Sequence record: MT782071.1 | Strand: one strand, 5' to 3' | DNA from: Escherichia phage JN02 | DNA length: 64,000 nucleotides | Part shown: positions 1 through 64,000 of the stretch, piece after piece | Layout of the letters: every line of letters starts with the position of its first letter | Position numbering within the stretch: position 1 is the stretch's first letter | The notes under the pieces: model-generated | Seen by the model: the letters and a program-made list of their open reading frames with translations, nothing else | Databases searched by the model: none | What the model was told of the DNA's origin: nothing | Position numbers and translations under genes: made by a program

Positions 1-1183
1 ATAAGGTTGAACCGGGTGAGAACGACCTTGTGGAATCACCTTGTTTTGCTCTTTAAGGCTATTAAAAATAATAGCATCCCATGTTTTAATTGGGCTAAAC
101 ACAGATTGAATCTGTATCTTAGCATAATAACCCATGTCCAAGCTCAAGTTAATGAACTGACGTTTACCATCAATTTGTAATACACGATACACGTCGATAA
201 TGTTATAAGAAATATATCGTTGGTGATTGCTTTCACGAAGCTTAGAAATAGGGCCGTCATATTTCAGTTTACCGACGTTCAATTCAAATTCTGAAATGTA
301 ATCCAGAGAATACGACGGTTGATTAGTAAAAGAGAATTTTTTGTAAAGGTCAATGTAATCAAGAACAGAGATACCGAACAATGTAATGATTTCACGAGAA
401 CCATACATGTTTTCGATAACTTTAACACGAGTTTTACGATGTGGTGATAAACGTTTCGCAGTAGATTCGCCAAAAATATTCTTGATTCGGTTATACACAT
501 ATGGAATATCAAATGACTCAACGTTCCATCCGGTTAAAATGACAGGAGTTTTCTGTTGCCAGAAGTTGAGATATTCCATCAACAATTCTTTTTCGTTATC
601 GAACGGCATATAAATGATTTTATCGATAATTTCGGATGGAACTTCATCACCACCTTGTTCTTGAAGCTTAGCCGCAATTTCGATAGACCATTCTTCCACA
701 TTACCGTATGGAGAATTCAAAAGGTCAAATACGTAGAACCTGTCGTCAATTGAGTCATAATGGGTGATAGCATCAATTGGATGTTTTGCTTGTGACGGCT
801 CAGGGAACCCATCCGGAGATGTTACTTCGATGTCGAAGTTAGCCACACGAATTTTTGTATGGTCGTATTTGATTTCATAGTTATAAGTGTCAGACAAATA
901 CGCCAATTTGAAATCGTCCATGCCAAGTGCTTCAAGTCCGATATCTTCCATGCGTTTAATCCATTGGGAGGCATCACGCATATTGGCGAACAACTTACGA
1001 GTACACGGCTTACCGTAGATATCGAAATATTTCGTAGCCTGACTTTCTGGACAATGAGCAAACAGTGATGGTTTATATTCTACTTCACGAGTACGTTCAC
1101 GGCCATTAGAATCGATGTAACGTTCAAAAATTGAATCACCAATCTGTTCAACCGTTAAGTAAAATTCTTTCATTTAATTTCCT
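1..1183 (-). CDS. 43: DNA polymerase gp43, N-terminal ~394 aa (partial, continues past window start)
   Basis: Manual minus-strand translation from ATG ~1183 reads MKEFYLTVEQIGDSIFERYIDSNGRERTREVEY...KTWDAIIFNSLK with no stop to the window edge; closely matches the N-terminus of T4 gp43 as I recall it. Absent from ORF track because it has no in-window stop. Confidence 0.85.
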
Positions 1184-1254
1184 TTAGACGAGTTATTGTC
1201 TTTTGTTTGTTGATGAACTTATTATACTCCAAATGGGACCGAAGTCCCATTGCT

Positions 1255-1623
1255 TTAATTACCAATTGTATATTTTGCTTTCAAAGTCCAGTCATCTTTC
1301 TGTTTAAAAGAGATAACACGGAAGTTATTAGTAAGGCCAAACAGATCTTCACGAGCAGAGTCTTCAATAACAATCAATCCCCAGTCTTCAAGCAACTGAG
1401 CAATCGAATCACGTCGCTGATAGTCTTCACCATCAATATCAACCTGACGTCCGTCCATACGCAGCATTTCTTTAAAGTGGACGATATAGTACTTACCTTG
1501 CTTTTGGAGGATATGACAAGACTGGTAAAGGACTTTATCCTTGTTATTAGCGATGCCCATACGGGTCAAAGTCTCTTTGACTTTCAGAAAATCTTCAGGG
1601 TTCTTCAATTTAATTTCAATCAT
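1255..1623 (-). CDS. regA: RegA translational repressor
   Basis: ORF track 1255..1632; from M4 reads MIEIKLKNPEDFLKVKETLTRMGIANNKDKVLYQSCHILQK..., near-identical to T4 RegA as recalled; start set to the MIEI methionine. Confidence 0.9.
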   Translation of the reverse strand: MIEIKLKNPEDFLKVKETLTRMGIANNKDKVLYQSCHILQKQGKYYIVHFKEMLRMDGRQVDIDGEDYQRRDSIAQLLEDWGLIVIEDSAREDLFGLTNNFRVISFKQKDDWTLKAKYTIGN

Positions 1624-1625
1624 TT

Positions 1626-2189
1626 TTACCATTCCAATGCTAATTTTTTAAATTGTTTTTGTTCTTTCACATTTTTTGTAACTTCTTTGAGAAACTCATC
1701 AGTGACCATGGCCTTCAGTTCTTTAAGGACTATTGGCAACTTGTTATTTTTTTCAAGGAGCCGCTTATACTCAGTAGCATCATTCATGTTGATTGTGTAA
1801 TGTTTCATCAACAGTTTGATAACTAGTAACTCTGAAGTGTCTTCGACTAGTTTAGCCCATTTAGAGAATCGACGACCACGCGGAATTGCCGCCATCATAT
1901 AGTTGAAGTGCGCTTCATCACTTAATTCAGAACCGACTAAGTTCATCATGTAAACAGCTGGCATACATTCTGGGAACTGGGATAATGAGTTCTCAACCAT
2001 AAATTTTGAGTAGTCGACCTGAGCAATTGACATAGGTTTCTTTTCATTAATAGCATTAATGATTTTAAAGAATTCATTCTCAGGTTTTTCTTTAAACATA
2101 TCAGCACATTTTTGAATCGCATCAGCGTCATTAGACTTCCATGCAATTTGGTGCTCGTTAAGCTGGACGTCATCATCGAATAAGTTCAT
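1626..2189 (-). CDS. 62: Clamp-loader subunit gp62
   Basis: 187 aa, same length as T4 gp62; C-terminus [16 protein letters not shown] matches T4; lies between regA and gene 44. Confidence 0.9.
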
Positions 2190-2190
2190 A

Positions 2191-3153
2191 TTATTTCCAA
2201 GTCAATTCGCAGGTCAGTTGAAGAAGCATATACATAACATGTAATTCAATATTACTTGCTAATCCATGAAACTTATTGTTTTCGCCTGCAATTTCATAAA
2301 GCGAAATAATACTTTTACCAGGTGCAACTTGGTCATAACATTCAGAAACTAATTTATCGATGAACCATGAATAATCTGCGGCATATTTTGGAGCTAATGC
2401 ACGAAGCTGTTTGATATCTTTGTTCTTCATTGCTTCGATAACATCAGAGACTGTGCCACGGTCATTAGTTACGATAGACAAAATACCAGCATCAAGAACA
2501 CCTTTAGACGAGTACTGGTCTAATTGACCAATTGTGCGACGAAAGTCCGGGAAGTTCTTTTTAACCAGAGCTGCAACAACTTTCATATCAGCGATTTCGA
2601 TATTTTCATTCTTACAGATTTCAACCATACGATGAATCATTTTCTTCATCATCGAGATTTTATCTTCTTCGGTTGGACGTCCGAATTCGATAACTCGACA
2701 ACGACTACGTAATGGTTCAATAATTCCATCGATGTTGTTAGCAGTAATAACAATAGAGCAGTTACTAGAGAATTCTTCCATAAACGTACGAAGGTGACGT
2801 TGTGATTCGGCGAGGCCACTACGGTCAAATTCATCAATAACAATAACTTTAGGCTTACCTTCCATTGAGACTGAACGAGCGAATGCGGTTAACGGTCCCC
2901 GCACAAAATCAATCTTACAATCAGAACCGTTGACGAACATCATTTCGGCATTGATATCATTACATAATGCTTTTGCTACGGTTGTTTTACCTGTACCAGG
3001 AGAAGGAGAGTGCAAAATAATATGAGGAAGTTTTCCTTTAGATACTAAAGACTTGAATGTTTCATGGTCATACGCAGGCAGAATACATTCGTCAATGGAA
3101 GAAGGACGATATTTCTGTTCTAGAATGTGTTCTTTGGAATTGATAGTAATCAT
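2191..3153 (-). CDS. 44: Clamp-loader ATPase gp44
   Basis: 320 aa; Walker [16 protein letters not shown]; AAA+ clamp-loader architecture; T4 synteny. Confidence 0.92.
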
Positions 3154-3228
3154 GTAATTTTCCTCATTATCATTAAACTGGAGGATTTCTCCTCCATAAT
3201 CGTATCACAATAAACGTAAAGCTTTGAC

Positions 3229-3915
3229 TTAGAAGTCGTGAGTAGAATCGGCTTCCATCGCAATAACATAACTTACTTGAGAGCTTTCAAACTTGGCTGC
3301 AACTTTATCACCAGCTCCCCACAACATTACTTTATAGTTACCTGGCTGGATTTTCATATTAGCCATATTGATTACGAAGTTAAAATTGTTAGAACCATCA
3401 TAATCGGTAAGAGTCAAAGAATACTTAGGACGAGTTAATCCAGAATCTTCAACTTTATTGTAGCCATTGATAACAATTTTACCATCTTTATTTGTAATAG
3501 CAATTGTATCAATTTGAAGACCACGTGAAACTCGAAGCAATTGTTGAAGGTCTTCAGCTTTAATTTCAGTAATCACGGAAGCCACTGGGAATTGAATTGG
3601 CTTATTAGGAAAAACAATGGTGCTCTTGTCAGCGGCAGGCCAATAAACTGTGGAACGTGTATCTGCAATTTTAATATTGCCATCGGTGTGCATTGAAATT
3701 TCAGCATCATCAGACACTAGACTCAAAATGCTTAAGAAGCTATTCAAATCATAAAGTGCTACGTCAAAATCAATTTCATCAGAGATATTTGCTTCCGCAT
3801 AAGTGGTGCCATTAACTGCACGAGTCATAATAAATTTACCTTGACTCAGCAGAATGCCGGAGTTAATAGAGGCAAAGTTTTTCAGAATAGCGATAGTATC
3901 TTTAGACAGTTTCAT
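3229..3915 (-). CDS. 45: Sliding clamp gp45
   Basis: Track ORF 3229..3930; from M6 reads MKLSKDTIAILKNFASINSGI..., matching the T4 gp45 N-terminus; 228 aa. Confidence 0.92.
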   Translation of the reverse strand: MKLSKDTIAILKNFASINSGILLSQGKFIMTRAVNGTTYAEANISDEIDFDVALYDLNSFLSILSLVSDDAEISMHTDGNIKIADTRSTVYWPAADKSTIVFPNKPIQFPVASVITEIKAEDLQQLLRVSRGLQIDTIAITNKDGKIVINGYNKVEDSGLTRPKYSLTLTDYDGSNNFNFVINMANMKIQPGNYKVMLWGAGDKVAAKFESSQVSYVIAMEADSTHDF

Positions 3916-3957
3916 TTTATTTCCTTTCAAGACAATTCAAAGTTTATAACAAATTTA

Positions 3958-4374
3958 TTATGCAGCAACCATCTGCTTTTTAATAGCTTCAGGCAGTGAT
4001 TCAATATATTCTGGAATTTTAGAAGCAACAATTTCGCCAGCTGCAATTAGTTGTTCGTCGGCATCAACACAGTAGAGATCTTCCAGACGCTCAGAACCAT
4101 CTTTATCAAGAACGATTTTTCCGCCGGCTTCAATAGAATCTTTATAGTGCTTACGCATCAGATGAATCCACATATCAGATACATCGTTATCAATAAAACC
4201 ATAAATCATAAAACGAGTTTCTTGTGGCAAAGATTGGAGTTTTTTAGCACTTACATCATCACAATGCAGGACCCATGCTTTACGAACACGATTATGGTTA
4301 TGTGGGTTAGCGTCAGTACGGATAGAAGTAACTTTCAGATCAGCAGCAGTGAAACCTTTAGCAGTAGTAAACAT
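3958..4374 (-). CDS. RpbA-like protein (by position downstream of gene 45)
   Basis: 138-aa ORF immediately downstream of gene 45, as rpbA is in T4; sequence identity not verified. Confidence 0.55.
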   Translation of the reverse strand: MFTTAKGFTAADLKVTSIRTDANPHNHNRVRKAWVLHCDDVSAKKLQSLPQETRFMIYGFIDNDVSDMWIHLMRKHYKDSIEAGGKIVLDKDGSERLEDLYCVDADEQLIAAGEIVASKIPEYIESLPEAIKKQMVAA

Positions 4375-4386
4375 ATTATTTCTCTC

Positions 4387-4587
4387 TTATTCGTAGAAGT
4401 CGGTAACTGTCCATGCGGAATTGCGATTAGACATTATTCTATTATACTCATCTTTAAAAGCAGATTTGAGCATTTGTTCAGTAACAATATGTTCTTCACC
4501 TGAAAACGTATTGGTCAAAACATATTTTTTAATTTCAGGGACAACGAGAAGATGTTGACCGGTTGAATACTCCATGATGTTCTCCAT
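4387..4587 (-). CDS. Hypothetical protein (45.2 position)
   Basis: 66-aa track ORF between gene 46 and the rpbA-position gene. Confidence 0.55.
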   Translation of the reverse strand: MENIMEYSTGQHLLVVPEIKKYVLTNTFSGEEHIVTEQMLKSAFKDEYNRIMSNRNSAWTVTDFYE

Positions 4588-4603
4588 TTAATTTGATGTG
4601 GTC

Positions 4604-4627
4604 ATTATAACCACATCATGTTAAAGC
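4604..4627 (-). promoter_or_regulatory. Candidate MotA-dependent middle promoter
   Basis: Minus strand reads aaacGCTTTAa, 12 nt, TATAAT: a MotA-box-like GCTTTA at about -30 plus a -10; the -10 sits in the loop of the palindrome GATGTGG/CCACATC; located between gene 46 stop and the 45.2 ORF. Confidence 0.4.
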
Positions 4628-4629
4628 GT

Positions 4630-6318
4630 TTATGAAACAGTCATTACCGTAAATCGTCCAACTTTGCTCATCTGAAGATGTTGTCCATAACGTTGAGGGT
4701 CATGGTCTCGATGAGAGATAATAAACACATTAGTATTTTGTAAACTTCCAAGAATGGTATCTATAGCCTTAACAGCCTCAGAATCAACAGCGCCATCAAA
4801 AACCTCATCAAGAATCAGAGTGTTGATTTTAACGCCAGAGACCTTTTCAGCAATATCTCGCCATGTAAACAACAATGCGATATCGATACGCGCTTTTTCG
4901 CCTTGACTAAATGAAGCATAACTAAAATCTTCACGACCACGTGATTTTATAGATTCATTGAATTCTTCGTCAATAGAAAACACGTAATCGGCTTCCATGA
5001 TTTTAAGATAATGGTTAATCTGCTTGTTGAACAGAGGCACATATTTTTTAATGATAGCACCTTTAATACCAGAATCTTTTAACATATCTGTGATAATACC
5101 ACGATGGTATTTTTCAAGAACGATATCCGATTTTGTTTTAATGATTTTATCAAGTTCTTTTTGAAGCAAAGCTATCTCATCGGCATGGTCGATAAATTCC
5201 GCCGAGGCTTGTTCTATTGCAGCTTTAACTTTCTTAGCTTTATCAATAGTGGCAATCATTGCTTGTTTCTTGGTACGAATATCAGATGCAAGGTCCTGTT
5301 TAGTCTTAACATTAGCTCTATATTCGTCCACTAGGACACTCAGATTATCTCTGTGACATGTAAGTTGCTCGAATGAGTGATTACATTCGTGAAGCTTATT
5401 GGTAATCTTAGAGACAATAGGATCACCCTGGTGCAACTGTGATGCACAAGTAGGACATGTACCACCATCATGATACATCTTAATAACTTTGTTATATGAG
5501 TCAATTTTAGATTTAATCAAGAATGCTTCTTGTCCGATCTTGTTGAACGCCTCAGTAGGGTCTTCATCAAGAACGATATTAAGTAGTCGCTCATTAGCTT
5601 CTTCGATTTCTGCTTTTAATGAACGAGCTTCTTTGGCTAGGTCGTCATACATATTCTGTAGACGCGCTACATTATCACCAGATAATTTCTTTTGACGTTC
5701 GATATTCTCGTTATAAATCTTAATTTGTTGGATAACACCATCTTTCTTGGCATCGAGAACTTGTCCCTGGGAATTAAGTTCTCTAACTTGAGACTTATTG
5801 ATTTTATCCATTTCAGCGAGTGTGCCGACTTCTAAAAGGTCTTCGACAAGTTTTCTACGAGCAGGGGTGCTAAGAGCCATGAAAGGGGTATACCCTGCCG
5901 TCCCAAGCACAACGATTTGTTTAAAAGACGCGTATGACATTCCGATGCTACGTTCAAATTCTTCTTGGAAGTCACGACTGCTGGCAGATTCATCAAGACG
6001 AACACCGTCAACGGAGATTTCGAAAATATTGGGCTTTTGGCCACGTTTAATGAAGTATTTTTTACCATCGAATTCCATCCAAAGCTCAACTAAGAGCTCT
6101 TTCTTGTTCGTGCTATTAATGATTTGCCCTTTCTTAACATCACGAAATGGTTTACCGAAAAGTCCGAAAGTAATGGCTTCTAACATCGTAGATTTACCAC
6201 CACCATTTTTACCAGTGATTAATGTCTTTTGGACTTTATCTAATTGGATGTCAATAGGATTCCCACCTACCGACATGATGTTTTGATAACGAACACGATT
6301 TAATTTAAATGATTTCAT
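4630..6318 (-). CDS. 46: Recombination endonuclease subunit gp46 (Rad50/SbcC-like ATPase)
   Basis: 562 aa; N-terminal Walker A GKNGGGKSTMLEAITFGLFG; long coiled-coil middle; C-terminal ABC signature and Walker B region (TLILDEVFDGA); T4 synteny. Confidence 0.92.
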   Translation of the reverse strand: MKSFKLNRVRYQNIMSVGGNPIDIQLDKVQKTLITGKNGGGKSTMLEAITFGLFGKPFRDVKKGQIINSTNKKELLVELWMEFDGKKYFIKRGQKPNIFEISVDGVRLDESASSRDFQEEFERSIGMSYASFKQIVVLGTAGYTPFMALSTPARRKLVEDLLEVGTLAEMDKINKSQVRELNSQGQVLDAKKDGVIQQIKIYNENIERQKKLSGDNVARLQNMYDDLAKEARSLKAEIEEANERLLNIVLDEDPTEAFNKIGQEAFLIKSKIDSYNKVIKMYHDGGTCPTCASQLHQGDPIVSKITNKLHECNHSFEQLTCHRDNLSVLVDEYRANVKTKQDLASDIRTKKQAMIATIDKAKKVKAAIEQASAEFIDHADEIALLQKELDKIIKTKSDIVLEKYHRGIITDMLKDSGIKGAIIKKYVPLFNKQINHYLKIMEADYVFSIDEEFNESIKSRGREDFSYASFSQGEKARIDIALLFTWRDIAEKVSGVKINTLILDEVFDGAVDSEAVKAIDTILGSLQNTNVFIISHRDHDPQRYGQHLQMSKVGRFTVMTVS

Positions 6319-6569
6319 ATGTATTCTCTTCGAATGAAGTCCTCTACATATTTTAACATGTCATCTCTATCAGCAAAATATTCATCTAGTTCTGCATACA
6401 TAACAACACCTGGTGCGTACTCACAGGTAACATACATTGTTCCAAAGAAACGAGGAGTTGATTCCTCGTAATTCTCAGTCCATTCAACGATACCAATATA
6501 ACCGTCGCCAATACTAAATTCATGACGATGGATTTCATAGTCAGTCTTCGTCATTATACGCATCCTCAA
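6315..6569 (-). CDS. Hypothetical protein (46.1 position)
   Basis: 84-aa track ORF, 4-nt overlap with gene 46 start. Confidence 0.6.
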   Translation of the reverse strand: MRMRIMTKTDYEIHRHEFSIGDGYIGIVEWTENYEESTPRFFGTMYVTCEYAPGVVMYAELDEYFADRDDMLKYVEDFIRREYI

Positions 6570-6798
6570 TACACGCTTCAGCCATTTTAAGAATAGAGCC
6601 AGGAGTATCGTTGTCCATTATATTAAAGCTAAATTCAATGGCCCAGTCGGTGCAGACATGAACTGCTTTAACTTCATTGCCTTCAACGCGTAATGGCTCA
6701 ATCCAATACTTGATAGTGTTCTCGAATCCATCATCATCTTTAACGTCCATTTCAACTTCAAGCCTGAGTCCAGCATTGTTAAATTCATCTAAAGTCAT
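6541..6798 (-). CDS. Hypothetical protein (46.2 position)
   Basis: 85-aa track ORF between gene 47 and the 46.1-position ORF. Confidence 0.55.
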   Translation of the reverse strand: MTLDEFNNAGLRLEVEMDVKDDDGFENTIKYWIEPLRVEGNEVKAVHVCTDWAIEFSFNIMDNDTPGSILKMAEACIEDAYNDED

Positions 6799-7814
6799 TG
6801 TGTTGCCTCAATATAAAGTTCGTTGGAATATTTGACCAGCGCTTCTCTGTCTTCGTCTGAGATATCTGGAATCGCATCAATATATTCTTTAATGATATCT
6901 TGAAGTGATTTAATCTCGATTTCCTGGTCGTCATCAGATTCAACACTGTTATCAACTTTAGAAACCATACGAAGAGAGTGAACTACTTTTTCAAGTTCAG
7001 ATTCAAACTTAGTCAACTCTGAATCAATTTCTGATACTATAACACGTACGGCTAGATTAGTATAATCAGAATAATTGATTTTGCCTTTAAACGGATAAGT
7101 GATTCGTCGATGCCATGTTGTTTCATTAGGAATAAATTCCATACGTTCAACATCAGTGTCAAATACCCAGAATCCTCGAGGGTCGTTCTCATCACCTGCA
7201 GTAAGGGTCCATGGTGTCCCAATATATTTGACGTTAGCAGCTTCAGAGATTGTGTGGAAGTGGCCGGACCAGACTTGTTTATAGGTCTTTAAGAAATCAG
7301 GTTCAAGCCCATGAGACTTCATTCCTTTATAGAAATAAAAGCCATTCAGTTCCCAGTGCCCAACACAATACGCGGCGGAAGAAGTCTTGATGTGCTCTAA
7401 GATTTCACCTGTATTTTCTTCACACATCCATGGAACGATATCAATCAGACATCCGTCAAAATCTACAGTAGTTGGATGCTCGTAAATAGTAAAGTTTTCA
7501 AATTGAGTTAACAATTCAGAAACAGTGTTAGGTGTTATTGTATTCTTAAACGCCATGTCATGGTTTCCTATCGTGACATGAACGTGAATGCCTGCTTTAG
7601 AAATCATATCAACGATTTCACGATTGAATTCCATTGTACGATGTGTTATTGCTTTACGGACGTCAAACCAATCACCGTACTGAATCCAAGTTTTAATCCC
7701 ATGTTTCTTAGAGTATTCAATTGCTTGACGAATACCATCACGTTGAATATCTTGAACCCATGGGTCGTCTTGTTTGACTCCGATGTGGAAGTCGCCTAAG
7801 TGCAAAATTTTCAT
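6795..7814 (-). CDS. 47: Recombination endonuclease subunit gp47 (Mre11/SbcD-like)
   Basis: 339 aa, same as T4 gp47; N-terminus MKILHLGDFHIG is a calcineurin-like phosphoesterase motif; SD GAGGAAAT upstream. Confidence 0.92.
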   Translation of the reverse strand: MKILHLGDFHIGVKQDDPWVQDIQRDGIRQAIEYSKKHGIKTWIQYGDWFDVRKAITHRTMEFNREIVDMISKAGIHVHVTIGNHDMAFKNTITPNTVSELLTQFENFTIYEHPTTVDFDGCLIDIVPWMCEENTGEILEHIKTSSAAYCVGHWELNGFYFYKGMKSHGLEPDFLKTYKQVWSGHFHTISEAANVKYIGTPWTLTAGDENDPRGFWVFDTDVERMEFIPNETTWHRRITYPFKGKINYSDYTNLAVRVIVSEIDSELTKFESELEKVVHSLRMVSKVDNSVESDDDQEIEIKSLQDIIKEYIDAIPDISDEDREALVKYSNELYIEATQ

Positions 7815-7860
7815 ATTATTTCCTCATTAGTTAATTCATTCTATCATCCGTTTATAAAGC

Positions 7861-7888
7861 AAAAAAAAAAGGAACTCCGAAGAGTTCC
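7861..7888 (-). terminator. Rho-independent terminator (minus strand)
   Basis: Perfect hairpin GGAACTC-ttcg-GAGTTCC followed on the minus strand by T10; between the 57-aa ORF and gene 47. Confidence 0.7.
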
Positions 7889-8061
7889 TATCCACATAGT
7901 ACGCCGTACAGAGGCTCATTTGAACTTTTAAATCGAATGGGCTTGTATGTAATAGTTCCTTCGGCTTTAGCTTTATCATAAGACTCTTTAAAACGTCTCA
8001 TTCTTTCTGCTTTGCCTTTACGGATTTTATCGAAATTTTCAGAAGTCGGGATGTTCGTCAT
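7888..8061 (-). CDS. Small hypothetical protein (57 aa, below ORF-track threshold)
   Basis: Manual translation MTNIPTSENFDKIRKGKAERMRRFKESYDKAKAEGTITYKPIRFKSSNEPLYGVLCG; GAGG about 8 nt upstream of the ATG; stop overlaps the terminator hairpin. Confidence 0.4.
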   Translation of the reverse strand: MTNIPTSENFDKIRKGKAERMRRFKESYDKAKAEGTITYKPIRFKSSNEPLYGVLCG

Positions 8062-8100
8062 GCATAAGCACCTCTCAGAAAATACCTAAATCGATTTCTC

Positions 8101-8322
8101 TCATCGTTTCCACCATTTCTTAACTTGAAATGAATCAACCCACACGAGTTGTTTTGGGTCTGCCTTTACAATAGGCGGACAAATTTCTGTAATAGAACCG
8201 TCATGATATTCCTTTTCAGAAATTTTAACACAAAGAGGACCTCCCAATTTAAGGGTGAACCCTGCGTTCAGATTAAGACGTTTAAACTTTGTTTGAACTA
8301 GCGCCATTAATGATGTCCTCAA
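8101..8322 (-). CDS. Hypothetical protein
   Basis: 73-aa track ORF; true start may be the internal Met at ~8307. Confidence 0.5.
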   Translation of the reverse strand: MRTSLMALVQTKFKRLNLNAGFTLKLGGPLCVKISEKEYHDGSITEICPPIVKADPKQLVWVDSFQVKKWWKR

Positions 8323-8605
8323 TAGCCTGACGAGTAGTAATCCACTGGATTTTAATTAACTTGTCATTATATGGTTGTCGTAGAATATCCCGAGATTTCT
8401 TAATAGCATATTCGTAAGCTTCGAAGTTATTTTGAATTGCTGCTTCTTGAGCATGAGCATAAAGACGGTTTAGTTCAAAACGATTCTTTTTAAGAATCTT
8501 TTCGGATTTTTTACGTGCTTCAGCTTCATTTTTCTTTTGGATTTCTTGTAGCATTTTAGCTACTGCATCTTCTGCTTCTTTATTTTCAATAATCTCGGTA
8601 GTCAT
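8282..8605 (-). CDS. Hypothetical protein
   Basis: 107-aa track ORF, charged and helical; occupies the slot where T4 carries alpha-glucosyltransferase. Confidence 0.6.
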   Translation of the reverse strand: MTTEIIENKEAEDAVAKMLQEIQKKNEAEARKKSEKILKKNRFELNRLYAHAQEAAIQNNFEAYEYAIKKSRDILRQPYNDKLIKIQWITTRQAIEDIINGASSNKV

Positions 8606-8606
8606 A

Positions 8607-8816
8607 TTATCTCATTAAATTAAAATAAAAACGTCCATCCTCTTCAATACAGAACTCGTACTCAACTGGAGTCCCGTTTATCGAAAATGACACGTCATGT
8701 GGGTTCAAAGGGTCGATGTCAAAATTAATTTTAAATTCACGACCCAACAGTTTTACCAAATAAGGGATTGCTTCGTCAAAAGGTTCTTCTAAGTAGTTAG
8801 AGATGTCAATTGTCAT
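8607..8816 (-). CDS. Hypothetical protein
   Basis: Track ORF 8607..8900 overlaps gene 55; internal ATG ([11 protein letters not shown]...) just after the gene 55 stop gives a 69-aa product. Confidence 0.5.
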
Positions 8817-9363
8817 CCTCATATAAAAAATCCAAACTAGGTGAATCGCTAACAACTTCCTTCTTTTCAGCCCCAGGAGCTTTATAAGCGGATTCTTCAT
8901 AATGCGTCATTTTATCGTAGATGTCTTGAATAAACGTTTCATCTACCAACGCTACCATATCATCGTCATGACTGTCGTAGACATTATGAACGAAGTAACT
9001 ATATTTCTTTGCAACTTCCTTACGTTCTTTTTTGATACGTTGGACAAAAGCATTAAAACAAGCTCGAGTTATGTATGCATGTGGGTTATTGTACTTAGTT
9101 TCGTCGAAATTATGAAGTCCCTTAATAGAGGCTTCAATCCCATCTGCAATCATCTCCTGCTTCCAAGACTGGGTATATCCTGAAAAGTTGAAACGTTTGG
9201 ACAGGCCTTCGGCGATAAGCATAATTGCTAAACCGATGGTATCATTCTGACGAATAATTTTGTTTGGGTCTTTATTATTTAAGAGCTCCTTTTTCCACTC
9301 GATTATAGCGGCGAGAAGCTCTTTATTATTCACATAGTTATTTTTAGGTTTTTGTTCAGTCAT
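8806..9363 (-). CDS. 55: Late-transcription sigma factor gp55
   Basis: 185 aa; [35 protein letters not shown]...[12 protein letters not shown], near-identical to T4 gp55 as recalled. Confidence 0.93.
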
Positions 9364-9435
9364 AAGTACCTCTTAGCTCAATTCATAGGTCTATTATATC
9401 ATAATATTTAGAGACCTATCTTAAAGCACGAGATA

Positions 9436-9705
9436 CTATCGGAGCAAACAATAAGCCTGAAACACTTTTTCCATTAAACGTTTGAACTCATGGATATCGA
9501 TATAAAGCTCAGTAAGTCCGGCATTATAAAGAAAATCTAAAAAGTTCTCATGTGTTTCGTTATAGTCGCCTTCGTTTAATTGAGATACATGAGTTTCCCA
9601 AAAACCAACACCTTTAACGAATGGAAAATACGTGACTTTCATGTATTCGTCAACATAAAATTCGCCCAGCTTTTCTTCAGTTATACTGATTCGAGTTAAT
9701 TTCAT
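9436..9705 (-). CDS. Hypothetical protein
   Basis: 89-aa track ORF. Confidence 0.6.
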   Translation of the reverse strand: MKLTRISITEEKLGEFYVDEYMKVTYFPFVKGVGFWETHVSQLNEGDYNETHENFLDFLYNAGLTELYIDIHEFKRLMEKVFQAYCLLR

Positions 9706-9929
9706 TCTAGTTCCTTTGCTGCTTCAAGAGCAGCATCCAACGAATCAAATTGGTCAACGAAATCGATATTCAACGCATCGTCAGCCGTAGTATATAGCCA
9801 CCATTGTTTGAATTCATATTCTAGGATAAATCCAAGCCCTTCAATCTGAGAAAGACCTAGACTATTTGTACCAACTTCGTAACCAGCTAGACGCAGGTCA
9901 TTAATCAAAGTTTCTGTTAATATGCTCAT
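9702..9929 (-). CDS. Hypothetical protein
   Basis: 75-aa track ORF, acidic; 4-nt overlap with neighbours. Confidence 0.6.
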   Translation of the reverse strand: MSILTETLINDLRLAGYEVGTNSLGLSQIEGLGFILEYEFKQWWLYTTADDALNIDFVDQFDSLDAALEAAKELE

Positions 9930-10258
9930 TTTACCGCCTTAACAATTTTCAGGTCAACGAATTTTTTCTTACGTTGATTTTTCATACGACGGATAGTCTT
10001 TTCAGAGATTTCATGTTTCTGATAAGCTTTAGATTCAACACCAAATGCAGCAACGTCAAATTCAGAAAGAATATATTGTACTAGAATTTCACGAATAGAA
10101 TTACGTCCAATTTTCTGGTCGTGTTTTTGCATGATTTCATAAAGACGGAATTCCCACGCGTCAAGGACTTGAGGAGTAACAATATTGCCGGATTCCAGAA
10201 GAGCAGCAACTTTATCGAAAGCGAAAGAATTAACTACGTTTTTGATTTTAGTAGACAT
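9926..10258 (-). CDS. Hypothetical protein
   Basis: 110-aa track ORF with basic C-terminus (RRMKNQRKKK); early promoter directly upstream. Confidence 0.65.
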   Translation of the reverse strand: MSTKIKNVVNSFAFDKVAALLESGNIVTPQVLDAWEFRLYEIMQKHDQKIGRNSIREILVQYILSEFDVAAFGVESKAYQKHEISEKTIRRMKNQRKKKFVDLKIVKAVK

Positions 10259-10295
10259 ATTATTTTCCTCGGTTATTTTATTATCCGATGAGAGA

Positions 10296-10324
10296 ATTAT
10301 ACTCTGCTCTCAAGAGTTTGTATA
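10296..10324 (-). promoter_or_regulatory. T4-type early promoter
   Basis: Minus strand TATACA, 17 nt, TATAAT; about 38 nt upstream of the ATG at 10258; spacer nearly identical to the promoter at 40500-40528. Confidence 0.6.
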
Positions 10325-10564
10325 CTATTTTTTAAGCATGAAAAGTAAGTAATTTGTATCACGTGGAGTAATATCAACACCCATATCAAAGATGCCTTTA
10401 TAGATTGGGTATTTGTTTTCGGTTGTATCGAAGCTGAAACTATTTCCATCACAACTAACAGTAATAGCATCTGTTAAAATGTCATACTCAATCCTAACAA
10501 TTGAATCCCCAATTTTAACGTCGAGGTGTTTTTTGAATTTGATAAAATCTAATTCTTGGGCCAT
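10325..10564 (-). CDS. Hypothetical protein
   Basis: 79-aa track ORF. Confidence 0.6.
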   Translation of the reverse strand: MAQELDFIKFKKHLDVKIGDSIVRIEYDILTDAITVSCDGNSFSFDTTENKYPIYKGIFDMGVDITPRDTNYLLFMLKK

Positions 10565-10619
10565 GATATTTTCCTCAAGTTGATAGGAAGATAATATGTC
10601 TTCCTATCGTTGTACATTA

Positions 10620-10820
10620 TTAACCGAACTTTTTAGCGCCTTTCCAGCCTTCGTACATAGCTGCGCAAGTCAATAGCACAGCATGTTGACATTCTTTGTA
10701 TTTGTAAATCCAGAACCAACGTAAAAAGTCTTCGTCCTCAACACCGTTGAGTTTCATATTGGCAAAGAATTCGGCACGTTCTTCACGAAGTTGCCATGAC
10801 ACAATATTTTCAGGATTCAT
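10620..10820 (-). CDS. Hypothetical protein
   Basis: Track ORF 10620..10832; internal ATG at 10820 gives an ATGA overlap with the upstream gene stop. Confidence 0.55.
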   Translation of the reverse strand: MNPENIVSWQLREERAEFFANMKLNGVEDEDFLRWFWIYKYKECQHAVLLTCAAMYEGWKGAKKFG

Positions 10821-10951
10821 TTTGTGTTCCACGCCCCATTTTCATCGATGAACTTAATCCAGTCATTTACAGACCATTTAGTTGTATCACCCTTTGGATT
10901 AACATTTAAAGTATATAATCCCTGCTTAAAAAGCATTCGTTTGATATTCAT
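10817..10951 (-). CDS. Small hypothetical protein (44 aa from internal ATG)
   Basis: Track ORF 10817..11044 has a hydrophobic N-terminal extension overlapping the upstream gene; ATG at ~10951 is preceded by GAGGAAAT. Confidence 0.4.
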   Translation of the reverse strand: MNIKRMLFKQGLYTLNVNPKGDTTKWSVNDWIKFIDENGAWNTK

Positions 10952-10958
10952 AATTTCC

Positions 10959-11252
10959 TCAACTGTAACGATAACATTCGTTAGCTTTACGTTTGGCTTC
11001 AGTATGAGAAGTATTATAATCATAATCTTCTTTACTGTAAACATCTTTTTTCAACTTACGAACTTCTTTGCGGAGTTGTCGATTCATTTCGTTCTTGACT
11101 TCAGAATCAACGCCTTTCATACGTTTCCACTTATCAGAGCGGAATATGTTTTCAACCATGTCTTTGTGGCTAACACCGTCAGGAGCTTTACGTTTACCAA
11201 AATAGTCGTAATCACGAACTTTCAAATCTTTACGACGATACGTTTTACCCAT
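10959..11252 (-). CDS. Highly basic small protein
   Basis: Track ORF 10959..11279; ATG at ~11252 preceded by an SD; Lys/Arg-rich with repeated DYDY motifs. Confidence 0.5.
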   Translation of the reverse strand: MGKTYRRKDLKVRDYDYFGKRKAPDGVSHKDMVENIFRSDKWKRMKGVDSEVKNEMNRQLRKEVRKLKKDVYSKEDYDYNTSHTEAKRKANECYRYS

Positions 11253-11259
11253 AAGTACC

Positions 11260-11508
11260 TCAGAGGTTGATTGATACAATGCGTTTGATAAAATTCACTT
11301 CACTTACTGAAAGGTCTTTAAGACCGATTGATTCTAAACGCTGAGTAAGCGTCAACATTGGGATATAGTCCCAATGTGTTTTAGACGTTTGGTAAGTACG
11401 GACGCCATTAGCAATTTCAACGTTCAAATCGGAAATGGTAATGAATATCAGACGTTCGTTGTTTACATTAAGAGTTAGAACAACTTTCTTTGAATCTAAA
11501 CTAATCAT
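11260..11508 (-). CDS. Hypothetical protein
   Basis: Track ORF 11260..11628; internal ATG at ~11508 preceded by GAGGAAAAC gives 82 aa. Confidence 0.5.
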   Translation of the reverse strand: MISLDSKKVVLTLNVNNERLIFITISDLNVEIANGVRTYQTSKTHWDYIPMLTLTQRLESIGLKDLSVSEVNFIKRIVSINL

Positions 11509-11640
11509 TTTGTTTTCCTCTATAGTAGATGGTTTAATCTTAACACATCTATTGAGGATGTAAACTGTTTTATGAAAATATTTTCGATTTGAGAGGGGCA
11601 CAAGGAGATAGTGAAGTGAAGATTCCAATGGATTATATTA

Positions 11641-11675
11641 GAAATGAGATAAAGAAGACCAGGCGGCACCTGGTC
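11641..11675 (-). terminator. Terminator-like hairpin downstream of nrdH
   Basis: GACCAGG-cggca-CCTGGTC stem overlapping the nrdH stop, followed on the minus strand by a T-rich run. Confidence 0.5.
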
Positions 11676-11982
11676 AATCTTCTATGATATCAGAGTCATA
11701 TCCTAATGAAATCAAGGACTTTTTAAACTCTGCAATATTCTTTTGTTTCTTATCATTTAAAAATATGACAGGATAACGAATATTAAGTGAAGTGAATCCT
11801 GCACGTTTAGCAAGAGATACGATTAAAGGACGGTCATATTCAATCTTACCATTATTAGTGAGGACTTTATAAAATGTATAAGGAGCATTGAGCTCCTTTA
11901 AAAGTTTTGTAACAGTATAACATCCTGGACAACGTCCTACTTCTTCAGGGATGCCATAGATTTCAATCTTGTTGTGTTCCAC
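11674..11982 (-). CDS. nrdH: Glutaredoxin-like protein NrdH
   Basis: 102 aa; CPGC redox motif near the N-terminus (GRCPGCYTV); directly upstream of nrdG-nrdD as in T4. Confidence 0.8.
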   Translation of the reverse strand: MEHNKIEIYGIPEEVGRCPGCYTVTKLLKELNAPYTFYKVLTNNGKIEYDRPLIVSLAKRAGFTSLNIRYPVIFLNDKKQKNIAEFKKSLISLGYDSDIIED

Positions 11983-11984
11983 AA

Positions 11985-12197
11985 TTATTCCTTGCCAAGA
12001 ACAGAATTCAGTTTATTAGTAATTTTGTCCAAACGTTCATTGAATTCGTTGGAGGATAAACCCTTTTCCGGAGAAATTAAACTAATCACGAAAAATACAA
12101 CAGTAAAAGGAATAAGGAAAATAGCTCCAACTGCCATAAACAAAAAGAACGTTACAGTTGTAAGAAAATCAGCTAAACCTTTACGAAATTTATACAT
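11985..12197 (-). CDS. Small membrane protein
   Basis: Track ORF 11985..12221; ATG at ~12197 with AAGGG SD; hydrophobic TM-like core. Confidence 0.5.
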   Translation of the reverse strand: MYKFRKGLADFLTTVTFFLFMAVGAIFLIPFTVVFFVISLISPEKGLSSNEFNERLDKITNKLNSVLGKE

Positions 12198-12311
12198 ATT
12201 TACCCTTAATTGATTAACCAAACATTGATAAACACTAAACTATATTGGGAATAAAATTCTGGACCAAAATGAAAAATCATATCATTTATAGTATCCATAA
12301 TGTAATTCAAT

Positions 12312-12782
12312 TTAATCATGTTTCCACACCCCATCGGTATTTGACCAAAGTCGCTGATTATCTGATCCTCGCCACAGTTTTTTGGTCGGAAGATTTTTCT
12401 CATACTTCCCATCAATAATAACATCAACATATTTAAGCATTTCTAGTTGTTTAATATCTTCAAATTTATATCCTGTCCACAACCAAATGCTTTTATTGGG
12501 ATAAAGATTTTTTACTGTTTGAACAATGCAATGAACAACATCTCGGTTATCAGGATAGAGCGGGTCTCCTCCAGTTATAGTTAATCCTTCTATATAATCA
12601 TTATTCAAACATTCAATTAATTGTTCCAGTGTTTCACCAGTGAATGGAACGCCATTTCTAGCGTTCCATGTTGATTTATTATAACACCCTTCGCATTTAT
12701 GCAAACAACCTGTAACGAAAAGAACGACCCTGCATCCAGGGCCATTCACAAAATCGCAAGGATAAAATCTATCATAATTCAT
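12312..12782 (-). CDS. nrdG: Anaerobic ribonucleotide reductase activating protein NrdG (radical SAM)
   Basis: 156 aa; radical-SAM Cys cluster CRVVLFVTGCLHKCEGCYN; 4-nt overlap with nrdD. Confidence 0.9.
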   Translation of the reverse strand: MNYDRFYPCDFVNGPGCRVVLFVTGCLHKCEGCYNKSTWNARNGVPFTGETLEQLIECLNNDYIEGLTITGGDPLYPDNRDVVHCIVQTVKNLYPNKSIWLWTGYKFEDIKQLEMLKYVDVIIDGKYEKNLPTKKLWRGSDNQRLWSNTDGVWKHD

Positions 12783-14596
12783 TGGTGTTTAACCCTATGC
12801 ATGATTTCTTTATTTTTGCCGAGATTAAATCCGCGTTCGTTCGGATTTCCCAAATAACCACAAGTTCTTCTTATTGTGTTCATCTTTTTAGGATCAGTTT
12901 CTCCACAAATAGAACAAACAAATCCATTTTCGGTAGGAGTCATTTCATGGGTACTTCCACACGTAAAACATTTATCTACTGGCATATTAACACCAAAATA
13001 ATCTAAATGTTGTGCAGCATAATCCCATACAGCCTCAAGACCTTTTAAGTTATTTTTCATATCAGGAAGTTCAACATAAGAAATGTGTCCACCTGTCGCA
13101 ATGAAATGATATGGGGCTTCGCGAGAAATCTTTTCAAACGGAGTAATATTTTCTTCTACTGAAACATGGAAACTATTAGTGTACCAGCCTTTATCAGTAA
13201 CATCCTTTACACTTCCATATTTTTCGGTATCAAGTTTACAGAAGCGATAACAAAGGTTTTCAGCGGGAGTAGAATACAAGCTAAAAGCAAAACCAGTTCT
13301 TTCAGTCCACTGCTTAAGACGAGCATTCATTTTAGTCAAAATTTCCTGTCCAATATCACGACCGACAAGAATATTCAATTCGTGAATTCCAATGTATCCC
13401 AAAGACACTGAACTTCTGCCGTTTTTAAATAACTCAATTATATCGTCATCAGGTTTAAGACGAACCCCGAATGCACCTTCTTGGTAAAGAATAGGAGCAA
13501 CAGTTGCTTTAACACCCTTTAAAGAACTAATTCTACACATCAAGGCTTCAAAACACAAATCCATTCGTTCATTGAACAATTCGGCAAATTTCTGTTCATT
13601 GAATTGTGTTCCAATATAAGAATCTAACGCAATACGAGGAAGATTCAGTGTTACAACGCCAAGATTATTACGTCCATCAAGAATTTCATTACCAGTCGAA
13701 TCTTTCCATACGCTCAAGAAACTACGGCAACCCATTGGAGAAACAGGAATAGATGAACCGGTGATAACTTTATTATTCTTAACTGAAATAATATCAGGAT
13801 ACATCCTTTTGCTTGCACACTCTAGAGCAAGCTGCTTAATATCGTAGTTCGGGTCGTCTTTATAAAGATTGACACCCTCTTCAACGAACATAACAAGTTT
13901 AGGGAAAATAGGAGTTATTCCATCACGACCAAGGCCTTTAATTCGGTTTTTAAGAATTGCCTTCTGAATAATTCGTTCAGTCCAGTCAGTTCCAGTACCA
14001 AATGTAATTGTTACAAAAGGCGTTTGTCCGTTTGAACTAAAGAGAGTATTTACTTCATATTCATAAGCTTGGAATGCGTCATAGACATCTTTTTCTGTTT
14101 TAGATTGGGCATAATTCAACGCATCAGCGATTTGCCATTTTTCTGCATCCTCAATATGTTTTGCATAGGTGCGTTTAACATAAGGAGAAAGTACTTTATC
14201 TACATTAGCAAAAGTCGTTCCGCCGTACTGATGTGAAGCAACCTGCGCAGTAATTTGTGCCATAATTGCAGTAGCAACGCCAATCGATTTAGGCGTTTCA
14301 ATTTGAGCATTACCTAGCTTAAATCCTTTTTCAAGCATTCCTTTTAAATCTACTAAACAACAATTAGTAAATGGAAGAGCAGGGGAATAATCAATATCGT
14401 GGAAATGGATAATTCCGCTTTCATGTGCTTTCATAATAAAAGACGGGACCATATTTTTGGCAATGTGCTTAGACACAATACCAGCCATAAGGTCCCGTTG
14501 AGTTGGAAAAACACGAGAATCTTTATTAGCATTCTCGTTCAAAAGATCTTTATTAGTTTTATGAATTAATCCTTCAATTTCTTTTTCAATTTTCAT
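12779..14596 (-). CDS. nrdD: Anaerobic ribonucleoside-triphosphate reductase NrdD
   Basis: 605 aa uninterrupted; C-terminal zinc-ribbon cysteines (CFTCGSTHEMTPTENGFVCSICGETD) and glycyl-radical loop RRTCGYLG; same length as spliced T4 NrdD. Confidence 0.93.
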   Translation of the reverse strand: MKIEKEIEGLIHKTNKDLLNENANKDSRVFPTQRDLMAGIVSKHIAKNMVPSFIMKAHESGIIHFHDIDYSPALPFTNCCLVDLKGMLEKGFKLGNAQIETPKSIGVATAIMAQITAQVASHQYGGTTFANVDKVLSPYVKRTYAKHIEDAEKWQIADALNYAQSKTEKDVYDAFQAYEYEVNTLFSSNGQTPFVTITFGTGTDWTERIIQKAILKNRIKGLGRDGITPIFPKLVMFVEEGVNLYKDDPNYDIKQLALECASKRMYPDIISVKNNKVITGSSIPVSPMGCRSFLSVWKDSTGNEILDGRNNLGVVTLNLPRIALDSYIGTQFNEQKFAELFNERMDLCFEALMCRISSLKGVKATVAPILYQEGAFGVRLKPDDDIIELFKNGRSSVSLGYIGIHELNILVGRDIGQEILTKMNARLKQWTERTGFAFSLYSTPAENLCYRFCKLDTEKYGSVKDVTDKGWYTNSFHVSVEENITPFEKISREAPYHFIATGGHISYVELPDMKNNLKGLEAVWDYAAQHLDYFGVNMPVDKCFTCGSTHEMTPTENGFVCSICGETDPKKMNTIRRTCGYLGNPNERGFNLGKNKEIMHRVKHQ

Positions 14597-15066
14597 TTTA
14601 AACTCTTTCTAAGCTGCTTTTTGAATGAAGCTATTAATTGTGTTTTGGTATCAGATTCATTATATTCAAATCCTCTTTGAAGCATCTCGGCCATCATTTC
14701 CTCTTTACCTAGTCTTGAGAACTCTTTAGTTTTGTCTGGAACAAAATTAGGATGGATATTATTATCAGAATAATCTTGTTTCAAATAAGCAAGAAGAGCT
14801 TCAAGCCATTCGAGGTAGTCGACATCACGTCCTTTAAGACCGGAACGGTTGAACTTATGCTTCATTTGACCTTCTGCTGCATTGCACAGATTACAGAGTA
14901 ACCCACGAACTCTACCTGCTTTTGGCCCGTTTAATTCGTGGTCGTGGTCAAGATGGTTACCTTGAACATCAGGGTCTAATTCACGGTGGCAAATAGGACA
15001 CTTACCGTTCTGTGCATCATAAAATTTTTGTTTTTCTTCTTTATATTTTGCGCCTGATAATAACAT
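14593..15066 (-). CDS. 49: Endonuclease VII (Holliday-junction resolvase) gp49
   Basis: 157 aa; MLLSGAKYKEEKQKFYDAQNGKCPICHRELD...ASFKKQLRKSLK, near-identical to T4 endo VII as recalled. Confidence 0.93.
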   Translation of the reverse strand: MLLSGAKYKEEKQKFYDAQNGKCPICHRELDPDVQGNHLDHDHELNGPKAGRVRGLLCNLCNAAEGQMKHKFNRSGLKGRDVDYLEWLEALLAYLKQDYSDNNIHPNFVPDKTKEFSRLGKEEMMAEMLQRGFEYNESDTKTQLIASFKKQLRKSLK

Positions 15067-15095
15067 GATAAACCCTTACCTTAAATAGATAAGGG

Positions 15096-15103
15096 TATTT
15101 ATA
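15096..15103 (-). promoter_or_regulatory. Late promoter (TATAAATA) upstream of gene 49
   Basis: Minus strand TATAAATA about 30 nt upstream of the gene 49 ATG; T4 gene 49 is known to have late expression; a 7-bp stem hairpin (ACCCTTA/TAAGGGT) lies between promoter and ATG. Confidence 0.5.
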
Positions 15104-15105
15104 AT

Positions 15106-15285
15106 TTAGTAAACGTTATAAAAGTCTCGATGAAAACGTTTATATTGACGAATCATTCTTTTAGTAGGACGTGTTACCGAAATGATTGAAGTCCTCATGT
15201 TCGGATTGTTTGGAGCACCAATTATAACAAATTTCCAAGATTTTTGACCGTTTGTTCTTTCGCCAAAAAATAATGCAGTTTTCAT
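15106..15285 (-). CDS. Small basic protein (59 aa), paralog of 15710..15880
   Basis: Manual translation MKTALFFGERTNGQKSWKFVIIGAPNNPNMRTSIISVTRPTKRMIRQYKRFHRDFYNVY; AAGGG SD; shares the RPTKR..R..KR.HR.FY C-terminus with the ORF at 15710..15880. Confidence 0.4.
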   Translation of the reverse strand: MKTALFFGERTNGQKSWKFVIIGAPNNPNMRTSIISVTRPTKRMIRQYKRFHRDFYNVY

Positions 15286-15294
15286 AATAAGCCC

Positions 15295-15708
15295 TTAACT
15301 TAAACGTCTTTCTAAATATTCAATGTATTCCGCTGCGGCTTGCATCAGATTACCTTCATAACCGTCATTATTTTCTTGGGCGGCTAATTTAGCTAAAGCA
15401 TAAGAAATACGTTCACCTTCGAATTCGCCAAGTCCACTGCCACAAACTACTTGGTCAATTTCTTCGAGTTCATCTATTGAATGGGATTCCCAGAAGCACC
15501 AAAGAGAAGTATCACGGTCATAGATGCAAAGTTTCTCACCTGTGTTCAACATCACTTCGATAATGCCATGGTCGCCATAACCATCTTCGGTAGTAGTACC
15601 AATTACCTTGACGATTGTTCCTTTCTTTAATTCAGGAAACTTGTCTTGTAGTTCTTCGTCTTCTTTAACAATCTTGAACCATTTACCGCGAGTTTCAGAA
15701 ATATTCAT
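15295..15708 (-). CDS. Hypothetical protein (137 aa)
   Basis: Track ORF 15295..15846; the N-terminal 46 codons overlap the upstream small ORF in another frame; ATG at 15708 has SD GAGGA with 7-nt spacer. Acidic protein. Confidence 0.6.
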   Translation of the reverse strand: MNISETRGKWFKIVKEDEELQDKFPELKKGTIVKVIGTTTEDGYGDHGIIEVMLNTGEKLCIYDRDTSLWCFWESHSIDELEEIDQVVCGSGLGEFEGERISYALAKLAAQENNDGYEGNLMQAAAEYIEYLERRLS

Positions 15709-15709
15709 A

Positions 15710-15880
15710 TCAATATCCTCTATAAAAGTTACGATGAGAACGTTTAGCTTTGCGAAGCTGACGTTTAGTAGGACGAACTGTAAATGGTTGTCCAGAGAAA
15801 AAATTCGGATCGGTTTTAATAAGCAAATACCAATCATGTTTGCCATTTTTTAATAAACGGTACAATAATTTAACTTGCAT
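15710..15880 (-). CDS. Small basic protein (56 aa), paralog of 15106..15285
   Basis: Track ORF 15710..15907; from the internal Met reads MQVKLLYRLLKNGKHDWYLLIKTDPNFFSGQPFTVRPTKRQLRKAKRSHRNFYRGY, which aligns with the ORF at 15106..15285. Confidence 0.45.
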   Translation of the reverse strand: MQVKLLYRLLKNGKHDWYLLIKTDPNFFSGQPFTVRPTKRQLRKAKRSHRNFYRGY

Positions 15881-16008
15881 AATAATCTCTTCCCATTTCC
15901 ATATCAATTAATTCATTTATTGAAGGCTCATCATAACATGTTTCTTCGTCGTTGTAAACTGTTTCGACGTCTGGCTCGACTGTCTCCCAGCGCGCCAAAT
16001 ACCACGGT

Positions 16009-16365
16009 TTAACCCCGGAGTTTATTGAGCTCTTCATAATCAATCCAGGATTCTAGCCCTGAAGGCAGGTCACATTCAATGTTCCACAGAAGCTCTTCAA
16101 TGGCTTGCAGGCGATTATATTCTTCAACGGTAATGGTAACCATTGGTGCAACCGGTTCTGCCTTTTTAACCATCATATCGTTCATCAGGACGTAAAGGTC
16201 ATCACGAACGACAGTGTCGTTCCAACCCCATGATTTGGCTTCGTAAGCTAATGATGAAGGGAGCACATTTAAAACTTCAATAATAGTTGGAGCATCAGGA
16301 CCAAGTTCATTGGCACAAACTTCGTATACATCTTGGAAATCTTTAAGATTTAATGAATATGTCAT
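16009..16365 (-). CDS. Hypothetical protein
   Basis: 118-aa track ORF, acidic; 4-nt overlap with nrdC. Confidence 0.6.
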   Translation of the reverse strand: MTYSLNLKDFQDVYEVCANELGPDAPTIIEVLNVLPSSLAYEAKSWGWNDTVVRDDLYVLMNDMMVKKAEPVAPMVTITVEEYNRLQAIEELLWNIECDLPSGLESWIDYEELNKLRG

Positions 16366-16625
16366 TTAAAATATTCTCGTAGTTGGTCAAATCCACCAAT
16401 ATGACTTCCATCAGGAGCAAACACTTGAGGCATAGTCAATCCGACTTGTGATTCACGTCCAAGCTTAACCAGAAGCTCAGCAATTTTCTCATCATCGAAC
16501 ACACCTTTTTCTGGCATAACATTAATGAATTCGAATGGCTGTTTCTTAACAGTCAGCAATCGTTTCGCATTATCACAATAAATGCATTTATGAATAGTAG
16601 AGTCATACCCGTACACTTTAAACAT
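16362..16625 (-). CDS. nrdC: Glutaredoxin/thioredoxin NrdC
   Basis: Track ORF 16362..16643; from M7 reads MFKVYGYDSTIHKCIYCDNAKRLLTVKKQPFEFINVMPEKG...GGFDQLREYFK, about 90 percent identical to T4 NrdC as recalled; CIYC redox motif. Confidence 0.9.
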   Translation of the reverse strand: MFKVYGYDSTIHKCIYCDNAKRLLTVKKQPFEFINVMPEKGVFDDEKIAELLVKLGRESQVGLTMPQVFAPDGSHIGGFDQLREYFK

Positions 16626-17031
16626 TATTTTTCCTTTCATCAATTAAATATGCAACGCCAAATACAATACATGTAATAAAACCTGTGATACAGATAGAAA
16701 CCAACAACACTGTACCAAAGAACCAAATCAAGTTATCTTTAGTAGTTTGTTTGATATCCATCTCACGAATTTCTATAGCTATCGTATCACCTTTATTCAG
16801 AAGCGTATAAAATGATGGAGATACACGCCTGTCAAAAACTCGTCCTTGCTCATCTTTATAGACTGCAATAAATTCTAATTTAGAATATTTTCCTGTAGAT
16901 TGGCCTGAGATTAATTCCACTACCTCCACAGGAATTACTTTAGTTTCCATGTAAGTATTCTGGCTGTTCCAAATGAATGGAATAATAGCAAAAACTAAAG
17001 CTGCGATAAAACAACGAAGGCTATATCTCAT
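16618..17031 (-). CDS. Membrane protein
   Basis: 137 aa; hydrophobic segments at the N-terminus (FIAALVFAIIPFIW) and C-terminus (WFFGTVLLVSICITGFITCIVFGVAYLI). Confidence 0.6.
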   Translation of the reverse strand: MRYSLRCFIAALVFAIIPFIWNSQNTYMETKVIPVEVVELISGQSTGKYSKLEFIAVYKDEQGRVFDRRVSPSFYTLLNKGDTIAIEIREMDIKQTTKDNLIWFFGTVLLVSICITGFITCIVFGVAYLIDERKNNV

Positions 17032-17336
17032 TATAATGTTCTCTCAAATTTGTGGAAGCATTTACGGCATTTCAATTTCAAGTTATCAGTAGTCCAGTTA
17101 ACCAGTTGGACTTGGATAGTTCCACATTCCGGGCATGGATGTTTTGCTGCCGATTTGGCAGCATTTTCACGTCGTTCAACCATTTTCATGATTTCGTTCC
17201 ATACCGGAGGAACGAACTCTTCTTCACCGTGGATTTTATCTCGCTGAACAAATTCAATCTTTGAACTATCGTCAATAAACTTAACCAAGCCATGATTAGT
17301 GCTCATATCAATATCCTCTAAAAGACGTAGTTTCAT
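17031..17336 (-). CDS. Zinc-ribbon protein
   Basis: 101 aa; C-terminal CPECG...CRKC four-Cys motif. Confidence 0.6.
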   Translation of the reverse strand: MKLRLLEDIDMSTNHGLVKFIDDSSKIEFVQRDKIHGEEEFVPPVWNEIMKMVERRENAAKSAAKHPCPECGTIQVQLVNWTTDNLKLKCRKCFHKFERTL

Positions 17337-18286
17337 TATAACACCTCAATGGCATTTCGTAAACCATCCGCTTTTGCATTCAGAGCTTTTAATGATTTAG
17401 TTTGTTCTGCAATCTGGGCTTCGACTTCTTTCAGACGAGATTTGAGATATTCGCGTTCTTCTCTTAAGTTATCAACTTTTTCTACTTTAGGTTCTTTAAT
17501 AGACTTAGGTTTATACGTATTAGGGTTCTTCAGCTTAATTTTAATACGAGAACTGAATAACATTGAACCGTTATCTTCGGTTTCGTCATACATTTCTACT
17601 ACGTCCATGATTTTTAACATCATACGAAGTTTATAAGACAGCGAACGAACGGTTTTGTTGTGCTTATTAATTTCTTCGGCTTTCATTGTACCGAGATTAC
17701 GTGAGTAGTAATAAGGAACCTGGATATCAATTGACAATGATGCGTTACCATTGCCAGTTGGTTTGAATACTGCAGTAACCCAATCCTTAACATGAACCGT
17801 ATTTGTACGGTCATCGCCGCCTGTGAATAATTTACGTGAATGTTTAAAAAGCATATTCACTTGGTTATTGAATTCACACGCAAATTTATCAGCAAATTTA
17901 GTTTCAGGAATGGTAGATAACCAATCAGCTAAATGAGTCTTTTTAACATCGTTAATAATAGTAAATTCAACCAAATCAGTTTTAGATGTCACAGATTTAA
18001 TAAAGCTTGGCTTCATAAAGTTTTTAATGTTATCACGAGCCACAGTAGAAGATAATAAACGAGAACGTTTAAACCATTGAAGCAGCGTCCCTAATGAATG
18101 AGAATACGCATTCTGAGTATCTTTACAGATATGATTTTCTTGACCTGTGTATGTACCAAAATCTCTAAGAATACCACTTACTACATTTCGGTGTGGAACA
18201 TCAAATCCTAATGAACCGGAAGCACGTTGGGCATGAACGTTAGCGATAAGACCTGCAAAATAATCAATGTAATGTGAACGTGTCAT
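17336..18286 (-). CDS. Hypothetical protein (316 aa) with C-terminal coiled coil
   Basis: Track ORF with ATG start; SD and own early promoter upstream; C-terminal heptad-like region. Confidence 0.7.
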   Translation of the reverse strand: MTRSHYIDYFAGLIANVHAQRASGSLGFDVPHRNVVSGILRDFGTYTGQENHICKDTQNAYSHSLGTLLQWFKRSRLLSSTVARDNIKNFMKPSFIKSVTSKTDLVEFTIINDVKKTHLADWLSTIPETKFADKFACEFNNQVNMLFKHSRKLFTGGDDRTNTVHVKDWVTAVFKPTGNGNASLSIDIQVPYYYSRNLGTMKAEEINKHNKTVRSLSYKLRMMLKIMDVVEMYDETEDNGSMLFSSRIKIKLKNPNTYKPKSIKEPKVEKVDNLREEREYLKSRLKEVEAQIAEQTKSLKALNAKADGLRNAIEVL

Positions 18287-18314
18287 AATATTTTCCTCTC
18301 GTTAAGATAGAAAG

Positions 18315-18344
18315 ATTATACTCCAACCATCCTTGGTTGTAAAC
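18315..18344 (-). promoter_or_regulatory. T4-type early promoter
   Basis: Minus strand GTTTACA, 17 nt (contains palindrome AACCA-agga-TGGTT), TATAAT; about 29 nt upstream of the ATG at 18286. Confidence 0.7.
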
Positions 18345-18348
18345 TGAT

Positions 18349-19284
18349 TTATGGTTTTAATGCATTCATTGCGTTAAAAAGTTTAGAGTACTGCAACTGG
18401 AGCTTGGTAACTACTTGTTGAGCATCACGAAGCTTAGCTTGTGCTTTGTCAAGTTCAACAGACAGTTGGTCCATAGTGGCCTTGATTTGATTATAATAGT
18501 AATCTTCGGCAGGAAGAAGACCGTTAGAGATTTCCAGTTTAGTCGACGGTGAAGTGTATATAGATGGAGCAGTAAAATATGCACCTAGAACTTCAGCATT
18601 GCCAATTGGGGTTGCAGTAATTGACGCTTCGAAATTTGCATTTTCCTTTTTAAGATTTTGATAGTATTCAGAGTCTTTGTGCCACCATGGCGCAGGAACC
18701 TTTTTACCAATAGATACACGGGCCTGGATAGCGATATGGCCCTTATTCTTGATAGGGTTGATAATATTAAGCTCACGAGAATAAATTGCTTTAATCTGGT
18801 GAATATTATCACCTAACACTTCCAACGCTTGGTGGAATACACGAGCAACGTTATCATTCTTAGGTTTATACGTAAGAGTGAACTCGTTCTCACTGATAAC
18901 CATGATTTCTAACTTATCGTAAGTATATTTCAAATGTTTCATGTTAATTGCTTGAGGACGAATACGAGAAGCAATGGCCATCAGATTGTTAAGGTTATTC
19001 CGGAACTGCTTAGCGAAATATTGTCCTTCACCGCCAATACAAAAATTACGAAGTTTCTGTTTGGCTAATAAACGGCTGAACTCACCATTTTTAATGAACT
19101 CTTTAACGGGTGTGTTAGTAACGCATTCAAATTGAGTAAACTTACGAGAAGTAATCCCATAATATGAACAGATTTCCTCAATCTCTTCAGGAGTCTTTAC
19201 AGGCATACGGATAGGATTAGGACCTGGAGTATATGCGTTCGAGGTAAATTCTTTGATAAGTTCTCTACGTGTAATAAAAGCCAT
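18349..19284 (-). CDS. Hypothetical protein (311 aa) with C-terminal coiled coil
   Basis: Track ORF; own early promoter upstream; C-terminus KAQAKLRDAQQVVTKLQLQYSKLFNAMNALKP. Confidence 0.7.
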   Translation of the reverse strand: MAFITRRELIKEFTSNAYTPGPNPIRMPVKTPEEIEEICSYYGITSRKFTQFECVTNTPVKEFIKNGEFSRLLAKQKLRNFCIGGEGQYFAKQFRNNLNNLMAIASRIRPQAINMKHLKYTYDKLEIMVISENEFTLTYKPKNDNVARVFHQALEVLGDNIHQIKAIYSRELNIINPIKNKGHIAIQARVSIGKKVPAPWWHKDSEYYQNLKKENANFEASITATPIGNAEVLGAYFTAPSIYTSPSTKLEISNGLLPAEDYYYNQIKATMDQLSVELDKAQAKLRDAQQVVTKLQLQYSKLFNAMNALKP

Positions 19285-19310
19285 TTTATATTCCTCATGT
19301 TGAAAAATTT

Positions 19311-19339
19311 ATTATACTCCAACCATCCTTGGTTGTACA
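19311..19339 (-). promoter_or_regulatory. T4-type early promoter
   Basis: Minus strand TGTACA, 17 nt (same AACCAAGGATGGTTGGAG spacer as 18315-18344), TATAAT; upstream of the ATG at 19284. Confidence 0.65.
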
Positions 19340-20335
19340 TCATTCCTTAAGAAGTTTTACTACCTGAATAAGATTAGCTCGTTCTGTTTTATTTTTACTG
19401 TTTAAGCCTGCTAATCGTGAGATTTCATCGTCAGTCTGTTGAATAGTTACATTAAGTTCGTTAATCAAAGCTTCAAAGTATTTGATTTGCTCAGCATGTT
19501 TTGATTCAAATTTCTGAACCGGAATAACGTCTTGGTTCAGTTCATCAATAAGGTCTTTAAGAGCATCTTCTTGGTTGATATCATATTCAACTTCTTTTAT
19601 TTCTTCAACGAGCTCGTCTTTATATCTAACGTCTTTTAGTCCTGGAGCTGGTCCTGAAATCTCTTCTTTAAGAGTACAAACATATACATTACGGTATCTA
19701 ATGCCGTCTCGCTTGATATCAACTTCGTCAATAAATCCACAATGTTTAAGTCCAGAGCCGATTATGTCAAAATATCCTTGACGTTGTCCTTCAAACGTTA
19801 CACGAACTACTAAGACAGTTTTGCCACCAACCTTTTGAAGCTCACATTTATAAAAGTCTGTTGAACCTGAATAACGTGGATGAGTTTTAAAGTTCATCTG
19901 ACGATCTAGGCCCATTTGTAAGCGTGCTGATACGGCCATAAAACGTGTTTGGTTCTCGTTAAGATGAGCAACAATCCGTTTCAAAGGCATTTTACCCTGT
20001 TCACGACCGAACAAATCAGTACGTCCTAGATTACGCAGGATGTTGTTAGAGTTAATCATCGACAGAACGTTAAGTTTATTCAGCGCGCTGAAGATTCCAT
20101 CGGCCATTGATTTTCCGTAACCTTTACACGCTTTAATAAGCGCTCGCGGTAGATTAGTATAGATTTCAGACGGCATATGAAAATCAAATTTACTAGTCAA
20201 TAATTGATGAACTTGGATAGCAATTTGCTCATAATTAAGTGCTCTGCGATCGTTATGGTCTTTAAACCACACTTTAATCTGTGAAGCACATAAACCGTTA
20301 ATTTCATGTTTTACCGCATCAGATGTAATGCTCAT
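19340..20335 (-). CDS. Hypothetical protein (331 aa) with C-terminal coiled coil
   Basis: Track ORF with ATG start; candidate middle promoter upstream. Confidence 0.7.
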   Translation of the reverse strand: MSITSDAVKHEINGLCASQIKVWFKDHNDRRALNYEQIAIQVHQLLTSKFDFHMPSEIYTNLPRALIKACKGYGKSMADGIFSALNKLNVLSMINSNNILRNLGRTDLFGREQGKMPLKRIVAHLNENQTRFMAVSARLQMGLDRQMNFKTHPRYSGSTDFYKCELQKVGGKTVLVVRVTFEGQRQGYFDIIGSGLKHCGFIDEVDIKRDGIRYRNVYVCTLKEEISGPAPGLKDVRYKDELVEEIKEVEYDINQEDALKDLIDELNQDVIPVQKFESKHAEQIKYFEALINELNVTIQQTDDEISRLAGLNSKNKTERANLIQVVKLLKE

Positions 20336-20370
20336 AACTATTTCCTCAGATTGAATTGGAACTCAGAACC

Positions 20371-20395
20371 ATTATAACCCGTCCTTGGGTAAAGC
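20371..20395 (-). promoter_or_regulatory. Candidate MotA-dependent middle promoter
   Basis: Minus strand aaacGCTTTAcc, 13 nt, TATAAT; same architecture as the 4604-4627 element; upstream of the ATG at 20335. Confidence 0.4.
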
Positions 20396-20397
20396 GT

Positions 20398-20925
20398 TTA
20401 TGCGTGAACCGTCTTTAAACGTTCTTCAAATTTCCGAAGAGTACTAATACGTTCTGCTTTCTGTTTTGTATAGTTTGCAATACGTTCTGAAGTGAGAGCG
20501 TATCGTTCATTTACTGTTTCTTTCATGAAGTCAGGGATTTCACGAGAAGCTTTAATTTCATCAAACTTATCGAGTACTGCCTGGTCTTCAGCGATTAAAT
20601 TTTCGTACATCTCGATATCTTTCTTGATAAACTCGATATCTTCCTGGGTTACTTTGGATAAACGAGATGCTTTATCCTTTTTGTACTGCTCGTTAGTTTC
20701 ACGAGACCAGAATAATGTACGTTTTTTGTTAGTGTTTTTGTAGACTTCCACAATTCCAACTGAATCGATGATAACAATCCAATTCCAACGAGATTTGAAA
20801 ATCTGACCTCCGTCCACGGTAATCTCGTTACCATAAGCAACGTCATTAAAGAACTTGCTTTGTGCTTCAGATTTAAATTTACCGTCGTTATAATTTACCA
20901 GGTTGAAAATATCTTTAGCGTTCAT
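20398..20925 (-). CDS. Hypothetical protein (175 aa)
   Basis: Track ORF; charged/helical C-terminal half. Confidence 0.65.
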   Translation of the reverse strand: MNAKDIFNLVNYNDGKFKSEAQSKFFNDVAYGNEITVDGGQIFKSRWNWIVIIDSVGIVEVYKNTNKKRTLFWSRETNEQYKKDKASRLSKVTQEDIEFIKKDIEMYENLIAEDQAVLDKFDEIKASREIPDFMKETVNERYALTSERIANYTKQKAERISTLRKFEERLKTVHA

Positions 20926-20983
20926 GTTTTACCTCCAGTAGTTGATAGGTCTATAATAACATAACCATAGACCTTGTAAACAA

Positions 20984-21271
20984 CTAAAAGAAACTTTTTT
21001 CGGTATTTTTTCCACTGAACCAAACCGACTTCGGGACTTTCTGTAATTTTTCGGATTTAAGTTTCTCTTCCTGTTCTTTCTTATATGCATCCTTGTCGTA
21101 CTGGAACAACTCTAGGGCATTCTTTTGCAGACGGTCTAAGGTAATTAAGGCTTTAGTTTTTCCTTTCAAGGAAGAGTCCTGGCGAACCTCCTCGCTATAT
21201 TGCATCGTAGAACTAACCATACGATGAGCATACAGTTCAACTGCGGCTTTAATTTTTTGCATAAAATCCAT
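20984..21271 (-). CDS. Hypothetical protein (95 aa)
   Basis: Track ORF; SD AGAGGA upstream of the ATG. Confidence 0.55.
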   Translation of the reverse strand: MDFMQKIKAAVELYAHRMVSSTMQYSEEVRQDSSLKGKTKALITLDRLQKNALELFQYDKDAYKKEQEEKLKSEKLQKVPKSVWFSGKNTEKSFF

Positions 21272-21409
21272 AACATATCCTCTTTGATTTGTACACCATT
21301 ATTTTTAAATATTTCTATGCCCTCAGTAGGTTCCTGGTGTCCTTCTTTGAGGTAAGCCATATGATTATTCATCTTTATGGCTTTTGTTACCTCAGAACTT
21401 CCTATAAGC

Positions 21410-22411
21410 TTATTTCAGTAAAGTTACTTCAGAGATTTCCTCCCAACCATCTTTATCAGTTGAAATAAAATCTGCTACATAAAGAGCCGTACGTAATGAT
21501 ACGTTGCGAAGACGAGATACGTTAGCCTTCATCCAGGACAATGCTTTATACGTTTCTGCATCTGTCAGACCACGTTTCTGCATCATGTCAGTAGATAATA
21601 TTACATCTTCAACTCGAACCATAATCTCTTCATTAGAGTGTACTCCAAGGTCGAGATACACTGAACGAGATACTAAAGCTTGAAGGTGTGGAGCAAGCTT
21701 CGAACCGCGTTCTAACTCTTTATCGATATCAACGTTTGTAATGAAAACGATAGTACCTTCAAACTCAAATTCTTTATCAATACCCTTATCATCGAGATAA
21801 GATGACGCAGTGCTCCAACAAACTTTGCGTTTATCTCCGGTATCTAATGCTGCTTTAAGAAGGTTCAAGATGTCCATATCTGAGAATACGTCAACGTCGT
21901 CGATTAAGAGAACGCTATCTGCATCACGGTTGAGCCAAAGTTGTTCGTAAAGGCCAATACCAGAGATTTTACCATTAATGCTTTTGTATTTGATGAAACC
22001 ATTATCGTTAGCATTATTAAGTGCTTTATCCAGAGAATACGTCTTACCAATACCAGCTGCACCTGAAATAATGAGTGAACGAATTTTGCCATCGATAATG
22101 CCATTCGTCATCATGTTCATTACTTTAAAGCGTTTGTTGATACGAGTTTTCATATCTTCAGTGCTTTCAACAACTGCAACTGGTGATGTCTCAACTCCTT
22201 CCATTACGATGTCTGATTTGAAGACCCATACTCCACGTTCAGAACCATCAATCATAACGAAAATTTTACCATCACCTAAGTGGGAACATTCAGGATTAAG
22301 CTTTGCCGGGAACCAGGTCTTTGTAGCAACATAAGAACCAGAGATTTCGTTATTACGATAGATACCTTTTTTGATTTGAACGTTGAACATTTTATTCTCC
22401 AATTTACTCAT
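21410..22411 (-). CDS. P-loop NTPase (Walker A/B) protein, 333 aa
   Basis: Walker A GAAGIGKTYSL and Walker B-like hhhhDD (ADSVLLIDDVD); family not assigned. Confidence 0.7.
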   Translation of the reverse strand: MSKLENKMFNVQIKKGIYRNNEISGSYVATKTWFPAKLNPECSHLGDGKIFVMIDGSERGVWVFKSDIVMEGVETSPVAVVESTEDMKTRINKRFKVMNMMTNGIIDGKIRSLIISGAAGIGKTYSLDKALNNANDNGFIKYKSINGKISGIGLYEQLWLNRDADSVLLIDDVDVFSDMDILNLLKAALDTGDKRKVCWSTASSYLDDKGIDKEFEFEGTIVFITNVDIDKELERGSKLAPHLQALVSRSVYLDLGVHSNEEIMVRVEDVILSTDMMQKRGLTDAETYKALSWMKANVSRLRNVSLRTALYVADFISTDKDGWEEISEVTLLK

Positions 22412-22478
22412 TTCGTTTCGATAGGTCTATAATAACATATCCTAAAAGCATGTACACTACTTTTTAAAAATATTTTAA

Positions 22479-22505
22479 CCCCCTAAAGGGACCCGAAGGT
22501 CCCCA
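22479..22505 (-). repeat. Conserved 3' hairpin element, copy 1 (GGGACC-cgaa-GGTCCC core)
   Basis: accccctaaagggacccgaaggtcccca immediately after the stop of the 88-aa gene; the same ~27-nt element recurs at 41737-41763. Confidence 0.6.
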
Positions 22506-22508
22506 TAT

Positions 22509-22775
22509 TTACTTATCGCACTTAGCAACATAATTAGGCATATCACAGAATACGGAGCGAGTAACTACTCGTCCCTTTGACCATGCTTCAGTTGCTTGTC
22601 CAGCCGTGCTATTAATATAGCTTGATTTAATGTTCTCAATACCCTGAGAATGTGATGCATTTACAGAACCATTAGAAGGTCCAGAAGACTGGTTACCACC
22701 AGCTCCTGCACCCGTGGTAGCACCAACAGAGAATGCCATCATTACTGCGAATAAACCAATTACTAATTTTTTCAT
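22509..22775 (-). CDS. Small secreted protein (88 aa) with N-terminal signal peptide
   Basis: MKKLVIGLFAVMMAFSVGA signal-like N-terminus, Gly/Ser/Asn-rich middle, two C-terminal Cys; late promoter directly upstream. Confidence 0.6.
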   Translation of the reverse strand: MKKLVIGLFAVMMAFSVGATTGAGAGGNQSSGPSNGSVNASHSQGIENIKSSYINSTAGQATEAWSKGRVVTRSVFCDMPNYVAKCDK

Positions 22776-22806
22776 ATTTACCTCAAGTTAAGGGTTATTT
22801 ATCTAC

Positions 22807-23796
22807 TTATTTATAGTAAGAATTATGATTTTCGAGATAGACTTGTTCAAGGAAGTCATCCCAGAAACTCATATCTACTTTTTGTTGCATACCGTTCTTG
22901 GCAGCTTGTTCTGACGCATGTTCAACTTGGTCAACGATATCTTCTAGGAATTCTTGTACAGTTTTAAACGTATGTTTACCAAGCTTAACATCAAGAATAA
23001 ATGGAGCATCCTGAAGTGGGTAAACCAGGTCGCCTGTTTTGTAAATTTCTAATAATTGAAGTCCACCACGACATGCATGACTCAATGCTTTCCAGTCAAT
23101 ACCTTCATTAGCTTCTGCCTTACGAGCACGTTCGCCATAGTTCTCTTCTAGTTTAACAAGGATGGCATTGAACTCTTTATTGGTTAACGTGTCTTGGAAT
23201 TTACGGTCCAACAGATTATAGAATGTTTGCTTACCTGTTTTCTCGTTTTCGGTTTCAACCCATGAAGCAAATTCACCTACAGGCAGAACATTCTTCATAT
23301 GTGATAAACGAATTACTGCACCATTATCAAAGTATTGTCCCCATTCATTAGAACGTTTAAGGGCTTGACGAAGAATAGCCAGTCGAGAACCCTTGACACC
23401 ATATTTAGAAGCTTGCTTACGGACATACCCTAAATAAGATTTCATGTTAGTGGTATAGAAGCGAGACCTGTTATCTTGAATATACTTCCATACATCAGGC
23501 AAATCAGATTTAACTACTAGACTTTGTGGAGTGTGAAGCATATCTAATGCGACTGTTTCACCATCTGCAGCTAGTTTAAAGAAATATTTGAGACTATACA
23601 ACTCATGGTCAACGTCGTCTTTTGTGTTCTTAGAAGACGTGTTATTCGTGTTCTTGCTCATATGTTCTTTAACGTTACCGGTCAAGATATCACGAGCATG
23701 AGGGACGTAAATTTCTTTAAAATCGACGTCCGATTCAGGAGTAGACGTTCCATAAAGGTGACTACCAAAGTAGCCTTTCATAATTGTTTTCATCAT
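22807..23796 (-). CDS. Nucleotidyltransferase-fold protein (329 aa)
   Basis: N-terminal GSHLYGTSTPESDVDF fits the Pol-beta-type NTase signature G[GS]x9-13Dh[DE]h; C-terminal helical domain; subfamily not assignable by eye. Confidence 0.6.
   Translation of the reverse strand: MMKTIMKGYFGSHLYGTSTPESDVDFKEIYVPHARDILTGNVKEHMSKNTNNTSSKNTKDDVDHELYSLKYFFKLAADGETVALDMLHTPQSLVVKSDLPDVWKYIQDNRSRFYTTNMKSYLGYVRKQASKYGVKGSRLAILRQALKRSNEWGQYFDNGAVIRLSHMKNVLPVGEFASWVETENEKTGKQTFYNLLDRKFQDTLTNKEFNAILVKLEENYGERARKAEANEGIDWKALSHACRGGLQLLEIYKTGDLVYPLQDAPFILDVKLGKHTFKTVQEFLEDIVDQVEHASEQAAKNGMQQKVDMSFWDDFLEQVYLENHNSYYK
22808..22815 (-). promoter_or_regulatory. Late promoter (TATAAATA) upstream of the 88-aa secreted-protein gene
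   Basis: Minus strand TATAAATA about 33 nt upstream of the ATG at 22775, overlapping the stop of the upstream gene. Confidence 0.5.
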
Positions 23797-24266
23797 TTAG
23801 CCTTATATTCAAGAGTAGGACAGATTTTTTCTTTACGAGCTTTAAGGTATTCACCTATTAATGATTTCTTACGTTCAATAGGCTCAAGTCCATTTTTAAT
23901 TCGTTCTTGGTTTTGTGCAATGAGCTCAATTTCTTTATAATATTTTCTGTCGTTATATTTGTCTAACAACCAAGACGGGCCAATTACCAACCCGGTAGCA
24001 ATAAAAGCCATGACTGCTACCATTAAAATGCCTACGCCAATTGAGGCCGGAACTAATGTCCATAGACTGCTAAAAACAAAGAATCTAGTTAAAAATTCCT
24101 GGCCAATGATTACGACTGCTGCTAAAATAGCAAATCCAATAATTGAAACAGCCAATACTGGGATTAACGTTTTCCAAAAATAAGCACACAACGTTTTCGG
24201 ACGATTCCATGTACTATTGAACATGGCATAAATTTTAAAGTGCCAAGAGTTTTCATTGATAATCAT
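23793..24266 (-). CDS. Membrane protein (157 aa)
   Basis: Two or three hydrophobic TM-like segments. Confidence 0.6.
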   Translation of the reverse strand: MIINENSWHFKIYAMFNSTWNRPKTLCAYFWKTLIPVLAVSIIGFAILAAVVIIGQEFLTRFFVFSSLWTLVPASIGVGILMVAVMAFIATGLVIGPSWLLDKYNDRKYYKEIELIAQNQERIKNGLEPIERKKSLIGEYLKARKEKICPTLEYKAK

Positions 24267-24275
24267 AATAATTCC

Positions 24276-24806
24276 TTATTTCAAAGTCGGGATAATAGAA
24301 TCAAGATAAGCTTTAAGAGCAACTGCTTCATTTTTGTCTAATGTAATGATATGTTGACGAAGGTCGTCAATTTGGCGAATAACTACGACATCACCGTCTT
24401 CATAAGAAGGATTAACTCCCAGGACTGTTGTATAATCAGGGCGGTCCTGATTTGTAATAAAAGCATTACGGCATTTAGCCCATTGAAGTTTGGCCTTTTT
24501 GGCTGTTTCAGATTCCATGAATTCTTTCACTTTAGCGACGAATGTTTTCCAATTATTAATAGAAAAACATTCGTCTTCAGTTTCGATATTAACCCCACTA
24601 TAAAGTCCGTGATAAAAACGAACTTGAAGGTCTTCATTAATGTTAATTACAGATGCATGGCCGGGTGGATTGAGTTTCAAAATCTTGTCCAGTTCCATAG
24701 GAAGAATAGTGACCGCATCATCTTCTTGTGTCAGAACATACACATGGCCACGTTTTTCGATACATAAATCACCAAACAACTCGGTCGTTTCAATTACAGT
24801 TTTCAT
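24276..24806 (-). CDS. Hypothetical protein
   Basis: Track ORF 24276..24818; start set to the ATG at 24806 (MKTVIETT...), which overlaps the upstream small ORF stop. Confidence 0.6.
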   Translation of the reverse strand: MKTVIETTELFGDLCIEKRGHVYVLTQEDDAVTILPMELDKILKLNPPGHASVININEDLQVRFYHGLYSGVNIETEDECFSINNWKTFVAKVKEFMESETAKKAKLQWAKCRNAFITNQDRPDYTTVLGVNPSYEDGDVVVIRQIDDLRQHIITLDKNEAVALKAYLDSIIPTLK

Positions 24807-24807
24807 A

Positions 24808-24989
24808 TTATTCACCAATTAAAGTTTCGACAAAATTCACCAAAGCATTCTGGCAAGCATCAACCTGATTTTCATAAAAGTCTACGTTATCATTTACCGC
24901 ATGATAAGCTACATCATTCAAATCTGAATCGGCTTCACGTAAGTCATGGATAAGGTCCATCAATTTATTAGCTTGTTCACGGGTCATTT
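24808..24989 (-). CDS. Small hypothetical protein (58 aa, below track threshold)
   Basis: Manual translation MTREQANKLMDLIHDLREADSDLNDVAYHAVNDNVDFYENQVDACQNALVNFVETLIGE; its ATG overlaps the TGA of an upstream 36-aa hydrophobic ORF. Confidence 0.3.
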
Positions 24990-25151
24990 TACCATACTCG
25001 TTTCAATAAGATTCACTATGCCGTTTACCATGTTATAAGTAAACATCGGATAATTGTATTGTACTACAACATAAGCGATAAGCAAAAGTTTCATTTTGTT
25101 CTCCATTTGTTTTGGTAGGATTACTATATCATAGACCTACCAAGACGTAAA

Positions 25152-25367
25152 CTACCGATTGTGTTTTAAAATGCTATAAAGAGCTTCTACTTGGCTTGCA
25201 TCCAGGTAAATAACATCATCATCTTGCTCAATGGAAATCCCACCAGTATTACCTGCAACAAAATTACATTCGCATACTTCAACTGGGCGGTATACGTCAC
25301 CAACTGGATGCTCAGGTTCCAGAACAATCACACCATTTTCAAAATTACCACTTGGGTCATACAACAT
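25152..25367 (-). CDS. Small hypothetical protein, paralog of 25459..25623
   Basis: Track ORF 25152..25442; ATG at 25367 with strong SD GAGGAAA; N-terminus MLYDPSGNFENGVIVLEPEHPVGDV aligns with the next ORF. Confidence 0.5.
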   Translation of the reverse strand: MLYDPSGNFENGVIVLEPEHPVGDVYRPVEVCECNFVAGNTGGISIEQDDDVIYLDASQVEALYSILKHNR

Positions 25368-25458
25368 TACAGTTTCCTCGCTAACCATGAAAAGAATAAA
25401 CCAATTAAAACAGGCCCTATAGCCATTGTTAACCAAGCCCAAGGTTCAAGATAGTAAA

Positions 25459-25623
25459 TCATCTCATGCTCCTGTGCCAACAGTTTCTTGGTTCACGTTT
25501 AAAAATTTCATCACGCATTGATTGACAACCAACACAAAACATCACTACCATATCATCTTCAGCGCTTTCAGGTAAAAGTTCAAGTACACCGTCTTCAGAT
25601 TTTCCAGTATAATCGTAAAGCAT
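25459..25623 (-). CDS. Small hypothetical protein, paralog of 25152..25367
   Basis: Track ORF 25459..25650; ATG at 25623 with SD; MLYDYTGKSEDGVLELLPESAEDDMVV...; contains a CVGC motif. Confidence 0.5.
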   Translation of the reverse strand: MLYDYTGKSEDGVLELLPESAEDDMVVMFCVGCQSMRDEIFKREPRNCWHRSMR

Positions 25624-25630
25624 AATATCC

Positions 25631-25810
25631 TCACATAATCTCGTTAACATACATTTGCAATTCGGTGTGGGCTTCGGCCATCTTTTTCATAGCTCTGTTA
25701 ATGTCGATGTCTCCATCTTCGCAACCATGAGCATTTTCCCAATCAGACACCGCATTAGCGTACTCTTCAATCAAAAACATCAACTTAGAAATCTTTTCTT
25801 TACGTGTCAT
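25631..25810 (-). CDS. Small hypothetical protein
   Basis: Track ORF 25631..25849; ATG at 25810 preceded by GAGGAGAAC; early promoter upstream. Confidence 0.5.
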   Translation of the reverse strand: MTRKEKISKLMFLIEEYANAVSDWENAHGCEDGDIDINRAMKKMAEAHTELQMYVNEIM

Positions 25811-25837
25811 AACGTTCTCCTCTAGTAAGTAAAGACT

Positions 25838-25866
25838 ACTATAACACAACCTGAGGAGAAGTAAAC
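25838..25866 (-). promoter_or_regulatory. T4-type early promoter
   Basis: Minus strand GTTTAC, ~17 nt, TATAGT, then GAGGAGAAC SD; just downstream of the rI terminator. Confidence 0.6.
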
Positions 25867-25876
25867 TGCTAAATGC

Positions 25877-25904
25877 AAAAAAGCCCCAACCGTAAGGAAG
25901 GGGC
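25877..25904 (-). terminator. Rho-independent terminator downstream of rI
   Basis: GCCCC-ttccttacggtt-GGGGC hairpin followed on the minus strand by T6. Confidence 0.7.
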
Positions 25905-25911
25905 TAGTAAA

Positions 25912-26214
25912 TTAGATAGATGTAGGCTCTAATTTTATTTTCATGAACTCGGCAAATTGTCTGGCAGTTTTTATGCCTTGTTCATGACATTCAAATGCAT
26001 CGTCACAGGGGCTATTTTTGTAATGCTTTGCCATATACTTATAGAATTTTTCAGAATTCTCGACATTTTGAATTTCAAACAAAGTATATACGTTTTTAAT
26101 CCCTGATTCCATAAAGTTATCAAAATATGGGTCGGTGTACGCAGTACCAACGTTAGGAGTTGTTGCTGCAAAAAACCCCAGCATCGCCATGACAGCTATC
26201 GCTCTTAAGGCCAT
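25912..26214 (-). CDS. rI: Lysis-inhibition regulator RI (antiholin)
   Basis: 100 aa; signal-anchor N-terminus MALRAIAVMAMLGFFAATTP and DPYFDNFMESGIKNVYTLFE..., clearly homologous to T4 RI as recalled. Confidence 0.85.
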   Translation of the reverse strand: MALRAIAVMAMLGFFAATTPNVGTAYTDPYFDNFMESGIKNVYTLFEIQNVENSEKFYKYMAKHYKNSPCDDAFECHEQGIKTARQFAEFMKIKLEPTSI

Positions 26215-26226
26215 ATAGGCCTCCTG

Positions 26227-26439
26227 TTAATTTTGGCCAGTATTTATTTTTCGCCTTTGGACGGCCTTAACATCTGTGAGGTATTTTTCCAGCTTGCGCT
26301 TGCGTGTATAATCAGCTTTAGAACCAGTTTGACGGATATCCTCGTTTAAATGAGAAATAGAATGTCCTAATTCTCTTCGGATTTCATCCAATTGGGTTAC
26401 AGTAAGATTACGAAGTTGTCTTTCGTTTAATTGCTGCAT
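26227..26439 (-). CDS. Hypothetical protein (rI.1 position)
   Basis: 70-aa track ORF between tk and rI. Confidence 0.6.
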
Positions 26440-26466
26440 ATATACCTCTTGGTTAGATATTAGTAT

Positions 26467-27048
26467 TTATAACAACCCTGTCAAATCATTCCAATGCTTC
26501 CGGCATAATGACACGTATCTATCGGTATCACCAATTTCAATTTGACTGCCATCTGTAATTGGAAGTCCGTCTTCCGTGACTCTAGCTACCATTGTGGCCT
26601 TTTTACCACAATGACAGACACCTTTAAGTTCAACAAGCTTATCGGCAATAGCCATTAATGCTTGAGAACCTTCAAATAGATTACCTTTAAAATCTGTTCG
26701 TAGTCCATATGCCATTACCGGCACATTGTATACGTCAACAATACGACTAAGTTGATACACCTTTTCAGTAGTTAAGAACTGAGCTTCGTCAACAAATACA
26801 CAATGAATATCCTTTTGTGCCGCAGCCCATTTATAGAATTCAAAGATATCCATGTCTTTTGTAATTATATTGGCGTCCTGACGAATACCAATACGAGAGA
26901 CTATTTCACCTTTTGAATCGCGAGTATCAATAGCCGGTTTAAGAACTAATACACCCATGCCACGTTCTTTATAGTTATGTGCGGCAGTAAGTAATGAAGC
27001 AGACTTACCAGCGTTCATAGCGGCATATGTAAAAATTAAACTAGCCAT
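26467..27048 (-). CDS. tk: Thymidine kinase
   Basis: 193 aa; P-loop AAMNAGKSASLL; C-terminal zinc-binding cysteines; same length as T4 Tk. Confidence 0.93.
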   Translation of the reverse strand: MASLIFTYAAMNAGKSASLLTAAHNYKERGMGVLVLKPAIDTRDSKGEIVSRIGIRQDANIITKDMDIFEFYKWAAAQKDIHCVFVDEAQFLTTEKVYQLSRIVDVYNVPVMAYGLRTDFKGNLFEGSQALMAIADKLVELKGVCHCGKKATMVARVTEDGLPITDGSQIEIGDTDRYVSLCRKHWNDLTGLL

Positions 27049-27057
27049 AAGAGTCCC

Positions 27058-27240
27058 TTATAGTGAATTCACGTAGTCAATGAGTTCTTGTTCTTTCCTG
27101 TCAAATGATTCCATCAATGCTTGATATTCTTCATCTGTTAAAGGAGCATATTCATCGTACGCATTGGTGGCTGCTTGCTCATCCAATAGGTCATGAATAA
27201 GTTCAAACAGTTTAGCTTTCTCTTCTTTAGTTAATTTCAT
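27058..27240 (-). CDS. Hypothetical protein (60 aa, acidic)
   Basis: Track ORF. Confidence 0.55.
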   Translation of the reverse strand: MKLTKEEKAKLFELIHDLLDEQAATNAYDEYAPLTDEEYQALMESFDRKEQELIDYVNSL

Positions 27241-27464
27241 TTAGGTTCACCTTCTTTAACGAAATCTGGGTAAGGGTAAAATCCTGAGTAAAACCCTTCA
27301 CCTTTATGATTGCTACAACCTTTGTTCGAACAGTAACACCAATAATCAAAATCACAAGCCATTTCGTCATTGCATAAAGCAAAAACTACAGGCCATTCGC
27401 ATTTTTCGCATTTAGCACCTGTAAGAATTTTTGTTTGACTCATAGCCATGTCACCTTTAAGCAA
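27237..27464 (-). CDS. Cys-rich small protein (putative zinc-binding)
   Basis: 75 aa with CEKCEW...C...C.C...C..H pattern. Confidence 0.55.
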   Translation of the reverse strand: MLKGDMAMSQTKILTGAKCEKCEWPVVFALCNDEMACDFDYWCYCSNKGCSNHKGEGFYSGFYPYPDFVKEGEPK

Positions 27465-27652
27465 TATTCTTCTACATGTTGTTTACGGCCTTTCTTATCA
27501 ATAAAGGTATATTCAACGAATGTTCCGATGTAGTCTTTATCTACATCATGTGGACTATTAATTGGACATTTGGTACGACAAATGCGTTCCCATTGACGAA
27601 TAATTACTGCCTTATTCTTTGGGTCATATGGATGTGGATAATGTATATTCAT
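27440..27652 (-). CDS. Hypothetical protein
   Basis: Track ORF 27440..27667; internal ATG (MNIHYPHPYD...) abuts the upstream gene stop. Confidence 0.5.
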   Translation of the reverse strand: MNIHYPHPYDPKNKAVIIRQWERICRTKCPINSPHDVDKDYIGTFVEYTFIDKKGRKQHVEEYCLKVTWL

Positions 27653-28146
27653 AATAATGGTTCCCAATCAACAATCACAATTTCTAGTTTAGTGGAATAC
27701 GTATCTAAAATCTCTTCGATGACATCCCAGTTTCCACCACCAATACCTGCACCAATTCTTGGCATATAAATTACAGGCTTTGTTATCTTATTCTTTCCGA
27801 ATTCATTTAATTCTATTATACAATTCATTAAAGCAGAGTACTCAAAATTAGGTCCCGGCTCAAACTGCGTATAAAGATTAAAGCAATAAGCTTTATGGGT
27901 CTTAAAATATTTTTCATAAACCGAATAAGTCCCGAGTTTAGACTCGTCTCCGAATTCGGTTTGAAGTTTATCAGCTTCCAGAATTTTTGGATAAGCCTTT
28001 GCTAATTGTCCTGCCACACCGGCGCCCATTGTATGAAAACAATTACACCCATGAGCGATATTATTACCTTTAGAAAACAGGGCGACAATATCGCCCTTGA
28101 TATAGTTTTTAATCACTTGCTGCAAGTCCTCTATTATAAGAGTCAA
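27649..28146 (-). CDS. Macro-domain (ADP-ribose binding/processing) protein
   Basis: 165 aa; GNNIAHGCNCFHTMGAGVAGQL and PRIGAGIGGGNW resemble the two Gly-rich ADP-ribose-binding loops of macro domains. Confidence 0.65.
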   Translation of the reverse strand: MTLIIEDLQQVIKNYIKGDIVALFSKGNNIAHGCNCFHTMGAGVAGQLAKAYPKILEADKLQTEFGDESKLGTYSVYEKYFKTHKAYCFNLYTQFEPGPNFEYSALMNCIIELNEFGKNKITKPVIYMPRIGAGIGGGNWDVIEEILDTYSTKLEIVIVDWEPLL

Positions 28147-28456
28147 CTAGACGGTCCACCATAGAATTGCATGCTGCCTTATCTTTAGGTTCCGCCACCG
28201 AGCATTCTAATATTTGCCATTTTTTATAGTATCTTTTAATTAAGGTAGACGCCTTGAACCTACTAGACGCCCCATCTTTTTCTCCGTCTTTATACGCATA
28301 TAACAATTTTTGTGAAAAATCTACTTTACACTCTTGACTTTGACCACAATAATCAGACGCCGTTCTGTTTGTATACTCCGTTATATCAGTGTATGTAGTA
28401 TTAGCAAGAGCGTTAAATGAAACCAAGCCAACTATTAAAGCCAACATTTTGGTCAT
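28109..28456 (-). CDS. Secreted Cys-containing protein (115 aa)
   Basis: Signal-peptide-like N-terminus MTKMLALIVGLVSFNALA; four Cys; occupies the vs position of T4 but identity not established. Confidence 0.5.
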   Translation of the reverse strand: MTKMLALIVGLVSFNALANTTYTDITEYTNRTASDYCGQSQECKVDFSQKLLYAYKDGEKDGASSRFKASTLIKRYYKKWQILECSVAEPKDKAACNSMVDRLVDSYNRGLAASD

Positions 28457-28995
28457 TCTTTTATTTCCAGTAGTTTATTTGATTTAAGGTAATTGGCCTT
28501 TTCTAGGACTTCAGAAGCATATTTACTTCCAGCACTTGTCTTCCATCCCGCATTATATGAGGATATAGCTTTTCTTATATCCCCATTATGTATATTTAAC
28601 CAATAAGAAAATTCGATATAAGCCCATCTAGCTGAATTAGACCGCTTAGATAGCATTTTCTTAATTTGGGCATCAGTCATATTATAACCAAGCTGGTTAA
28701 TTCGTGCCCTCATTGTTGGTAGATAATTTTGGAACATTCCATACGCATGGTGACCTTTCTTATCTTTAAGATTAATACCGGCAGATGATTCCTGCCATAG
28801 TATTGCGGCCATTATGTACCCAAGTCCTTTCTTATGCATATTTTCATGCGTTTTAAATTTTCCGTCCTTAGAAAACTGTTCCCCAAACTGATAAGCATAA
28901 TTCAAGTTATCGAGTTGGACATTACTAAAAGTATGCTCGGAGCTATGTGCTGATAATGAAAGAGCAAATAGACCAGCGAGTAGTGCTTTTCTCAT
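28453..28995 (-). CDS. Lytic transglycosylase-like (SLT-domain) protein with signal peptide
   Basis: 180 aa; signal-like MRKALLAGLFALSLSAHS; ILWQESSAG...GMFQ resembles the SLT catalytic E-S...G[LM][MF]Q motif. Confidence 0.6.
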   Translation of the reverse strand: MRKALLAGLFALSLSAHSSEHTFSNVQLDNLNYAYQFGEQFSKDGKFKTHENMHKKGLGYIMAAILWQESSAGINLKDKKGHHAYGMFQNYLPTMRARINQLGYNMTDAQIKKMLSKRSNSARWAYIEFSYWLNIHNGDIRKAISSYNAGWKTSAGSKYASEVLEKANYLKSNKLLEIKE

Positions 28996-29003
28996 GTTTA
29001 CCT

Positions 29004-29462
29004 CTAGATTTTAATCACTGCTTTAGAAGCTTTTCCTGGTAGTCGTTTACTGTTAATAATAGCCATTCTGCATTGAAGAGTCTTCATTTTGAATGCTGGA
29101 TTTTCGCGACAGACTGTGAGTCCTAACCAAAGATTTCCATCAGTTATTTCTAAACGGCCTGGGCGATATTCGACGCCTTCGACAAAATCTTCATCAACAT
29201 CTGGACGTGCCGGCATTGATAAAAATTCTGCAACTTCTTTAACATGATTTTTTACTTTACGAAATAATTCAAAAACGTAGTTCTCATCTATTTCTCTCTG
29301 GATGGCACGATCTAAGAGATGTTGAGAATACTTGATATGAAAGCCTGGTAGTCCAAGAGACTTTGCAGCATCTTTTATACCGGCATTTATTTTGCGGAAC
29401 TCCGTTTCAAAGATTCGACGGAGTTTATTACGGCGGATAAAAACGTCTGAATTGATAGTCAT
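29004..29462 (-). CDS. regB: Endoribonuclease RegB
   Basis: 152 aa; MTINSDVFIRRNKLRR...CRMAIINSKRLPGKASKAVIK, about 80 percent identical to T4 RegB as recalled. Confidence 0.9.
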   Translation of the reverse strand: MTINSDVFIRRNKLRRIFETEFRKINAGIKDAAKSLGLPGFHIKYSQHLLDRAIQREIDENYVFELFRKVKNHVKEVAEFLSMPARPDVDEDFVEGVEYRPGRLEITDGNLWLGLTVCRENPAFKMKTLQCRMAIINSKRLPGKASKAVIKI

Positions 29463-29518
29463 TTTGATTTCTCCTCTAGTTGACAGGTCTATAGTAACAC
29501 AACTAGAGGAGAAGTAAA

Positions 29519-29818
29519 CTACTCTTTGAAAGGAATTAACTTTTTAACTGCTTTAGATACTTCGTCACGAACCTGGTGGAAGTTCTTGAGCTGTTCAAGG
29601 CGTTGTTCGTAATACGCAATCTCATCTTCTTCAAGACAATCGTCAGCGTCTTCTTTCAGATATGCCTTGTACTCATTAAAGAGGGCCCATAGGCGATTCT
29701 CAAAGTCATCAAGGCTTTGAATTTTCTTGTGCTTCGGAACAAGGCCAAAAGGATTGCTTTCAGTTATGCGTCGAGATGCTTCATAATGAGTTCCAAAGCC
29801 TGATAGGATTTGAGCCAT
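29519..29818 (-). CDS. Hypothetical protein (vs.3 position)
   Basis: Track ORF 29519..29860; internal ATG at 29818 overlaps the upstream stop. Confidence 0.5.
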
Positions 29819-30063
29819 TAGTATTTTTCCTCTGGTTGAAATACCGCACGACAAGCCCACATACTAGCTTCCTTTAGGCGTTCTTTAGCACAGTTCAATT
29901 GGGACAAAGCCATCAGAGCTTCAGGAGTATTTGCTGATAATGCTTCTTCTGCCAGGGCGTCTAGAATAAGTCCTAAACGAACTTCAGCATCTTTAATAGC
30001 GTTCACTTTACCGATTTTATCATCGGTATGCGGCTTGTAGCCTTTGATGTCTTCAATCGACAT
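29818..30063 (-). CDS. Putative Acb2-like (Vs.4-position) small helical protein
   Basis: Track ORF 29818..30231; internal ATG at 30063 gives 81 aa ([31 protein letters not shown]...). Assignment is by position relative to regB and the GrcA-like gene, where T4 carries vs.4; sequence not verified. Confidence 0.4.
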
Positions 30064-30277
30064 AAGGAATTTCCTCATCGGTGGCAAGGTCATATTCGAC
30101 CAATTGGATAGGCTCATTAATACCATATCCGCGTACAGTGATATCAGTTGACGGATATTTTCCAGTAATATCACCCGTTCTAAATGCTTCAATGAATGAT
30201 TGCTCGCCTGAGCAACTAAACCAGGCGGCAAAACATTTTAAAACATCTTCAGACCCTTCTATAATCAATTTAGCCAT
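30053..30277 (-). CDS. Hypothetical protein (vs.5 position)
   Basis: 74-aa track ORF. Confidence 0.55.
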   Translation of the reverse strand: MAKLIIEGSEDVLKCFAAWFSCSGEQSFIEAFRTGDITGKYPSTDITVRGYGINEPIQLVEYDLATDEEIPYVD

Positions 30278-30639
30278 TATAGACTCTCAGTAAAGGTACG
30301 AGCGATAACGTCGCGTTGCTGTTCCGGAGTCAGAGAGTTAAAGCGAACTGCATAACCGGATACACGGATGGTCAGCTGCGGATATTTTTCTGGATGCTTA
30401 ACTGCATCTTCCAGAGTTTCGCGACGCAGAACGTTAACGTTCAGGTGTTGACCGCCTTCAATTTTAACTTTAGGTTGATGTTCAATTTCAATTTCACGGG
30501 CATTCAAACCGTAGAAAATTTCTGGGTCTACAATAGCGTCTTCTTTAAAAGTCTTAGAGACAATAATCCGGGCTTGAGTACCGTCTTCAAAATAAATAGT
30601 GCCTTTATGTGCACCTTCAAGAATTTGATATACTTTCAT
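30277..30639 (-). CDS. Autonomous glycyl-radical cofactor (GrcA/YfiD-like; T4 Y06I-like)
   Basis: 120 aa; C-terminal [60 protein letters not shown] contains the RVSGY glycyl-radical motif and looks essentially identical to the E. coli GrcA C-terminus as I recall it. Confidence 0.85.
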
Positions 30640-30645
30640 ATAACC

Positions 30646-30954
30646 TCAATTAGAAAATAAATTTATCCAAGTTTTTTCTTTAATCAAAAATGGGTCGGAA
30701 TTAAACGCCATTAAACTTTGAGTGATTAATCCCTTAAATGGCCCATCAATAAATTCCATTTTGAAATGCGGAATACTAGTCATTAACCGTGTATTAGGAG
30801 CAGTACAAAGAACATGCTGCCCTGCGAACGGACCTTTAGTCAAACGATATCGTTTAGGTTTAAAATGGTAGATCTCGTAATTTTCTACAAGAGCCCTTTT
30901 ATTGCATACTGGGCTGTTATAACAATACTCAAAAACTTCAATAGTGGTCATCAT
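30646..30954 (-). CDS. Hypothetical protein
   Basis: Track ORF 30646..31002; internal ATG gives an ATGA overlap with the upstream stop. Confidence 0.5.
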   Translation of the reverse strand: MMTTIEVFEYCYNSPVCNKRALVENYEIYHFKPKRYRLTKGPFAGQHVLCTAPNTRLMTSIPHFKMEFIDGPFKGLITQSLMAFNSDPFLIKEKTWINLFSN

Positions 30955-31490
30955 TGCATTCCAATCACAAAAAATTGAGGACGAGCAATACCGCCGATGC
31001 AATATTTGCTTTTGCAGCAGTACTGTACTGATTTAATATGGACATTGTAAATCTTATCCATATCAGGAGCTTTAATAGGCTCGTCAATTATATACAGAAT
31101 ACGAGAAAGCGTTAATCCACGGAATTTAGAACCTTCATTGCCAATAAAACTACGGACAGAATCAGTAAATAAACGGAATCGAATATCGTCGCTAGAATAA
31201 CGTGAAAATTCTTTTTCAATGTTGCCAGCAGAAATTTTAGCATAAGCTGAAGTATTAGAAAGAACAATAACTGTTCCACCGTCATACAGCCAATTAGCAG
31301 CAAAGTTAGTCACAGCAATTGATTTACCTGATTGTCTGCCACCGTCTAAACGAAGTGTACAGTACTGCTTGAGTACGTCTTCAAATGGTGGGACATAACC
31401 GTTCTTACAAATTTCTTCTACTCTAGCATCAGAATGGTGTGTAAAAGCATTCATCAGGGATAGATAAGGTCCGGTTAAAAATGTTCTCAT
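30951..31490 (-). CDS. P-loop NTPase-like protein (179 aa)
   Basis: Track ORF 30951..31526; ATG at 31490; Walker A-like LDGGRQSGKS. Confidence 0.55.
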   Translation of the reverse strand: MRTFLTGPYLSLMNAFTHHSDARVEEICKNGYVPPFEDVLKQYCTLRLDGGRQSGKSIAVTNFAANWLYDGGTVIVLSNTSAYAKISAGNIEKEFSRYSSDDIRFRLFTDSVRSFIGNEGSKFRGLTLSRILYIIDEPIKAPDMDKIYNVHIKSVQYCCKSKYCIGGIARPQFFVIGMQ

Positions 31491-31662
31491 ATTATTTCTC
31501 TTAAGGTTTGGGCCATTCCGTGGCACATGTTATGTCCTTCGACTCGCTATGTAAACCCATTACCGCATTGCGCTCGACCTTATTACAGGTTGGAAAAGGT
31601 ACATCACTCAGAGGACTCGACGTTCATGAGGAGAGGTTGCGTTTCCCTTTATTAGGCAAGAA

Positions 31663-31992
31663 TTATACTCTAGGCTTTTGAGCTTGTTTGGTATTGGATT
31701 CCCATGCGGCTTTGGTAATTTTGTTAGCGGCATAACCAAAGGCATTAGATAGAACACCTTTAGAGTTGAATACATCCAATCCAATAAGTACACCGGCTGT
31801 GTTAAATTTAGGAGCAAAGTACGCATTAGTTTTAGAAAGAGCTTTTTTCAATTCAGGGTCTTGAACCAAGCCATCAAAAATGCCTTTACTATTTACTTTA
31901 TATGTTACTTTGGGATTTTTACCTTCTTCGATAGCAGCTTTCTGTTCCGCAGATAATGTAACTTCAGTGATAAACTCTTGATATGTTTTCAT
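31663..31992 (-). CDS. Internal protein (capsid-targeted), 109 aa
   Basis: N-terminus MKTYQEFITE matches the T4 internal-protein capsid-targeting sequence (MKTYQEFIAE). Confidence 0.7.
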   Translation of the reverse strand: MKTYQEFITEVTLSAEQKAAIEEGKNPKVTYKVNSKGIFDGLVQDPELKKALSKTNAYFAPKFNTAGVLIGLDVFNSKGVLSNAFGYAANKITKAAWESNTKQAQKPRV

Positions 31993-32017
31993 TTTGTTCC
32001 TATTGTTTTAATTTATG

Positions 32018-32332
32018 TTATTCTTTAGGGAAGTTTTTAGAGTATGCATCATAAAGTTTATTACCAATACGGCGGAAGACTTTAGCTGCAAAACGGTTTT
32101 CAGGGTTTTTAATCATGATTTGCATCATGTAAGTTCCTGCATCCGAAAGAGCTTCTTCATAGTACCCGTTAATTTCTTTAAGAGTCCTACGTTTACCACC
32201 AGGACCATCAACAGTAATTTTCCATTTACCTGTAGAAGTGCGGCTCGGTGGCTCAACTTGTTCAATCCAAATATAACCACCTTCAACGCGTTGGTTGGCG
32301 GATTCTGCAATAAATTCTTTATACGTTTTCAT
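32018..32332 (-). CDS. Internal protein (capsid-targeted), 104 aa
   Basis: N-terminus MKTYKEFIAE; own early promoter upstream. Confidence 0.7.
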   Translation of the reverse strand: MKTYKEFIAESANQRVEGGYIWIEQVEPPSRTSTGKWKITVDGPGGKRRTLKEINGYYEEALSDAGTYMMQIMIKNPENRFAAKVFRRIGNKLYDAYSKNFPKE

Positions 32333-32362
32333 TTTTGTTTCCTTGTTTGTTTTGATAGAGTA

Positions 32363-32392
32363 ATTATACCATATTAATACTTAAGCGTAAAC
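32363..32392 (-). promoter_or_regulatory. T4-type early promoter
   Basis: Minus strand GTTTAC, 17 nt, TATAAT; upstream of the internal-protein gene ATG at 32332. Confidence 0.6.
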
Positions 32393-32395
32393 AAT

Positions 32396-32656
32396 TTAAG
32401 CTTTACCGCCAGAAATAATTCCGAAGTTGTTAAAATCGTATCCAATATCGTCAACATCTACTTTAGGGCTTGCTACAACATAAGCAATTTCACTACGTTT
32501 TGCATAGGTGTTGATTTCTTTACCATCGCCACCTAAGAAAAAATACCCATTACGTTTTAATGAGCCAAAGTCTTCCGCATCACCAATGAAAGCTTTAACT
32601 TTAAATTTAGGACCTTTGGCATCTGCTTCAGCGATAAATTCTTGATACATTTTCAT
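32396..32656 (-). CDS. Internal protein (capsid-targeted), 86 aa
   Basis: N-terminus MKMYQEFIAE. Confidence 0.7.
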   Translation of the reverse strand: MKMYQEFIAEADAKGPKFKVKAFIGDAEDFGSLKRNGYFFLGGDGKEINTYAKRSEIAYVVASPKVDVDDIGYDFNNFGIISGGKA

Positions 32657-32662
32657 TTTTCC

Positions 32663-33076
32663 TTAGTAAATTGATTTACCATAGTATTTGTACCAAGTAG
32701 GACGTTGAGCAATTTTTTCATCTAAGCGAGCTTGACTTATCGCAATGGATGCTTCGGACGGGACATAATTATTACGAAATTCTGCAGGGATGTCGGAAAT
32801 ATCCTGGACAGTCGTGTCCTTGATTTTGAAACCACGTTTCACGCATTCAGCGATTAGCTCGATTTGACGTAAACGTAAAAATTCGAGTTTGTCGTAAAAG
32901 AATGTTACGTGACCTGTGCCTAAGATAAATGTTGGAGAGATTTTAAAATCCTTTACACGTTTACCGTTTTGAACATGTTTACGGACTGCACCAAATACGC
33001 GTGGTAATTCACGATACTCAGCCATAAGATGTTGGTCGGTCAGTTCAGAAACAAGTGTTAAATTGATACGAGTCAT
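32663..33076 (-). CDS. denV: Endonuclease V (pyrimidine-dimer DNA glycosylase) DenV
   Basis: Track ORF 32663..33088; from M5 reads [34 protein letters not shown]...[14 protein letters not shown], about 88 percent identical to T4 DenV as recalled. Confidence 0.93.
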
Positions 33077-33134
33077 AATTTCCTCCAAGTAGTTGATGAA
33101 TGTATAGTATCAAAGTCCTTGGAGGAAGTAAACA

Positions 33135-33416
33135 CTATTTTTCTGAAGCTCCTGAAATATATTTTTCAAGACGTTGTTTCATCAGCGAGCCGTTCTTAGC
33201 GATTTCTTCCGGTTTATCGCACATACGTAACAAGGCTTCAAGCTTAGCGATATCGCTGGTACGTTCAAATTTGCGAGTATCTATCTTACTAGCAAGTTCA
33301 GAAATACGTGCTAATAGACTTTCGGCTTCAACCAAAGCTGCACCTAGCTTAGTTGCAAATGTGTCAGTAGCTTCGTTAAGAATAGATTCTGATAAAAATT
33401 CACTATATGTTTTCAT
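33135..33416 (-). CDS. Internal protein (capsid-targeted), 93 aa
   Basis: Track ORF 33135..33431; from M6 reads [11 protein letters not shown]...; abuts the stop of e. Confidence 0.65.
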
Positions 33417-33901
33417 ATATACGCTTTCCAAGTTCCTGTTTTAAATGTTGAGATTACGCGTTTCGCGCGATTAGGTGTCTGACGATACCATTTAGATTGG
33501 GCTAGATTTACTGCCGCTTCATCCCAACGTTTCTGTTGAAGCATACGAAGAGAATTAGTAAAACCAGCGACGCCTGCTACACCCATTTGGAAGACCATAT
33601 TGACCAATGCACATCGACGAACAGCATCTAAAGAATCATATACCGGTTTAAGTTTAGCATTACCTAAGATTCCGCGAACGGCTTTATCAACGTCTTCATT
33701 AAATAGCTTTTCAGCCTCATCAAGGGTAATTGTACCGTTGCATTTACGGCCGATCATTCTGTCAAGTTCAGCTTTAGCTACGGCTAAAGACGGGTTCTTT
33801 GTTACTAAATGGCCTATGCCAATCGTCCAAAAGCCTTCAGTGTCTTTGTATAAAGTCAGTCTAAGACCTTCGTCATTACGAAGCATTTCAAATATATTCA
33901 T
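33413..33901 (-). CDS. e: Endolysin (T4 lysozyme)
   Basis: Track ORF 33413..33913; from M5 reads [32 protein letters not shown]..., about 85 percent identical to T4 lysozyme; catalytic E11/D20/T26 context conserved. Confidence 0.95.
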
Positions 33902-33935
33902 AATACCTCCCACGTTTATAGGAGGTATTTATTAC

Positions 33936-34394
33936 TTATAGGATGGTAGTGAGCACCTTATATAATGATTTGCCCATTACATATTCCCATTGAGAAGGTT
34001 TAATTAAAGCGAATGCATCAAATTCAGGAATCTGTCGTCCGTCTGGGAATGTATGATAGGAATTACAAACACTGTTTCTGAATTGCTCGTGCTCTACAGG
34101 GATGGTATATAGGAACAGATGAATATTCTTATTGTCTGAGTAATGATGTTCACCTAGGTCTTTCAGGAAGGCAGGGTCGTATTGTGTAAACCCAGTTTCT
34201 TCTTCGCATTCACGAATAGCGGCTTCGATAGGAGATTCACCAGGCTCGACACGACCTTTAGGAATATCCCACCGATGAGCTAAAGAACCTTTAGGACGAG
34301 AACCAGTTACACGCCCCATGAATAATTCTTTATCTTCGGTAAGGAAAATAATACCGGCTGATAGTTCTTTCACTTTATTTTTCTTACTCATCAT
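33936..34394 (-). CDS. nudE: Nudix hydrolase NudE
   Basis: 152 aa; Nudix box GRVEPGESPIEAAIRECEEETG; position immediately upstream of e as in T4 (e.1). Confidence 0.85.
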   Translation of the reverse strand: MMSKKNKVKELSAGIIFLTEDKELFMGRVTGSRPKGSLAHRWDIPKGRVEPGESPIEAAIRECEEETGFTQYDPAFLKDLGEHHYSDNKNIHLFLYTIPVEHEQFRNSVCNSYHTFPDGRQIPEFDAFALIKPSQWEYVMGKSLYKVLTTIL

Positions 34395-34620
34395 CTCGGT
34401 CCCATGATTTGGCCATTAATTCGGACATAAATTCTTCAATGCGCGTTTCTTTAGATGGACTTTCACTATTAGAGACCGCAAGTTTGTAATCTGCAATAGG
34501 ACAGAACATATCAAGGTCCATATTAAGGTCGTCTTTGATTTTTTCTTCTGACACATCTTTATCGTATGTGTACAGATAGCTATCACATGATTCTGATTTA
34601 ATGTAAATTGCTATACTCAT
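34384..34620 (-). CDS. Hypothetical protein
   Basis: Track ORF 34384..34635; ATG at 34620 overlaps the upstream stop (ATGA). Confidence 0.5.
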   Translation of the reverse strand: MSIAIYIKSESCDSYLYTYDKDVSEEKIKDDLNMDLDMFCPIADYKLAVSNSESPSKETRIEEFMSELMAKSWDRDDE

Positions 34621-35108
34621 CTCAAATTCCTGCATTCGGTAATAAAACGTTCAACTTCATTATTCTTGGCTTTTATCTTGTCTTTACGTTCCTGTAAACT
34701 ACTTTTAACAAGATTAATAATGATGCCTATAGTACCTCCACCAATAATACCACCAACAACACTTATGATACTAGATGCTAATAAGATAGCAATAATATCA
34801 ACAAAACCGAAAGAACTCACCTTAGTACTGAAAAACCATACCGACGGTACAAATATAATCCATCCTGTTATCCATTGGCACTTATTGAAAAACTTTTCAA
34901 GCTCAGCTTGAGTTGTTCGTATTACTTCATCGATAGGTTGATATCCATTAATGTATCTGTTCACGATAATACCTGCTGGCTGGTCGATTTTAAATTCTTG
35001 ACAAATATGTTTCACTAAGTAGGATGGACATCCTGTCCAATCTACTGAATAGTATGAAATACCTTCATTGCCATCGTCTATATTAGACCAATATGTTTTG
35101 TTAATCAT
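34617..35108 (-). CDS. Membrane protein, FI[KT]ECR C-terminal family
   Basis: 163 aa; TM-like segments (WIIFVPSVWFF; IIAILLASSIISVVGGIIGGGTIGIIINLV); C-terminus NEVERFITECRNLR. Confidence 0.6.
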   Translation of the reverse strand: MINKTYWSNIDDGNEGISYYSVDWTGCPSYLVKHICQEFKIDQPAGIIVNRYINGYQPIDEVIRTTQAELEKFFNKCQWITGWIIFVPSVWFFSTKVSSFGFVDIIAILLASSIISVVGGIIGGGTIGIIINLVKSSLQERKDKIKAKNNEVERFITECRNLR

Positions 35109-43360: not shown

Positions 43361-43876
43361 TTAAAGCAAATCAATCATTTTAACAGTCGGCAAAACAATT
43401 TCTTCTTCAATATAAGCGAATTCAACACGTTCAACTACACGCAAGAAATCATAATCATAATATTCAGAAGCATGGCCAAGAATATCAATGAGACCTTCAG
43501 ATATCTTATTACCATTCACAAAGAATAAGTCAAATACGCGTTCTTCATCTTCTTCGGATTTATTACCAAGGTCGACTTCAATATCAAAGACCTTTTTAAT
43601 GAATTCTGGATAAAGCTGGTCTGAGAACAGTCCTTCAACCAAGTATTCATAGATTAAAAGCGAGCAATCGCTGAACAGTGTATTACCACAGTAACGTTCA
43701 GCTTTAGTGCTAGAATGACGACTCTTAAATTTCTTCAAGAGATATTTAAACTGTTGGAGCTCATGCTCTTCTACACCAAATAATGTTTTGGTTTTATAGT
43801 TGTCGCCGTCATTTTCCCAAGTAGTGACATCAATTACGTAGCCCTTAGGAATTGTACTGCCTAAACGAATATTCAT
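43361..43876 (-). CDS. Hypothetical protein (171 aa)
   Basis: Track ORF with ATG start; acidic. Confidence 0.65.
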   Translation of the reverse strand: MNIRLGSTIPKGYVIDVTTWENDGDNYKTKTLFGVEEHELQQFKYLLKKFKSRHSSTKAERYCGNTLFSDCSLLIYEYLVEGLFSDQLYPEFIKKVFDIEVDLGNKSEEDEERVFDLFFVNGNKISEGLIDILGHASEYYDYDFLRVVERVEFAYIEEEIVLPTVKMIDLL

Positions 43877-43880
43877 TTAA

Positions 43881-44171
43881 TCACCATACCATATTAATGT
43901 AAGTATACTCAATACATTCAAGATTTAAAGGATTCTTGAAAATATCATATTCAAGAGGGCCTTTTTCTGTTTCAATAAAGAAATCAAAGTTAACTGTGTT
44001 AAATTTATCGTCTTCGCAGAGTAATTTAACCTGTGAAGACGAACGGTCGATGTAAACCTTTTCAACTTCAAAATATGTTAAAATGCCATAATCATCGACT
44101 AGTGCTTTAGCTGCACGTTGATCGCTTTCATATCCATTCTCGACAGATTTTACTTTAGCATAAAGAATCAT
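43881..44171 (-). CDS. Hypothetical protein (96 aa)
   Basis: Track ORF. Confidence 0.6.
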   Translation of the reverse strand: MILYAKVKSVENGYESDQRAAKALVDDYGILTYFEVEKVYIDRSSSQVKLLCEDDKFNTVNFDFFIETEKGPLEYDIFKNPLNLECIEYTYINMVW

Positions 44172-44530
44172 GAGTGTTCCACCACTTCAAAAGTATGTGC
44201 ACTTACAATCTGGTACCAGTCAAAATTTTCTTCAGCATTTTTGTAGATTTCACGAAGAGCTTCAACAGTTTTTCCTGTAGCAACAAGATCATCAATACCG
44301 CCAAGAGGATAACAGTCGTAACCAGCAAACAGAAGGAAATTAATAGTTTCTGTAGGTTCTGGATGCAGTGTACCATTGTCATCGACTACTTCAAAGAACA
44401 TATAACCAGGCGATTTAGATTTAATCCAAGCCCATGCTTGAGCCGCTGAATCAAATGGTTTGCGTATCAAACGACAATCAGGGTCTTTAGAAGGATTTGC
44501 TTCAAAATCCGCATATACGTGATATTTCAT
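44168..44530 (-). CDS. Hypothetical protein
   Basis: Track ORF 44168..44548; ATG at 44530 with AAGGTGAG SD. Confidence 0.55.
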   Translation of the reverse strand: MKYHVYADFEANPSKDPDCRLIRKPFDSAAQAWAWIKSKSPGYMFFEVVDDNGTLHPEPTETINFLLFAGYDCYPLGGIDDLVATGKTVEALREIYKNAEENFDWYQIVSAHTFEVVEHS

Positions 44531-44531
44531 T

Positions 44532-44738
44532 TTACTCACCTTTTGCAATTTTATCCATAACGATAGCGATTAAGCCGATTAGAAATGCTACTACCAATGA
44601 GATAGAATTTTCTGTTGTTGTCAGTAGTCCACAAATGAATCCTACAAACATCGAAAAACTAAAAGCCATTGAAGCAATTACTACAGCAACATTACGAATC
44701 AGTTCAGCGCGTTTCATTTTATTTCTCCATTTACTCAT
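44532..44738 (-). CDS. Small membrane protein (68 aa)
   Basis: Two TM-like segments (VAVVIASMAFSFSMFVGFICGLL; LVVAFLIGLIAIV). Confidence 0.55.
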   Translation of the reverse strand: MSKWRNKMKRAELIRNVAVVIASMAFSFSMFVGFICGLLTTTENSISLVVAFLIGLIAIVMDKIAKGE

Positions 44739-44753
44739 TTGATTTGATAGGAC

Positions 44754-44782
44754 TACTATATCATAGTCCTATCAGCATGTAA
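44754..44782 (-). promoter_or_regulatory. T4-type early promoter with palindrome flanking the -10
   Basis: Minus strand TTTACA, 17 nt, TATAGT, with GATAGGACT/AGTCCTATC arms. Confidence 0.65.
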
Positions 44783-44787
44783 ACTAC

Positions 44788-45075
44788 TTACAGAAGAGTT
44801 TTTGCAATAATTTTAAGCTGAGCTACAGAAATATGCTTAGCTTTAAACAGTGCAGTCTCTTCAGCAGGAGAGATAACAATAGTAGCGCCATCTTTCTTAG
44901 CAGACCATCCATCCCCTAAGTAAACAGTACCTTTTACTTCTTCGCCGTCAACCAGACTAATCATTGGTTTACCCTCACGTCCTTTATTTGCTTTAATAAC
45001 TTCGGAAGTAAGGGTTGCTTCGGTCAGAGTAGAAACGTTAGCATCAGGTGATATAAATTCTTTATAGGTTTTCAT
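44788..45075 (-). CDS. Internal protein (ipI position), 95 aa
   Basis: N-terminus MKTYKEFISPD...STLTEATLTSE (CTS-like); lies next to 57B as ipI does in T4. Confidence 0.6.
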   Translation of the reverse strand: MKTYKEFISPDANVSTLTEATLTSEVIKANKGREGKPMISLVDGEEVKGTVYLGDGWSAKKDGATIVISPAEETALFKAKHISVAQLKIIAKTLL

Positions 45076-45152
45076 TTTATTTCCTTGAGGTCGTTTATTT
45101 GATAGGATGATAGTAACACGCCATCATCCTTATGTAAACTGTTTTGTGAAAA

Positions 45153-45838
<686 letters not shown>

Positions 45839-45842
45839 TTTA

Positions 45843-46577
45843 TTACCTTAAGGTTGTTTCAATTTTAGAATAAAGCTCTTCTAAAGAGCCGTCGTTTGTA
45901 ATAACTAAATCGCCTTCTTCAATAGGCAACCCAGCTTCTGTAATATGTTTATCGGTGGATTCCGTACCAGAGCGAACCACATGAATAACTGTAGCACCCA
46001 TCGCTCTAGCGGTTTCCATTTCATGGACTTGGCGTGTATCGGTTACAACATAGTAATCGAAATCACTTCCAATATAATCCATATAATTTAATGCAAAAAG
46101 TTTAACCCAATACATACGGTCAAATAAATTAACGACAACATCCGTACCGAGGGCTTGCATAAGACGGCGGATTGACCATGTGTCGTTGATATTATTTATA
46201 GCTTCACGCAGGGCTTCATATGGTTTAATATCTAGATATGAATACCCACCTTCTAATGATGATAATACTTTAACATTATTAATTGGTAAATATTGGCTTT
46301 GTAAATAAATTAGCGCTTCTTCCATTAATTCAATAACATCCAACTTATTGATATTTAATGGTGTTTCACGGTCGTATCCAACACCTTCAAAGTATTCATA
46401 TTTCAACTCAGTGAATACATCAGGGTTTTCGGCATGTCTACGTCCCCAGGCTATTGCTAGAGCGTCTTTAATCGGATATGCCAATTGGTATTTTACGGAT
46501 TTAAAGTTTGAATTGATGTAATCAGCAGTGGTGTCTTTACCACTACGTTTGATGCCGCTTAAAAAGATTAGCTCCAT
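45843..46577 (-). CDS. 1: Deoxynucleoside monophosphate kinase gp1
   Basis: 244 aa; MELIFLSGIKRSGKDTTADYI P-loop N-terminus as in T4 gp1. Confidence 0.92.
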   Translation of the reverse strand: MELIFLSGIKRSGKDTTADYINSNFKSVKYQLAYPIKDALAIAWGRRHAENPDVFTELKYEYFEGVGYDRETPLNINKLDVIELMEEALIYLQSQYLPINNVKVLSSLEGGYSYLDIKPYEALREAINNINDTWSIRRLMQALGTDVVVNLFDRMYWVKLFALNYMDYIGSDFDYYVVTDTRQVHEMETARAMGATVIHVVRSGTESTDKHITEAGLPIEEGDLVITNDGSLEELYSKIETTLR

Positions 46578-46630
46578 AGGTTTTCCTCATATAATTTATG
46601 AGTGATTATAACATACGGAGCTAGAAGCGA

Positions 46631-47215
46631 TTAACGCAAGGAAGGGTGTCTAGAAATGGATTTAGATTCGACTGCTTGACGTGGTTGTTGAGATACAATG
46701 ACTTCGCCATCCTTTTCTATCGTCATATACGCGTAGTGAATAGTTGCTACGCACGTAACGGCAGGGTCAGAGTCTTCGGTGTAACTAAATTCAATTTCAC
46801 TCAAATCAGAAATCCATGGTTTATAGAAATTTGCCGTCAAAACTACTTCAGTCTTATTGTTGTTTAAAATGTGCAAAGTAACAAACTCAGGACCATCTGA
46901 GTGGGCCGTATTATGTCCGGTTATATAGTTATTAGTGCTGAGCATCCATTTATACATGTTCATCCAGGACGTCATGTCTTCATCAACTATAAATCGTACA
47001 ACAAAAGGGTCGTATTCAAATGTGGTGCCTGCACGCATTGCACGTCCTAACCCCATTGTGCCTGTAACAGTTTCAACAACAGGAATTCTCACACCTGGCA
47101 ATGGAGCCGTTTGGGCATTGAGCACAAAACCCGAAGTTCGTGTACTATCTGGGATATCCACAACAAAGTTTGTTATATTTGTTTGGTTAAAAATCTGTCT
47201 CGCTGGACGAGTCAT
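46631..47215 (-). CDS. 3: Tail completion / sheath stabiliser gp3
   Basis: Track ORF 46631..47221; position between genes 1 and 2; start probably MTRPARQ. Confidence 0.75.
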   Translation of the reverse strand: MTRPARQIFNQTNITNFVVDIPDSTRTSGFVLNAQTAPLPGVRIPVVETVTGTMGLGRAMRAGTTFEYDPFVVRFIVDEDMTSWMNMYKWMLSTNNYITGHNTAHSDGPEFVTLHILNNNKTEVVLTANFYKPWISDLSEIEFSYTEDSDPAVTCVATIHYAYMTIEKDGEVIVSQQPRQAVESKSISRHPSLR

Positions 47216-47317
47216 AAGCACCTCAAAAACGCTTTAATAAAAATGCAGTATAATGGTTTTAGGTCTCTTCCATTAATCTGGTTCAACAGAATATCAGAAG
47301 AACAGAAGAGAATAGAA

Positions 47318-48139
47318 TTAAGATTTCCAAACAGTATTCGCAGAGAAACGTTTTCCTTTTGACATAAACTGCTGAGTAGGTAACATGATTATGTTAGCCC
47401 AGTCTTTAGGAGCTATTTCTGTTATTGTTCCTCTAATGTGGCCTGGCAGGTATGCTTTAATCATTTTGTCAGCACCTTGGAATCCTTTCACCTTGCTCCA
47501 GTCTATCTTCAACTTTGTGTTATTAGTAATAGTAGTTGTGCTAGCATATTGCTTCAGCAATTCTTCAAGAAACTGTTGACGTGCTTTAGGTGGGATATAG
47601 TGCAAGTTTAACCCGTACATCAAATTATGTTTACCTAATCCCAAATAAATAATCAAAGGATATCTGTCCCAATACGGCAGAGTATCTTTATGTTTAGCAT
47701 CATACACGTAAGTATAAATTTTGCCTGGTGTAGGCTTGACTACTTTATGACCTTTTACACTTTTCTTAATTGTTTCAACAAACCATTTAGATGATTTGTT
47801 GTTTACTGCTGCGCCTTCATTTCTAATCTTTTCTCGTATTGAACTGCGAAACGAGTTTATCATCAGAAGTTGACGTTCTTGCTTATTGAGTTTATTTTTA
47901 GGTTTAGATTCAAGCGTTTCAATTTTCTGTGCAGTCTTAATAGATGATGCATATCTAGACATTGCAGATGTAAACGACGAGTATTTTATTCCTTTTGATT
48001 CTGCAAATGCTTTTGCAGTGATTCCTTTCTCTTTAGCTTTCTTGTATTCTAATCCTATCTCAATCCATTTTCTTTCATTCATAGACTGAGCAATCTTAGG
48101 GGCTTGTACGCCTTCAGATATAATTTGGAATATGCTCAT
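47318..48139 (-). CDS. 2: DNA end-protector protein gp2
   Basis: 273 aa (T4 gp2 is ~274 aa); position between genes 3 and 4. Confidence 0.75.
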
Positions 48140-48141
48140 AA

Positions 48142-48591
48142 TTACCCCTTGTATCCGAGTTTTCTAAGTCCGTCTTCGGTTAGAACTCGAAATTTTATAT
48201 TTCTCTTTTCAGCAACAGCTGAGGCAGCTTTCCATTTGTCACAGTTCACAGACCAGGTATATATTTCATTCATATAACGTTTCTTTGCTGCGGTAGTAAG
48301 ATTTACAGGCTTAATAGGTGGTTGAGTTTCTTTCTTTGGTTTTATTTCTACAAAGAACTCTTGACCTGATGCATCTTTCATCCATATATCCATAAAGTAT
48401 CGACGTTTTTTACCTTCAGCATTACAAAAATATGGAATTACTGCTGTTTCACTACCCCATGCAATAATTTCTGGATTTTTATCCAACCATTCGAAAAAGA
48501 ATTTTTCCCAGTTTGAACGATACGTTATTTTGGTATGGTCTCCACGGTATTTTTTTAAATTTTTTGGGACCCATTTACCAGAGTAGGCCAT
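48142..48591 (-). CDS. 4: Head completion protein gp4
   Basis: Track ORF 48142..48735; internal ATG at 48591 ([18 protein letters not shown]...) gives 150 aa as in T4 gp4; late promoter upstream. Confidence 0.8.
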
Positions 48592-48602
48592 GTTGTCCTC
48601 CT

Positions 48603-48610
48603 TATAAATA
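48603..48610 (+). promoter_or_regulatory. Late promoter (TATAAATA) for gene 53 and the baseplate operon
   Basis: Exact TATAAATA about 42 nt upstream of the gene 53 start; AAGGAG SD follows. Confidence 0.75.
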
Positions 48611-48617
48611 GTATTAT

Positions 48618-48625
48618 TATTTATA
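48618..48625 (-). promoter_or_regulatory. Late promoter (TATAAATA) for gene 4
   Basis: Minus-strand TATAAATA about 27 nt upstream of the gene 4 ATG; divergent partner of the gene 53 promoter. Confidence 0.7.
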
Positions 48626-48652
48626 CCAATTTCATATTGGAAGGAGACTATC

Positions 48653-49228
48653 TTGTTATTTACATTCTTCGACCCAATAGGATATAGTGCTAAAACAGTT
48701 GATAAGAATGCACCTACTATTCCTATGACAGACATATTTCGTAACTATAAAGAGTACTTTAAGCGTGTGGCTGCCAATTATAGATTACGTTCTTATTATA
48801 TTAAAGGCTCTCCGCGTCCTGAAGAACTAGCAAACATAATTTATGGCAACCCTCAATTATACTGGGTCCTTTTGATGTGTAATGACAACTATGATCCGTA
48901 TTATGGTTGGATTACATCTCAGGAAGCAGCGTATCAAGCTTCTATTCAGAAATATGCTAATGCTGGCGGCGACCAAGTTCTTTATCATATTAATGAAAAT
49001 CGTGAGAAATTTTACAATTTGGTTTCATATCCGGACGAGCCTTTAGTGTGGTATGATAAAGGTGATGAAGCTCGTAAGTATCCGCAATATAAAGGACCTT
49101 TAGCTGCAGTAGATACTTATGAAGCGGCAGTATTAGATAATGAAAAACTTCGTAAAATAAAAATTGTTGCAAAAGAAGATATAAACTCGTTTATCACAGA
49201 TTTGATTCGTGAGATGGAGATTGCATAA
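48653..49228 (+). CDS. 53: Baseplate wedge protein gp53
   Basis: 191 aa; MLFTFFDPIGYSAKTVDKNAPTIPMTDIFRNYK... near-identical to T4 gp53; the first codon appears to be TTG. Confidence 0.9.
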   Translation: MLFTFFDPIGYSAKTVDKNAPTIPMTDIFRNYKEYFKRVAANYRLRSYYIKGSPRPEELANIIYGNPQLYWVLLMCNDNYDPYYGWITSQEAAYQASIQKYANAGGDQVLYHINENREKFYNLVSYPDEPLVWYDKGDEARKYPQYKGPLAAVDTYEAAVLDNEKLRKIKIVAKEDINSFITDLIREMEIA

Positions 49229-50961
49229 TGGAAATGATTAGCAGTAGCCTTAATTGGTTCGTGGGTGTTGTCGAGGACAGAATGGACCCATTAAAACAAG
49301 GGCGAGTTCGAGTTCGAGTCGTTGGTCTTCATCCGGCACAGAGAGCACAAGGTGATGTACAAGGTATTCCTACAGAAAAACTTCCATGGATGACTGTTAT
49401 TCAACCTATTACGTCTGCATCAATGTCAGGTATTGGTGGTTCTGTTACAGGTCCTGTTGAAGGAACTCGAGTATATGGTCATTTCTTAGACAAATGGAAA
49501 ACAAACGGGATTGTACTTGGTACATATGGCGGAATTGTACGTGAAAAGCCTAATAGACTTGAAGGTTTTTCAGACCCGACAGGTCAGTATCCGCGACGTT
49601 TAGGTAATGATACGAACGTATTAAACCAAGGTGGTGAAGCTGGTTATTATTCGAACTCTAACGTAATTCAAGATAACAACTTGGATTATGGTATAAACCC
49701 AGACGACACAGATTTAGCAAATATTCCAGAAGATGATGACCCTAATTTTACAATAACAGAAATGTTACGTCGTGACGAAGGTCTTCGTGATAAAGTGTAT
49801 TGGGACCATCTCGGGTATCCTACAGTAGGTATTGGACACCTTATCGTAATGGAAAAGACCCGAGATATGTCTCGAATTAATAAATTGTTATCTGATCAAG
49901 TAGGGCGTGAAGTAACAGGAAATCCGGGAACTATTACATTAGAAGAAGCAACAGCGTTATTTGAGAAGGACCTTGCTAAGATGCAGAAAGACATTCGTTC
50001 TAATTCTAAAGTAGGTCCTGTTTACGCTAAAATGAACAGATCTCGCCAAATGGCATTAGAAAACATGTGCTTCCAGATGGGCGTTGGTGGTGTAGCAAAA
50101 TTCAATACTATGCTTAAAGCAATGGCCACAGGTGATTGGAAAACCGCATACAAATCCGGACGCGATTCATTATGGTTCCAACAGACTAAAGGGCGTGCTT
50201 CACGTGTAACAACAATTATTTTAACCGGTAACATGGAATCATACGGTGTTCCTGTTAAAACACCGCCTTCACCGGGAGTTGGTGCTGATTTAGTTACTAG
50301 AAATACCGATCCAGAAGACCCGGCTGGTCCTCCTGTTCCATTAGATTCACGTATCCTTTTTAAAGAACCGGAATCAAGTTATCGTGGTGAGTATCCATAC
50401 GTTCATGCTATGGAAACAGAAAGCGGTCATATCCAAGAATTTGACGATACTCCAGGTAATGAACGTTATCGCTTAGTTCATCCAACAGGGTCATATGAGG
50501 AAGTTTCTCCGTCTGGACGTCGTACTCGTAAAACTGTAGAAGACCTTTTTGACATTACTAATGGCGATGGGAACTTCTTGATTTCTGGTGATAAACTTGT
50601 TAACGTTGGTGCTAATGAAATATATTATAACATGGCAGACCGCCTCCATCAAATAGACGGCAATGACACAATCTTTATTCGTGGTAATCAAACTAAAACT
50701 GTTGAAGGCGATGGAACTCTTTACGTTAAGGGCAATATCAAAATAGTTGTCGACGGAAATGCAGATATTCTTGTTAAAGGTGATGCTAAAACTCAGGTCG
50801 AAGGGAATCATGATTACACCGTCAACGGAAACGTTAAATGGACTGTTAATGGTAATGTTGATATGACTGTTGCCGGGGATTGGGCAGAAACAATGTCTAC
50901 AATGAGCTCAGTAGCTTCAGGACAATACACTGTTGACGGATCTCGTATTGATATTGGGTAA
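49228..50961 (+). CDS. 5: Baseplate hub and tail lysozyme gp5
   Basis: 577 aa; MEMISSSLNWFVGVVEDRMDPLKQGRVRVRVVGLHP (OB domain), central T4-lysozyme-like domain (EGLRDKVYWDHLGYPTVGIGHLI), C-terminal beta-helix VxGxxxxxV repeats. Confidence 0.95.
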   Translation: MEMISSSLNWFVGVVEDRMDPLKQGRVRVRVVGLHPAQRAQGDVQGIPTEKLPWMTVIQPITSASMSGIGGSVTGPVEGTRVYGHFLDKWKTNGIVLGTYGGIVREKPNRLEGFSDPTGQYPRRLGNDTNVLNQGGEAGYYSNSNVIQDNNLDYGINPDDTDLANIPEDDDPNFTITEMLRRDEGLRDKVYWDHLGYPTVGIGHLIVMEKTRDMSRINKLLSDQVGREVTGNPGTITLEEATALFEKDLAKMQKDIRSNSKVGPVYAKMNRSRQMALENMCFQMGVGGVAKFNTMLKAMATGDWKTAYKSGRDSLWFQQTKGRASRVTTIILTGNMESYGVPVKTPPSPGVGADLVTRNTDPEDPAGPPVPLDSRILFKEPESSYRGEYPYVHAMETESGHIQEFDDTPGNERYRLVHPTGSYEEVSPSGRRTRKTVEDLFDITNGDGNFLISGDKLVNVGANEIYYNMADRLHQIDGNDTIFIRGNQTKTVEGDGTLYVKGNIKIVVDGNADILVKGDAKTQVEGNHDYTVNGNVKWTVNGNVDMTVAGDWAETMSTMSSVASGQYTVDGSRIDIG

Positions 50962-50964
50962 TAT

Positions 50965-51480
50965 ATGGCACAAATACTTCCTTTAAATACCGACTTAGGA
51001 GAAGACATGGAAGGGGCGTCTATTGACGTCCTTTTTACTCCACAGTTAGAAACAACCGAAACTTTAGTGTCAATAAATATAACAGATTATGAACCGACAC
51101 AAGGCATTACGGTAGATGGTAATCGTTTATATGGAACATATGAAAGTGTGTTTAGCTTTTCTTCGGATGCATTGAAATATCGATTAAATGATGATTTTGA
51201 AACAGCATCTTCATGGGATGATTTACCAAAAGATGAATCCACACAGTTATATTTGTGGAGAGCTCCTCAGAATCTTCGTAAAGTGTTTAGTTATACGGTT
51301 GAAATGATTTATAACTACCAAGAAGAAAGTTCATCAGGCGATTCTAGAAGTGACTCTGGTACAGAACCTCCACCGGCTCCAGTACAAAAAACTCTTACTA
51401 AGGTTTATACAAAAACTATAGTAGGAAATTGGAGCAAATGGGCTCAACAATTACGAAACTATGTTTATGCGAGGCCGTGA
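50965..51480 (+). CDS. gp5.1-position protein
   Basis: 171-aa track ORF between genes 5 and 5.4. Confidence 0.6.
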
Positions 51481-51482
51481 AA

Positions 51483-51776
51483 ATGTCTGGCTTAAGTTAC
51501 GACAAGTGCGTTACAACAGGTCATGAAGCATGGCCTCCTACTGTAATAAATGCTTCCCAATCTAAAGTATTCACCGGTGGTATTCCTGTTCTTGTGGCAG
51601 GAGACCAAATAACACCTCATACCGAAATTAAAAAACCATACGAGACTCATGGAGGTGTTACTGAACCTCGTACATCTAAAGTATACGTCACCGGTAAAAA
51701 GGCCGTTCAAATGGGTGACCCAATTTCATGCGGGGATACTGTTTCTCAGGCCTCGTCAAAAGTCTTTATAAAATAG
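51483..51776 (+). CDS. PAAR-repeat spike-tip protein gp5.4
   Basis: Track ORF 51429..51776; from the internal ATG reads [48 protein letters not shown]..., 97 aa, matching T4 gp5.4. Confidence 0.8.
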
Positions 51777-51784
51777 GAATTAAA

Positions 51785-53758
51785 ATGGCAAACACTCCTG
51801 TAAATTATCAATTAACCCGAACAGCGAATGCTATTCCCGAGATTTTTATCGGGGGCACATTTGCCGAAATCAAACAGAACATTATCGAATGGCTCCATGG
51901 GCAGAATGAATTTCTTGATTATGATTTTGAAGGTTCGCGTTTAAACGTATTGTGTGACCTTTTAGCATATAACACTCTTTACATCCAACAGTTCAGTAAT
52001 AGTGCAGTGTATGAAAGTTTTATGCGTACTGCAAACTTGCGTAGTTCTGTCGTACAAGCGGCTCAGGATAACGGATATCTGCCTTCATCTAAATCAGCAG
52101 CACAAACAGAAATTATGCTCACATGTACGGATGCATTAAATAGAAACTATATCACCATTCCACGTGGCACTCGTTTCTTAGCATACGCTAAAGATACTTC
52201 TGTTAACCCGTATAACTTTGTTTCTACTGAAGATGTCATTGTAGTTAAAGACAAAAATAACCAATATTTCCCACGTCTTCGATTAGCTCAAGGACGTATT
52301 GTTCGCACTGAATTAACATTTGATAGATTAAAACCTATCATTATTCGTGATAAGAATATTGACCGTAATTTGGTTAAGTTGTATGTTGACGGAGCAGAAT
52401 GGATTAACTGGACTCGTAAGTCGATGGTTCACGCTGGTTCTACGTCAACAATCTATTATATGCGTGAAACGGTTGATGGGAACACCGAATTTTATTTTGG
52501 TGAAGGCGAAATCTCTATTAACACATCAGAAGGTGCGTTAACATCTAACTATATTGGTGGCCTTAAACCTGTTCAGGGTTCTAAAATCGTAATTGAGTAT
52601 ATTTCTACTAACGGCGCAGATGCTAACGGTGCTGTAGGATTTTCTTATGCTGATACATTAGCTAATATCACGGTAATCGATATTAACGAGAACCCTAGCA
52701 ATAACCCAGACTTTGTTGGGGCCGATGGTGGTGGCGACCCTGAAGATATTGAACGTATCCGCGAATTAGGCACAATTAAACGCGAAACTCAACAACGTTG
52801 TGTAACCGCTTCCGACTATGACACATTCGTCTCTGAGCGGTTTGGTTCTATTATTCAAGCGGTTCAAACATTCACAGATTCATCTAAACCAGGGTACGCA
52901 TATATTGCTGCTAAGCCTAAATCTGGATTGTATTTGACTTCTGTTCAACGTGATGATATCAAAAACTATTTGAATGATTATAACTTAGGGACTATTACAC
53001 CTGTTGTTATTTCGCCTGATTATTTGTTTATTAAAATGAATATCAAAGTTACATACGCGTTGAATAAACTCCAAGAATCAGAACAATATCTTGAAGGGCA
53101 AATTATTAATAAAATTGACCGATACTATATTGAAGATGTAGAAATTTTTAACTCATCGTTTGCAAAATCTAAAATGCTAACTTATGTCGATGATGCAGAT
53201 ATTTCTATTATTGGTTCTTCAGCTACTATTCAAATGGTTCGCGAAGTACAAAACTTCTATAAAACGCCTGAGGCCGGTATTAAATACAATAATCAGATTA
53301 AAGATAGATCGATGGAATCTAATATATTCTCGTTTGATTCACACAGACCTAATCCAGAAAATGCAAACGAAACTATTAAATACGGTGTTCGCATAGTATC
53401 TTCTGACCGTAATGACCGTGGCATAGGTCAAGTTATTATTGGTCCATTTGCGGACGGTGATGTTGTTGAAAACGAAAATATACAACCTTATACAGGTAAT
53501 GATTTTAATAAACTTACTGTTACTGACGGACGAAACAAATACTATTCAATCGGTGAAGTGAATTATCCTGCCGATTCGATTTATTGGAACATTGCTAAAA
53601 TTGACCTCACTTCAGACCGTTTTGAAGTTCAAACAATTGAACTTTATTCCGACCCTGCAGATGATATTATTTTTACAAAGGATGGTTCTTTAATCGTATT
53701 CGAAAATGACTTACGTCCTCAGTACTTAACTATAGATTTGGAGCCTATTTCACAATGA
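51785..53758 (+). CDS. 6: Baseplate wedge protein gp6
   Basis: Track ORF 51728..53758; start at MANTPVNYQLTRTANAIPEIF as in T4 gp6. Confidence 0.92.
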   Translation: MANTPVNYQLTRTANAIPEIFIGGTFAEIKQNIIEWLHGQNEFLDYDFEGSRLNVLCDLLAYNTLYIQQFSNSAVYESFMRTANLRSSVVQAAQDNGYLPSSKSAAQTEIMLTCTDALNRNYITIPRGTRFLAYAKDTSVNPYNFVSTEDVIVVKDKNNQYFPRLRLAQGRIVRTELTFDRLKPIIIRDKNIDRNLVKLYVDGAEWINWTRKSMVHAGSTSTIYYMRETVDGNTEFYFGEGEISINTSEGALTSNYIGGLKPVQGSKIVIEYISTNGADANGAVGFSYADTLANITVIDINENPSNNPDFVGADGGGDPEDIERIRELGTIKRETQQRCVTASDYDTFVSERFGSIIQAVQTFTDSSKPGYAYIAAKPKSGLYLTSVQRDDIKNYLNDYNLGTITPVVISPDYLFIKMNIKVTYALNKLQESEQYLEGQIINKIDRYYIEDVEIFNSSFAKSKMLTYVDDADISIIGSSATIQMVREVQNFYKTPEAGIKYNNQIKDRSMESNIFSFDSHRPNPENANETIKYGVRIVSSDRNDRGIGQVIIGPFADGDVVENENIQPYTGNDFNKLTVTDGRNKYYSIGEVNYPADSIYWNIAKIDLTSDRFEVQTIELYSDPADDIIFTKDGSLIVFENDLRPQYLTIDLEPISQ

Positions 53759-64000: not shown

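Follow-up and report, generated by a model that had tools for sequence, protein, structure and literature searches.

In phage T4 the alpha-glucosyltransferase gene a-gt lies between genes 47 and 55, and the question raised by the corresponding locus of Escherichia phage JN02 is what the absence of this gene says about how the phage modifies its DNA. The sequence we analyzed, referred to here as the window, is a 64,000-nt (64 kb) stretch of JN02 (MT782071.1) in which the minus strand carries all genes of the first ~48 kb, the 47-55 interval included (Table 1). The initial annotation had given the T4 gene order at this junction and concluded that a-gt was missing from JN02, and both statements stood: the T4 record gives the order 47, 47.1, a-gt, mobB, a-gt.2, a-gt.3, a-gt.4, a-gt.5, 55, and the largest ORF in the JN02 interval has 107 residues. 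In tblastn searches of the window with T4 a-gt, b-gt, mobB, and 47.1 we identified no homologs (the best a-gt match had an E-value of 0.57 over 16 residues), and there was no counterpart to the ~400-residue a-gt in the 47-55 interval or in the rest of the window. The four small ORFs and the strong terminator that the annotation had described in the interval were likewise borne out, save for minor differences in start codons. For the a-gt.3 ortholog the ATG start (68 residues), which is that of the APCEc01 and RB69 annotations, aligned with the T4 start; an upstream TTG would give 73 residues (8101-8322). For the a-gt.5 ortholog the 71-residue form has an N-terminus (MRMTIDIS...) that aligned with that of T4 (MRLTINLS...), and its ORF shares 17 nt with the 3' end of gene 55; other possible starts give 69 residues (two codons inward, as annotated in RB69) or 97 residues (from the first ATG).

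Table 1. Features of the gene 47 to gene 55 region and of genes 43 and 1 in the JN02 window (window coordinates).
Feature	Position	Strand	Evidence or remark
Gene 43, 5' part (DNA polymerase residues 1-391)	1-1173	-	Cut by window edge
Gene 46	4630-6318	-	82% identity to T4 gp46 (BLASTP)
46.1 and 46.2	6315-6798	-	
Gene 47, SbcD/Mre11-like recombination nuclease subunit	6795-7814	-	Pfam Metallophos
Spacer, 73 bp	7815-7887	-	Between gene 47 and a-gt.2 ortholog
Gene 47 ribosome-binding site, GAGGA	7825-7821	-	In spacer, upstream of gene 47 ATG
MotA-box middle-promoter match	TGCTTTA 7861-7855, 11-nt spacer, TAGAAT 7843-7838	-	Consensus match
Intrinsic terminator, 8-bp stem, UUCG loop, T10 run	7861-7889	-	Directly after a-gt.2 stop codon
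a-gt.2 ortholog, 57 aa, DUF5486	7888-8061	-	BLASTP, Pfam, phrog_2140
a-gt.3 ortholog, 68 aa from ATG	8101-8307	-	BLASTP, phrog_1648
a-gt.4 ortholog, 107 aa, DUF2654	8282-8605	-	BLASTP, Pfam
a-gt.5 ortholog, 71 aa, DUF5491	8607-8822	-	BLASTP, Pfam
Gene 55, late sigma factor	8806-9363	-	91% identity to T4 gp55 (BLASTP)
Gene 1, dNMP kinase	45843-46577	-	PDB 1DEK, E 1e-92; 63% identity to T4 gp1

BLASTP searches against the T4 proteins matched the four small ORFs to a-gt.2 (76% identity, E-value 6e-28), a-gt.3 (69%, 3e-33), a-gt.4 (60%, 9e-39), and a-gt.5 (48%, 4e-18). Pfam scores exceeded the family cutoffs for DUF5486 (97 bits, cutoff 27), DUF2654 (96 bits, cutoff 25), and DUF5491 (49 bits, cutoff 27); the a-gt.3 ortholog matched no Pfam family and was matched to its PHROG family with an E-value of 1e-33. 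All four had PHROG matches, in each case to a family of unknown function. By Pfam threshold or BLASTP orthology, and by their conserved position beside gene 55, these ORFs are the conserved genes a-gt.2 to a-gt.5, whose names are positional, taken from T4, and imply no role in glucosylation. The earlier idea that they fill the slot of a-gt did not hold, because T4 has the same ORFs in the same place, right alongside a-gt. A single-sequence AF2 model of the a-gt.4 ortholog was all-helical, with four helices (pLDDT 76); a Foldseek search of the PDB with this model gave no match with an E-value below 2.9 and was uninformative on function. The a-gt.4 gene has been listed among ORFs of unknown function that T4 shares with five distant relatives (PMC1524935), and this mention of a-gt.4 was all that a literature search on a-gt.2 to a-gt.5 returned.

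Comparison with other phages located the difference from T4 precisely. T4 and the window have orthologous, collinear copies of the flanking genes and of a-gt.2 to a-gt.5 (gp47, for example, has 76% identity to T4 gp47 by BLASTP), whereas genes 47 and a-gt.2 are separated by 2283 bp in T4 (~2.28 kb, encoding 47.1, a-gt, and the homing endonuclease mobB) and by 73 bp in the window. Dhakavirus JS98 has gene 55 and a-gt.5 to a-gt.2 in the same order as the window, followed by 47.1 and 47; it thus keeps 47.1 and is without a-gt. Kanagawavirus PEi20 has 55, a-gt.5 to a-gt.2, and then 47, without a-gt, like the window. Jiaodavirus Mineola has the same a-gt.5 to a-gt.2 block, but in this phage a-gt lies directly between a-gt.2 and 47, and mobB and 47.1 are absent. 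At this junction a-gt is therefore present in Tequatrovirus and Jiaodavirus and absent from Mosigvirus, Dhakavirus, and Kanagawavirus. The T4 and Mineola proteins have 66% identity for a-gt, 71% for gp47, and 76% for gp55, and a divergence of a-gt near that of gp47 and gp55 would fit long residence at the junction with loss in some lineages; the difference may stem either from a loss in Mosigvirus or from a gain in Tequatrovirus. Homologs to a-gt.2 were found in 815 phage records and homologs to a-gt in 657. Among the 40 of these 657 matches that were listed there were T4-like Escherichia, Shigella, Yersinia, Salmonella, and Citrobacter phages, as well as Klebsiella and Raoultella phages at ~66% identity, and none of these 40 was one of the Mosigvirus records that matched a 3-kb region of the window. 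The a-gt.2 to a-gt.5 block is found in Tevenvirinae with or without a-gt, and since it is kept whatever the modification chemistry, it may be an unexplored module tied to gene 55, with which it is co-transcribed, and not to glucosylation.

The window itself was readily placed. Its 3-kb region had 98.5-99.0% identity to many Mosigvirus genomes (NHEP10, APCEc01, a20, JK36, and others), with 146 records covering at least 80% of the region in one piece and a best match of 99.0%, and a 25-kb stretch had ~97% identity to mar005P1, SSE1, and JS09. The part of gp43 encoded at the window edge (residues 1-391) was 99.7% identical to RB69 gp43 (tblastn, window 1173..1), and the two tRNA genes of the window (Arg-tct and Met-cat) are the same pair as in APCEc01. 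In RB69 (NC_004928) the genes RB69p066-p071 correspond to 47, a-gt.2, a-gt.3, a-gt.4, a-gt.5, and 55, identical in content and order to the window, with identities of 100% for gp47, 95% for a-gt.2, 99% for both a-gt.3 and a-gt.4, 100% for a-gt.5, and 99% for the sigma factor gp55. The RB69 spacer has the same terminator and promoter match, and the region as a whole differs by point changes only; for example, the run of T residues that follows the terminator stem (the first of them paired in the stem) is T10 in the window and T6 in RB69. The same layout of the region was observed in APCEc01, NHEP10, and mar005P1. With this high nucleotide identity and collinearity, the window belongs with Mosigvirus.

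What this lineage has in place of glucosylation has been described. RB69 was found to have no identified homolog to the known glucosyltransferases and to carry arabinose, not glucose, on its DNA, with ORF003c as a candidate GT-B arabinosyltransferase (Thomas et al. 2018, PMC6024577). The chemistry was later revised to mono- and di-arabinosylated 5-hydroxycytosine, the synthesis of 5-hydroxy-dCMP by gp48 was demonstrated, and gp46:47 was proposed to make the first transfer and gp3 the second (Lee et al. 2026, PMC13326640); these two roles are still proposals because the first arabosyl transfer was not reconstituted in vitro in that work. The Mosigvirus NP has the same modifications, and its two putative transferases map to the same pair of positions (Durham Collection paper, PMC13390438). 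As published for RB69 and phage NP, the thymidylate-synthase homolog gp48 of RB69 turns dCMP into 5-hydroxy-dCMP, which is phosphorylated by the gene 1 kinase and incorporated in place of C; one or two arabinose units are then added, a step attributed to the predicted GT-B arabinosyltransferases gp46:47 and gp3, and the sugar donor would be supplied by RB69 gp50-55, predicted to make UDP-arabinose. The arabinosylation genes lie at two loci, one between gene 43 and uvsX, where gp46:47 adjoins gp48, and one near rIIA, where gp3 lies between rIIA.1 and gene 39. Gene 1, whose RB69 ortholog (RB69p159) appears in the published pathway table (PMC13326640), is the only gene of the pathway for the modified cytosine nucleotide that lies in the window.

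The remaining genes were sought in relatives. By tblastn, APCEc01 carries homologs to RB69 gp3, gp45-48, gp50-53, and gp55 at 97-100% identity (gp46 and gp47 as one 299-residue ORF, and one 561-residue ORF within the gp50-53 set); gp45 is a kinase, gp48 a thymidylate-synthase homolog, and RB69 gp55 an arabinose-5-phosphate isomerase. The APCEc01 order is 43, SIS isomerase, NTP-transferase/kinase, ..., thymidylate-synthase homolog, 299-residue glycosyltransferase, kinase, uvsX. In these relatives the main arabinose cluster begins ~40 bp past the 3' end of gene 43, a position ~1.6 kb to the left of window base 1. All ten of the listed contigs whose gp62 is identical to that of the window (96.5-98.6% identity to the window) showed the order 55, a-gt.5 to a-gt.2, 47 ... 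43, arabinose cluster, uvsX. Across the phage collection 153 records matched the window junction at 90% or better, the same number matched Ara-GT1 at 95% or better, and 155 matched gp3 at 95% or better; an Ara-GT1 homolog was also present in the Dhakavirus-type phage Bp7 (66% identity). From these relatives we infer that JN02 itself carries the arabinosylation genes, at loci outside the window, and has arabinosylated DNA. We are thus highly confident that the window is from a Mosigvirus, that its 47-55 interval has the standard layout of the genus, and that a-gt is missing since this lineage uses another cytosine hypermodification. Among the possibilities originally offered (that the phage glucosylates differently, not at all, or with a gt gene elsewhere), it is a different modification, with glycosyltransferase genes elsewhere, that relatives and published work support for the group.

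That JN02 might have lost cytosine glycosylation altogether, having neither a-gt nor an arabinosylation module and so bearing bare hmC, bare 5hoC, or plain C, is compatible with the absence of the modification genes from the window itself. We nonetheless consider such a loss very unlikely: the window stops inside gene 43, just ~1.6 kb short of where the cluster would start, every close relative examined (APCEc01 and the ten contigs) has the full module, and the junction, Ara-GT1, and gp3 occur in matching numbers of records (~153-155). Still harder to sustain is a move of an a-gt or b-gt type enzyme to another part of the genome, with glucosyl-hmC DNA as in T4. The T4 position of b-gt, between 42 and uvsX, does fall outside the window, but the search of the whole genome that had been suggested, which we ran on the complete genome of the 99%-identical relative APCEc01 (168,771 bp) with T4 a-gt, b-gt, mobB, and 47.1, revealed no homolog elsewhere; the best a-gt or b-gt match had an E-value of 0.036 over 69 residues, which we regard as noise. 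Furthermore, the 43-uvsX interval of relatives is taken by the arabinose cluster, and the gene 42 homolog has just 25% identity to T4 gp42 and is reported to make 5-hydroxy-dCMP, not hydroxymethyl-dCMP (PMC13326640), leaving relocation extremely improbable. The lack of T4 a-gt and b-gt homologs that goes with arabosyl-5-hydroxycytosine DNA was accordingly seen in both the window and APCEc01 (all E-values at least 0.036).

The last alternative, that one or more of the small ORFs or another window ORF is a new DNA glycosyltransferase replacing a-gt, can practically be dismissed: the small ORFs are in the right neighborhood and of unknown function, but at 57-107 residues they are far below the ~300-400 residues of GT-B enzymes, their orthologs coexist with a-gt in T4 and Jiaodavirus Mineola and occur equally in the a-gt-less JS98 and PEi20, the predicted a-gt.4 structure is a simple bundle of helices that matched no known fold, and Pfam and NCBIfam searches of the large unannotated ORFs of the window gave no glycosyltransferase family. 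Of the poorly annotated large ORFs, Pfam covered the ten largest on the early strand and NCBIfam covered eight, and most window ORFs of at least 150 residues have T4 orthologs, so a hidden glycosyltransferase in the window was rejected. A Mosigvirus-specific ORF of 318 residues (36439-37395) matched DUF7277 and DUF7275 only and had no sequence match in the PDB. Sequence searches of this kind could overlook a highly diverged window protein with a GT-B fold; even RB69 gp3 is only ~10% identical to a-gt-type enzymes (PMC6024577).

The true position of a-gt, between 47 and a-gt.2, is occupied in the window by a regulatory spacer alone. Its terminator hairpin (7889-7870, minus strand) consists of the stem AGGAACTC, the loop TTCG, and the stem GAGTTCCT, with the T run extending to 7861, and has a folding energy of -12 kcal/mol (z = -3.3), with none of 200 shuffled sequences equally stable. 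The adjoining promoter match follows the consensus for MotA-dependent middle promoters of T4 and RB69, (a/t)3TGCTTtA-N11-13-TAtaAT (PMC1524935), and this agreement suggests that a MotA-type middle promoter for gene 47 lies in the spacer. We rejected the possibility of an a-gt remnant at this site, as the terminator, promoter match, and ribosome-binding site account for all 73 bp and tblastn with 47.1, a-gt, and mobB was negative. A dispersed repeat was rejected as well: a strict scan of the window, which required a 4-nt loop on a perfectly paired stem of 5 bp or more and GCTT[TC]A no further than 45 nt away, gave six sites, of which only that at 7860 (minus strand) had the full module of hairpin, MotA box, and -10 element in early-gene orientation, a single full site and no repeat family.

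T4, like the window, has a UUCG-loop terminator and then the GCTTTATA motif downstream of a-gt.2. Unlike the window, however, T4 has the terminator and MotA-box module twice: the composite of UUCG hairpin, GCTTTATA, and -10 element occurs once after a-gt.2, upstream of mobB, and again after a-gt, upstream of 47.1 and 47, so that the two copies bracket mobB and a-gt, whereas the window and RB69 have one copy each. Two composites in T4 against one in the window and RB69 is what a gain or loss of the mobB/a-gt block between repeated modules would be expected to leave. In T4-like phages, cassettes of a promoter and stem-loop (PeSLs) have been described as boundaries flanking variable genes (PMC2839356, PMC4122927); the promoter part of the composite described here fits the middle (MotA) consensus, not the early one, and both motifs of this comparison are short and functional. 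It is conceivable, though on balance doubtful, that the a-gt/mobB block is an exchangeable cassette, and that modification genes of T-even phages are gained and lost by PeSL-like recombination between regulatory repeats as a lineage switches between glucosyl-hmC and arabosyl-5hoC. Recombination between the regulatory modules, suggested by their arrangement in these genomes, is a lead and not a result.

The missing a-gt of JN02 is thus the ordinary and already described genome organization of RB69-type phages, in which the absence of a-gt and b-gt was noted in 2018 together with an alternative modification that was chemically revised in 2026. In practical terms the window can be assigned to Mosigvirus, and the four ORFs taken as fillers can be labeled as homologs to a-gt.2 to a-gt.5. 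The point made at the outset, that the state of the DNA bears on the arms race between phage and host, has a documented answer for Mosigvirus (PMC6024577, PMC13326640, PMC13390438): BrxU, a type IV enzyme of the GmrSD family, restricts phage NP and cleaves all the modified DNAs tested in vitro (PMC13390438). By analogy with these phages, the DNA of JN02 would be expected to contain arabinosylated 5-hydroxycytosine, and would probably be affected little, if at all, by the classical restriction-modification systems tested on Mosigvirus phages but be cleaved by BrxU.

T4 homing elements, mobB included, are missing from this region of the phage. In T4 the homing endonuclease mobC separates nrdG from nrdD, and nrdD itself holds a group I intron with I-TevII, whereas in the window nrdG and nrdD lie side by side with no homing endonuclease between them and nrdD is a single unbroken ORF of 605 residues. 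We also saw that segB is absent between the only two tRNA genes of the window (Arg-tct and Met-cat); the same two alone are present in RB69 and in APCEc01, compared with eight tRNA genes in T4. One of the ten related Mosigvirus contigs, the metagenomic SRR8797781_103, has an additional 296-residue ORF between rpbA and gene 45, which is in neither the window nor the other nine contigs. This ORF had no match in Pfam and could be a mobile element.

The interval between genes 55 and 55.1 holds an 89-residue ORF of the RB69ORF072c type, of which the Dhakavirus phage JS98 carries a homolog, whereas T4 has no gene at this site. For a 318-residue early-strand ORF we found no counterpart in the syntenic 14–94 kb of T4, no PDB match by sequence and no NCBIfam family; its only domain assignments are DUF7277 and DUF7275. 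Among the window's unassigned ORFs that lack a T4 counterpart, it alone is big enough for a hidden enzyme fold. Four more ORFs (157–228 residues) had no tblastn match in T4 14–94 kb and no significant NCBIfam family, and neither of the two scanned against Pfam had a family there; the four are accessory genes of the hyperplastic regions, missing from the compared T4 region.

Features and their coordinates (window unless another sequence is named)
Feature	Position	Strand	Remarks
Composite module	7826-7889	-	
Terminator T-run	7861-7870	-	
T4 composite modules	T4 (L001) about 5685-5731 and 3586-3624	-	
89-aa ORF	9436-9705	-	DUF7200; phrog_1822
nrdG + nrdD	12312-14596	-	
ORF	23793-24266	-	one of four
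ORF	35108-35794	-	one of four; Pfam scanned
318-aa ORF	36439-37395	-	DUF7277 + DUF7275; phrog_2141
ORF	41758-42384	-	one of four; Pfam scanned
tRNA genes	43125-43281	-	
ORF	43361-43876	-	one of four
296-aa ORF	SRR8797781_103 (L018) 7388-8278	+	

At the gene 47 junction a UUCG-loop terminator, GCTTTATA (a predicted MotA box) and a -10 element together form a composite module. The terminator T-run is a homopolymer of variable length, T10 in the window and T6 at the RB69 (L004) junction, with the first T pairing in the stem; the two junctions are otherwise near-identical. While the window and RB69 each have one copy of the module, T4 has two, one on each side of the mobB and a-gt block, and this difference in copy number suggests that the block may have been gained or lost in a cassette-like manner between regulatory repeats.

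Follow-up and report, generated by a model that had tools for sequence, protein, structure and literature searches.

The consecutive NrdC.3-, NrdC.5- and NrdC.6-type genes of Escherichia phage JN02 appear to be diverged members of one accessory superfamily of T4-like phages

Are three neighbouring phage genes of similar length, each preceded by its own promoter, versions of one factor or unrelated accessory genes? The question is raised by a locus in the window (the whole stretch of DNA analysed, 64,000 nt of Escherichia phage JN02, MT782071.1). A sequence-only reading had described three consecutive ORFs of 316, 311 and 331 aa, each with a Shine-Dalgarno sequence, its own promoter and a heptad-rich C-terminus, as possible versions of one host-interacting factor. 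The ORFs are present exactly as described (genes A, B and C, Table 1) and are all encoded on the minus strand, with the transcription order C, B, A. The separate expression signals were confirmed as well, each gene having a promoter-like cassette and a Shine-Dalgarno sequence GAGG 8-9 nt 5' of the start codon. The B cassette begins directly past the C stop codon, and the A stop codon and the start of the NrdC.2 homologue overlap. The phage is a Mosigvirus (RB69/JS09-like), and the region, located between nrdC and nrdC.8, is hyperplastic. Relative to T4, the NrdC.7 homologue has moved, to positions 16618-17031 of the window; JN02 has no NrdC.4.

Table 1 Features of the three-gene locus (window coordinates)
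Feature	Position	Strand	Description
Gene A, 316 aa	17336..18286	-	ORF; T4 NrdC.3 orthologue (phrog_1435, PF26897) and NrdC.4 paralogue, by similarity
Gene B, 311 aa	18349..19284	-	ORF; RB69-type NrdC.5, full-length DUF7235 member
Gene C, 331 aa	19340..20335	-	ORF; NrdC.6-family protein by similarity (phrog_2257; PF26899 per protein database)
Gene A early-type promoter-like cassette	18315..18343	-	TTTACA-N17-TATAAT, 11/12 consensus matches; hairpin CAACC[AAGGAT]GGTTG at 18324-18339
Gene B early-type promoter-like cassette	19311..19339	-	TGTACA-N17-TATAAT, 10/12 consensus matches; hairpin CAACC[AAGGAT]GGTTG at 19320-19335
Gene C MotA-box middle-promoter-like cassette	20371..20399	-	AAACGCTTTA, 13 bp, TATAAT; hairpin ACCC[AAGGAC]GGGT in the spacer, 20377-20390
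A C-terminal heptad-rich helix	17339..17482	-	Residues ~269-316, ends in the family motif GLRNAIEVL; heptad score, AlphaFold2, alignment
B C-terminal heptad-rich helix	18352..18510	-	Residues ~259-311, ends KLFNAMNALKP; heptad score, AlphaFold2, alignment
C C-terminal helical segment	19343..19495	-	Residues ~281-331, ends NLIQVVKLLKE; aligns with the terminal helix of the other families

Comparison with the T4 nrdC.x proteins, as the sequence-only reading had proposed, placed each gene in a different family (A, NrdC.3; B, NrdC.5; C, NrdC.6). A is similar to T4 NrdC.3 over its full length (57% identity, 317 aligned positions, E 2e-121) and is encoded immediately upstream of nrdC.2, as expected of the NrdC.3 family; it matches phrog_1435 at 2e-105. 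These similarities make A orthologous to T4 NrdC.3, and HHalign clearly identifies NrdC.4 as a paralogue of NrdC.3 (97.8%, E 8e-13). C matches phrog_2257 at 2.7e-125 and is aligned with T4 NrdC.6 by BLASTP (38% over 127 aa, E 1e-18) and by tblastn (29% over 270 aa). The HMM built from the C family matches T4-type NrdC.6 at 1e-109 to 1e-117, and on these matches C is a member of the NrdC.6 family. The T4 reference NrdC.6 has lost its C-terminal helix through a 1-nt deletion, whereas C retains it. An exhaustive search of 1.84 billion representative proteins with the C-family profile returned 6 clusters in total, none of which connects C to A or B.

B matches PF23882 (DUF7235, gathering score 30 bits) with 378 bits (E 4e-113) across profile positions 1-307 of 307. 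T4 NrdC.5 matches the same family with 421 bits (5e-126), and a PF23882 search of A and C gave no match. B is 23% identical to T4 NrdC.5 over 300 aa (E 8e-8) and, over 77% of its length, 96% identical to the protein annotated as NrdC.5 in RB69. T4 NrdC.5 overcomes the sirtuin defence Dsr1 (Srikant, Guegler and Laub 2022, PMC9391042). The plating defect of the nrdC.5 deletion is defence-specific and is relieved by deletion of dsr1, and nrdC.5 supplied in trans restores plating of the deletion mutant on dsr1+ cells (PMC9391042). Dsr1 is a SIR2-TPR defence protein, and recognition of the major capsid protein has been reported for its TPR sensor (PMC12803255). T4 NrdC.5 and B share the Pfam family, the C-terminal helix motif KLxNAxNAL, the early expression class and the position within the block, flanked on the upstream side by an NrdC.6-like gene and on the downstream side by one of NrdC.3/NrdC.4 type. 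Unlike B, T4 nrdC.5 lacks a separate promoter and comes after nrdC.6. B shares its family with the T4 anti-Dsr1 factor and, by analogy, may have an anti-defence role. A literature search yielded neither a structure of NrdC.5 with Dsr1 nor a more recent paper renaming nrdC.5. A comparable case is DSAD1 of phage SPbeta, which binds and blocks the SIR2 NADase defence protein DSR2 (PMC10981675, PMC11087589). The analogy to the NrdC.5 family is functional only, with no sequence relationship detected, and both the target (DSR2) and the trigger (tail tube protein) differ from those of the Dsr1 system.

The regulatory part of the sequence-only reading, namely near-identical early promoters for two genes and a MotA-box-like middle promoter for the third, holds throughout. 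The promoter cores of A and B form an exact 27-nt direct repeat (18315-18341 and 19311-19337). Since a generic promoter scan of the region showed no overall enrichment (24 found, 23.6 expected), the promoters are supported by position, repetition and conservation. The hyperplastic regions of T4-like phages contain PeSL and PmSL elements, short repeated intergenic cassettes composed of a TTTACW-N17-TAYWAT or MotA-type promoter, a stem-loop and a Shine-Dalgarno sequence (Arbiol 2010; Comeau 2014, PMC4122927). Variable accessory genes lie between such cassettes and are proposed to be shuffled by recombination from copy to copy (PMC4122927). The promoters of A (TTTACA-N17-TATAAT) and B (TGTACA-N17-TATAAT) correspond to the PeSL type and likewise precede a Shine-Dalgarno sequence and a start codon within hyperplastic DNA. 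The PeSL stem-loop, in contrast, is a terminator upstream of the promoter, whereas the JN02 hairpin (loop AAGGAY) is found inside the -35/-10 spacer and lacks a U-tract. The hairpins have no T-run, and a terminator scan detected no terminator at the cassettes. RegB (GGAG) sites beside the hairpins were considered and dropped, as GGAG is found in only some copies.

MotA boxes follow the pattern (a/t)3TGCTTtA, 12±1 bp upstream of a -10 element TAtaaT (PMC2988021). Upstream of C, AAACGCTTTA is found with one mismatch, 13 bp from TATAAT, which fits a predicted MotA-type middle promoter. This promoter is homologous in sequence to the T4 element 5' of nrdC.7, whose -10 element (T4 ~53332-53337) is located 7 nt upstream of the mapped start of the middle promoter PnrdC.7 at 53325 (Table 1 of PMC2988021). 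Both contain the MotA box, the hairpin and the -10 element. In T4, PnrdC.7 drives nrdC.7, nrdC.6 and nrdC.5, whereas its JN02 counterpart directly precedes the NrdC.6-like gene C. Transcription of A, B and C is predicted to start near 18308, 19304 and 20364, respectively, on the minus strand, and the start at 20364 would depend on MotA and AsiA.

Pairwise BLASTP among A, B and C found no similarity, in line with the lack of visible primary-sequence similarity noted before, and PHROGs and Pfam hold the three families separate. Both observations would be expected if A, B and C were unrelated ORFan-type accessory genes, alike only in length and through a coiled-coil tail acquired by convergence, with any profile similarities being compositional artefacts. 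HHalign, another check that had been proposed, joins NrdC.3/4 (A), NrdC.5 (B) and NrdC.6 (C) at 88-96% probability, either directly (A-B) or via a hub family, which consists of ~355-aa proteins of Citrobacter T4-like phages and T4-like viral contigs. The merged NrdC.3+4 profile is aligned with the B/NrdC.5 family at 90.5% (E 1.3e-6) in globular columns (62-279 vs 41-224). The hub is linked to the C family and its 338-aa L006/L007 relatives at 95.5%, to B at 91.9% and to NrdC.3+4 at 89.9%. Direct profile links of C are weak (A-C 60%, B-C 11%), the latter again being compatible with unrelated genes. The merged profiles were self-built and could carry alignment artefacts. An NrdC.3 profile match to NrdC.5 at 1e-15 was traced to the chimeric database protein P0033 and removed as an artefact. 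For a ~260-aa family adjoining the superfamily gene in divergent phages, no relationship was found.

Several controls bear on the question of artefacts. Among 64 targets, all NrdC.x groups outrank all unrelated families (scores of at most 22, probability ~1%), the alignment registers agree across independent comparisons, and reversed profiles score 13-23 compared to 40-67 for forward profiles. HMMs built with one family left out recover NrdC.4 (2e-10), T4 NrdC.5 (1e-12), the L006/L007 relatives (5e-9) and a member of NrdC.6 (4e-6), with the best unrelated ORFs at 0.03-1. These recoveries survive removal of the C-terminal 55 residues from the profile. For the proteins of the window itself, the same test yields an E-value of 0.035-0.06 for B and is not significant for C, so that the superfamily membership of B and C rests on their secure family assignments. 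The putative link of C, made by transitivity, is the weakest of the three, and its failure to be recovered without its own family is a further point for unrelated genes. Against such an origin stand the persistence of the links without the tail, the globular alignments with consistent registers, the scores of reversed profiles and ~45 unrelated families (all ≤23), and discrete common motifs including an invariant proline; it is considered improbable. At the family level, NrdC.3/4, NrdC.5 and NrdC.6 appear to form one superfamily, with profile similarity beyond the coiled-coil tail. The proposal of versions of one host-interacting factor is thus upheld in part: remote homology and the counter-defence activity of one member, T4 NrdC.5, speak for it, but the direct B-C and A-C links are weak.

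The motifs shared in the cross-family alignment are SRLLS…NF, ASRL..GD, the invariant proline and the heptad-rich C-terminal helix; no conserved catalytic-type residues were found in it. In several phage records, homologues of A, B and C are labelled 'thioredoxin', and many GenBank labels would make them thioredoxin or ribonucleotide-reductase-associated proteins. Such a role is hardly credible, as there is no thioredoxin or glutaredoxin match in Pfam or NCBIfam (no NCBIfam hits at all) and no conserved CxxC in the cross-family alignment. Moreover, the label follows the nrdC.x names, which record only the map position beside nrdC.

The C-terminal heptad pattern reported for all three proteins is pronounced relative to shuffled sequences for A and B and marginal for C. 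The best 28-residue heptad window is found within the last ~50 residues of each protein, with z-values against shuffled sequences of ~2.8 (A), ~3.5 (B; score 0.90, shuffle mean 0.55) and ~1.8 (C, weak) in a crude home-made score. The weaker signal of C is broken at AGLNSKNK. The AlphaFold2 model of A, based on a 29-sequence family alignment, has an overall pLDDT of 57.9, and its usable part is confined to residues 1-85 plus the terminal helix (275-315, pLDDT 66-81). The model of B, based on a mixed A+B+C alignment, has an overall pLDDT of 37.0; its terminal helix (261-309) is the only part to reach 60-73. Foldseek with the low-confidence A model returned nothing from the PDB. In BFVD, the same model matched Acinetobacter and Serratia phage proteins of 300-350 aa with E-values of ~1e-4, and TM-scores were at most 0.35 even to the orthologue of A itself, so no fold could be read from these matches. 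Searches of PDB sequences with the superfamily profile found nothing beyond known coiled coils, all matched weakly via the terminal segment (best E 0.008). In PADLOC, the sole matches were likewise weak ones of coiled-coil type, namely LmuB and BrxC.

No genes of the region diverge faster than B and C, whose identities to T4 are 23-27% and 29-38%, respectively, compared to 98% for nrdD, 92% for nrdC, 83% for NrdC.8 and 77% for NrdC.10. Such divergence fits an arms race. Phages can do without these genes, which are frequently found damaged in natural isolates, as seen in an nrdC.5::nrdC.3 fusion, a split nrdC.4 and the frameshifted T4 nrdC.6, and copy number differs between genomes. A single homologous family might also serve a role other than immune evasion, e.g. 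as early host-takeover factors binding the nucleoid, RNA polymerase or the replication/dNTP machinery, the anti-Dsr1 effect being indirect. Early or middle expression, the nucleotide-metabolism neighbours nrdD and nrdC and a coiled-coil binder architecture that suits many roles are compatible with this, and the mechanism of T4 NrdC.5 is unpublished. However, genes that diverge very fast, vary in copy number and are frequently inactivated do not resemble those for binders of conserved host machinery, and the sole experimental phenotype is defence-specific and relieved by dsr1 deletion. A role other than immune evasion is considered rather unlikely.

We lean towards the reading that A, B and C are diverged paralogues of an accessory superfamily restricted to T4-like phages, an early- or middle-expressed, non-enzymatic set with putative anti-defence, binding and oligomerisation functions. 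The predicted protein plan comprises a family-specific N-terminal region of ~40-85 residues, followed by a conserved core with the motifs [S/G]xL[S/L]..A...LxNF and F..N..LL..[A/G][S/A]R[L/I]..GD and the invariant proline (P-[V/I/A]-E). The ~45-residue heptad-rich terminal helix, ending in KLxxAxxxLK, would probably mediate dimerisation or oligomerisation. Each cassette would drive its gene in the early phase or as early expression gives way to middle expression. The products may act as non-enzymatic binders that neutralise immune sensor or effector proteins of the host, with every paralogue tuned to a distinct target or allele. A more specific version remains tentative and somewhat doubtful, namely that NrdC.3-6 and the ~355-aa relatives are modular immune-sensor blockers with a constant core, a dimerising helix and a fast-diversifying specificity region. 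Each paralogue would then act against a different sensor (e.g. Dsr1/Avs7-type TPR sensors or alleles), and the genes would be reshuffled via promoter cassettes with the conserved spacer hairpin (loop AAGGAY, covarying stems).

Even in T4, the lytic phage studied most thoroughly, no role is known for nrdC.3, nrdC.4 or nrdC.6, and for nrdC.5 there is a genetic phenotype only. The present assignments correct the widespread 'thioredoxin' mis-annotation of nrdC.x genes. If the families form one superfamily, the anti-Dsr1 phenotype would translate directly into a functional hypothesis for three to four genes in each genome of the T4-like groups sampled, i.e. Tequatrovirus, Mosigvirus, Citrobacter phages (such as Moon, Merlin and CF1) and related viral contigs. 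The family would then represent a natural panel of diverged variants to map how Dsr1-type sensors are blocked, and may help to explain host-range differences among therapeutic T4-like phages.

The window comes from a T4-like coliphage, a member of Mosigvirus. vB_EcoM_TU01, JS09 and similar phages are 97-98% identical to the 6.5 kb around the three genes under study, at least 80% of this region is present in 148 phage records at 95-99% identity, and one near-identical record among them carries the Mosigvirus classification. Its neighbours are nrdD, gene 49 and nrdC to one side and nrdC.8 to nrdC.11 to the other, and it forms part of the variable portion of T4-type genomes described as 'hyperplastic regions' by Comeau et al. 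(PMC4122927). Three consecutive ORFs of about 320 aa, as described in the sequence-only reading, are present here and are transcribed in the order C, B, A. Each has a Shine-Dalgarno sequence, GAGG, 8-9 nt upstream of its start codon. The intergenic gaps are short (62, 55 and 62 nt) and contain promoter-like elements. The encoded proteins are known hypothetical proteins with near-identical copies in more than 100 genomes.

Features of the gene A-C region and related elements in the window
Feature	Position	Strand	Description
Gene C	19340-20335	minus	331 aa
Gene B	18349-19284	minus	311 aa
Gene A	17336-18286	minus	316 aa
A promoter-like element	gap upstream of A		TTTACA-N17-TATAAT
B promoter-like element	gap upstream of B		TGTACA-N17-TATAAT
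C promoter-like element	upstream of C		AAACGCTTTA-N13-TATAAT
AAGGAY-loop hairpin	18324-18339	minus	
AAGGAY-loop hairpin	19320-19335	minus	
AAGGAY-loop hairpin	20377-20390	minus	
AAGGAY-loop hairpin	41312-41325	minus	
NrdC.7 homologue	16618-17031	minus	137 aa, predicted membrane protein
Second promoter cassette	20944-21000, 22420-22476	minus	57 nt, ...TATGTTATTATAGACCTATC
NrdC.10	21410-22411	minus	P-loop NTPase
GC-rich inverted repeat	22477-22503		GGGACCCGAAGGTCCC; terminator-like flag on both strands
ORF	22509-22775		88 aa
NrdC.11	22807-23796	minus	nucleotidyltransferase-like

Orthology was assigned by BLASTP against the T4 proteins. A corresponds to NrdC.3 (57% identity, full length). For B the relative is NrdC.5, with 23% identity across 300 residues (E 8e-8), and for C it is NrdC.6, with 38% across the first 127 residues (E 1e-18). 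NrdC.4 is absent from JN02. Pfam DUF7235 includes both B and T4 NrdC.5 as full-length members, and the RB69 equivalent of B is annotated as NrdC.5. All three families are restricted to T4-like phages, with 33 clusters for A and 19 for B among 5.8 billion proteins, and six for C among 1.84 billion representatives. Many phage records give the label 'thioredoxin' to the homologues of A, B and C and to those of most nrdC.x genes; as no thioredoxin domain is detectable in the homologues so labelled, the name appears to be carried over from the nrdC.x gene names.

Pairwise BLAST finds no similarity among A, B and C, in agreement with the sequence-only reading, which had nevertheless proposed them as analogues. 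For profile comparison, ORFs were extracted from 18 related IMG/VR loci anchored on the neighbouring NrdC.10 gene, and proteins of 190-420 aa at the same position were clustered. NrdC.3 is clearly paralogous to NrdC.4 (HHalign 97.8%, E 8e-13). More distant T4-like loci encode a single protein of about 355 aa at the A-C position; one such group comprises the Citrobacter phages Moon, Merlin and CF1, with a weak match in Klebsiella phages. Merged into one profile (the hub), these proteins match the C family together with its 338-aa relatives from loci L006 and L007 (95.5%, E 1.4e-8, 229 columns), the B family (91.9%) and NrdC.3+4 (89.9%). NrdC.3+4 also match the B family directly across the globular part (90.5%, E 1.3e-6). 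The proposed kinship holds directly for the A and B families and otherwise via the hub; the direct B-C link is weak.

A control panel of 64 targets contained about 45 unrelated families and ORFs of the same phages; in it, each NrdC.x group outranks all unrelated targets, which score at most 22. Forward comparisons score 40-67 versus 13-23 for reversed profiles, and the shared core begins at consistent positions in all independent pairings. Leave-one-family-out HMMs recover NrdC.4 at 2e-10, T4 NrdC.5 at 1e-12, the L006/L007 relatives at 5e-9 and an NrdC.6 member at 4e-6, versus 0.03-1 for the best unrelated ORFs, and the recoveries persist without the C-terminal 55 residues. Among the window's own proteins in this test, A reaches 2e-5, B no better than 0.035, and C falls short of significance, so that B and C join the superfamily through their secure family assignments. 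A cross-family alignment reveals the motifs SRLLS..A..LxNF and F..N..LL..ASRL..GD in common, together with an L...L..M..V helix, an invariant proline (P-V/I-E) and a terminal helix that closes with KLxxAxxxLK; the alignment contains no conserved set of catalytic-type residues. These profile data are evidence for a single superfamily of shared architecture that takes in NrdC.4 and the families of A, B and C.

A separate family of about 260 aa (ORFs of ~256-266 aa) is encoded just upstream of the single ~355-aa or 338-aa member in more distant T4-like loci (L006, L007, L012-L014 and L016-L019). It has no profile similarity to the NrdC.3-6 superfamily and matches PDC-S18 weakly in PADLOC (E 3.5e-4).

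Scoring supports the proposed C-terminal heptad-rich segment in A and B, with a marginal result in C. The terminal helices of A and B are long in AlphaFold2 models, and the only PDB matches of the superfamily profile are coiled coils, all of them weak. Model confidence is low, at pLDDT 37.0 for B and 57.9 overall for A, in which residues 1-85 reach 80-90 and the terminal helix 66-81. Foldseek with the low-confidence model gave no interpretable fold; its full-length alignments (E about 1e-4) were to Acinetobacter and Serratia phage proteins of 300-350 aa.

Individual copies are disrupted in several genomes. In T4 (locus L002, NC_000866, ~9997-10120), the 3' end of nrdC.6 has one A fewer than the close relatives L008 and L010; this frameshift leaves an NrdC.6 of 275 aa without the conserved C-terminal helix, which can still be read in another frame (SKAKSEREKLIKIVDLLKS). 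In the T4-type locus L009 (14400-15432), nrdC.4 is split into ORFs of 193 and 158 aa, another natural inactivation. Protein P0033 is a natural chimera of T4-type NrdC.5 residues 146-272 (94%) and NrdC.3 residues 141-316 (80%) joined at an FNxVN microhomology, and represents a deletion of nrdC.4 with parts of its neighbours.

The near-identical early promoters noted before A and B have cores that form an exact 27-nt repeat, and the MotA-box-like element before C fits the published MotA-box rule. A generic promoter scan shows no enrichment across the region as a whole; the promoter case therefore rests on position, repetition and conservation. The C element is clearly homologous to that upstream of T4 nrdC.7, whose position matches that of the middle promoter PnrdC.7, mapped by experiment (start 53325). 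The NrdC.7 homologue (41% identity) lies between nrdC.2 and nrdC in the window but upstream of nrdC.6 in T4, and by this relocation the PnrdC.7-type promoter is now immediately upstream of gene C. A second repeated cassette (74% identity), distinct from that of A and B, precedes the nrdC.8-like and nrdC.10-like genes, and the inverted repeat lies between the 88-aa ORF and the nrdC.10-like gene.

Every promoter of the nrdC.3-nrdC.7 block, in Tequatrovirus and Mosigvirus loci alike, carries a hairpin in the spacer between the -35 (or MotA box) and the -10, with a constant AAGGAY loop and six different, perfectly complementary stems of 4-7 bp. Four occur in the window (0.38 expected) and others in loci L002-L011, one T4 copy lying within PnrdC.7. 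Four of five stem pairs show changes on both sides in an alignment of nine variants, but these were chosen for pairing, so only the enrichment and positional constancy are unbiased. The hairpins resemble the PeSL/PmSL promoter-stem-loop cassettes but differ in placement and in lacking a U-tract; they are not classical PeSL terminators.

An evolved T4 deletion mutant did not plate on ECOR17 or on MG1655 with ECOR17 dsr1, and plating was restored by deleting dsr1 and also by nrdC.5 in trans (PMC9391042). This published anti-Dsr1 role of T4 NrdC.5 is the superfamily's sole experimental result. Dsr1 contains a SIR2 domain, and its TPR sensor reportedly recognises the major capsid protein of the phage (PMC12803255). 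B and C are the proteins most diverged from T4 in the region (23-38% identity versus 77-98% for nrdD, nrdC, NrdC.8 and NrdC.10), genomes carry between one and four superfamily copies, natural knock-outs are common, and A-C are predicted to be expressed early or middle, which fits a counter-defence-like pattern. With the T4 nrdC.5 result, this pattern suggests that A, B and C may be non-enzymatic binders that block host immune proteins, probably oligomerised through the terminal helix. We consider this somewhat probable for B, the likeliest of the three, and a tentative possibility for A and C. Two neighbours may also be part of this accessory or counter-defence neighbourhood: NrdC.10, with weak AAA and STAND-like Pfam matches all under gathering scores, and NrdC.11, annotated in one record as 'RNA repair pathway DNA polymerase beta'.

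New here are the correct orthology (NrdC.3, NrdC.5-type and NrdC.6-type), the tie between the gene C promoter and mapped PnrdC.7, and the evidence for a superfamily uniting these families with NrdC.4; no mention of the NrdC.3-6 link was found in the literature searched. The superfamily and its anti-defence reading provide a useful and testable hypothesis.

Follow-up and report, generated by a model that had tools for sequence, protein, structure and literature searches.

How does a T4-type phage come to carry, within a run of early genes, a small gene that begins behind a late-promoter octamer and ends at a hairpin block repeated exactly behind another gene 19 kb away? The stretch of DNA that was analysed (64,000 nt, referred to here as the window) belongs to a Mosigvirus, i.e., an RB69-like T4-type coliphage. 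The small gene, ORF88, lies between homologues of the T4 genes nrdC.11 and nrdC.10, in agreement with the original prediction, which had placed an 88-aa ORF amid early genes. The nrdC.11 homologue matches phrog_388 (1e-125) and its Pfam match is RlaP. The anatomy of the locus can be read directly (Table 1). The region is probably an optional accessory-gene cassette in the nrdC.11–nrdC.10 spacer, with a 3′ joint of the promoter-early stem-loop (PeSL) type.

Table 1. Positions of the features of the ORF88 locus and of the second locus in the window.
Feature	Position	Strand	Basis or remark
nrdC.11 homologue, upstream flank, 329 aa nucleotidyltransferase	22807..23796	minus	phrog_388, Pfam RlaP, T4 gene order
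Putative T4-type (gp55) late-promoter motif TATAAATA of ORF88	22808..22815	minus	exact octamer
Shine-Dalgarno of ORF88, GAGGT	22780..22784	minus	sequence reading
ORF88, 88 aa, ATG start	22509..22775	minus	ORF reading, homologues, phrog_2243
29-nt block at the 3′ side of ORF88	22478..22506	minus	exact match to 41726-41754
T4-type early promoter for the nrdC.10 homologue, TGTACA-16-TATTAT then AGACCTATC	22429..22456	minus	motif
nrdC.10 homologue, downstream flank, 333 aa, AAA-ATPase-like	21410..22411	minus	PHROGs/Pfam matches, T4 gene order
TATAAATA of the second cassette	42420..42427	minus	exact octamer; directly after the terminator ending the rnaC-like/tRNA region
208-aa internal-protein-like gene	41758..42384	minus	phrog_2280, N-terminal motif
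Second copy of the 29-nt block	41726..41754	minus	hairpin 41735-41752
T4-type early promoter for the 101-aa gene (41342-41647), TTTACT-16-TACTAT then AGACCTATC	41676..41703	minus	motif

The ORF88 protein had been predicted to have a signal peptide, a Gly/Ser/Asn-rich composition and two C-terminal Cys residues, and direct reading together with a hydropathy scan found all three. By this heuristic approach, the predicted Sec-type signal peptide comprises residues 1–19: the n-region is MKK, the h-region is LVIGLFAVMMAFSV (mean Kyte-Doolittle value up to 2.75), and V-G-A at −3/−1 is followed by TTG. For type I Sec signals, the h-region is taken to be 10–15 residues long and the residues at positions −3 and −1 to be small; the positive n-region, hydrophobic h-region and small −3/−1 residues of ORF88 would fit this type, and a lipobox Cys is absent from the signal region. 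The middle of the protein is a Gly/Ser/Asn-rich linker, the C-terminal ~50 aa are conserved, and the Cys pair consists of Cys77 and Cys86. T-even internal proteins (IPs) are recognized by an N-terminal capsid-targeting sequence (CTS) of ~10 aa (M-K-T-Y-x-E-F-[IL]-x-E type) that ends at a prohead-protease site; the N-terminus of ORF88, MKKLVIGLFAVMMAFSVGA, is a predicted signal peptide and not such a sequence.

Conservation of ORF88 is directly observed. About 100 phage records carry the gene, the variation in length among homologues is confined to the signal-peptide region and the Gly-rich linker, and purifying selection is evident from pN/pS values of 0.08 and 0.30 in pairwise comparisons. 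In PHROGs, ORF88 belongs to phrog_2243, a family without assigned function. There was no match in Pfam, NCBIfam gave sub-threshold hits only (BLB8/JUQZ-1, E 0.016, 15.5 bits against a cut-off of 40; NprX), and PDB sequences gave nothing under E 0.39. Using a word-indexed search, 17 clusters were found, mainly from T4-like phages, two of them labelled E. coli or Shigella; HMMER, run exhaustively against 1.84 billion representatives, returned only ORF88's own cluster, i.e., no homologues outside T4-like phages. By these comparisons, ORF88 is a real conserved gene, an ORFan family of Mosigvirus and Gaprivervirus with a predicted Sec signal, and a candidate envelope-acting accessory protein present in ~100 coliphage genomes. 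The AlphaFold2 model (mean pLDDT 50.8, pTM 0.18) was unusable.

An autonomous-looking promoter–ORF–hairpin unit between two genes of an operon-like array recalls the morons of lambdoid phages. Foreign origin of this kind is ruled out by base composition: the G+C content of ORF88 is 0.41, compared with 0.375 ± 0.03 for the window (13% of equal-sized windows are as high or higher), its GC3 of 0.27 is low, like that of the neighbouring phage genes, and it differs from morons also in having its homologues within T4-like phages only.

The octamer TATAAATA had been predicted to precede the 88-aa ORF exactly, and was found 32 nt upstream of the ATG. A T4-type late promoter consists of TATAAATA at about −13 to −6 with A+T-rich sequence downstream, and needs no −35 element; in vivo, initiation there depends on gp55/gp33/gp45 (for the consensus and its tolerated variants, see PMC2988020 and PMC1524935). 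The sequence downstream of the ORF88 octamer is AGTAGATAAATAA, as expected for a putative promoter of this type. There are eight such octamers in the window, compared with 7.6 expected by chance, and seven of the eight sit 25–40 nt upstream of start codons (endonuclease VII and rI.1/rI are among the genes concerned); the spacing at ORF88 is similar to that of the other well-placed octamers. Thus, their placement is non-random, but their count is not. A parallel exists in T4 rI/rI.1 and gene 49, genes of the early region that have late promoters: there too, TATAAATA is on the early strand and shortly precedes a small gene. The octamer of rI.1/rI extends into the end of tk; a terminator, with an early promoter beyond it, closes the gene pair; and rI is an exported protein. 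In contrast, rI has no sequence similarity to ORF88, and this phage has its own rI homologue (25912-26214).

The ORF88 octamer overlaps the final codons and stop codon of nrdC.11 (TAC TAT AAA TAA), and may be a coding by-product. Indeed, the Tyr-Tyr-Lys codons of nrdC.11 encode TATAAAT even in genomes in which the site is empty, both in T4 and in Mosigvirus (TATAAATG), and the ORF88 homologue of VR25 (Gaprivervirus) is preceded by GTGCTTCA-12 nt-TATAGT, a MotA-box pattern of the middle-promoter type, without TATAAATA. Because of these two observations, the view that the late promoter is an obligate part of a travelling unit is not supported. Could ORF88 then be an ordinary early or middle accessory gene, expressed by read-through only and ended by the hairpin? 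This has a real chance of being correct, although we regard it as less than even: besides the codons at empty sites and the middle-type pattern in VR25, the chance-level number of octamers in the window favours it, as does the association of novel ORFs of T4-like phages with early promoters (Nolan et al., PMC1524935). Against it, the perfect octamer is present only where ORF88 follows (3/3 ORF88-positive sequences and 0/4 ORF88-negative Mosigviruses, all four of the latter having TATAAATG; these are weak statistics, as the sampled genomes are phylogenetically related), and the 32-nt spacing is that of an octamer preceding a start codon. Also against it, T4 uses single-base variants of the late consensus (PMC2988020), so that even TATAAATG could be active.

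No terminator separates nrdC.11 from ORF88, so that transcription of the early or middle unit upstream is likely to read through into ORF88. Late transcription from TATAAATA would probably be additional, and ORF88 is probably not exclusively late. The description of the locus as a late cassette is therefore only partly supported: the exact octamer is there, but it consists largely of nrdC.11 codons, a promoter of the middle type precedes the Gaprivervirus homologue, and early read-through is likely. A literature search returned no transcript data for any Mosigvirus.

As RNA, the block at the 3′ side of ORF88 reads AUGGGGACC-UUCG-GGUCCC-UUUAGGGGGU, and its hairpin (22487-22504) has a predicted stem of 7 bp and a C(UUCG)G tetraloop (−12.9 kcal/mol). 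An element of ~27 nt had been predicted to be common to the two loci; the exact sharing was borne out, whereas the length is 29 nt and the second copy lies ~10 nt away from its predicted position of 41737-41763. The 28-mer ACCCCCTAAAGGGACCCGAAGGTCCCCA has exactly two copies in the window (22478-22505 and 41726-41753) and gave 0 matches in 100 shuffles with 3 mismatches allowed; the overall identity is 29/29, including the unpaired flanks (AU... and ...UUUAGGGGGU), and similarity between the loci extends past the hairpin, at 44/64 positions, through the early promoter. Rfam at gathering threshold reported two tRNAs only in the window, and nothing at either hairpin.

It had been anticipated that the element might prove to be a ubiquitous terminator sequence. 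It is not ubiquitous: apart from the two exact copies in the window, there are one or two matching places per related Mosigvirus genome, among the matches listed, and exact copies of the 27-mer in IMG/VR are confined to these two loci. An intrinsic terminator needs a G+C-rich hairpin with a run of U directly behind it. The hairpin here is of that kind, but efficient intrinsic termination is doubtful, because the tail (UUUAGGGGGU/UUUAGGGGGUU) has three U only and the main minus-strand hairpin was not accepted by the terminator scan; the T4, VR25 and IME341 spacers have U6 tails. A switch to an alternative hairpin using the G5 run is unlikely, as that fold is much weaker (−5.0 compared with −12.9 kcal/mol).

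PeSLs of T4-type phages, as defined by Arbiol et al. (2010, PMC2839356) and Comeau et al. (2014, PMC4122927), combine an early promoter (sigma-70-type or T4-early-type) with a potential terminator stem-loop directly upstream of it; these composites mark indel-prone spots of T4-type genomes and mediate gene shuffling. At both loci in the window, the UUCG hairpin is followed after 30 nt (22.5-kb locus) or 31 nt (41.7-kb locus) by the −35 hexamer of a putative early promoter, then AGACCTATC, a GGAG-type Shine-Dalgarno sequence and ATG, and both promoters fit the T4/PST consensus TTTACW-N17-TAYWAT. As for PeSLs, the composites are in spacers of hyperplastic regions beside indels (four Mosigvirus architectures at one locus, replacement of the IP gene in relatives at the other), with neighbouring small ORFs present or absent between close relatives. 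Unlike the PeSL pair of PST/T4, which has a more variable AGNA-loop-TCNT stem-loop, the stem here is G+C-rich with a UUCG loop, and the 5′ side of ORF88 is the late octamer in the last codons of the upstream gene, not a second PeSL. By their arrangement, the hairpin and early promoter at both loci match a PeSL-type composite.

The boundaries of the insertion are observed in close relatives, where the nrdC.11/nrdC.10 spacer of Mosigvirus is seen with ORF88, with a second small ORF, with both and with neither. ORF88 alone is found in the window and one IMG/VR contig; in AV116 and FL31 there is instead a 72-aa ORF between duplicated early promoters; GADS24 has ORF88 and the extra ORF together; and the empty sites (ChristianSchoenbein and LF82-2, plus T4 and G4498) read TATAAATG-AT(A)A-hairpin-early promoter. 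The ORF88 indel starts at the final base of TATAAAT(A/G) and reaches as far as the hairpin. The extra ORF of GADS24, AV116 and FL31 is bounded by direct repeats of GTTATTATAGACCTATC, consistent with recombination between PeSL copies that would give deletions or mini-circles. Other inserts occupy this spacer in Tequatrovirus, Dhakavirus and Gaprivervirus. ORF88 was sought at other genomic slots and was found only downstream of nrdC.11; its movement between loci is thus something we infer and have not seen.

At the second locus, TATAAATA lies 36 nt upstream of the ATG of the 208-aa gene, whose N-terminus, MYTFNEFLAE/TEVITE, agrees with the IP motif for capsid targeting and prohead protease. In other Mosigviruses, this locus holds different CTS-bearing genes, each with its own hairpin: homology to relatives is lost immediately past the late promoter and returns at the early promoter, and the hairpin changes whenever the IP gene changes. 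Mini-modular shuffling at T-even IP loci was described by Repoila et al. (1994), as relayed in PMC2839356 and PMC4122927. As far as those accounts go, the second locus is a classic case, with unrelated CTS-bearing genes swapped between conserved transcription and translation signals, and ORF88 differs from it in having a predicted Sec signal, no capsid-targeting leader and a place outside the IP loci. For both genes, the boundaries of the optional cassette in relatives are the late-promoter octamer on the left and the hairpin or early-promoter joint on the right, as the idea of a portable promoter–gene–hairpin module would have it. That idea stood in so far as both genes behave as optional cassettes; it did not in that the promoter is not obligate and ORF88 is found at one locus only. 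The module is not of a new kind, but matches the published PeSL joints and T-even IP-locus shuffling (PMC2839356, PMC4122927).

In the reading of the region as an optional cassette with a PeSL-type joint, a gp55-type late octamer would be created at the junction of the insert with the Tyr-Tyr-Lys-stop codons that end nrdC.11. It would be followed by the Shine-Dalgarno sequence and 88 codons for a small ORFan that is putatively Sec-exported, then by the very stable C(UUCG)G hairpin, which most likely defines or stabilizes the 3′ end of the transcript, and finally by the T4-type early promoter, which would restart transcription for nrdC.10. The same composite, with the identical block, would end the IP gene cassette. 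The identity of the blocks would then reflect common descent of the joints, by recombination or gene conversion between dispersed regulatory elements or by insertion of ORF88 via the TATAAAT and hairpin homologies; it would not reflect a functional link between ORF88 and the IP gene. As ORF88 has never been seen at another locus, this history cannot be told from that of one ancient insertion which ordinary homologous recombination within flanking genes has since spread. The locus is a clear but ordinary example, which leaves existing knowledge of T4-type phages unchanged. Its value is as a clean sequence-level case of such phages adding and swapping small genes with neighbouring transcription undisturbed: regulatory motifs lie at both ends of the insert, and two independent mini-cassettes are found in every presence/absence combination in sequenced relatives.

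Perhaps the blocks are identical for a simpler reason, namely that GGGACC-UUCG-GGUCCC is an optimal terminator, repeatedly selected, and arrived at without mobility by convergence or ancient vertical inheritance, in which case the repeat would carry no message about portable modules. The C(UUCG)G hairpins of T4 mRNAs, that of the gene 23 terminator among them, were reportedly described by Tuerk and colleagues in 1988. They share the loop and closing pair seen here (for background, see PMC4371310), and the same 21 nt that form the core of the block are found behind the major capsid gene (gene 23) of hundreds of Tequatrovirus genomes, where they are annotated as a rho-independent terminator; the T4 hairpins differ in that the tail here is UUUAGGGGGU and not a U-rich run, which makes the efficiency of termination uncertain. 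Parts of the core, 19–20 nt long, match Klebsiella and cyanophage records. By these matches, the core is a stock terminator hairpin of T4-like phages. UUCG hairpins are also strongly enriched in the window (five, compared with 0.3 in shuffles). Among eight related hairpins, including those in the orthologous spacers of T4, Dhakavirus, Gaprivervirus and one empty-site Mosigvirus, 100% of the positions pair, with double changes in six of seven pairs; since the stems covary, structure rather than sequence appears to have been selected. Nevertheless, an origin without mobility is unlikely, as the identity reaches into the unpaired flanks, the indel boundaries of relatives coincide with the hairpin, the second-locus hairpin changes along with the IP gene, and the Gaprivervirus homologue of ORF88 has a different stem.

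Still less probable is that ORF88 was transplanted from an IP-type cassette, with leader and hairpin–G5 tail coming from an IP locus, where a gene for a secreted protein would have taken the place of the IP coding sequence. In its favour, ORF88 and the 208-aa IP gene have the same 3′ block, three genera have the hairpin with its UUUNGGGGGU tail next to members of this IP family, compensatory changes included, and the ORF88 leader aligns at 20/24 positions with the leader common to the IP genes of KIT01 and APCEc01. But the leader match (p ~0.013–0.015 by shuffling, uncorrected, 11 comparisons), though suggestive, is not significant once corrected, ORF88 has no capsid-targeting sequence, and the G5 tail need not have arrived with ORF88, because the empty nrdC.11/nrdC.10 sites have it too. 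It is equally improbable that there is a "late" counterpart of the PeSL, made of self-contained units (TATAAATA and leader, then an ORF, then a UUCG hairpin and its conserved G5 tail) that shuttle cargo between IP loci and other spacers via 8–30-nt joints, ORF88 being a late periplasmic effector and the hairpin–UUUNGGGGGU tail a recombination or processing site. If this were true, ORF88 could act on the envelope (in superinfection exclusion, lysis control or counter-defence), and the hairpin–UUUNGGGGGU tail would have a specific role beyond 3′-end formation.

ORF88, an 88-codon minus-strand reading frame, lies between homologues of nrdC.11 and nrdC.10, two genes that are adjacent in T4, and every gene near it is carried by the minus strand. 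About 150 complete phage genomes match the surrounding 2.9 kb at 90-99% identity; where taxonomy was retrieved, the genus is Mosigvirus, T4-type coliphages of the RB69/JS09/O157-typing-phage group. ORF88 is a genuine gene, found in 102 phage records, with pN/pS of 0.08 and 0.30 in pairwise comparisons.

Features of the two loci and of the second optional reading frame (window positions unless another phage is named)
Feature	Position	Strand	Remarks
ORF88, 88 codons	22509-22775	-	GAGGT ribosome-binding site, ATG start
TATAAATA of ORF88	22808-22815	-	exact; 32 nt upstream of ATG
Nucleotidyltransferase, 329 aa, T4 nrdC.11 homologue	22807-23796	-	phrog_388, Pfam RlaP; ORF88 neighbour
AAA-like protein, 333 aa, T4 nrdC.10 homologue	21410-22411	-	other ORF88 neighbour
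Internal-protein-like gene, 208 aa	41758-42384		followed by second block copy
TATAAATA of 208-aa gene	42420-42427		own copy
tRNA-Arg and tRNA-Met genes	43125-43281		
Second optional ORF	L009:1840-2109 (GADS24); L017:497-715 (AV116); L018:400-618 (FL31)		

Comparison with relatives places ORF88 among optional inserts. The spacer is empty in T4 and G4498 (Tequatrovirus) and in ChristianSchoenbein and LF82-2 (Mosigvirus), where the order is TAT AAA TGA TA(A/G), a CUUCGG hairpin, an early promoter and nrdC.10. The left edge of the indel is the eighth base of the octamer, which reads TATAAATA in all three sequences with ORF88 and TATAAATG in all four Mosigviruses without it and in the Tequatrovirus spacers examined. 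The right edge falls inside the hairpin (GGGGACC...GGTCCC versus GGGCC...GGCCC, both followed by TTTAGGGGGT). In other genera the spot is occupied by different inserts (IME341, UGKSEcP1, FJ1). Some relatives have a second optional ORF, of 72-89 aa and absent from the window, inserted ahead of nrdC.10 and after ORF88 or the empty site; with direct repeats of the early promoter core GTTATTATAGACCTATC on both sides, it is a textbook mini-cassette flanked by PeSLs (promoter-early stem-loops). ORF88 stands alone in the window and one IMG/VR contig, GADS24 has both, and AV116 and FL31 have an empty left half plus a 72-aa ORF between two early-promoter copies; thus, with relatives showing both, either alone or none, the two mini-cassettes assort independently.

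The 28-mer at the 3′ end of ORF88 does, as originally predicted, recur after the internal-protein-like gene: there are exactly two copies (22478-22505 and 41726-41753, the latter about 10 nt from where it had been placed), the exact identity extends over 29 nt, and 100 shuffles gave no match with 3 mismatches allowed. Read along the transcribed strand, the block is AUGGGGACC-UUCG-GGUCCC-UUUAGGGGGU, which folds as a 7-bp hairpin with a C(UUCG)G tetraloop (-12.9 kcal/mol). Hairpins with a UUCG loop are reportedly long known as a trait of T4 mRNA, from work ascribed to Tuerk et al. in 1988. Within the window, C(UUCG)G hairpins are enriched (5 versus 0.3 in shuffles). In Tequatrovirus genomes the annotated terminator behind the major capsid gene has exactly the sequence of the 21-nt core GGGACCTTCGGGTCCCTTTAG, which belongs to the stock hairpins of the wider family. 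UUCG hairpins of T4 mRNA are treated as background in PMC4371310. Among the Mosigvirus matches listed there are one or two block-matching places per genome, and the exact 27-mer in IMG/VR is confined to the same two loci of one near-identical phage; so in this lineage the block cannot be called a ubiquitous terminator.

A set of eight hairpins was compared, comprising those of the spacer downstream of nrdC.11 (T4, empty-site Mosigvirus, Dhakavirus, Gaprivervirus) and other UUCG hairpins. All positions pair and six of the seven pairs have changed on both sides, which argues that selection maintains the structure, three of the eight having come from the hairpin scan, so that this part is ascertained. 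The tail, with only three U, does not pass the terminator rule of the scan; more than stopping transcription efficiently, the hairpin may stabilise the 3′ end or terminate in part. A G5 run follows it after 3-4 nt (minus-strand tail UUUAGGGGGU, 22478-22486 and 41726-41734) and can pair with its 3′ arm (-5.0 kcal/mol). This run is conserved after the 208-aa family (Mosigvirus, Dhakavirus, Winklervirus) and at empty Mosigvirus spacers (L020:970-1010, L021:958-1000, L003:497-520); T4, VR25 and IME341 have plain U6 tails with no G5.

Beyond the hairpin the two loci stay alike at 44 of 64 positions, over a stretch that takes in a T4-type early promoter (-35 TGTACA or TTTACT; -10 TATTAT or TACTAT; AGACCTATC after it) and the Shine-Dalgarno sequence and ATG of the next gene. 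The published PeSL is just such an arrangement, a stem-loop with an early promoter behind it in a variable region; in RB49/phi1 it has been shown to be a terminator plus promoter mediating indels and mini-circles, and it has been extended to T4/PST and KVP40/nt-1 (PMC2839356, PMC4122927). At the sequence level the 3′ joint of ORF88 is of this kind, while its 5′ boundary at the octamer resembles that of internal-protein cassettes.

The second locus, flanked by an rnaC-like/tRNA region and an e.8-like gene, is such a cassette. Its 208-aa protein has an N-terminus, MYTFNEFLAE-TEVITE, that agrees with the motif for capsid targeting and protease cleavage in T-even internal proteins. Other Mosigviruses carry here unrelated genes with a capsid-targeting sequence, of 154 aa (MKSYAEFLTE) and 146 aa (MKTYAEFLTE), each having an (A/T)ATAAATA motif and a different hairpin of its own. 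Homology to the window is lost just past the late promoter and restarts at the early promoter. This pattern is the internal-protein shuffling credited to Repoila et al. 1994, as cited in PMC2839356 and PMC4122927. Homologues of the 208-aa gene in Dhakavirus and Winklervirus retain a hairpin whose stem has changed in a compensatory way and whose tail is still UUUNGGGGGU; therefore, the hairpin-tail block is old in this family. Upstream of the 208-aa gene, the sequence at 42430-42560 (minus strand) is a match to what is annotated as rnaC in T4; it has a canonical terminator (AGCCCCTTCCGAAAGGTTGGGGCTTTTTTTT) at its end and is represented by no Rfam family.

Of the portable promoter-gene-hairpin module originally predicted, there remains an optional cassette with boundaries at octamer and hairpin, but it corresponds to mechanisms already described (PeSL and internal-protein shuffling), and the promoter need not travel with the rest. 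What is new is the example, not the kind: the combination surrounds a signal-peptide gene that encodes no internal protein and lies in the nrdC spacer.

The original prediction also held ORF88 to be a late cassette. Its octamer is exact and well placed, but is built from the Tyr-Tyr-Lys-stop codons of nrdC.11, with seven of its eight bases already at empty sites. The octamer occurs in the 64 kb in a chance number (8 observed, 7.6 expected); seven copies lie 25-40 nt upstream of a start codon, including those of the endonuclease VII and rI.1/rI homologues. The eighth (46193-46200, minus strand) falls within a long ORF (45843-46577) and is probably there by chance. No TATAAATA precedes the ORF88 homologue of VR25 (Gaprivervirus), whose upstream sequence (L007:1420-1490), GTGCTTCA-12 nt-TATAGT, is patterned like a MotA-dependent middle promoter. 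This homologue keeps a UUCG hairpin with a different stem, then the same AT-rich/-35 sequence; an extra 74-aa ORF stands between it and nrdC.11, and the annotated genes of the downstream stretch examined do not include nrdC.10. There is no terminator between nrdC.11 and ORF88, and a literature search found no Mosigvirus transcript data. Given the origin of the octamer in nrdC.11 codons, the VR25 pattern and the uninterrupted path from nrdC.11, ORF88 would be transcribed by early or middle read-through and, in Mosigvirus, probably late as well.

The signal peptide predicted for ORF88 holds on heuristic reading (MKK, a 14-residue hydrophobic core, V-G-A). Length variation among homologues is confined to this region and the Gly-rich linker; the C-terminal approximately 50 residues and both Cys are nearly invariant, VR25 keeping both with a spacing one residue shorter. 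No relatives were detected beyond T4-like coliphages, an exhaustive profile search included; Pfam, NCBIfam and PDB gave no significant match, and the structure model was unusable. One faint NCBIfam match, spanning the signal peptide and Gly-rich part, is to JUQZ_fam_ocin, the model of the 'BLB8/JUQZ-1 family' (15.5 bits, with the cut-off at 40; E 0.016), and is probably compositional. From its sequence, the best-supported statement is that ORF88 encodes a small accessory protein with predicted export; the suggested role in lysis timing or exclusion is pure conjecture, and the phage has its own rI homologue.

Elsewhere in the window, about 20 T4-type early promoters lie on the minus strand (TTTAC/TGTAC...TAYWRT, then AG(A/T)CCTATCAA), and the extended -10 motif ATAGACCTATC occurs four times on it (20954, 22430, 36398, 41677). 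On the plus strand, a stem-loop and late-promoter composite at 57854-57890 precedes a 290-aa late-region ORF (57923-58795): its hairpin, GGGAGCC-TTCG-GGCTCCC, shares its stem with the hairpin of the nrdC.11/nrdC.10 spacer in T4, and TATAAATA comes 11 nt after it. On the minus strand, the thymidine kinase gene overlaps at its end with TATAAATA (26464-26471), which stands just ahead of the homologues of rI.1 and of the lysis-inhibition gene rI (25912-26439); these are followed by a terminator hairpin and early promoter (~25865-25910); the layout of this segment is the same as that of the ORF88 cassette.

Follow-up and report, generated by a model that had tools for sequence, protein, structure and literature searches.

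The NrdC.11 ortholog of Escherichia phage JN02: a long-form RlaP-family nucleotidyltransferase with a predicted role in tRNA repair

To which family does the protein encoded at positions 22807 to 23796 of the window (a stretch of 64,000 nucleotides of Escherichia phage JN02, sequence record MT782071.1) belong, and what might it do for the phage? A first-pass annotation had recognized in this interval the GS...DxD signature of Pol-beta-type nucleotidyltransferases (NTases), leaving the strand unstated, and had placed it in a phage accessory region. According to the list of open reading frames (ORFs), a single 329-codon ORF, which begins MMKTIMKGYFGSHLYGTSTPESDVDF, fills the interval on the minus strand; the frame on the opposite, plus strand is riddled with stops. 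The source phage is a JS09/ST0-like Mosigvirus, a T-even phage, and the gene indeed sits in the hyperplastic nrdC-tk accessory region. The ORF's first ATG (23796-23794) and the TGA that ends the upstream gene share letters in the sequence ATGA, and a start one codon later gives the 328 aa of most database entries; the choice between the two is immaterial. The JN02 entry "putative nucleotidyltransferase" is 100% identical to the ORF product. A hairpin placed beyond the small gene downstream probably marks, judging by its letters, the 3' end of the transcription unit and is given as context only. A promoter scan returned 20 sites versus 19.7 expected, with no signal above chance.

22807..23796, minus strand: coding sequence of the nrdC.11 ortholog, an RlaP-family nucleotidyltransferase of 329 aa (328 aa from the second ATG at 23793)
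22477..22503, minus strand: G+C-rich hairpin GGGACC-TTCG-GGTCCC followed by a T-rich stretch (read from the sequence; terminator-like scan matches on both strands)

The product matches Pfam PF10127 (RlaP) with a score of 49.7 bits (E = 5e-13; gathering cutoff, 23 bits), an annotation also precomputed on its homologs, and PHROG 388 "nucleotidyltransferase" with an E value of 1e-125. Its identity to T4 NrdC.11 (NP_049709.1), whose RefSeq product name is "nucleotidyltransferase," is 78% over the full length. By these comparisons, we assign the ORF as the ortholog of T4 nrdC.11, in the long-form RlaP (PF10127) branch of the Pol-beta nucleotidyltransferases. This kind of protein is already known: the RlaP family had been named before, and its phage role had been predicted only. 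The label "thioredoxin," attached to the nrdC.11 product in many GenBank records, is wrong.

23389..23778, minus strand: N-terminal Pol-beta-type NTase domain, residues 7-136 (Pfam PF10127 positions 23-143 of 249)

The N-terminus (MMKTIMKGYF-G11-S12-HLYGTSTPES-D23-V-D25-F) fits the pattern G[GS]-x(10)-D-h-[DE]-h, and the Pol-beta catalytic set of hG[GS], DxD, and D63 is complete.

23761..23766, minus strand: G11-S12, the hG[GS] motif at the end of strand 1 and start of helix 12-15; invariant, and aligned with the GS of canonical RlaP "ESGSRAWG"
23722..23730, minus strand: D23-V24-D25, the [DE]h[DE]h metal-binding motif on strand 2, aligned with the DYD of canonical RlaP
23608..23616, minus strand: D61-V62-D63, h[DE]h on strand 62-68, with D63 aligned to the invariant Asp of canonical RlaP "LDxNGWD"

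G11, S12, D23, and D25 are invariant among 51 homologs with only 33-52% identity to the query; because of this invariance in diverged proteins, together with the Pfam score, the signature seen in the first pass is not a chance match. D23 and D25 are each also invariant in 122 homologs and kept in 59 of 61 cellular homologs. At least 90% of 51-122 homologs conserve D63, a position that holds D or E in 60 of the 61 cellular ones; the D61 position holds D or E in 57 of them, and T4 NrdC.11 has Asn there while retaining the D63 equivalent. When profiles were aligned with hhalign, GS, DxD, and D63 each paired with its counterpart in canonical RlaP (GS, DxD, and an invariant Asp). D63 is probably the third catalytic carboxylate, and D61 reads as an extra conserved acid besides the triad. 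The acidic triad, whose completeness had been left to be checked, is thus present as D23/D25/D63, which argues against an obvious pseudo-enzyme.

Neither the protein nor a profile of 51 sequences had a meaningful match when the PDB was searched by sequence. An AlphaFold2 model (pLDDT 88.7, pTM 0.75) consists of an alpha/beta NTase core to about residue 100 (strands 3-10, 24-31, 45-49, and 62-68), helices at 100-155, a small insert of beta-sheet (177-201), and finally a bundle of helices (206-324). Thus, the earlier description of ∼250 "mostly helical" residues after the motif is too simple. The best 15 Foldseek matches in the PDB are NTases without exception (15/15), including KNTase (probability 0.99), 3c18, and HalB, and the nearest solved folds also include LinB, DrrA, and GlnE. 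The proposed membership in the Pol-beta superfamily is borne out by these matches and by Pfam, and we regard the fold, the family, and the intactness of the catalytic residues as established.

23194..23268, minus strand: small three-stranded beta insert, residues 177-201 (AlphaFold2 secondary structure; indel-rich alignment columns)
22825..23181, minus strand: C-terminal helical bundle, residues 206-324, with a HEPN/KNTase-C-like four-helix topology
23068..23097, minus strand: D234-W-K236-A-L-S-H240-A-C-R243, the motif DWK[AS]x[SH]HAxR, best conserved in the C-terminal part

In the crystal structure of PfRlaP, an N-terminal NTase domain is followed by a C-terminal helical domain whose last helix packs onto the NTase domain (bioRxiv 10.64898/2025.12.29.696909); our model has an NTase core, a helical C-terminal domain, and a final helix at 309-324. 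Shorter viral NTases align over the full length (TMt 0.5-0.7), and by profile the C-terminal halves of NrdC.11 and canonical RlaP are unalignable. hhalign aligned only residues 2-90, in the N-terminal domain, with canonical RlaP, and the beta insert, variable in length across homologs, has no profile-alignable counterpart in the short canonical form. Within the bundle, presumed to be the substrate-binding domain, K236 and R243 are invariant and D234, W235, and H240 are conserved in at least 90% of the 51-homolog alignment. The motif alone pulled 155 confirmed relatives from GTDB genomes, and on this sequence evidence we consider it the signature of the NrdC.11-type subfamily; a HEPN Rx4-6H identity for it was ruled out by reading the sequence. 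Because ∼190 C-terminal residues are unalignable by profile and Pfam covers the N-terminal ∼130 only, the substrate choice of NrdC.11 could differ from that of canonical RlaP. The enzyme might nucleotidylylate a protein or small molecule in the manner of the AMPylators DrrA, GlnE, and MntA or of the antibiotic NTases KNTase and LinB, for instance to disable a host defence protein. The presence of four of these among the closest solved folds, the KNTase-like layout of NTase plus helical bundle, and a C-terminal domain unrelated in sequence to canonical RlaP would all fit; we nevertheless find this decidedly unlikely.

CD-NTases, the MNT and Abi families, and CCA-adding enzymes had all been named as possible relatives; the protein belongs instead to the separately named RlaP family (PF10127). 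Besides RlaP, there was no Pfam match at an E value of ≤0.1, to CD-NTase/SMODS or otherwise, and no PADLOC match at the same threshold; scans for defence and toxin-antitoxin NTase families with PADLOC and NCBIfam were negative. The MNT of type VII MNT-HEPN systems is an NTase of ∼100-150 aa that matches MntA/NTP_transf_2 and lies beside a HEPN toxin with an Rx4-6H motif; the MntA model reached 12.9 bits against a cutoff of 60, which argues against this identity. AbiEii (PF08843), DUF1814, and MenT-type NTase toxins had no Pfam or PADLOC match. Class II CCA-adding enzymes and poly(A) polymerases had no Pfam PolyA_pol (PF01743) or CCA match, and eukaryotic PAP/TUTase structures appeared with Foldseek probabilities of ≤0.1 only among the matches listed. 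We therefore rejected the CD-NTase, MNT, AbiEii, and CCA-adding enzyme identities, which have no family-model or PADLOC support. The same data bear on whether NrdC.11 makes or consumes a signalling (oligo)nucleotide, as a CD-NTase or Hailong HalB does, and so acts as a decoy or interferes with immune signalling. HalB is among the nearest structures, but its identity to NrdC.11 is 15%; cGAS/CD-NTase structures are absent from the fold matches listed, and no effector- or sensor-like neighbouring gene is conserved. Such a role is highly improbable.

Homolog diversity was taken from a 50%-representative search and a profile search, a plain search having given near-identical T-even proteins only. 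Long, NrdC.11-type matches occur in 1520 phage records, mostly T4-like, and canonical RlaP in 86, mostly phiKZ-like, with no overlap between the two sets. Grouping at 50% identity divides the NrdC.11 family into 3241 clusters, the majority of which are full length. These distributions speak to whether the JN02 gene could be a decaying, noncatalytic remnant without a function of its own. T4 survives deletion of nrdC.11 (PMC9825161), as is expected for a conditional accessory gene; a few phage records (H15, H37) hold split or truncated copies, and T4 itself carries the Asn at D61. However, 1449 of the 1520 phage records encode a full-length protein (at least 80% coverage), most clusters do too, and the catalytic and C-terminal signature residues are all intact in the JN02 protein, which makes a remnant scarcely credible.

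The chemistry of the family comes from two bacterial enzymes. PfRlaP and PaRlaP add 1-2 NMP onto RNA 3'-OH ends and are inactive on DNA and protein; this RNA 3'-end activity of the two Pseudomonas enzymes is established (bioRxiv 10.64898/2025.12.29.696909). Their preferred metal is Mn2+ and their preferred substrate the 5' half of a mimic of cleaved tRNA; through them, a tRNA lacking one anticodon-loop nucleotide regains part of its aminoacylation, and the 3'-OH that they leave is of the kind suited to 5'-phosphate ligases such as Rnl1. In vitro, full-length tRNA, rRNA-sized RNA, and single-stranded RNA are labelled as well, and the enzymes discriminate little between NTPs. The same study places T4 NrdC.11 in PF10127, in cluster 5 of its SSN, without an assigned function (all from bioRxiv 10.64898/2025.12.29.696909). 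Iyer et al. (2021) observed that RlaP and RNA ligases have parallel distributions among jumbo phages and predicted that RlaP replaces nucleotides taken out by RloC-type nucleases (PMC7824862).

To see which genes accompany the long form, we surveyed windows of 20 kb or less, including 80 cellular loci. At one locus (L012), a NrdC.11-like gene, NT5C, Pnkp (AAA_33 + HAD_PNKP), a 143-aa ORF, and an Rnl1-type ligase follow one another on one strand within 4 kb. A second (L028) reads PNKP phosphatase, NrdC.11-like gene, 164-aa ORF, SNF2 helicase, and RtcB, and a third (L087) has an AAA_33 kinase directly upstream of the NrdC.11-type gene. RtcB lies within 10 kb of the NrdC.11-type gene in 10 of the 80 cellular loci and on viral contig L093, and in Sinorhizobium phage phiM7 the homolog is flanked by two RNA ligase genes. 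Most of the cellular loci have no ligase within 10 kb. Thus, in some loci, the NrdC.11-type subfamily is associated with RNA ligases and end-healing enzymes, and these links to RNA repair in other genomes are established. No such association held for nrdC.10 (a P-loop ATPase) or other flanking genes as partners, found in 0 of 89 loci outside T-even phages. Phage ST0, which is 97% identical, encodes RnlA and polynucleotide kinase; by the ST0 genome, rnlA and pseT (pnk) lie 86-90 kb from nrdC.11 and share no operon with it. Co-occurrence with RNA ligase within T4-like phages is uninformative, because most genes are common to them.

An RNA 3'-end NTase could also serve other targets, rebuilding the 3' CCA of host or phage tRNA or tailing transcripts to alter their stability. 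The family and active-site evidence is the same as for a role on cleaved tRNA; the Pseudomonas enzymes are permissive in vitro, as described above, the phage has tRNA genes of its own, and most NrdC.11-type loci have no ligase close by. On the other hand, no CCA-adding family was matched, and an enzyme family that adds 1-2 nucleotides only makes no tails. The recurring neighbours, where present, are Pnkp, Rnl1, and RtcB, which point to internal breaks rather than 3' termini. We consider these other targets rather unlikely.

Repair of internal breaks in tRNA has a precedent in this phage group. T4 PseT and RnlA, which repair tRNA, were the first RNA-repair system described, and it has been proposed that hosts answered with RloC-type nucleases, whose excision of the wobble nucleotide leaves nothing to be gained from simple resealing. 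We lean, with slightly better than even confidence, towards the prediction that NrdC.11 refills nucleotides lost from host-cleaved tRNA before ligation with PseT and RnlA. We infer that the phage protein would share the RNA 3'-end activity of the Pseudomonas RlaPs, that tRNA would be its substrate, and that it would cooperate with PseT and RnlA. A host anticodon nuclease of the RloC type would cut the anticodon loop and trim one nucleotide. PseT, a polynucleotide kinase/phosphatase, would first free the 3' end of its phosphate and add one at the 5' end. The two-metal site of NrdC.11 (D23, D25, and D63; probably with Mn2+) would then add 1-2 nucleotides, untemplated, to the broken RNA 3'-OH, for which the best candidate is the 5' half of an anticodon-loop-cut, trimmed tRNA. 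RNA ligase 1 (RnlA) would seal the tRNA after the gap is refilled. The counter-defence role suggested at the outset survives in part: a function on host tRNA is now the leading hypothesis, but the predicted chemistry is refill repair at a 3' end rather than modification of tRNA or of signalling nucleotides.

In bacteria, the long NrdC.11 type and the short canonical RlaP often stand side by side, the long form being immediately upstream in about a quarter of bacterial loci, with 5266-6234 (long) and 6215-6979 (short) of locus L013 as an example; they are therefore probably not redundant, and the arrangement suggests a division of labour between two enzymes or a heterodimer. The pair can be likened to split CC-adding and A-adding enzymes. 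Two apparent fusions of NrdC.11-like and canonical RlaP (L074 and L071, from blastp clustering) proved to be ORFs read in the wrong frame of G+C-rich DNA and were discarded; the two genes of L074 form a tandem pair. More tentatively, the NrdC.11 type might be a functionally distinct long RlaP branch whose own C-terminal domain reads the damaged tRNA or dictates the nucleotide added, with a divided or heterodimeric pair in bacteria and a third repair enzyme in T-even phages; we see this as possible, though doubtful.

If NrdC.11 does refill the wobble nucleotide, T-even phages would own a three-enzyme tRNA-repair kit, in which the long form alone would complete the classical PseT/RnlA pathway as its third enzyme and let the phage survive wobble-excising anticodon nucleases. 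One more exchange in the contest between phage and host over tRNA would thereby be explained. The concept is not new: Burroughs and Aravind named RlaP in 2016, the refill prediction has been in print since that year, as cited in the later papers (bioRxiv 10.64898/2025.12.29.696909; PMC7824862), and the chemistry of the family was shown in late 2025.

In the nrdC-tk regions of T4 and JN02 alike, the gene has nrdC.10 on one side and the mobD.1/y05I homolog on the other, its strand is the same, and the products share all signature motifs. T4 has the HNH homing endonuclease gene mobD just upstream, whereas JN02 has a gene for a 157-aa membrane protein there, and the variable region of T4 NrdC.11, which differs also by the Asn at D61, is 8 residues longer. 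Canonical RlaPs (PF10127), exemplified by those of P. fluorescens and P. aeruginosa (rtcB-rlaP-rtcA operon), B. subtilis YcgL-like proteins, and phiKZ gp237, have a homologous NTase domain with aligned GS, DxD, and third Asp, apparently the same overall plan of NTase then helices, and a like association with RNA ligases and end-healing enzymes. However, they measure ∼250-280 aa and match PF10127 over its entire length (E = 1e-73 to 1e-81), whereas the NrdC.11 type measures ∼310-340 aa, matches the N-terminal half of PF10127 only, and has its own DWKxxSHAxR signature and beta insert. KNTase ANT(4') (1KNY) likewise joins a Pol-beta NTase core to a C-terminal HEPN-class helical bundle, and Hailong HalB (9DBH), among the nearest solved structures, has the core in common. 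Class II CCA-adding enzymes differ in their accessory domains and add strictly C-C-A at the acceptor end, whereas RlaP has little NTP specificity; the likeness is one of functional analogy only, a Pol-beta-superfamily enzyme extending an RNA 3'-OH by a few nucleotides without a template, in the service of tRNA repair.

The ORF list contains a single ORF (329 codons) that fills positions 22807 to 23796 of the window exactly, on the minus strand; the plus-strand frame of this interval has many stops and is not open. The gene lies between homologs of nrdC.10 and mobD.1/y05I, in the gene order of the T4 nrdC-tk region, and its product is 78% identical over the full length to T4 NrdC.11, called "nucleotidyltransferase" in RefSeq; in phage JN02, the identical protein is a "putative nucleotidyltransferase" in GenBank. 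The gene is not new: it is annotated as T4 nrdC.11 and as Pfam RlaP. The features considered here are the following:

21410-22411, minus strand: nrdC.10 homolog, a P-loop protein (PHROG 1250), flanking nrdC.11 on one side
22477-22503: G+C-rich hairpin GGGACC-TTCG-GGTCCC, after the 88-codon gene
22509-22775, minus strand: small protein gene, 88 codons (PHROG 2243), directly downstream of nrdC.11; the N-terminus of its product resembles a signal peptide
22807-23796, minus strand: nrdC.11 coding sequence
23793-24266, minus strand: gene for a predicted membrane protein of 157 aa (PHROG 944, in the category "moron / host takeover"); the TGA stop of this gene and the first ATG of nrdC.11 overlap as ATGA
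24276-24818: mobD.1/y05I homolog, the other flank
43125-43281, minus strand: adjacent phage tRNA genes, tRNA-Arg(TCT) and tRNA-Met(CAT)

Most database entries start NrdC.11 at a second ATG, one codon into the ORF; our residue numbers follow the 329-aa form. An 8.1-kb stretch around the gene is 97 to 98% identical to Mosigvirus Escherichia phages such as JS09, ST0, and TU01. Where T4 has the HNH homing endonuclease gene mobD, between nrdC.11 and mobD.1, the window phage instead carries the membrane-protein gene. The P-loop region of the nrdC.10 homolog gave subthreshold matches to AAA_22, AAA_16, and STAND NTPase models, and its C-terminus gave a weak HTH_37 match. Just before nrdC.10, we read a TGCTTTTA box followed after ∼12 nt by TATAGA, an element that resembles a T4 MotA-dependent middle promoter.

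By tblastn, NrdC.11 is found in 1,520 phage records, with coverage of at least 80% in 1,449; these are mostly T4-like phages of enterobacteria, Aeromonas, Acinetobacter, and Vibrio. The label "thioredoxin" is attached to many entries for the protein in GenBank and UniRef. Pfam detects no thioredoxin domain, and we reject this identity; the label is evidently an annotation error that spread from the gene name.

The only significant Pfam match of NrdC.11 is PF10127, "RlaP, RNA repair pathway DNA polymerase beta family" (49.7 bits; cutoff, 23), in which residues 7 to 136 align with profile positions 23 to 143 of 249. PHROG 388, "nucleotidyltransferase," matches from end to end (E = 1e-125). The first-pass annotation had read a Pol-beta-type nucleotidyltransferase (NTase) from a G[GS]-x(9-13)-D-h-[DE]-h pattern, which is present, as G[GS]-x10-D-h-D-h, in the translated N-terminus (MMKTIMKGYF-GS-HLYGTSTPES-DVDF). 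That general reading was correct; the specific families it had proposed (CD-NTase, MNT/Abi, and CCA-adding enzymes) were not. Pfam found no CD-NTase/SMODS, AbiEii, NTP_transf_2, or CCA/poly(A) polymerase head domain at E ≤ 0.1, PADLOC gave no match, and the sole NCBIfam match was MntA, whose 12.9 bits fell short of the cutoff of 60. That the enzyme makes a signalling nucleotide is a reading with less support than a role in tRNA repair. When 1.84 billion cluster representatives were searched exhaustively, 3,241 clusters passed E ≤ 1e-3, of which 740 also passed E ≤ 1e-30; the best 150 of the 3,241 are nearly all 300 to 350 aa long and match over their full length, so the long NrdC.11-type architecture constitutes a large family of its own.

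Among 51 homologs that share 33 to 52% identity with the window protein, G11, S12, G16, S22, D23, D25, N57, D61, Y132, R223, K236, R243, and G273 are invariant, and D63, D85, W235, and H240 are kept in at least 90%; a 122-sequence alignment agrees. In a profile-profile alignment of the NrdC.11 family with nine canonical short RlaPs, G11-S12 corresponds to their GS, D23 and D25 to DYD, D63 to the invariant Asp of "LDxNGWD," and D85 to an invariant Glu. Since D63 aligns with the canonical Asp, is retained in T4, and is D or E in 60 of 61 cellular homologs, we take D23/D25/D63 as the catalytic triad, judging from these alignments. The third acidic residue, whose loss would have marked a pseudoenzyme, is thus present. 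That nrdC.11 is a decaying gene has less support than a role in tRNA repair. The position of D61 is Asp in all aligned homologs of both sets and Asn in the T4 reference. The T4 translation (NC_000866, 55435-56445; positions 1436-2446 of our T4 locus) also contains an X from an ambiguous base, and the laboratory allele of T4 may be atypical.

An AlphaFold2 model built with the 122-sequence alignment (mean pLDDT, 88.7; pTM, 0.75) has the following parts:

Strands 3-10, 24-31, 45-49, and 62-68, with short helices: NTase core
Residues 100-155: helices
Residues 177-201: three-stranded insert
Residues 206-324: helical bundle

The classical h[DE]h motif is V62-D63-H64, which lies on the strand beside the DxD strand. 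The Foldseek comparison suggested in the first-pass annotation returned NTases as all 15 of the best PDB matches, all of them weak: kanamycin NTase (1KNY and mutants; E = 2e-3, probability 0.99, TM 0.27 to 0.33), the NTase-like 3C18, and Hailong HalB. Among predicted viral structures, many "nucleotidyltransferases" of 230 to 290 aa from unrelated phages and giant viruses aligned over the full length (TMt, 0.5 to 0.7).

A GTDB genome scan with the C-terminal signature of NrdC.11 gave 155 confirmed relatives, of which we kept 80 loci (33 to 52% identity) from Desulfobacterales, Nitrospirota, Alphaproteobacteria, some archaea, and others. In 20 of these 80 bacterial or archaeal loci, a short canonical RlaP gene immediately follows the long gene on the same strand (L013, at 5266-6979, L016, L021, L026, L032, L039, L043, L050, L054, L061, L062, L066, L069, L072, L074, L075, L076, L079, L081, and L082). 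In 19 of these loci the paired genes lie −1 to 135 nt apart, and in L054 the distance is 289 nt; in two more loci, the short gene lies 4 to 5 kb away. The paired short RlaPs are ∼250 to 280 aa long and match PF10127 over its full length (E = 1e-73 to 1e-81). Catalytic residues are intact in both partners, suggesting that the long and short forms are probably not redundant. We found no description of such a conserved two-NTase pair in the literature searched. Phages with the long form and those with the short form scarcely overlap: the former are mostly T4-like, whereas the 86 records with the short form belong mainly to phiKZ-like Pseudomonas phages, with no Escherichia phage among the matches listed.

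Phage ST0 (97% identical) carries genes for polynucleotide kinase and RNA ligase 1 (RnlA; T4 Rnl1 is a 5′-phosphate ligase) 86 to 90 kb from nrdC.11; the genes co-occur but do not form an operon. Across 89 loci of other phages and of cellular genomes, no NrdC.11 homolog has any of the T-even neighbors nearby (nrdC.10, y05I, and the genes for the small secreted protein and the membrane protein); thus, nrdC.11 works as a stand-alone module. We searched the cellular loci for repair genes by tblastn, with T4 RnlA, T4 PseT, and an RtcB as queries, and then by Pfam. In one locus (L012), genes for an NrdC.11-like protein (41% identical to the window protein), an NT5C-like nucleotidase, a T4-type Pnkp (AAA_33 kinase plus HAD_PNKP phosphatase), a 143-aa ORF, and an Rnl1-type ligase follow one another on one strand within 4 kb (62-3803). 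This 4-kb contig was binned as Bathyarchaeota and is possibly viral. Another locus (L028) has the order PNKP phosphatase, NrdC.11-like protein, 164-aa ORF, SNF2-like helicase, and RtcB, and in a third (L087) an AAA_33 kinase gene is directly upstream. At 10 of the 80 cellular loci, RtcB is encoded no more than 10 kb away; by a rough estimate rather than a computed control, assuming that a genome has one or two copies, a random 20-kb bacterial window would hold RtcB ∼1% of the time. RtcB is also encoded 4.3 kb downstream of the NrdC.11-type gene in a viral contig (L093), and in Sinorhizobium phage phiM7 two RNA ligase genes flank the homolog, each ∼4 kb off. The neighborhood link to repair enzymes holds for a minority of loci: in most of the 80 cellular loci, tblastn and Pfam found no ligase nearby, and the sole recurrent neighbor among 150 flanking proteins surveyed with Pfam was the canonical short RlaP.

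A SNF2/ResIII-type helicase gene adjoins RtcB, in the vicinity of the NrdC.11-type gene, in the deltaproteobacterial L028 (8240-10969) and the viral metagenome contig L093 (13976-16572), and a similar helicase gene occurs close to the NrdC.11-type gene in L090 (14341-15396) and L091; the helicase is a possible additional partner that recurs. On L094 (8350-13698), a viral contig of 61 kb, an IS605-type TnpB gene (OrfB_IS605/Cas12f-like) directly follows the NrdC.11-like gene. There, a DNMK-like/SSB/142-aa ORF triplet precedes the two genes and a second copy of the triplet follows them, an arrangement suggestive of insertion or duplication in the recent past.

The name RlaP, according to two later papers (10.64898/2025.12.29.696909; PMC7824862), comes from a comparative-genomics study of PF10127 genes that share operons with RNA ligases. 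Jumbo phages carry RlaP more often than any other NTase, with a distribution that mirrors that of RNA ligases, and RlaP was predicted to restore nucleotides lost to nucleases like RloC before ligation (Iyer et al. 2021, PMC7824862). A December 2025 preprint (10.64898/2025.12.29.696909) reports that the Pseudomonas fluorescens and Pseudomonas aeruginosa enzymes add one or two NMPs (or dNMPs) at an RNA 3′-OH, prefer Mn2+, favor the 5′ half of a cleaved-tRNA mimic, and raise aminoacylation of a re-ligated tRNA short of one anticodon-loop nucleotide. DNA and protein are not their substrates, and the 3′-OH product fits 5′-phosphate ligases better than RtcB; T4 NrdC.11 falls in cluster 5 of the family network, called function unknown (10.64898/2025.12.29.696909). 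The family mechanism was predicted in 2016 and 2021 and partly demonstrated in 2025. Action of NrdC.11 at another RNA end, or nucleotidylylation of a protein or small molecule, has less support than nucleotide replacement in cleaved tRNA. RNA 3′-end addition is demonstrated only in distant RlaPs.

The best-supported reading is that NrdC.11 is a catalytically competent RlaP-family enzyme, predicted to act as an RNA 3′-end nucleotidyltransferase; its fold, its family, and the intactness of its triad are shown here, and we infer its activity, substrate, and partnership within the window phage. In phage tRNA repair, its step would fall between Pnkp healing and Rnl1 sealing, and its job would be to replace nucleotides taken out by nucleotide-excising anticodon nucleases. 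In the T4 prr system, pseT and rnlA are dispensable too on nuclease-free hosts. T4 survives loss of nrdC.11 (PMC9825161), in keeping with a T4 mutant record. Because pseT and rnlA are also dispensable without the nuclease, the deletion result fits a conditional role for nrdC.11.

What the first reader, a model, noticed from the sequence alone, without database searches (positions are those of the whole stretch)
27649..28146. Macro-domain protein between tk and regB
Two Gly-rich loops (GCNCFHTMGAGVAG and IGAGIGGGNW) resemble the ADP-ribose-binding loops of macro domains. T4-type phages ADP-ribosylate host proteins (Alt, ModA, ModB) and hosts use ADP-ribosylation and NAD-derived signals in defence, so a phage macro domain could reverse host modifications or degrade ADP-ribose-based signals.
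Basis: partly seen in the sequence, partly recalled or inferred. Interest (0 to 1): 0.5.

Follow-up and report, generated by a model that had tools for sequence, protein, structure and literature searches.

The report
T4 tk.4/adfM macrodomain, anti-DarTG2
This gene really does encode a macrodomain (an ADP-ribose-removing enzyme fold), but it is the ordinary ortholog of phage T4 gene tk.4, which a 2025 preprint already showed protects T4 from the bacterial DarTG2 defence system that ADP-ribosylates phage DNA.

Summary

The window is a Tequatrovirus, and the protein is 84% identical to T4 Tk.4 in the same tk-tk.1-tk.2-tk.3-tk.4-vs-vs.1-regB order. GenBank relatives already carry the names "macro domain protein" or "phosphatase". 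A 2025 preprint (HIDEN-SEQ) showed that deleting T4 tk.4 makes T4 sensitive to DarTG2, and renamed the gene adfM.

One nuance appears in neither adfM paper I read. This family lacks the catalytic Lys of DarG/TARG1 (K80/K84). At that position it has a Gln that is invariant in 58 mostly phage-derived and 80 bacterial homologs, as in Streptomyces SCO6735. SCO6735 needs its Gln85 to cleave thymidine-linked ADP-ribose on DNA. The PhiKZ protein also called AdfM is instead a true Lys-type, DarG-like macrodomain.

De-ADP-ribosylation of DNA by the T4-type protein is inferred, not yet shown. Interest is low.

The parts
27649..28116 (-). tk.4 / adfM coding sequence: 155 aa plus a TGA stop at 27649-27651. 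It is a single stand-alone macrodomain.
28114..28131 (-). Translation start region: GAGGA Shine-Dalgarno (28127-28131), a 10-nt spacer, then GTG start (28114-28116) overlapping the vs stop codon (TAA 28109-28111).
   Evidence: Sequence. T4 has ATG at the same position with an in-frame TAG just before it. T4 annotation. All family N-termini align here.
28117..28146 (-). They are probably not translated as part of this protein and lie inside the 3' end of vs.
28012..28053 (-). Loop 1, H22-G-C-N25-C-F-H-T29-M-G-A-G33-V-A35. It contains the H and N that align with SCO6735 H24/N27, with DarG N22 (PhiKZ AdfM N23), and with Poa1p H23/S30.
   Evidence: Translation. H22, C26, G33 and A35 are invariant and N25 nearly so in 58 homologs. 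Alignments.
27865..27879 (-). N80-L-Y82-T83-Q84 strand end. Q84 sits at the position of the catalytic Lys of TARG1 (K84), Taq DarG (K80) and PhiKZ AdfM (K78), and of the essential Gln85 of SCO6735.
   Evidence: Profile alignment to TARG1 and BT1257. MAFFT alignment A2. Q84 is invariant in 58 mostly phage-derived homologs and in 80/80 bacterial homologs whose selection patterns did not include it. SCO6735 mutagenesis in PMC9411070.
27727..27762 (-). Loop 2, P119-R-I-G-A-G-I-G-G-G-N-W130, the Gly-rich second loop. The position of TARG1 D125 is Gly/Ala here.
   Evidence: Translation. P119, I121, G122 and G124 invariant. Alignment to TARG1 'PRIGCGLDRLQW'.
26467..29462 (-). Gene context: tk, tk.1, tk.2, tk.3, tk.4, vs, vs.1, regB, all on the minus strand with overlapping or abutting stop/start codons. 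The order is the same as in T4.
   Evidence: ORFs. PHROG assignments. T4 annotation. The region is 99.6% identical to Tequatrovirus records.

Best explanation
The gene is the ortholog of phage T4 tk.4 (renamed adfM, anti-DarT factor macrodomain). It encodes a 155-aa stand-alone macrodomain of the ALC1-like class, which also contains TARG1, DarG, SCO6735/BT1257 and Poa1p.

The most likely mechanism runs as follows. When the phage infects a cell carrying the DarTG2 toxin-antitoxin defence, the DarT2 toxin uses NAD+ to attach ADP-ribose to thymidines in single-stranded phage DNA, which blocks replication. The phage macrodomain binds the ADP-ribose through its two Gly-rich loops and hydrolyses the ribose-thymine bond. 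This restores the DNA, so the protein acts as an orphan antitoxin.

The catalytic style is probably that of SCO6735, not that of DarG. There is no Lys nucleophile. Instead an invariant Gln (Q84), with the H22/N25 loop, would position the substrate and a water molecule.

What is shown: the fold, the orthology, the conserved residues, and, for the T4 ortholog only, the genetic requirement against DarTG2. What is inferred: that the protection is enzymatic, that thymidine-ADP-ribose on DNA is the substrate, and the Gln-based chemistry.
For: - **Orthology.** The protein is 130/155 identical to T4 Tk.4, with the same gene order and the same start position.
- **Function of the ortholog.** tk.4 was the single significant hit of a T4 transposon library on DarTG2 cells, and a clean knockout sensitised T4 to DarTG2 (10.1101/2025.11.20.689424). 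T-even phages were already known to resist DarTG2 independently of AdfA and AdfN (PMC11257639).
- **Mechanism by analogy.** SCO6735 has Gln85 at the Lys position, removes DarT-made thymidine-ADPr, rescues E. coli from DarT, and is dead as Q85A or Q85E (PMC9411070). The window protein has Q84 there. This Gln is invariant in 58 + 80 homologs.
- **Consistency check.** T5, reported as DarTG2-sensitive, has no Tk.4-like ORF in its whole genome. Its best E-value is 0.15, against 8e-64 for the T4 positive control.
Against: - No biochemistry exists for any T4-type Tk.4 protein. The preprint itself only says enzymatic removal 'seems likely'.
- The genetic result is for T4, not for this phage, and comes from a preprint.
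- The two Lys residues that SCO6735 uses for DNA and diphosphate contacts (K34, K89) are not conserved here; they align with A32 and roughly G88.
- SCO6735 also inhibits DarT by direct binding, so protection need not be purely catalytic.
- Sequence distances to BT1257, TARG1, SCO6735, DarG and Poa1p are all similar, with profile E-values from 4e-17 to 8e-12. Substrate specificity therefore cannot be read from the nearest neighbour.
Confidence: 0.8

Rival explanations
1. It protects against DarTG2 mainly without catalysis, by binding and inhibiting the DarT2 toxin as a stoichiometric inhibitor. Any hydrolase activity would be secondary or absent.
For: Catalytically dead SCO6735 (Q85A), DarG (K80A) and TARG1 (K84A) all inhibit DarT in vitro, and SCO6735 does so most strongly (PMC9411070). 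The T4 data are purely genetic.
Against: The protein is a bare 155-aa macrodomain. It lacks the C-terminal DarT-binding domain of DarG: it matches only positions 4-146 of the 338-position NCBIfam DarG model and 4-145 of the 329-position PADLOC DarG model. The strict invariance of active-site-position residues H22, N25, N80 and Q84 across phage and bacterial homologs that have no DarT nearby argues for a conserved enzymatic activity, not a toxin-specific interface.
Confidence: 0.08
2. It is an ADP-ribose 1''-phosphate phosphatase (Poa1p-like) or an O-acetyl-ADP-ribose deacetylase acting on small soluble ADP-ribose derivatives. This is what the database labels 'phosphatase' and 'O-acetyl-ADP-ribose deacetylase' imply.
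Against: Poa1p has Ser, not the invariant Gln, at position 84, and Phe152 where this family has Gly/Ala. No source of ADP-ribose-1''-phosphate is known in T4 infection (general knowledge: T4 RNA repair by Pnk/Rnl1 leaves no 2'-phosphate). This activity would not explain the DarTG2-specific phenotype of the T4 knockout. The labels are inherited annotations, not tests.
Confidence: 0.05
3. It has a broader or different macromolecular substrate: Asp/Glu-linked protein ADP-ribosylation, ADP-ribosylated RNA, or ADP-ribose-derived immune signals such as those of Thoeris. Anti-DarTG2 would then be only one of its roles.
For: SCO6735 and TARG1 act on both protein and DNA substrates. Stand-alone bacterial homologs are common, with 356 in the species-representative genomes, and the 80 best loci examined show no DarT2 within about 6 kb, so the ancestral role is not DarT-specific. 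Macrodomains are found in 41% of myoviruses (PMC9503650).
Against: In the T4 screen, tk.4 was depleted specifically in the DarTG2 condition. No data link it to signals or proteins. Arg-linked marks made by T4 Alt/ModA/ModB are not known macrodomain substrates (general knowledge).
Confidence: 0.07

Closest known systems
Phage T4 Tk.4 = AdfM (anti-DarT factor Macrodomain), bioRxiv 10.1101/2025.11.20.689424
   Same: It is 84% identical over all 155 residues, with the same start position, the same neighbours (tk.3 downstream, vs upstream) and all family-invariant residues. It is an ortholog in a phage of the same genus.
   Different: There are only 25 substitutions, none at invariant positions. 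The start codon is GTG instead of ATG. Loop 2 reads GGGNW instead of GKGNW. The phenotype was tested in T4, not in this phage.
Streptomyces coelicolor SCO6735 / Bacteroides BT1257 (Gln-type ALC1-like macrodomains; PDB 5E3B, 2FG1/2AFC)
   Different: Identity is only about 23-31%. This family has T-Q where they have G-Q. It lacks their 5-6-residue insertion after the Gln, and SCO6735 K34 and K89. It has an invariant D49 that they lack.
DarG antitoxin macrodomain (T. aquaticus 5M3E, M. tuberculosis 5M3I) and PhiKZ gp104 'AdfM' (PMC13309987)
   Different: DarG and PhiKZ AdfM carry the FPTK(x)xWR motif with the catalytic Lys (K80/K78), whereas this family has YTQ. The window protein scores 33 bits on the PADLOC DarG model, against 133 bits for PhiKZ AdfM. 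It scores 31.9 bits against the NCBIfam DarG cut-off of 250. PhiKZ AdfM hits only DarG structures in the PDB, at 1e-18 to 1e-25. The window protein has no C-terminal DarT-binding domain. Two different macro lineages therefore carry the name AdfM.
Human TARG1/OARD1 (PDB 4J5R/4J5S)
   Same: It is the top Foldseek hit (E 3.7e-10) with a profile E-value of 5e-17. It shares the same loops and the same His.
   Different: The TARG1 catalytic dyad K84/D125 corresponds to Q84 and Gly/Ala here.
Yeast Poa1p, ADP-ribose 1''-phosphate phosphatase (PDB 6LFQ-6LFU)
   Different: It has Ser at the Q84 position and Phe152 where this family has Gly. It acts on a small-molecule substrate.

Membership tests
Macro domain superfamily (Pfam PF01661) | Sequence match to the family profile above the curated gathering score | tested here: met
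   28.1 bits against a cut-off of 22, E=2.2e-6, covering profile positions 2-117 of 118.
Macro domain superfamily (Pfam PF01661) | Three-layer alpha/beta/alpha macro fold | tested here: met
Macro domain superfamily (Pfam PF01661) | Two conserved Gly-rich loops that line the ADP-ribose cleft | tested here: met
   MGAG (residues 30-33) and GAGIGGG (122-128) align with the corresponding loops of TARG1, BT1257, SCO6735 and DarG. G33, G122 and G124 are invariant. ADP-ribose binding itself is not testable here.
T4 Tk.4 / AdfM orthologous group | High identity over the full length to T4 Tk.4 | tested here: met
   130/155 identical with no gaps. tblastn E=2e-86.
T4 Tk.4 / AdfM orthologous group | Conserved position between tk.3 and vs in the tk-regB cluster | tested here: met
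T4 Tk.4 / AdfM orthologous group | Required for growth on DarTG2-expressing hosts | not testable with these tools
   Shown for T4 only, in preprint 10.1101/2025.11.20.689424. It needs a knockout of this phage.
DarG-type (Lys-type) DNA ADP-ribosyl glycohydrolase | Catalytic Lys (Taq DarG K80, TARG1 K84) at the end of the central strand | tested here: not met
   Gln84 occupies that column in the profile alignment to TARG1 and in the MAFFT alignment with Taq and Mtb DarG and PhiKZ AdfM.
DarG-type (Lys-type) DNA ADP-ribosyl glycohydrolase | Score above the curated cut-off of the DarG equivalog model | tested here: not met
   NF048014 gives 31.9 bits against a cut-off of 250, with only the macro part (positions 4-146 of 338) matched.
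DarG-type (Lys-type) DNA ADP-ribosyl glycohydrolase | C-terminal DarT-binding domain and an adjacent darT gene | tested here: not met
   The protein is 155 aa with a macrodomain only. The neighbours are tk.3 and vs.
SCO6735/BT1257-type (Gln-type) ALC1-like macrodomain | Gln at the position of the TARG1/DarG Lys (essential Gln85 in SCO6735) | tested here: met
   Q84 aligns with the Gln of BT1257 and SCO6735. It is invariant in 58 + 80 homologs.
SCO6735/BT1257-type (Gln-type) ALC1-like macrodomain | H-x-C-N loop (SCO6735 H24, V25, N27) | tested here: met
   H22-G-C-N25.
SCO6735/BT1257-type (Gln-type) ALC1-like macrodomain | Extra mobile loop and basic residues K34/K89 proposed to clamp DNA | tested here: not met
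   The 5-6-residue insertion after the Gln is absent, and K34 and K89 align with A32 and roughly G88.
SCO6735/BT1257-type (Gln-type) ALC1-like macrodomain | Hydrolysis of thymidine-linked ADP-ribose on ssDNA | not testable with these tools
   It needs an enzyme assay.
Poa1p-like ADP-ribose 1''-phosphate phosphatase | Residues mutated by the depositors (H23, S30, F152) | tested here: inconclusive
   H23 aligns with H22 and S30 with T29 (conservative), but F152 aligns with Gly (entry titles).

The most novel reading that the evidence does not exclude
T4-type AdfM (Tk.4) and PhiKZ-type AdfM are two independent recruitments of different macrodomain lineages against the same defence. The PhiKZ type is a captured DarG-like Lys enzyme. 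The T4 type descends from widespread stand-alone bacterial Gln-type macrodomains, and it removes thymidine-linked ADP-ribose by the lysine-free, water- and substrate-assisted chemistry proposed for SCO6735. The family-specific invariant D49 may play a catalytic part. If so, Q84 (and perhaps D49), not a Lys, would be the residue to mutate, and the family might have a wider substrate range (protein or RNA ADP-ribose) than DarG.
Probability: 0.55. Interest if true: 0.4.

Novelty: already known. Interest (0 to 1): 0.22.

Why it matters
ADP-ribosylation of phage DNA by DarT toxins is a widespread bacterial defence. Knowing which phage genes erase it helps explain host range, which matters for therapeutic T4-like phages. 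For this window there is nothing new to claim. The gene is already annotated as a macrodomain in close relatives, and its T4 ortholog already has a name and a phenotype.

The only added value is mechanistic. The T4-type protein does not have the DarG catalytic lysine. It looks like the Gln-type SCO6735 enzymes, so the published comparison with M. tuberculosis DarG should not be used to pick catalytic mutants. In addition, the name AdfM currently covers two distinct macrodomain lineages.

Tried and rejected
1. **TTG 28146 as the start.** Rejected in favour of GTG 28116, on the T4 ATG with an in-frame stop before it, the Shine-Dalgarno spacing and the family N-termini.
2. **Membership of the DarG family proper.** Rejected: no catalytic Lys, far below the equivalog cut-off, no DarT-binding domain.
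3. **A darT gene next to bacterial relatives.** tblastn with P. aeruginosa DarT2 against 80 loci (up to 6 kb of flank on each side) gave only noise, with E>=1. A Pfam scan of 129 flanking ORFs gave no recurrent partner and no DarT family among the 25 most frequent families. Limits: a single DarT2 query, naive ORF calling, and only immediate neighbours scanned.
4. **A dedicated promoter or terminator for the gene.** The promoter-like count is not above shuffled expectation, 13 against 15.5 +/- 3.6. The one terminator-like hairpin near the 5' end lies inside the coding sequence and is conserved in T4, where it encodes the conserved KGDIVAL. I did not interpret it.
5. **Separating T4-type and PhiKZ-type AdfM by PHROG.** Both fall in phrog_335, a broad remote-homology cluster, so this library cannot separate them.
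6. **Locating the invariant D49 in the 3D model.** The model coordinates are not exposed to the script environment, so its distance to the active site could not be measured.
7. **Further functional reports on Tk.4.** Literature searches found only the HIDEN-SEQ preprint.

Full report
**The observation**

The window carries an ORF at 27649..28146 on the minus strand. PHROG profiles identify thymidine kinase at 26467-27048 and the RegB endoribonuclease at 29004-29462. Between them lie the small tk.1, tk.2 and tk.3 ORFs, the valyl-tRNA synthetase modifier vs, and vs.1.

One correction concerns the start. The TTG at 28146 is only the longest mechanical start. T4 has an ATG where this window has GTG 28116, and in T4 an in-frame TAG lies directly upstream. 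A GAGGA sequence sits 10 nt upstream of the GTG. The GTG overlaps the vs stop codon. All 58 aligned homologs begin at this position. The protein is therefore 155 aa, and residue numbers below use that form.

**What it is**

Pfam Macro (PF01661) matches end to end, at 28.1 bits against a gathering score of 22. PHROG 335 matches at 8e-67. Sequence searches of the PDB find BT1257 (6e-11), yeast Poa1p (1.5e-8), SCO6735, TARG1 and DarG macrodomains. With a 58-sequence family profile these strengthen to between 4e-17 and 8e-12.

**Whose gene it is**

The 3.1-kb region is 99-99.6% identical to several Tequatrovirus genomes. The protein is 130/155 identical to T4 Tk.4, in the same position between tk.3 and vs. 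In close relatives the gene is already annotated as "macro domain protein", "macro domain-containing protein" or "phosphatase". tblastn finds relatives in 2,799 phage records. A published survey reports macrodomains in 41% of myoviruses (PMC9503650).

**What is already known about function**

A 2025 preprint used a transposon library of T4 (HIDEN-SEQ, 10.1101/2025.11.20.689424). It found tk.4 as the single significant gene depleted on cells expressing DarTG2. It confirmed that a clean knockout becomes DarTG2-sensitive, and it renamed the gene adfM. This filled a gap noted earlier: T-even phages resist DarTG2 independently of AdfA and AdfN (PMC11257639).

The preprint offers no biochemistry. 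It states only that enzymatic removal of ADP-ribose from DNA "seems likely", on the basis of structural similarity to M. tuberculosis DarG. But the finding is not new.

**How it most likely works, and a nuance**

DarG and TARG1 depend on a Lys at the end of the central strand (Taq DarG K80, TARG1 K84). TARG1 also uses D125 (PMC9411070; PMC13309987). Two alignments put Gln84 in that column here: the profile alignment to TARG1, and a MAFFT alignment with Taq and Mtb DarG, PhiKZ AdfM, BT1257 and SCO6735. The motif reads N-L-Y-T-Q against F-P-T-K or L-I-T-K. The TARG1 D125 column is Gly/Ala.

BT1257 and SCO6735 also have Gln at that position. For SCO6735 this Gln85 is essential: Q85A and Q85E are inactive. 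The enzyme efficiently removes DarT-made thymidine-ADP-ribose and rescues E. coli from DarT. A lysine-free mechanism has been proposed in which Gln positions the substrate and a backbone-held water starts the reaction.

Q84 is invariant in the 58 mostly phage-derived homologs. It is also invariant in 80 of 80 bacterial homologs, which were retrieved with peptide patterns that did not include it. H22 and N25 align with SCO6735 H24 and N27, and N25 aligns with DarG N22 and PhiKZ N23.

I therefore think the T4-type protein is a Gln-type enzyme in the SCO6735 manner, not a DarG-type one. It is not simply an SCO6735 ortholog, however. Identity is about 23-31%. The insertion after the Gln and the DNA-contacting K34 and K89 are missing. 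The family also has its own invariant Asp49, which SCO6735 and BT1257 lack.

**Two different proteins named AdfM**

PhiKZ gp104, named AdfM in a 2026 paper and shown to remove DarT2 marks in vitro (PMC13309987), carries the FPTK motif. It matches only DarG structures in the PDB, at 1e-18 to 1e-25. It scores 133 bits on the PADLOC DarG model, whereas the window protein scores 33 bits. The window protein scores 31.9 bits against the NCBIfam DarG cut-off of 250. hhalign still relates the two families, at 96% probability, and both fall in the very broad PHROG 335. They are nevertheless distinct lineages within one class.

**Comparative checks**

Bacterial relatives are common, with 356 in the species-representative genome set. 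The 80 best loci were examined further. In these the gene is usually a stand-alone ORF of 146-170 aa. No DarT2 homolog lies within 6 kb by tblastn. A Pfam scan of 129 flanking ORFs shows no recurrent partner. NADAR (4 ORFs), NAPRT/NAMPT (2) and NUDIX (2) appear at low frequency.

These relatives therefore look like orphan ADP-ribose erasers, like SCO6735, and not like antitoxins of DarTG operons.

As a consistency check, phage T5 is DarTG2-sensitive in the preprint. It has no Tk.4-like ORF anywhere in its 121,750-bp genome: the best E-value is 0.15, against 8e-64 for the T4 control.

**Rivals**

- **Protection by binding DarT2 instead of hydrolysis.** This is possible, because dead SCO6735, DarG and TARG1 all inhibit DarT. 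The protein lacks DarG's toxin-binding domain, though, and its active-site residues are invariant even in bacteria without DarT.
- **A Poa1p-like phosphatase or O-acetyl-ADP-ribose deacetylase role**, as the database labels imply. This is not excluded by residues (H22 and T29 align with Poa1p H23 and S30), but it would not explain the DarTG2-specific phenotype, and Poa1p lacks the Gln.
- **A broader substrate range (protein or RNA ADP-ribose, or signals).** This remains open.
- **Reversal of the phage's own Alt/Mod marks.** This is unlikely because those marks are Arg-linked (general knowledge).

**Verdict**

It is the tk.4/adfM ortholog of a T4-like phage, already labelled as a macrodomain in public records and with a published anti-DarTG2 phenotype in T4. 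What remains untested is the biochemistry. My analysis predicts that Q84, not a lysine, is the key residue.

Noticed in passing
window 29818-30081 (-): The ORF three genes upstream of regB is the Vs.4 homolog. It matches PDB 7UQ2 'Vs.4' at E=1.2e-29. From my own knowledge, T4 Vs.4 is the anti-CBASS cyclic-nucleotide sponge Acb2. If so, two counter-defence genes (adfM and vs.4) lie within about 2 kb of each other in this early-gene cluster.
   Followed up: partly
literature: 10.1101/2025.11.20.689424 and PMC13309987: Two independent reports use the name AdfM for macrodomains of different lineages. T4 Tk.4 is Gln-type and scores 33 bits on the PADLOC DarG model. PhiKZ gp104 is Lys-type with an FPTK motif and scores 133 bits. 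Neither paper mentions the Lys/Gln difference in the text I read.
   Followed up: yes
window 27970-27972 (-), residue D49: Asp49 is invariant in all 58 mostly phage-derived and 80 bacterial homologs of the Tk.4 family. It aligns with Tyr in BT1257 and SCO6735 and has no counterpart among the known catalytic residues. Poa1p has an Asp at the aligned position.
   Followed up: partly
loci L002-L081 (bacterial relatives): Among the 129 ORFs flanking bacterial Tk.4-like macrodomain genes, 4 are NADAR-domain proteins, 2 are NAPRT/NAMPT and 2 are NUDIX. A macrodomain plus NADAR is the same pair of DNA-ADP-ribose erasers that T4 carries as AdfM and AdfN. The frequency is low, and I did not check which loci they are or how the genes are oriented.
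   Followed up: no
window 28079-28097 (-): A strong 8-bp hairpin (AGGGCGAT-ATT-GTCGCCCT) followed by a T-rich run lies 20-40 nt inside the tk.4 coding sequence. It is identical in T4, with predicted folding energies of -13.8 and -14.8 kcal/mol for 61-nt segments. It overlaps the conserved KGDIVAL codons, so it may be a by-product of coding.
   Followed up: partly
window 27440-27667 (-) and 27237-27464 (-): The ORF finder's starts for tk.3 and tk.2 are also too long. PHROG profiles align from residue 6 (tk.3) and residue 8 (tk.2). The likely tk.3 ATG (27650-27652) overlaps the tk.4 TGA stop as ATGA. Stops and starts overlap or abut along the whole tk-regB cluster.
   Followed up: partly
window 28453-28995 (-), vs.1: The 180-aa Vs.1 homolog has an N-terminal signal-like hydrophobic stretch and a 'YGMFQ' motif that recalls lytic transglycosylases. 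PHROG 600 lists it as of unknown function.
   Followed up: no

Follow-up and report, generated by a model that had tools for sequence, protein, structure and literature searches.

The gene at 29818..30063 of Escherichia phage JN02 raises two questions, namely whether it encodes the anti-CBASS sponge Acb2, and, if so, which signals its product would bind. The window, i.e., the whole stretch of 64,000 nucleotides analysed here (sequence record MT782071.1, one strand), had previously been read from its letters and open reading frames, and this sequence-only reading had proposed an 81-aa helical protein at these coordinates as a candidate Acb2, by virtue of its location between regB and a GrcA-like gene, exactly where T4 has vs.4. 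According to our analysis, 29818..30063 is the vs.4 gene of a T4-type phage of the genus Mosigvirus (HX01-like), and its product is orthologous to T4 Vs.4/Acb2. The interpretation as a whole, in which this Mosigvirus ortholog of T4 Vs.4 (Acb2) would be a hairpin protein assembling into a hexameric sponge for cyclic dinucleotides and acting against CBASS, has in our estimation a probability of about 0.88. Within it, we infer by analogy the formation of the hexamer, ligand binding and ligand range, the timing of expression and the anti-CBASS activity.

Start site and neighbourhood of vs.4

On the minus strand, the vs.4 ORF reads from an ATG (30063..30061) to a TAA (29820..29818), i.e., 81 codons plus the stop (29818..30063, from ORF and translation), and its product has a computed mass of ~9.0 kDa and a pI of 5.1. 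The coordinates and the length given in the sequence-only reading were correct, as was the description of the protein as helical, since two helices (residues 14-44 and 47-74) were predicted by AlphaFold2 (see below). The ribosome-binding region (30064..30080, minus strand; GAGGAAATTCCTT before the ATG) is embedded in the 3'-terminal part of the vs.5 homolog, and a Shine-Dalgarno-like GAGGA can be read directly 8 nt 5' of the ATG. At face value, the start might be questioned, given that a mechanical ORF list carries the frame on to a TTG at 30231, so that the true product could be a 137-aa protein (29818..30231) or the ORF could have arisen by chance. Yet, such an extension would run through the vs.5 homolog, which is encoded in a different frame and matches PHROG 1986 (E=2e-38), whereas the homologs of the shorter product begin with M(S/A)IEDIKGY in 120 of the 120 matches listed; the position of the GAGGA argues for the ATG at 30063 and against the TTG, and the public annotations of HX01 and JQD51 have the identical start. 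The 137-aa ORF was rejected on these grounds (vs.5 overlap, homolog starts and Shine-Dalgarno position). As for a chance ORF, it is excluded because of the homology to T4 Vs.4 (E=9e-30) and because codon differences are biased towards synonymous ones, with 15 synonymous against three non-synonymous differences from T4 in the N-terminal 35 codons, which are conserved. Altogether, we consider the probability of a chance ORF or of a wrong start to be negligible. The same count (15 vs. three) also suggests that the ends of the gene are under purifying selection.

Over the 1.7 kb around vs.4, identity to the Mosigvirus phages HX01, NHEP11 and pEK20 reaches 98-99%; Mosigvirus phages are T4-like Straboviridae with E. 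coli as host. The gene is flanked by homologs of vs.3 (29519..29818; PHROG 2037) and vs.5 (30053..30277), both on the minus strand. Beyond the former is regB (29004..29462; PF10715, E=9e-69), and beyond the latter the GrcA-like vs.6 (30277..30639; PF01228, E=2e-18). Hence, vs.4 does lie between regB and the GrcA-like gene, as had been claimed, while adjoining neither, since the vs.3 and vs.5 homologs intervene. The order regB-vs.3-vs.4-vs.5-vs.6(GrcA) is that of both T4 (NC_000866) and HX01, with vs.4 as the matching slot of T4, and the gene sits where a T4-type ortholog is expected. It overlaps both neighbours, by 11 nt at its start, where the vs.5-like gene upstream of it ends, and by 1 nt at its stop, where the TAA runs into the ATG of the vs.3-like gene that follows downstream (TAATG). 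A promoter/terminator scan, whose counts were near shuffled expectation, returned no minus-strand promoter-like site in 30063-31022. Together with the start/stop overlaps, this weakly suggests that vs.4 probably shares a transcript with vs.6, vs.5, vs.3 and regB and is translationally coupled to them.

Several features of this neighbourhood deserve a brief comment of their own. The vs.3 and vs.5 homologs (29519..29818 and 30053..30277) are without a Pfam match and belong to PHROGs of unknown function (2037 and 1986, respectively), and it may merit attention that they are so closely linked to an anti-defence gene. Further along, a macro-domain protein occupies the Tk.4 position (27649..28146, minus strand; PF01661, E=2e-6), and the vs.1 homolog (28453..28995, minus strand) begins with a stretch resembling a signal peptide and matches an SLT transglycosylase below threshold (18.8 bits vs. 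a cut-off of 21.3). Three public labels in related records are probable annotation slips: the vs.3 homolog of HX01 (RefSeq NC_018855, 3020..3319) is named "pyrimidine dimer DNA glycosylase"; the vs.5 homolog of JQD51 (1076..1300) is labelled "glycyl radical protein" while the adjoining true GrcA-like gene is "hypothetical"; finally, a Vs.4 homolog (P0039) is called "RegB-like RNA endonuclease" in another record.

Family, predicted fold and putative nucleotide pocket

When the product was searched with phmmer against all PDB chains, a single match was recovered, T4 Vs.4 (7UQ2, E=9e-30), and 61 of the 80 residues aligned globally with T4 Vs.4 are identical. The Pfam model PF24729 (Acb2/Tad1 hairpin) is matched (63.3 bits for a cut-off of 27, E=2.3e-17), and so is PHROG 717 (E=3.6e-25), which contains the Vs.4 homologs according to Jenson et al. 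(PMC10097602). Among 5.8 billion protein clusters, 151 matches were found, with PF24729 present in all 120 listed. A profile computed from these listed homologs retrieved 7UQ2 (E=3.8e-41) and, more distantly, the Acb2 of Pseudomonas phage PaMx33 (8H2J, 8IXZ; E=1e-4), whose Y11 and K26 align with the Tyr and Lys of the family. Profile matches to a trypanosome haptoglobin-haemoglobin receptor and to a Rap phosphatase were weak and were set aside as a generic resemblance between helical hairpins.

The AlphaFold2 monomer model, built on an alignment of 121 sequences, is a two-helix hairpin (14-44 and 47-74) with a mean pLDDT of 85.4, in agreement with the small size (~80-95 aa) and the hairpin of two long antiparallel helices that characterize Acb2/Vs.4. 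Its termini are of low confidence (pLDDT 53-57), as expected if they become ordered only in the liganded hexamer, and the pocket itself is thereby left outside the modelled part. With Foldseek, the 7UQ2 chains rank first to third in the PDB (TM 0.75) and those of PaMx33 Acb2 (8H2X/8H2J) fourth to sixth (TM 0.65, probability 0.99-1.00). The remaining fold matches (CnrX, a small terminase and designed helical bundles) have E-values of 0.2 or worse and were also attributed to generic hairpin resemblance. Sequence comparison and structure prediction were the two checks suggested along with the positional assignment, and the absence of detectable similarity to Acb2 was what was to count against it: the similarity turns out to be clear, the predicted hairpin resembles 7UQ2 and then PaMx33 Acb2 ahead of other PDB chains, and the assignment is now supported by sequence, fold and synteny.

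In T4 Vs.4, cGAMP stacks on Y8 and F82 and is held through hydrogen bonds or salt bridges by Y8, H11, K23 and R79, while S74N perturbs binding and T12 caps a helix; the hexamer is maintained by L29, A66, A73, A77 and, more mildly, F33, of which the replacement by alanine half-destabilises the assembly (PMC10097602). Similarly, the dinucleotide pocket of PaMx33 Acb2 features a stacking Y11 and a salt-bridging K26 (PMC10312549). In the vs.4 product, the N-terminal half of the pocket (codons 9-24; 29992..30039, minus strand) has Y9, H12 and K24 for T4 Y8, H11 and K23, as well as T13 for T12, whereas codons 59-75 (29839..29889, minus strand), mapped residue by residue to T4, supply the C-terminal half and the hexamer interface, with A59, A66 and A70 corresponding to A66, A73 and A77, and S67, R72 and F75 to S74, R79 and F82. 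Thus, the reported cGAMP-contact residues of T4 are all kept (Y9, H12, K24, S67, R72, F75), as expected for a pocket of this type, and the interface likewise retains four of its five residues (L30, A59, A66, A70), the exception being F33, replaced by L34. This change is conservative, and Leu also occurs at the F33 position in the natural homologs P0002 and P0011. Across the 121 sequences listed, Y9, H12, K24, A59, S67, R72 and F75 are invariant, and conservation reaches 90% or more at T13, L30, A66 and A70. On the strength of these conserved residues, the vs.4 product is predicted to form a hexamer and to bind nucleotides.

The mechanism that we propose follows that of T4 Vs.4. Six hairpins would interlock into a hexamer, in which each of the three dimer interfaces would provide a pocket made of Y9, H12 and K24 from one protomer and of S67, R72 and F75 from its partner. 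Each pocket would take up one cyclic dinucleotide without cleaving it, i.e., 3',3'-cGAMP and its relatives produced by CBASS CD-NTases. Produced during infection, the sponge would hold the concentration of free signal too low for CBASS effectors to be activated, and abortive infection would be prevented. For T4 Acb2, the reported Kd is 30-85 nM for 3',3'-cGAMP and ~62 nM for 2',3'-c-di-AMP (PMC12657218).

The hairpin tip and the predicted range of ligands

Between the two conserved ends, the hairpin tip (codons 41-58; 29890..29943, minus strand), delimited by column entropy and by DNA alignment with HX01, JQD51 and T4, is seven residues shorter than that of T4 and of unrelated sequence. Over the 121 sequences listed, its columns have an entropy of 2-3.4 bits and contain indels, as against 0-1 bit for both ends. 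JQD51 has ~99% identical flanks but a different, 88-aa vs.4 allele with an unrelated tip (JQD51 820..1086), and 75 of the 96 differing alignment columns between the window and JQD51 over 1.7 kb are located in 29840-30019, inside vs.4 and for the most part at the hairpin tip, which makes the tip an allele-replacement hotspot. Across T4-like phages, the tip is a hypervariable segment swapped between alleles. That the between-strain divergence of this 1.7-kb region sits nearly all in the vs.4 hairpin tip is a modestly new by-product of our analysis. One might go further and regard the tip as a diversifying and recombining functional cassette, which would either tune a second pocket on the three-fold axis to host signals or allow escape from a host factor recognising the sponge, in which case the ligand range or the host-recognition profile of the 81-aa allele would differ from that of T4 Acb2; we mention this as a speculation that is rather unlikely to hold.

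Membership in the family does not by itself fix the ligand, because some Acb2-family members bind 3'cADPR rather than CBASS signals (PMC12393519). The tip also holds the equivalents of trinucleotide-pocket residues of PaMx33 (S54 and N57, with E61 just outside). It is thus conceivable that the product is an Acb2-family sponge with shifted or widened ligands, of which the short tip would remodel the three-fold pocket for cyclic trinucleotides, for 3'cADPR (a Thoeris signal) or for another nucleotide, besides or in place of dinucleotides. The hypervariability of the tip in the family and its exchange between otherwise 99%-identical phages would fit such a role, as would the fact that, among the residues said to block the trinucleotide pocket of T4 (Y37, A57, L60, D61, T64; PMC10312549), four are changed here (to A38, L50, S54 and N57), and Acb2 homologs with non-CBASS ligands are indeed known (PMC12393519). 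However, PaMx33 Acb2, which together with that of JBD67 represents the trinucleotide-binding subtype, binds cyclic trinucleotides in a second pocket through R67 and T74 of helix 2 (PMC10312549), both needed for cA3, and residue mapping places S54 and E61 at these positions in the vs.4 product, neither PaMx33 residue being present. Moreover, T4 Acb2, which has D61 and T68 there and holds one of the two cA3 residues, does not bind cA3, and neither does its D61R mutant (PMC10312549). As for 3'cADPR, its binding by Acb2_43 relies on extra terminal beta-strands and other contacts (PMC12393519), while vs.4 keeps the full set of T4 cGAMP contacts. A change of ligands brought about by the variant tip is therefore unsupported, and we judge it decidedly improbable.

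The short tip could alternatively be a sign of decay, the deletion of seven residues and the F33 to L change having impaired the hexamer in a weakened allele, of which the remnant would be tolerated because Acb1, encoded in the same genome, covers CBASS. With 81 aa, the product does belong to the shortest length class, found in two of the 120 cluster representatives listed, nearly all others having 87-94 aa, and F33A does destabilise the T4 hexamer (PMC10097602). Nevertheless, the reading frame is unbroken and its translation coupled to that of its neighbours, and the 81-aa form has been kept in a 21-member cluster found in numerous full-length phage genomes, in ~38 GenBank phage records (identity of at least 80%) and in a second 81-aa lineage that is 74% identical (P0004). 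This allele has lost none of the contact residues and only one of the five interface residues, and the deletion shortens the tip by some two helical turns, at a place where the modelled hairpin continues without interruption (pLDDT above 95). A decaying allele is consequently unlikely, and in our view very much so.

We therefore favour a putative sponge of the T4 type. Since the equivalents of R67 and T74 are missing, the vs.4 product is predicted to bind dinucleotides only, as T4 Acb2; the binding of cyclic trinucleotides was held unlikely for the same reason, and the second pocket known from PaMx33 would probably be non-functional, as in T4.

Companion genes, implications and known systems

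JN02 also encodes a homolog of T4 gene 57B, i.e., Acb1 (45153..45608, minus strand; PF23474, E=6.7e-58; PDB 7T26, E=3e-58), a cyclic-oligonucleotide phosphodiesterase that degrades CBASS signals. As in T4, this gene is followed by those of gp57A (45608..45838) and of the dNMP kinase gp1 (45843..46577). To judge from these homologies, JN02 carries both T4-type anti-CBASS genes, the Acb1 nuclease and the Acb2 sponge, as T4 itself does, and the two together predict a broad evasion of cGAMP-type CBASS.

Two other features of the window were noted in passing. Five small proteins, all encoded on the minus strand (31663..31992, 32018..32332, 32396..32656, 33135..33416 and 44788..45075), have in common an N-terminal leader, MKTY(Q/K/S)EF(I/L), and are otherwise dissimilar; this leader resembles the sequence by which T4 internal proteins are targeted to the capsid. 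For the last of the five proteins (44788..45075), a match to PF11634 was obtained (IPI nuclease inhibitor, E=1.4e-50). In addition, Arg-TCT and Met-CAT (43125..43281, minus strand) were the only two tRNA genes that ARAGORN predicted in the window, at the position of a cluster of eight in T4.

Regarding the novelty of these results, the Acb2 family was described in 2023, together with its structure and mechanism, and a Pfam model exists, so that the identity of vs.4 is already known; UniRef applies the name "Acb2/Tad1 hairpin domain-containing protein" to Mosigvirus members of the 90%-identity cluster to which the JN02 product belongs. GenBank records of vs.4 mostly say "hypothetical protein", and the main value of the identification lies in correct annotation, with little beyond. 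One practical consequence may nonetheless be drawn from the Panoptes decoy-nucleotide systems, which are triggered by Acb2 (PMC12657218). By analogy, carrying Acb2 is predicted to make the phage detectable by, or sensitive to, Panoptes-type decoy systems, a sensitivity that would be relevant to predicting the host range of therapeutic Mosigvirus phages.

Among known systems, Tad1 and Acb2_43 have in common with the vs.4 product the helical-hairpin domain (PF24729) and, as predicted here, the sponge action. Tad1 consists of the hairpin plus an additional domain. In Acb2_43, beta-strands are added at both the N- and the C-terminus and the contacts are made by other residues (PMC12393519). The AlphaFold2 model of the vs.4 product is hairpin-only, with no strand of three residues or more, unlike the Tad1/Acb2_43 type, in which the additional domain or the terminal strands form a gcADPR/3'cADPR pocket, and a reading as Tad1 or as a Thoeris sponge was rejected, considering that there is neither an extra domain nor beta-strands and that the full T4 cGAMP-contact set is present. 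Closer to the product is PaMx33 Acb2 (8H2J, 8H2X, 8IXZ; Huiting et al. 2023; PMC10312549), which belongs to the same Pfam family, adopts the same fold and has Y11 and K26 for Y9 and K24, but is only ~17-18% identical and features the R67 and T74 that are absent here. At the other extreme, the 81-aa orthologs of Mosigvirus (HX01 YP_010246919, PhAPEC2 YP_009056698; cluster P0001) are 98-99% identical, with the same length and position and one or two differing residues; the exact JN02 sequence (L34 together with M51) is absent from a collection of 15 billion proteins. Finally, T4 Vs.4/Acb2 (NP_049728, 7UQ2; Jenson et al. 2023, PMC10097602) differs by its length (88 vs. 81 aa), by the lack of the extra S2 found at the N-terminus of the JN02 protein, and by F33, D61 and T68 in place of L34, S54 and E61, but it shares with that protein the same genomic slot, the same hairpin and the same cGAMP contacts.
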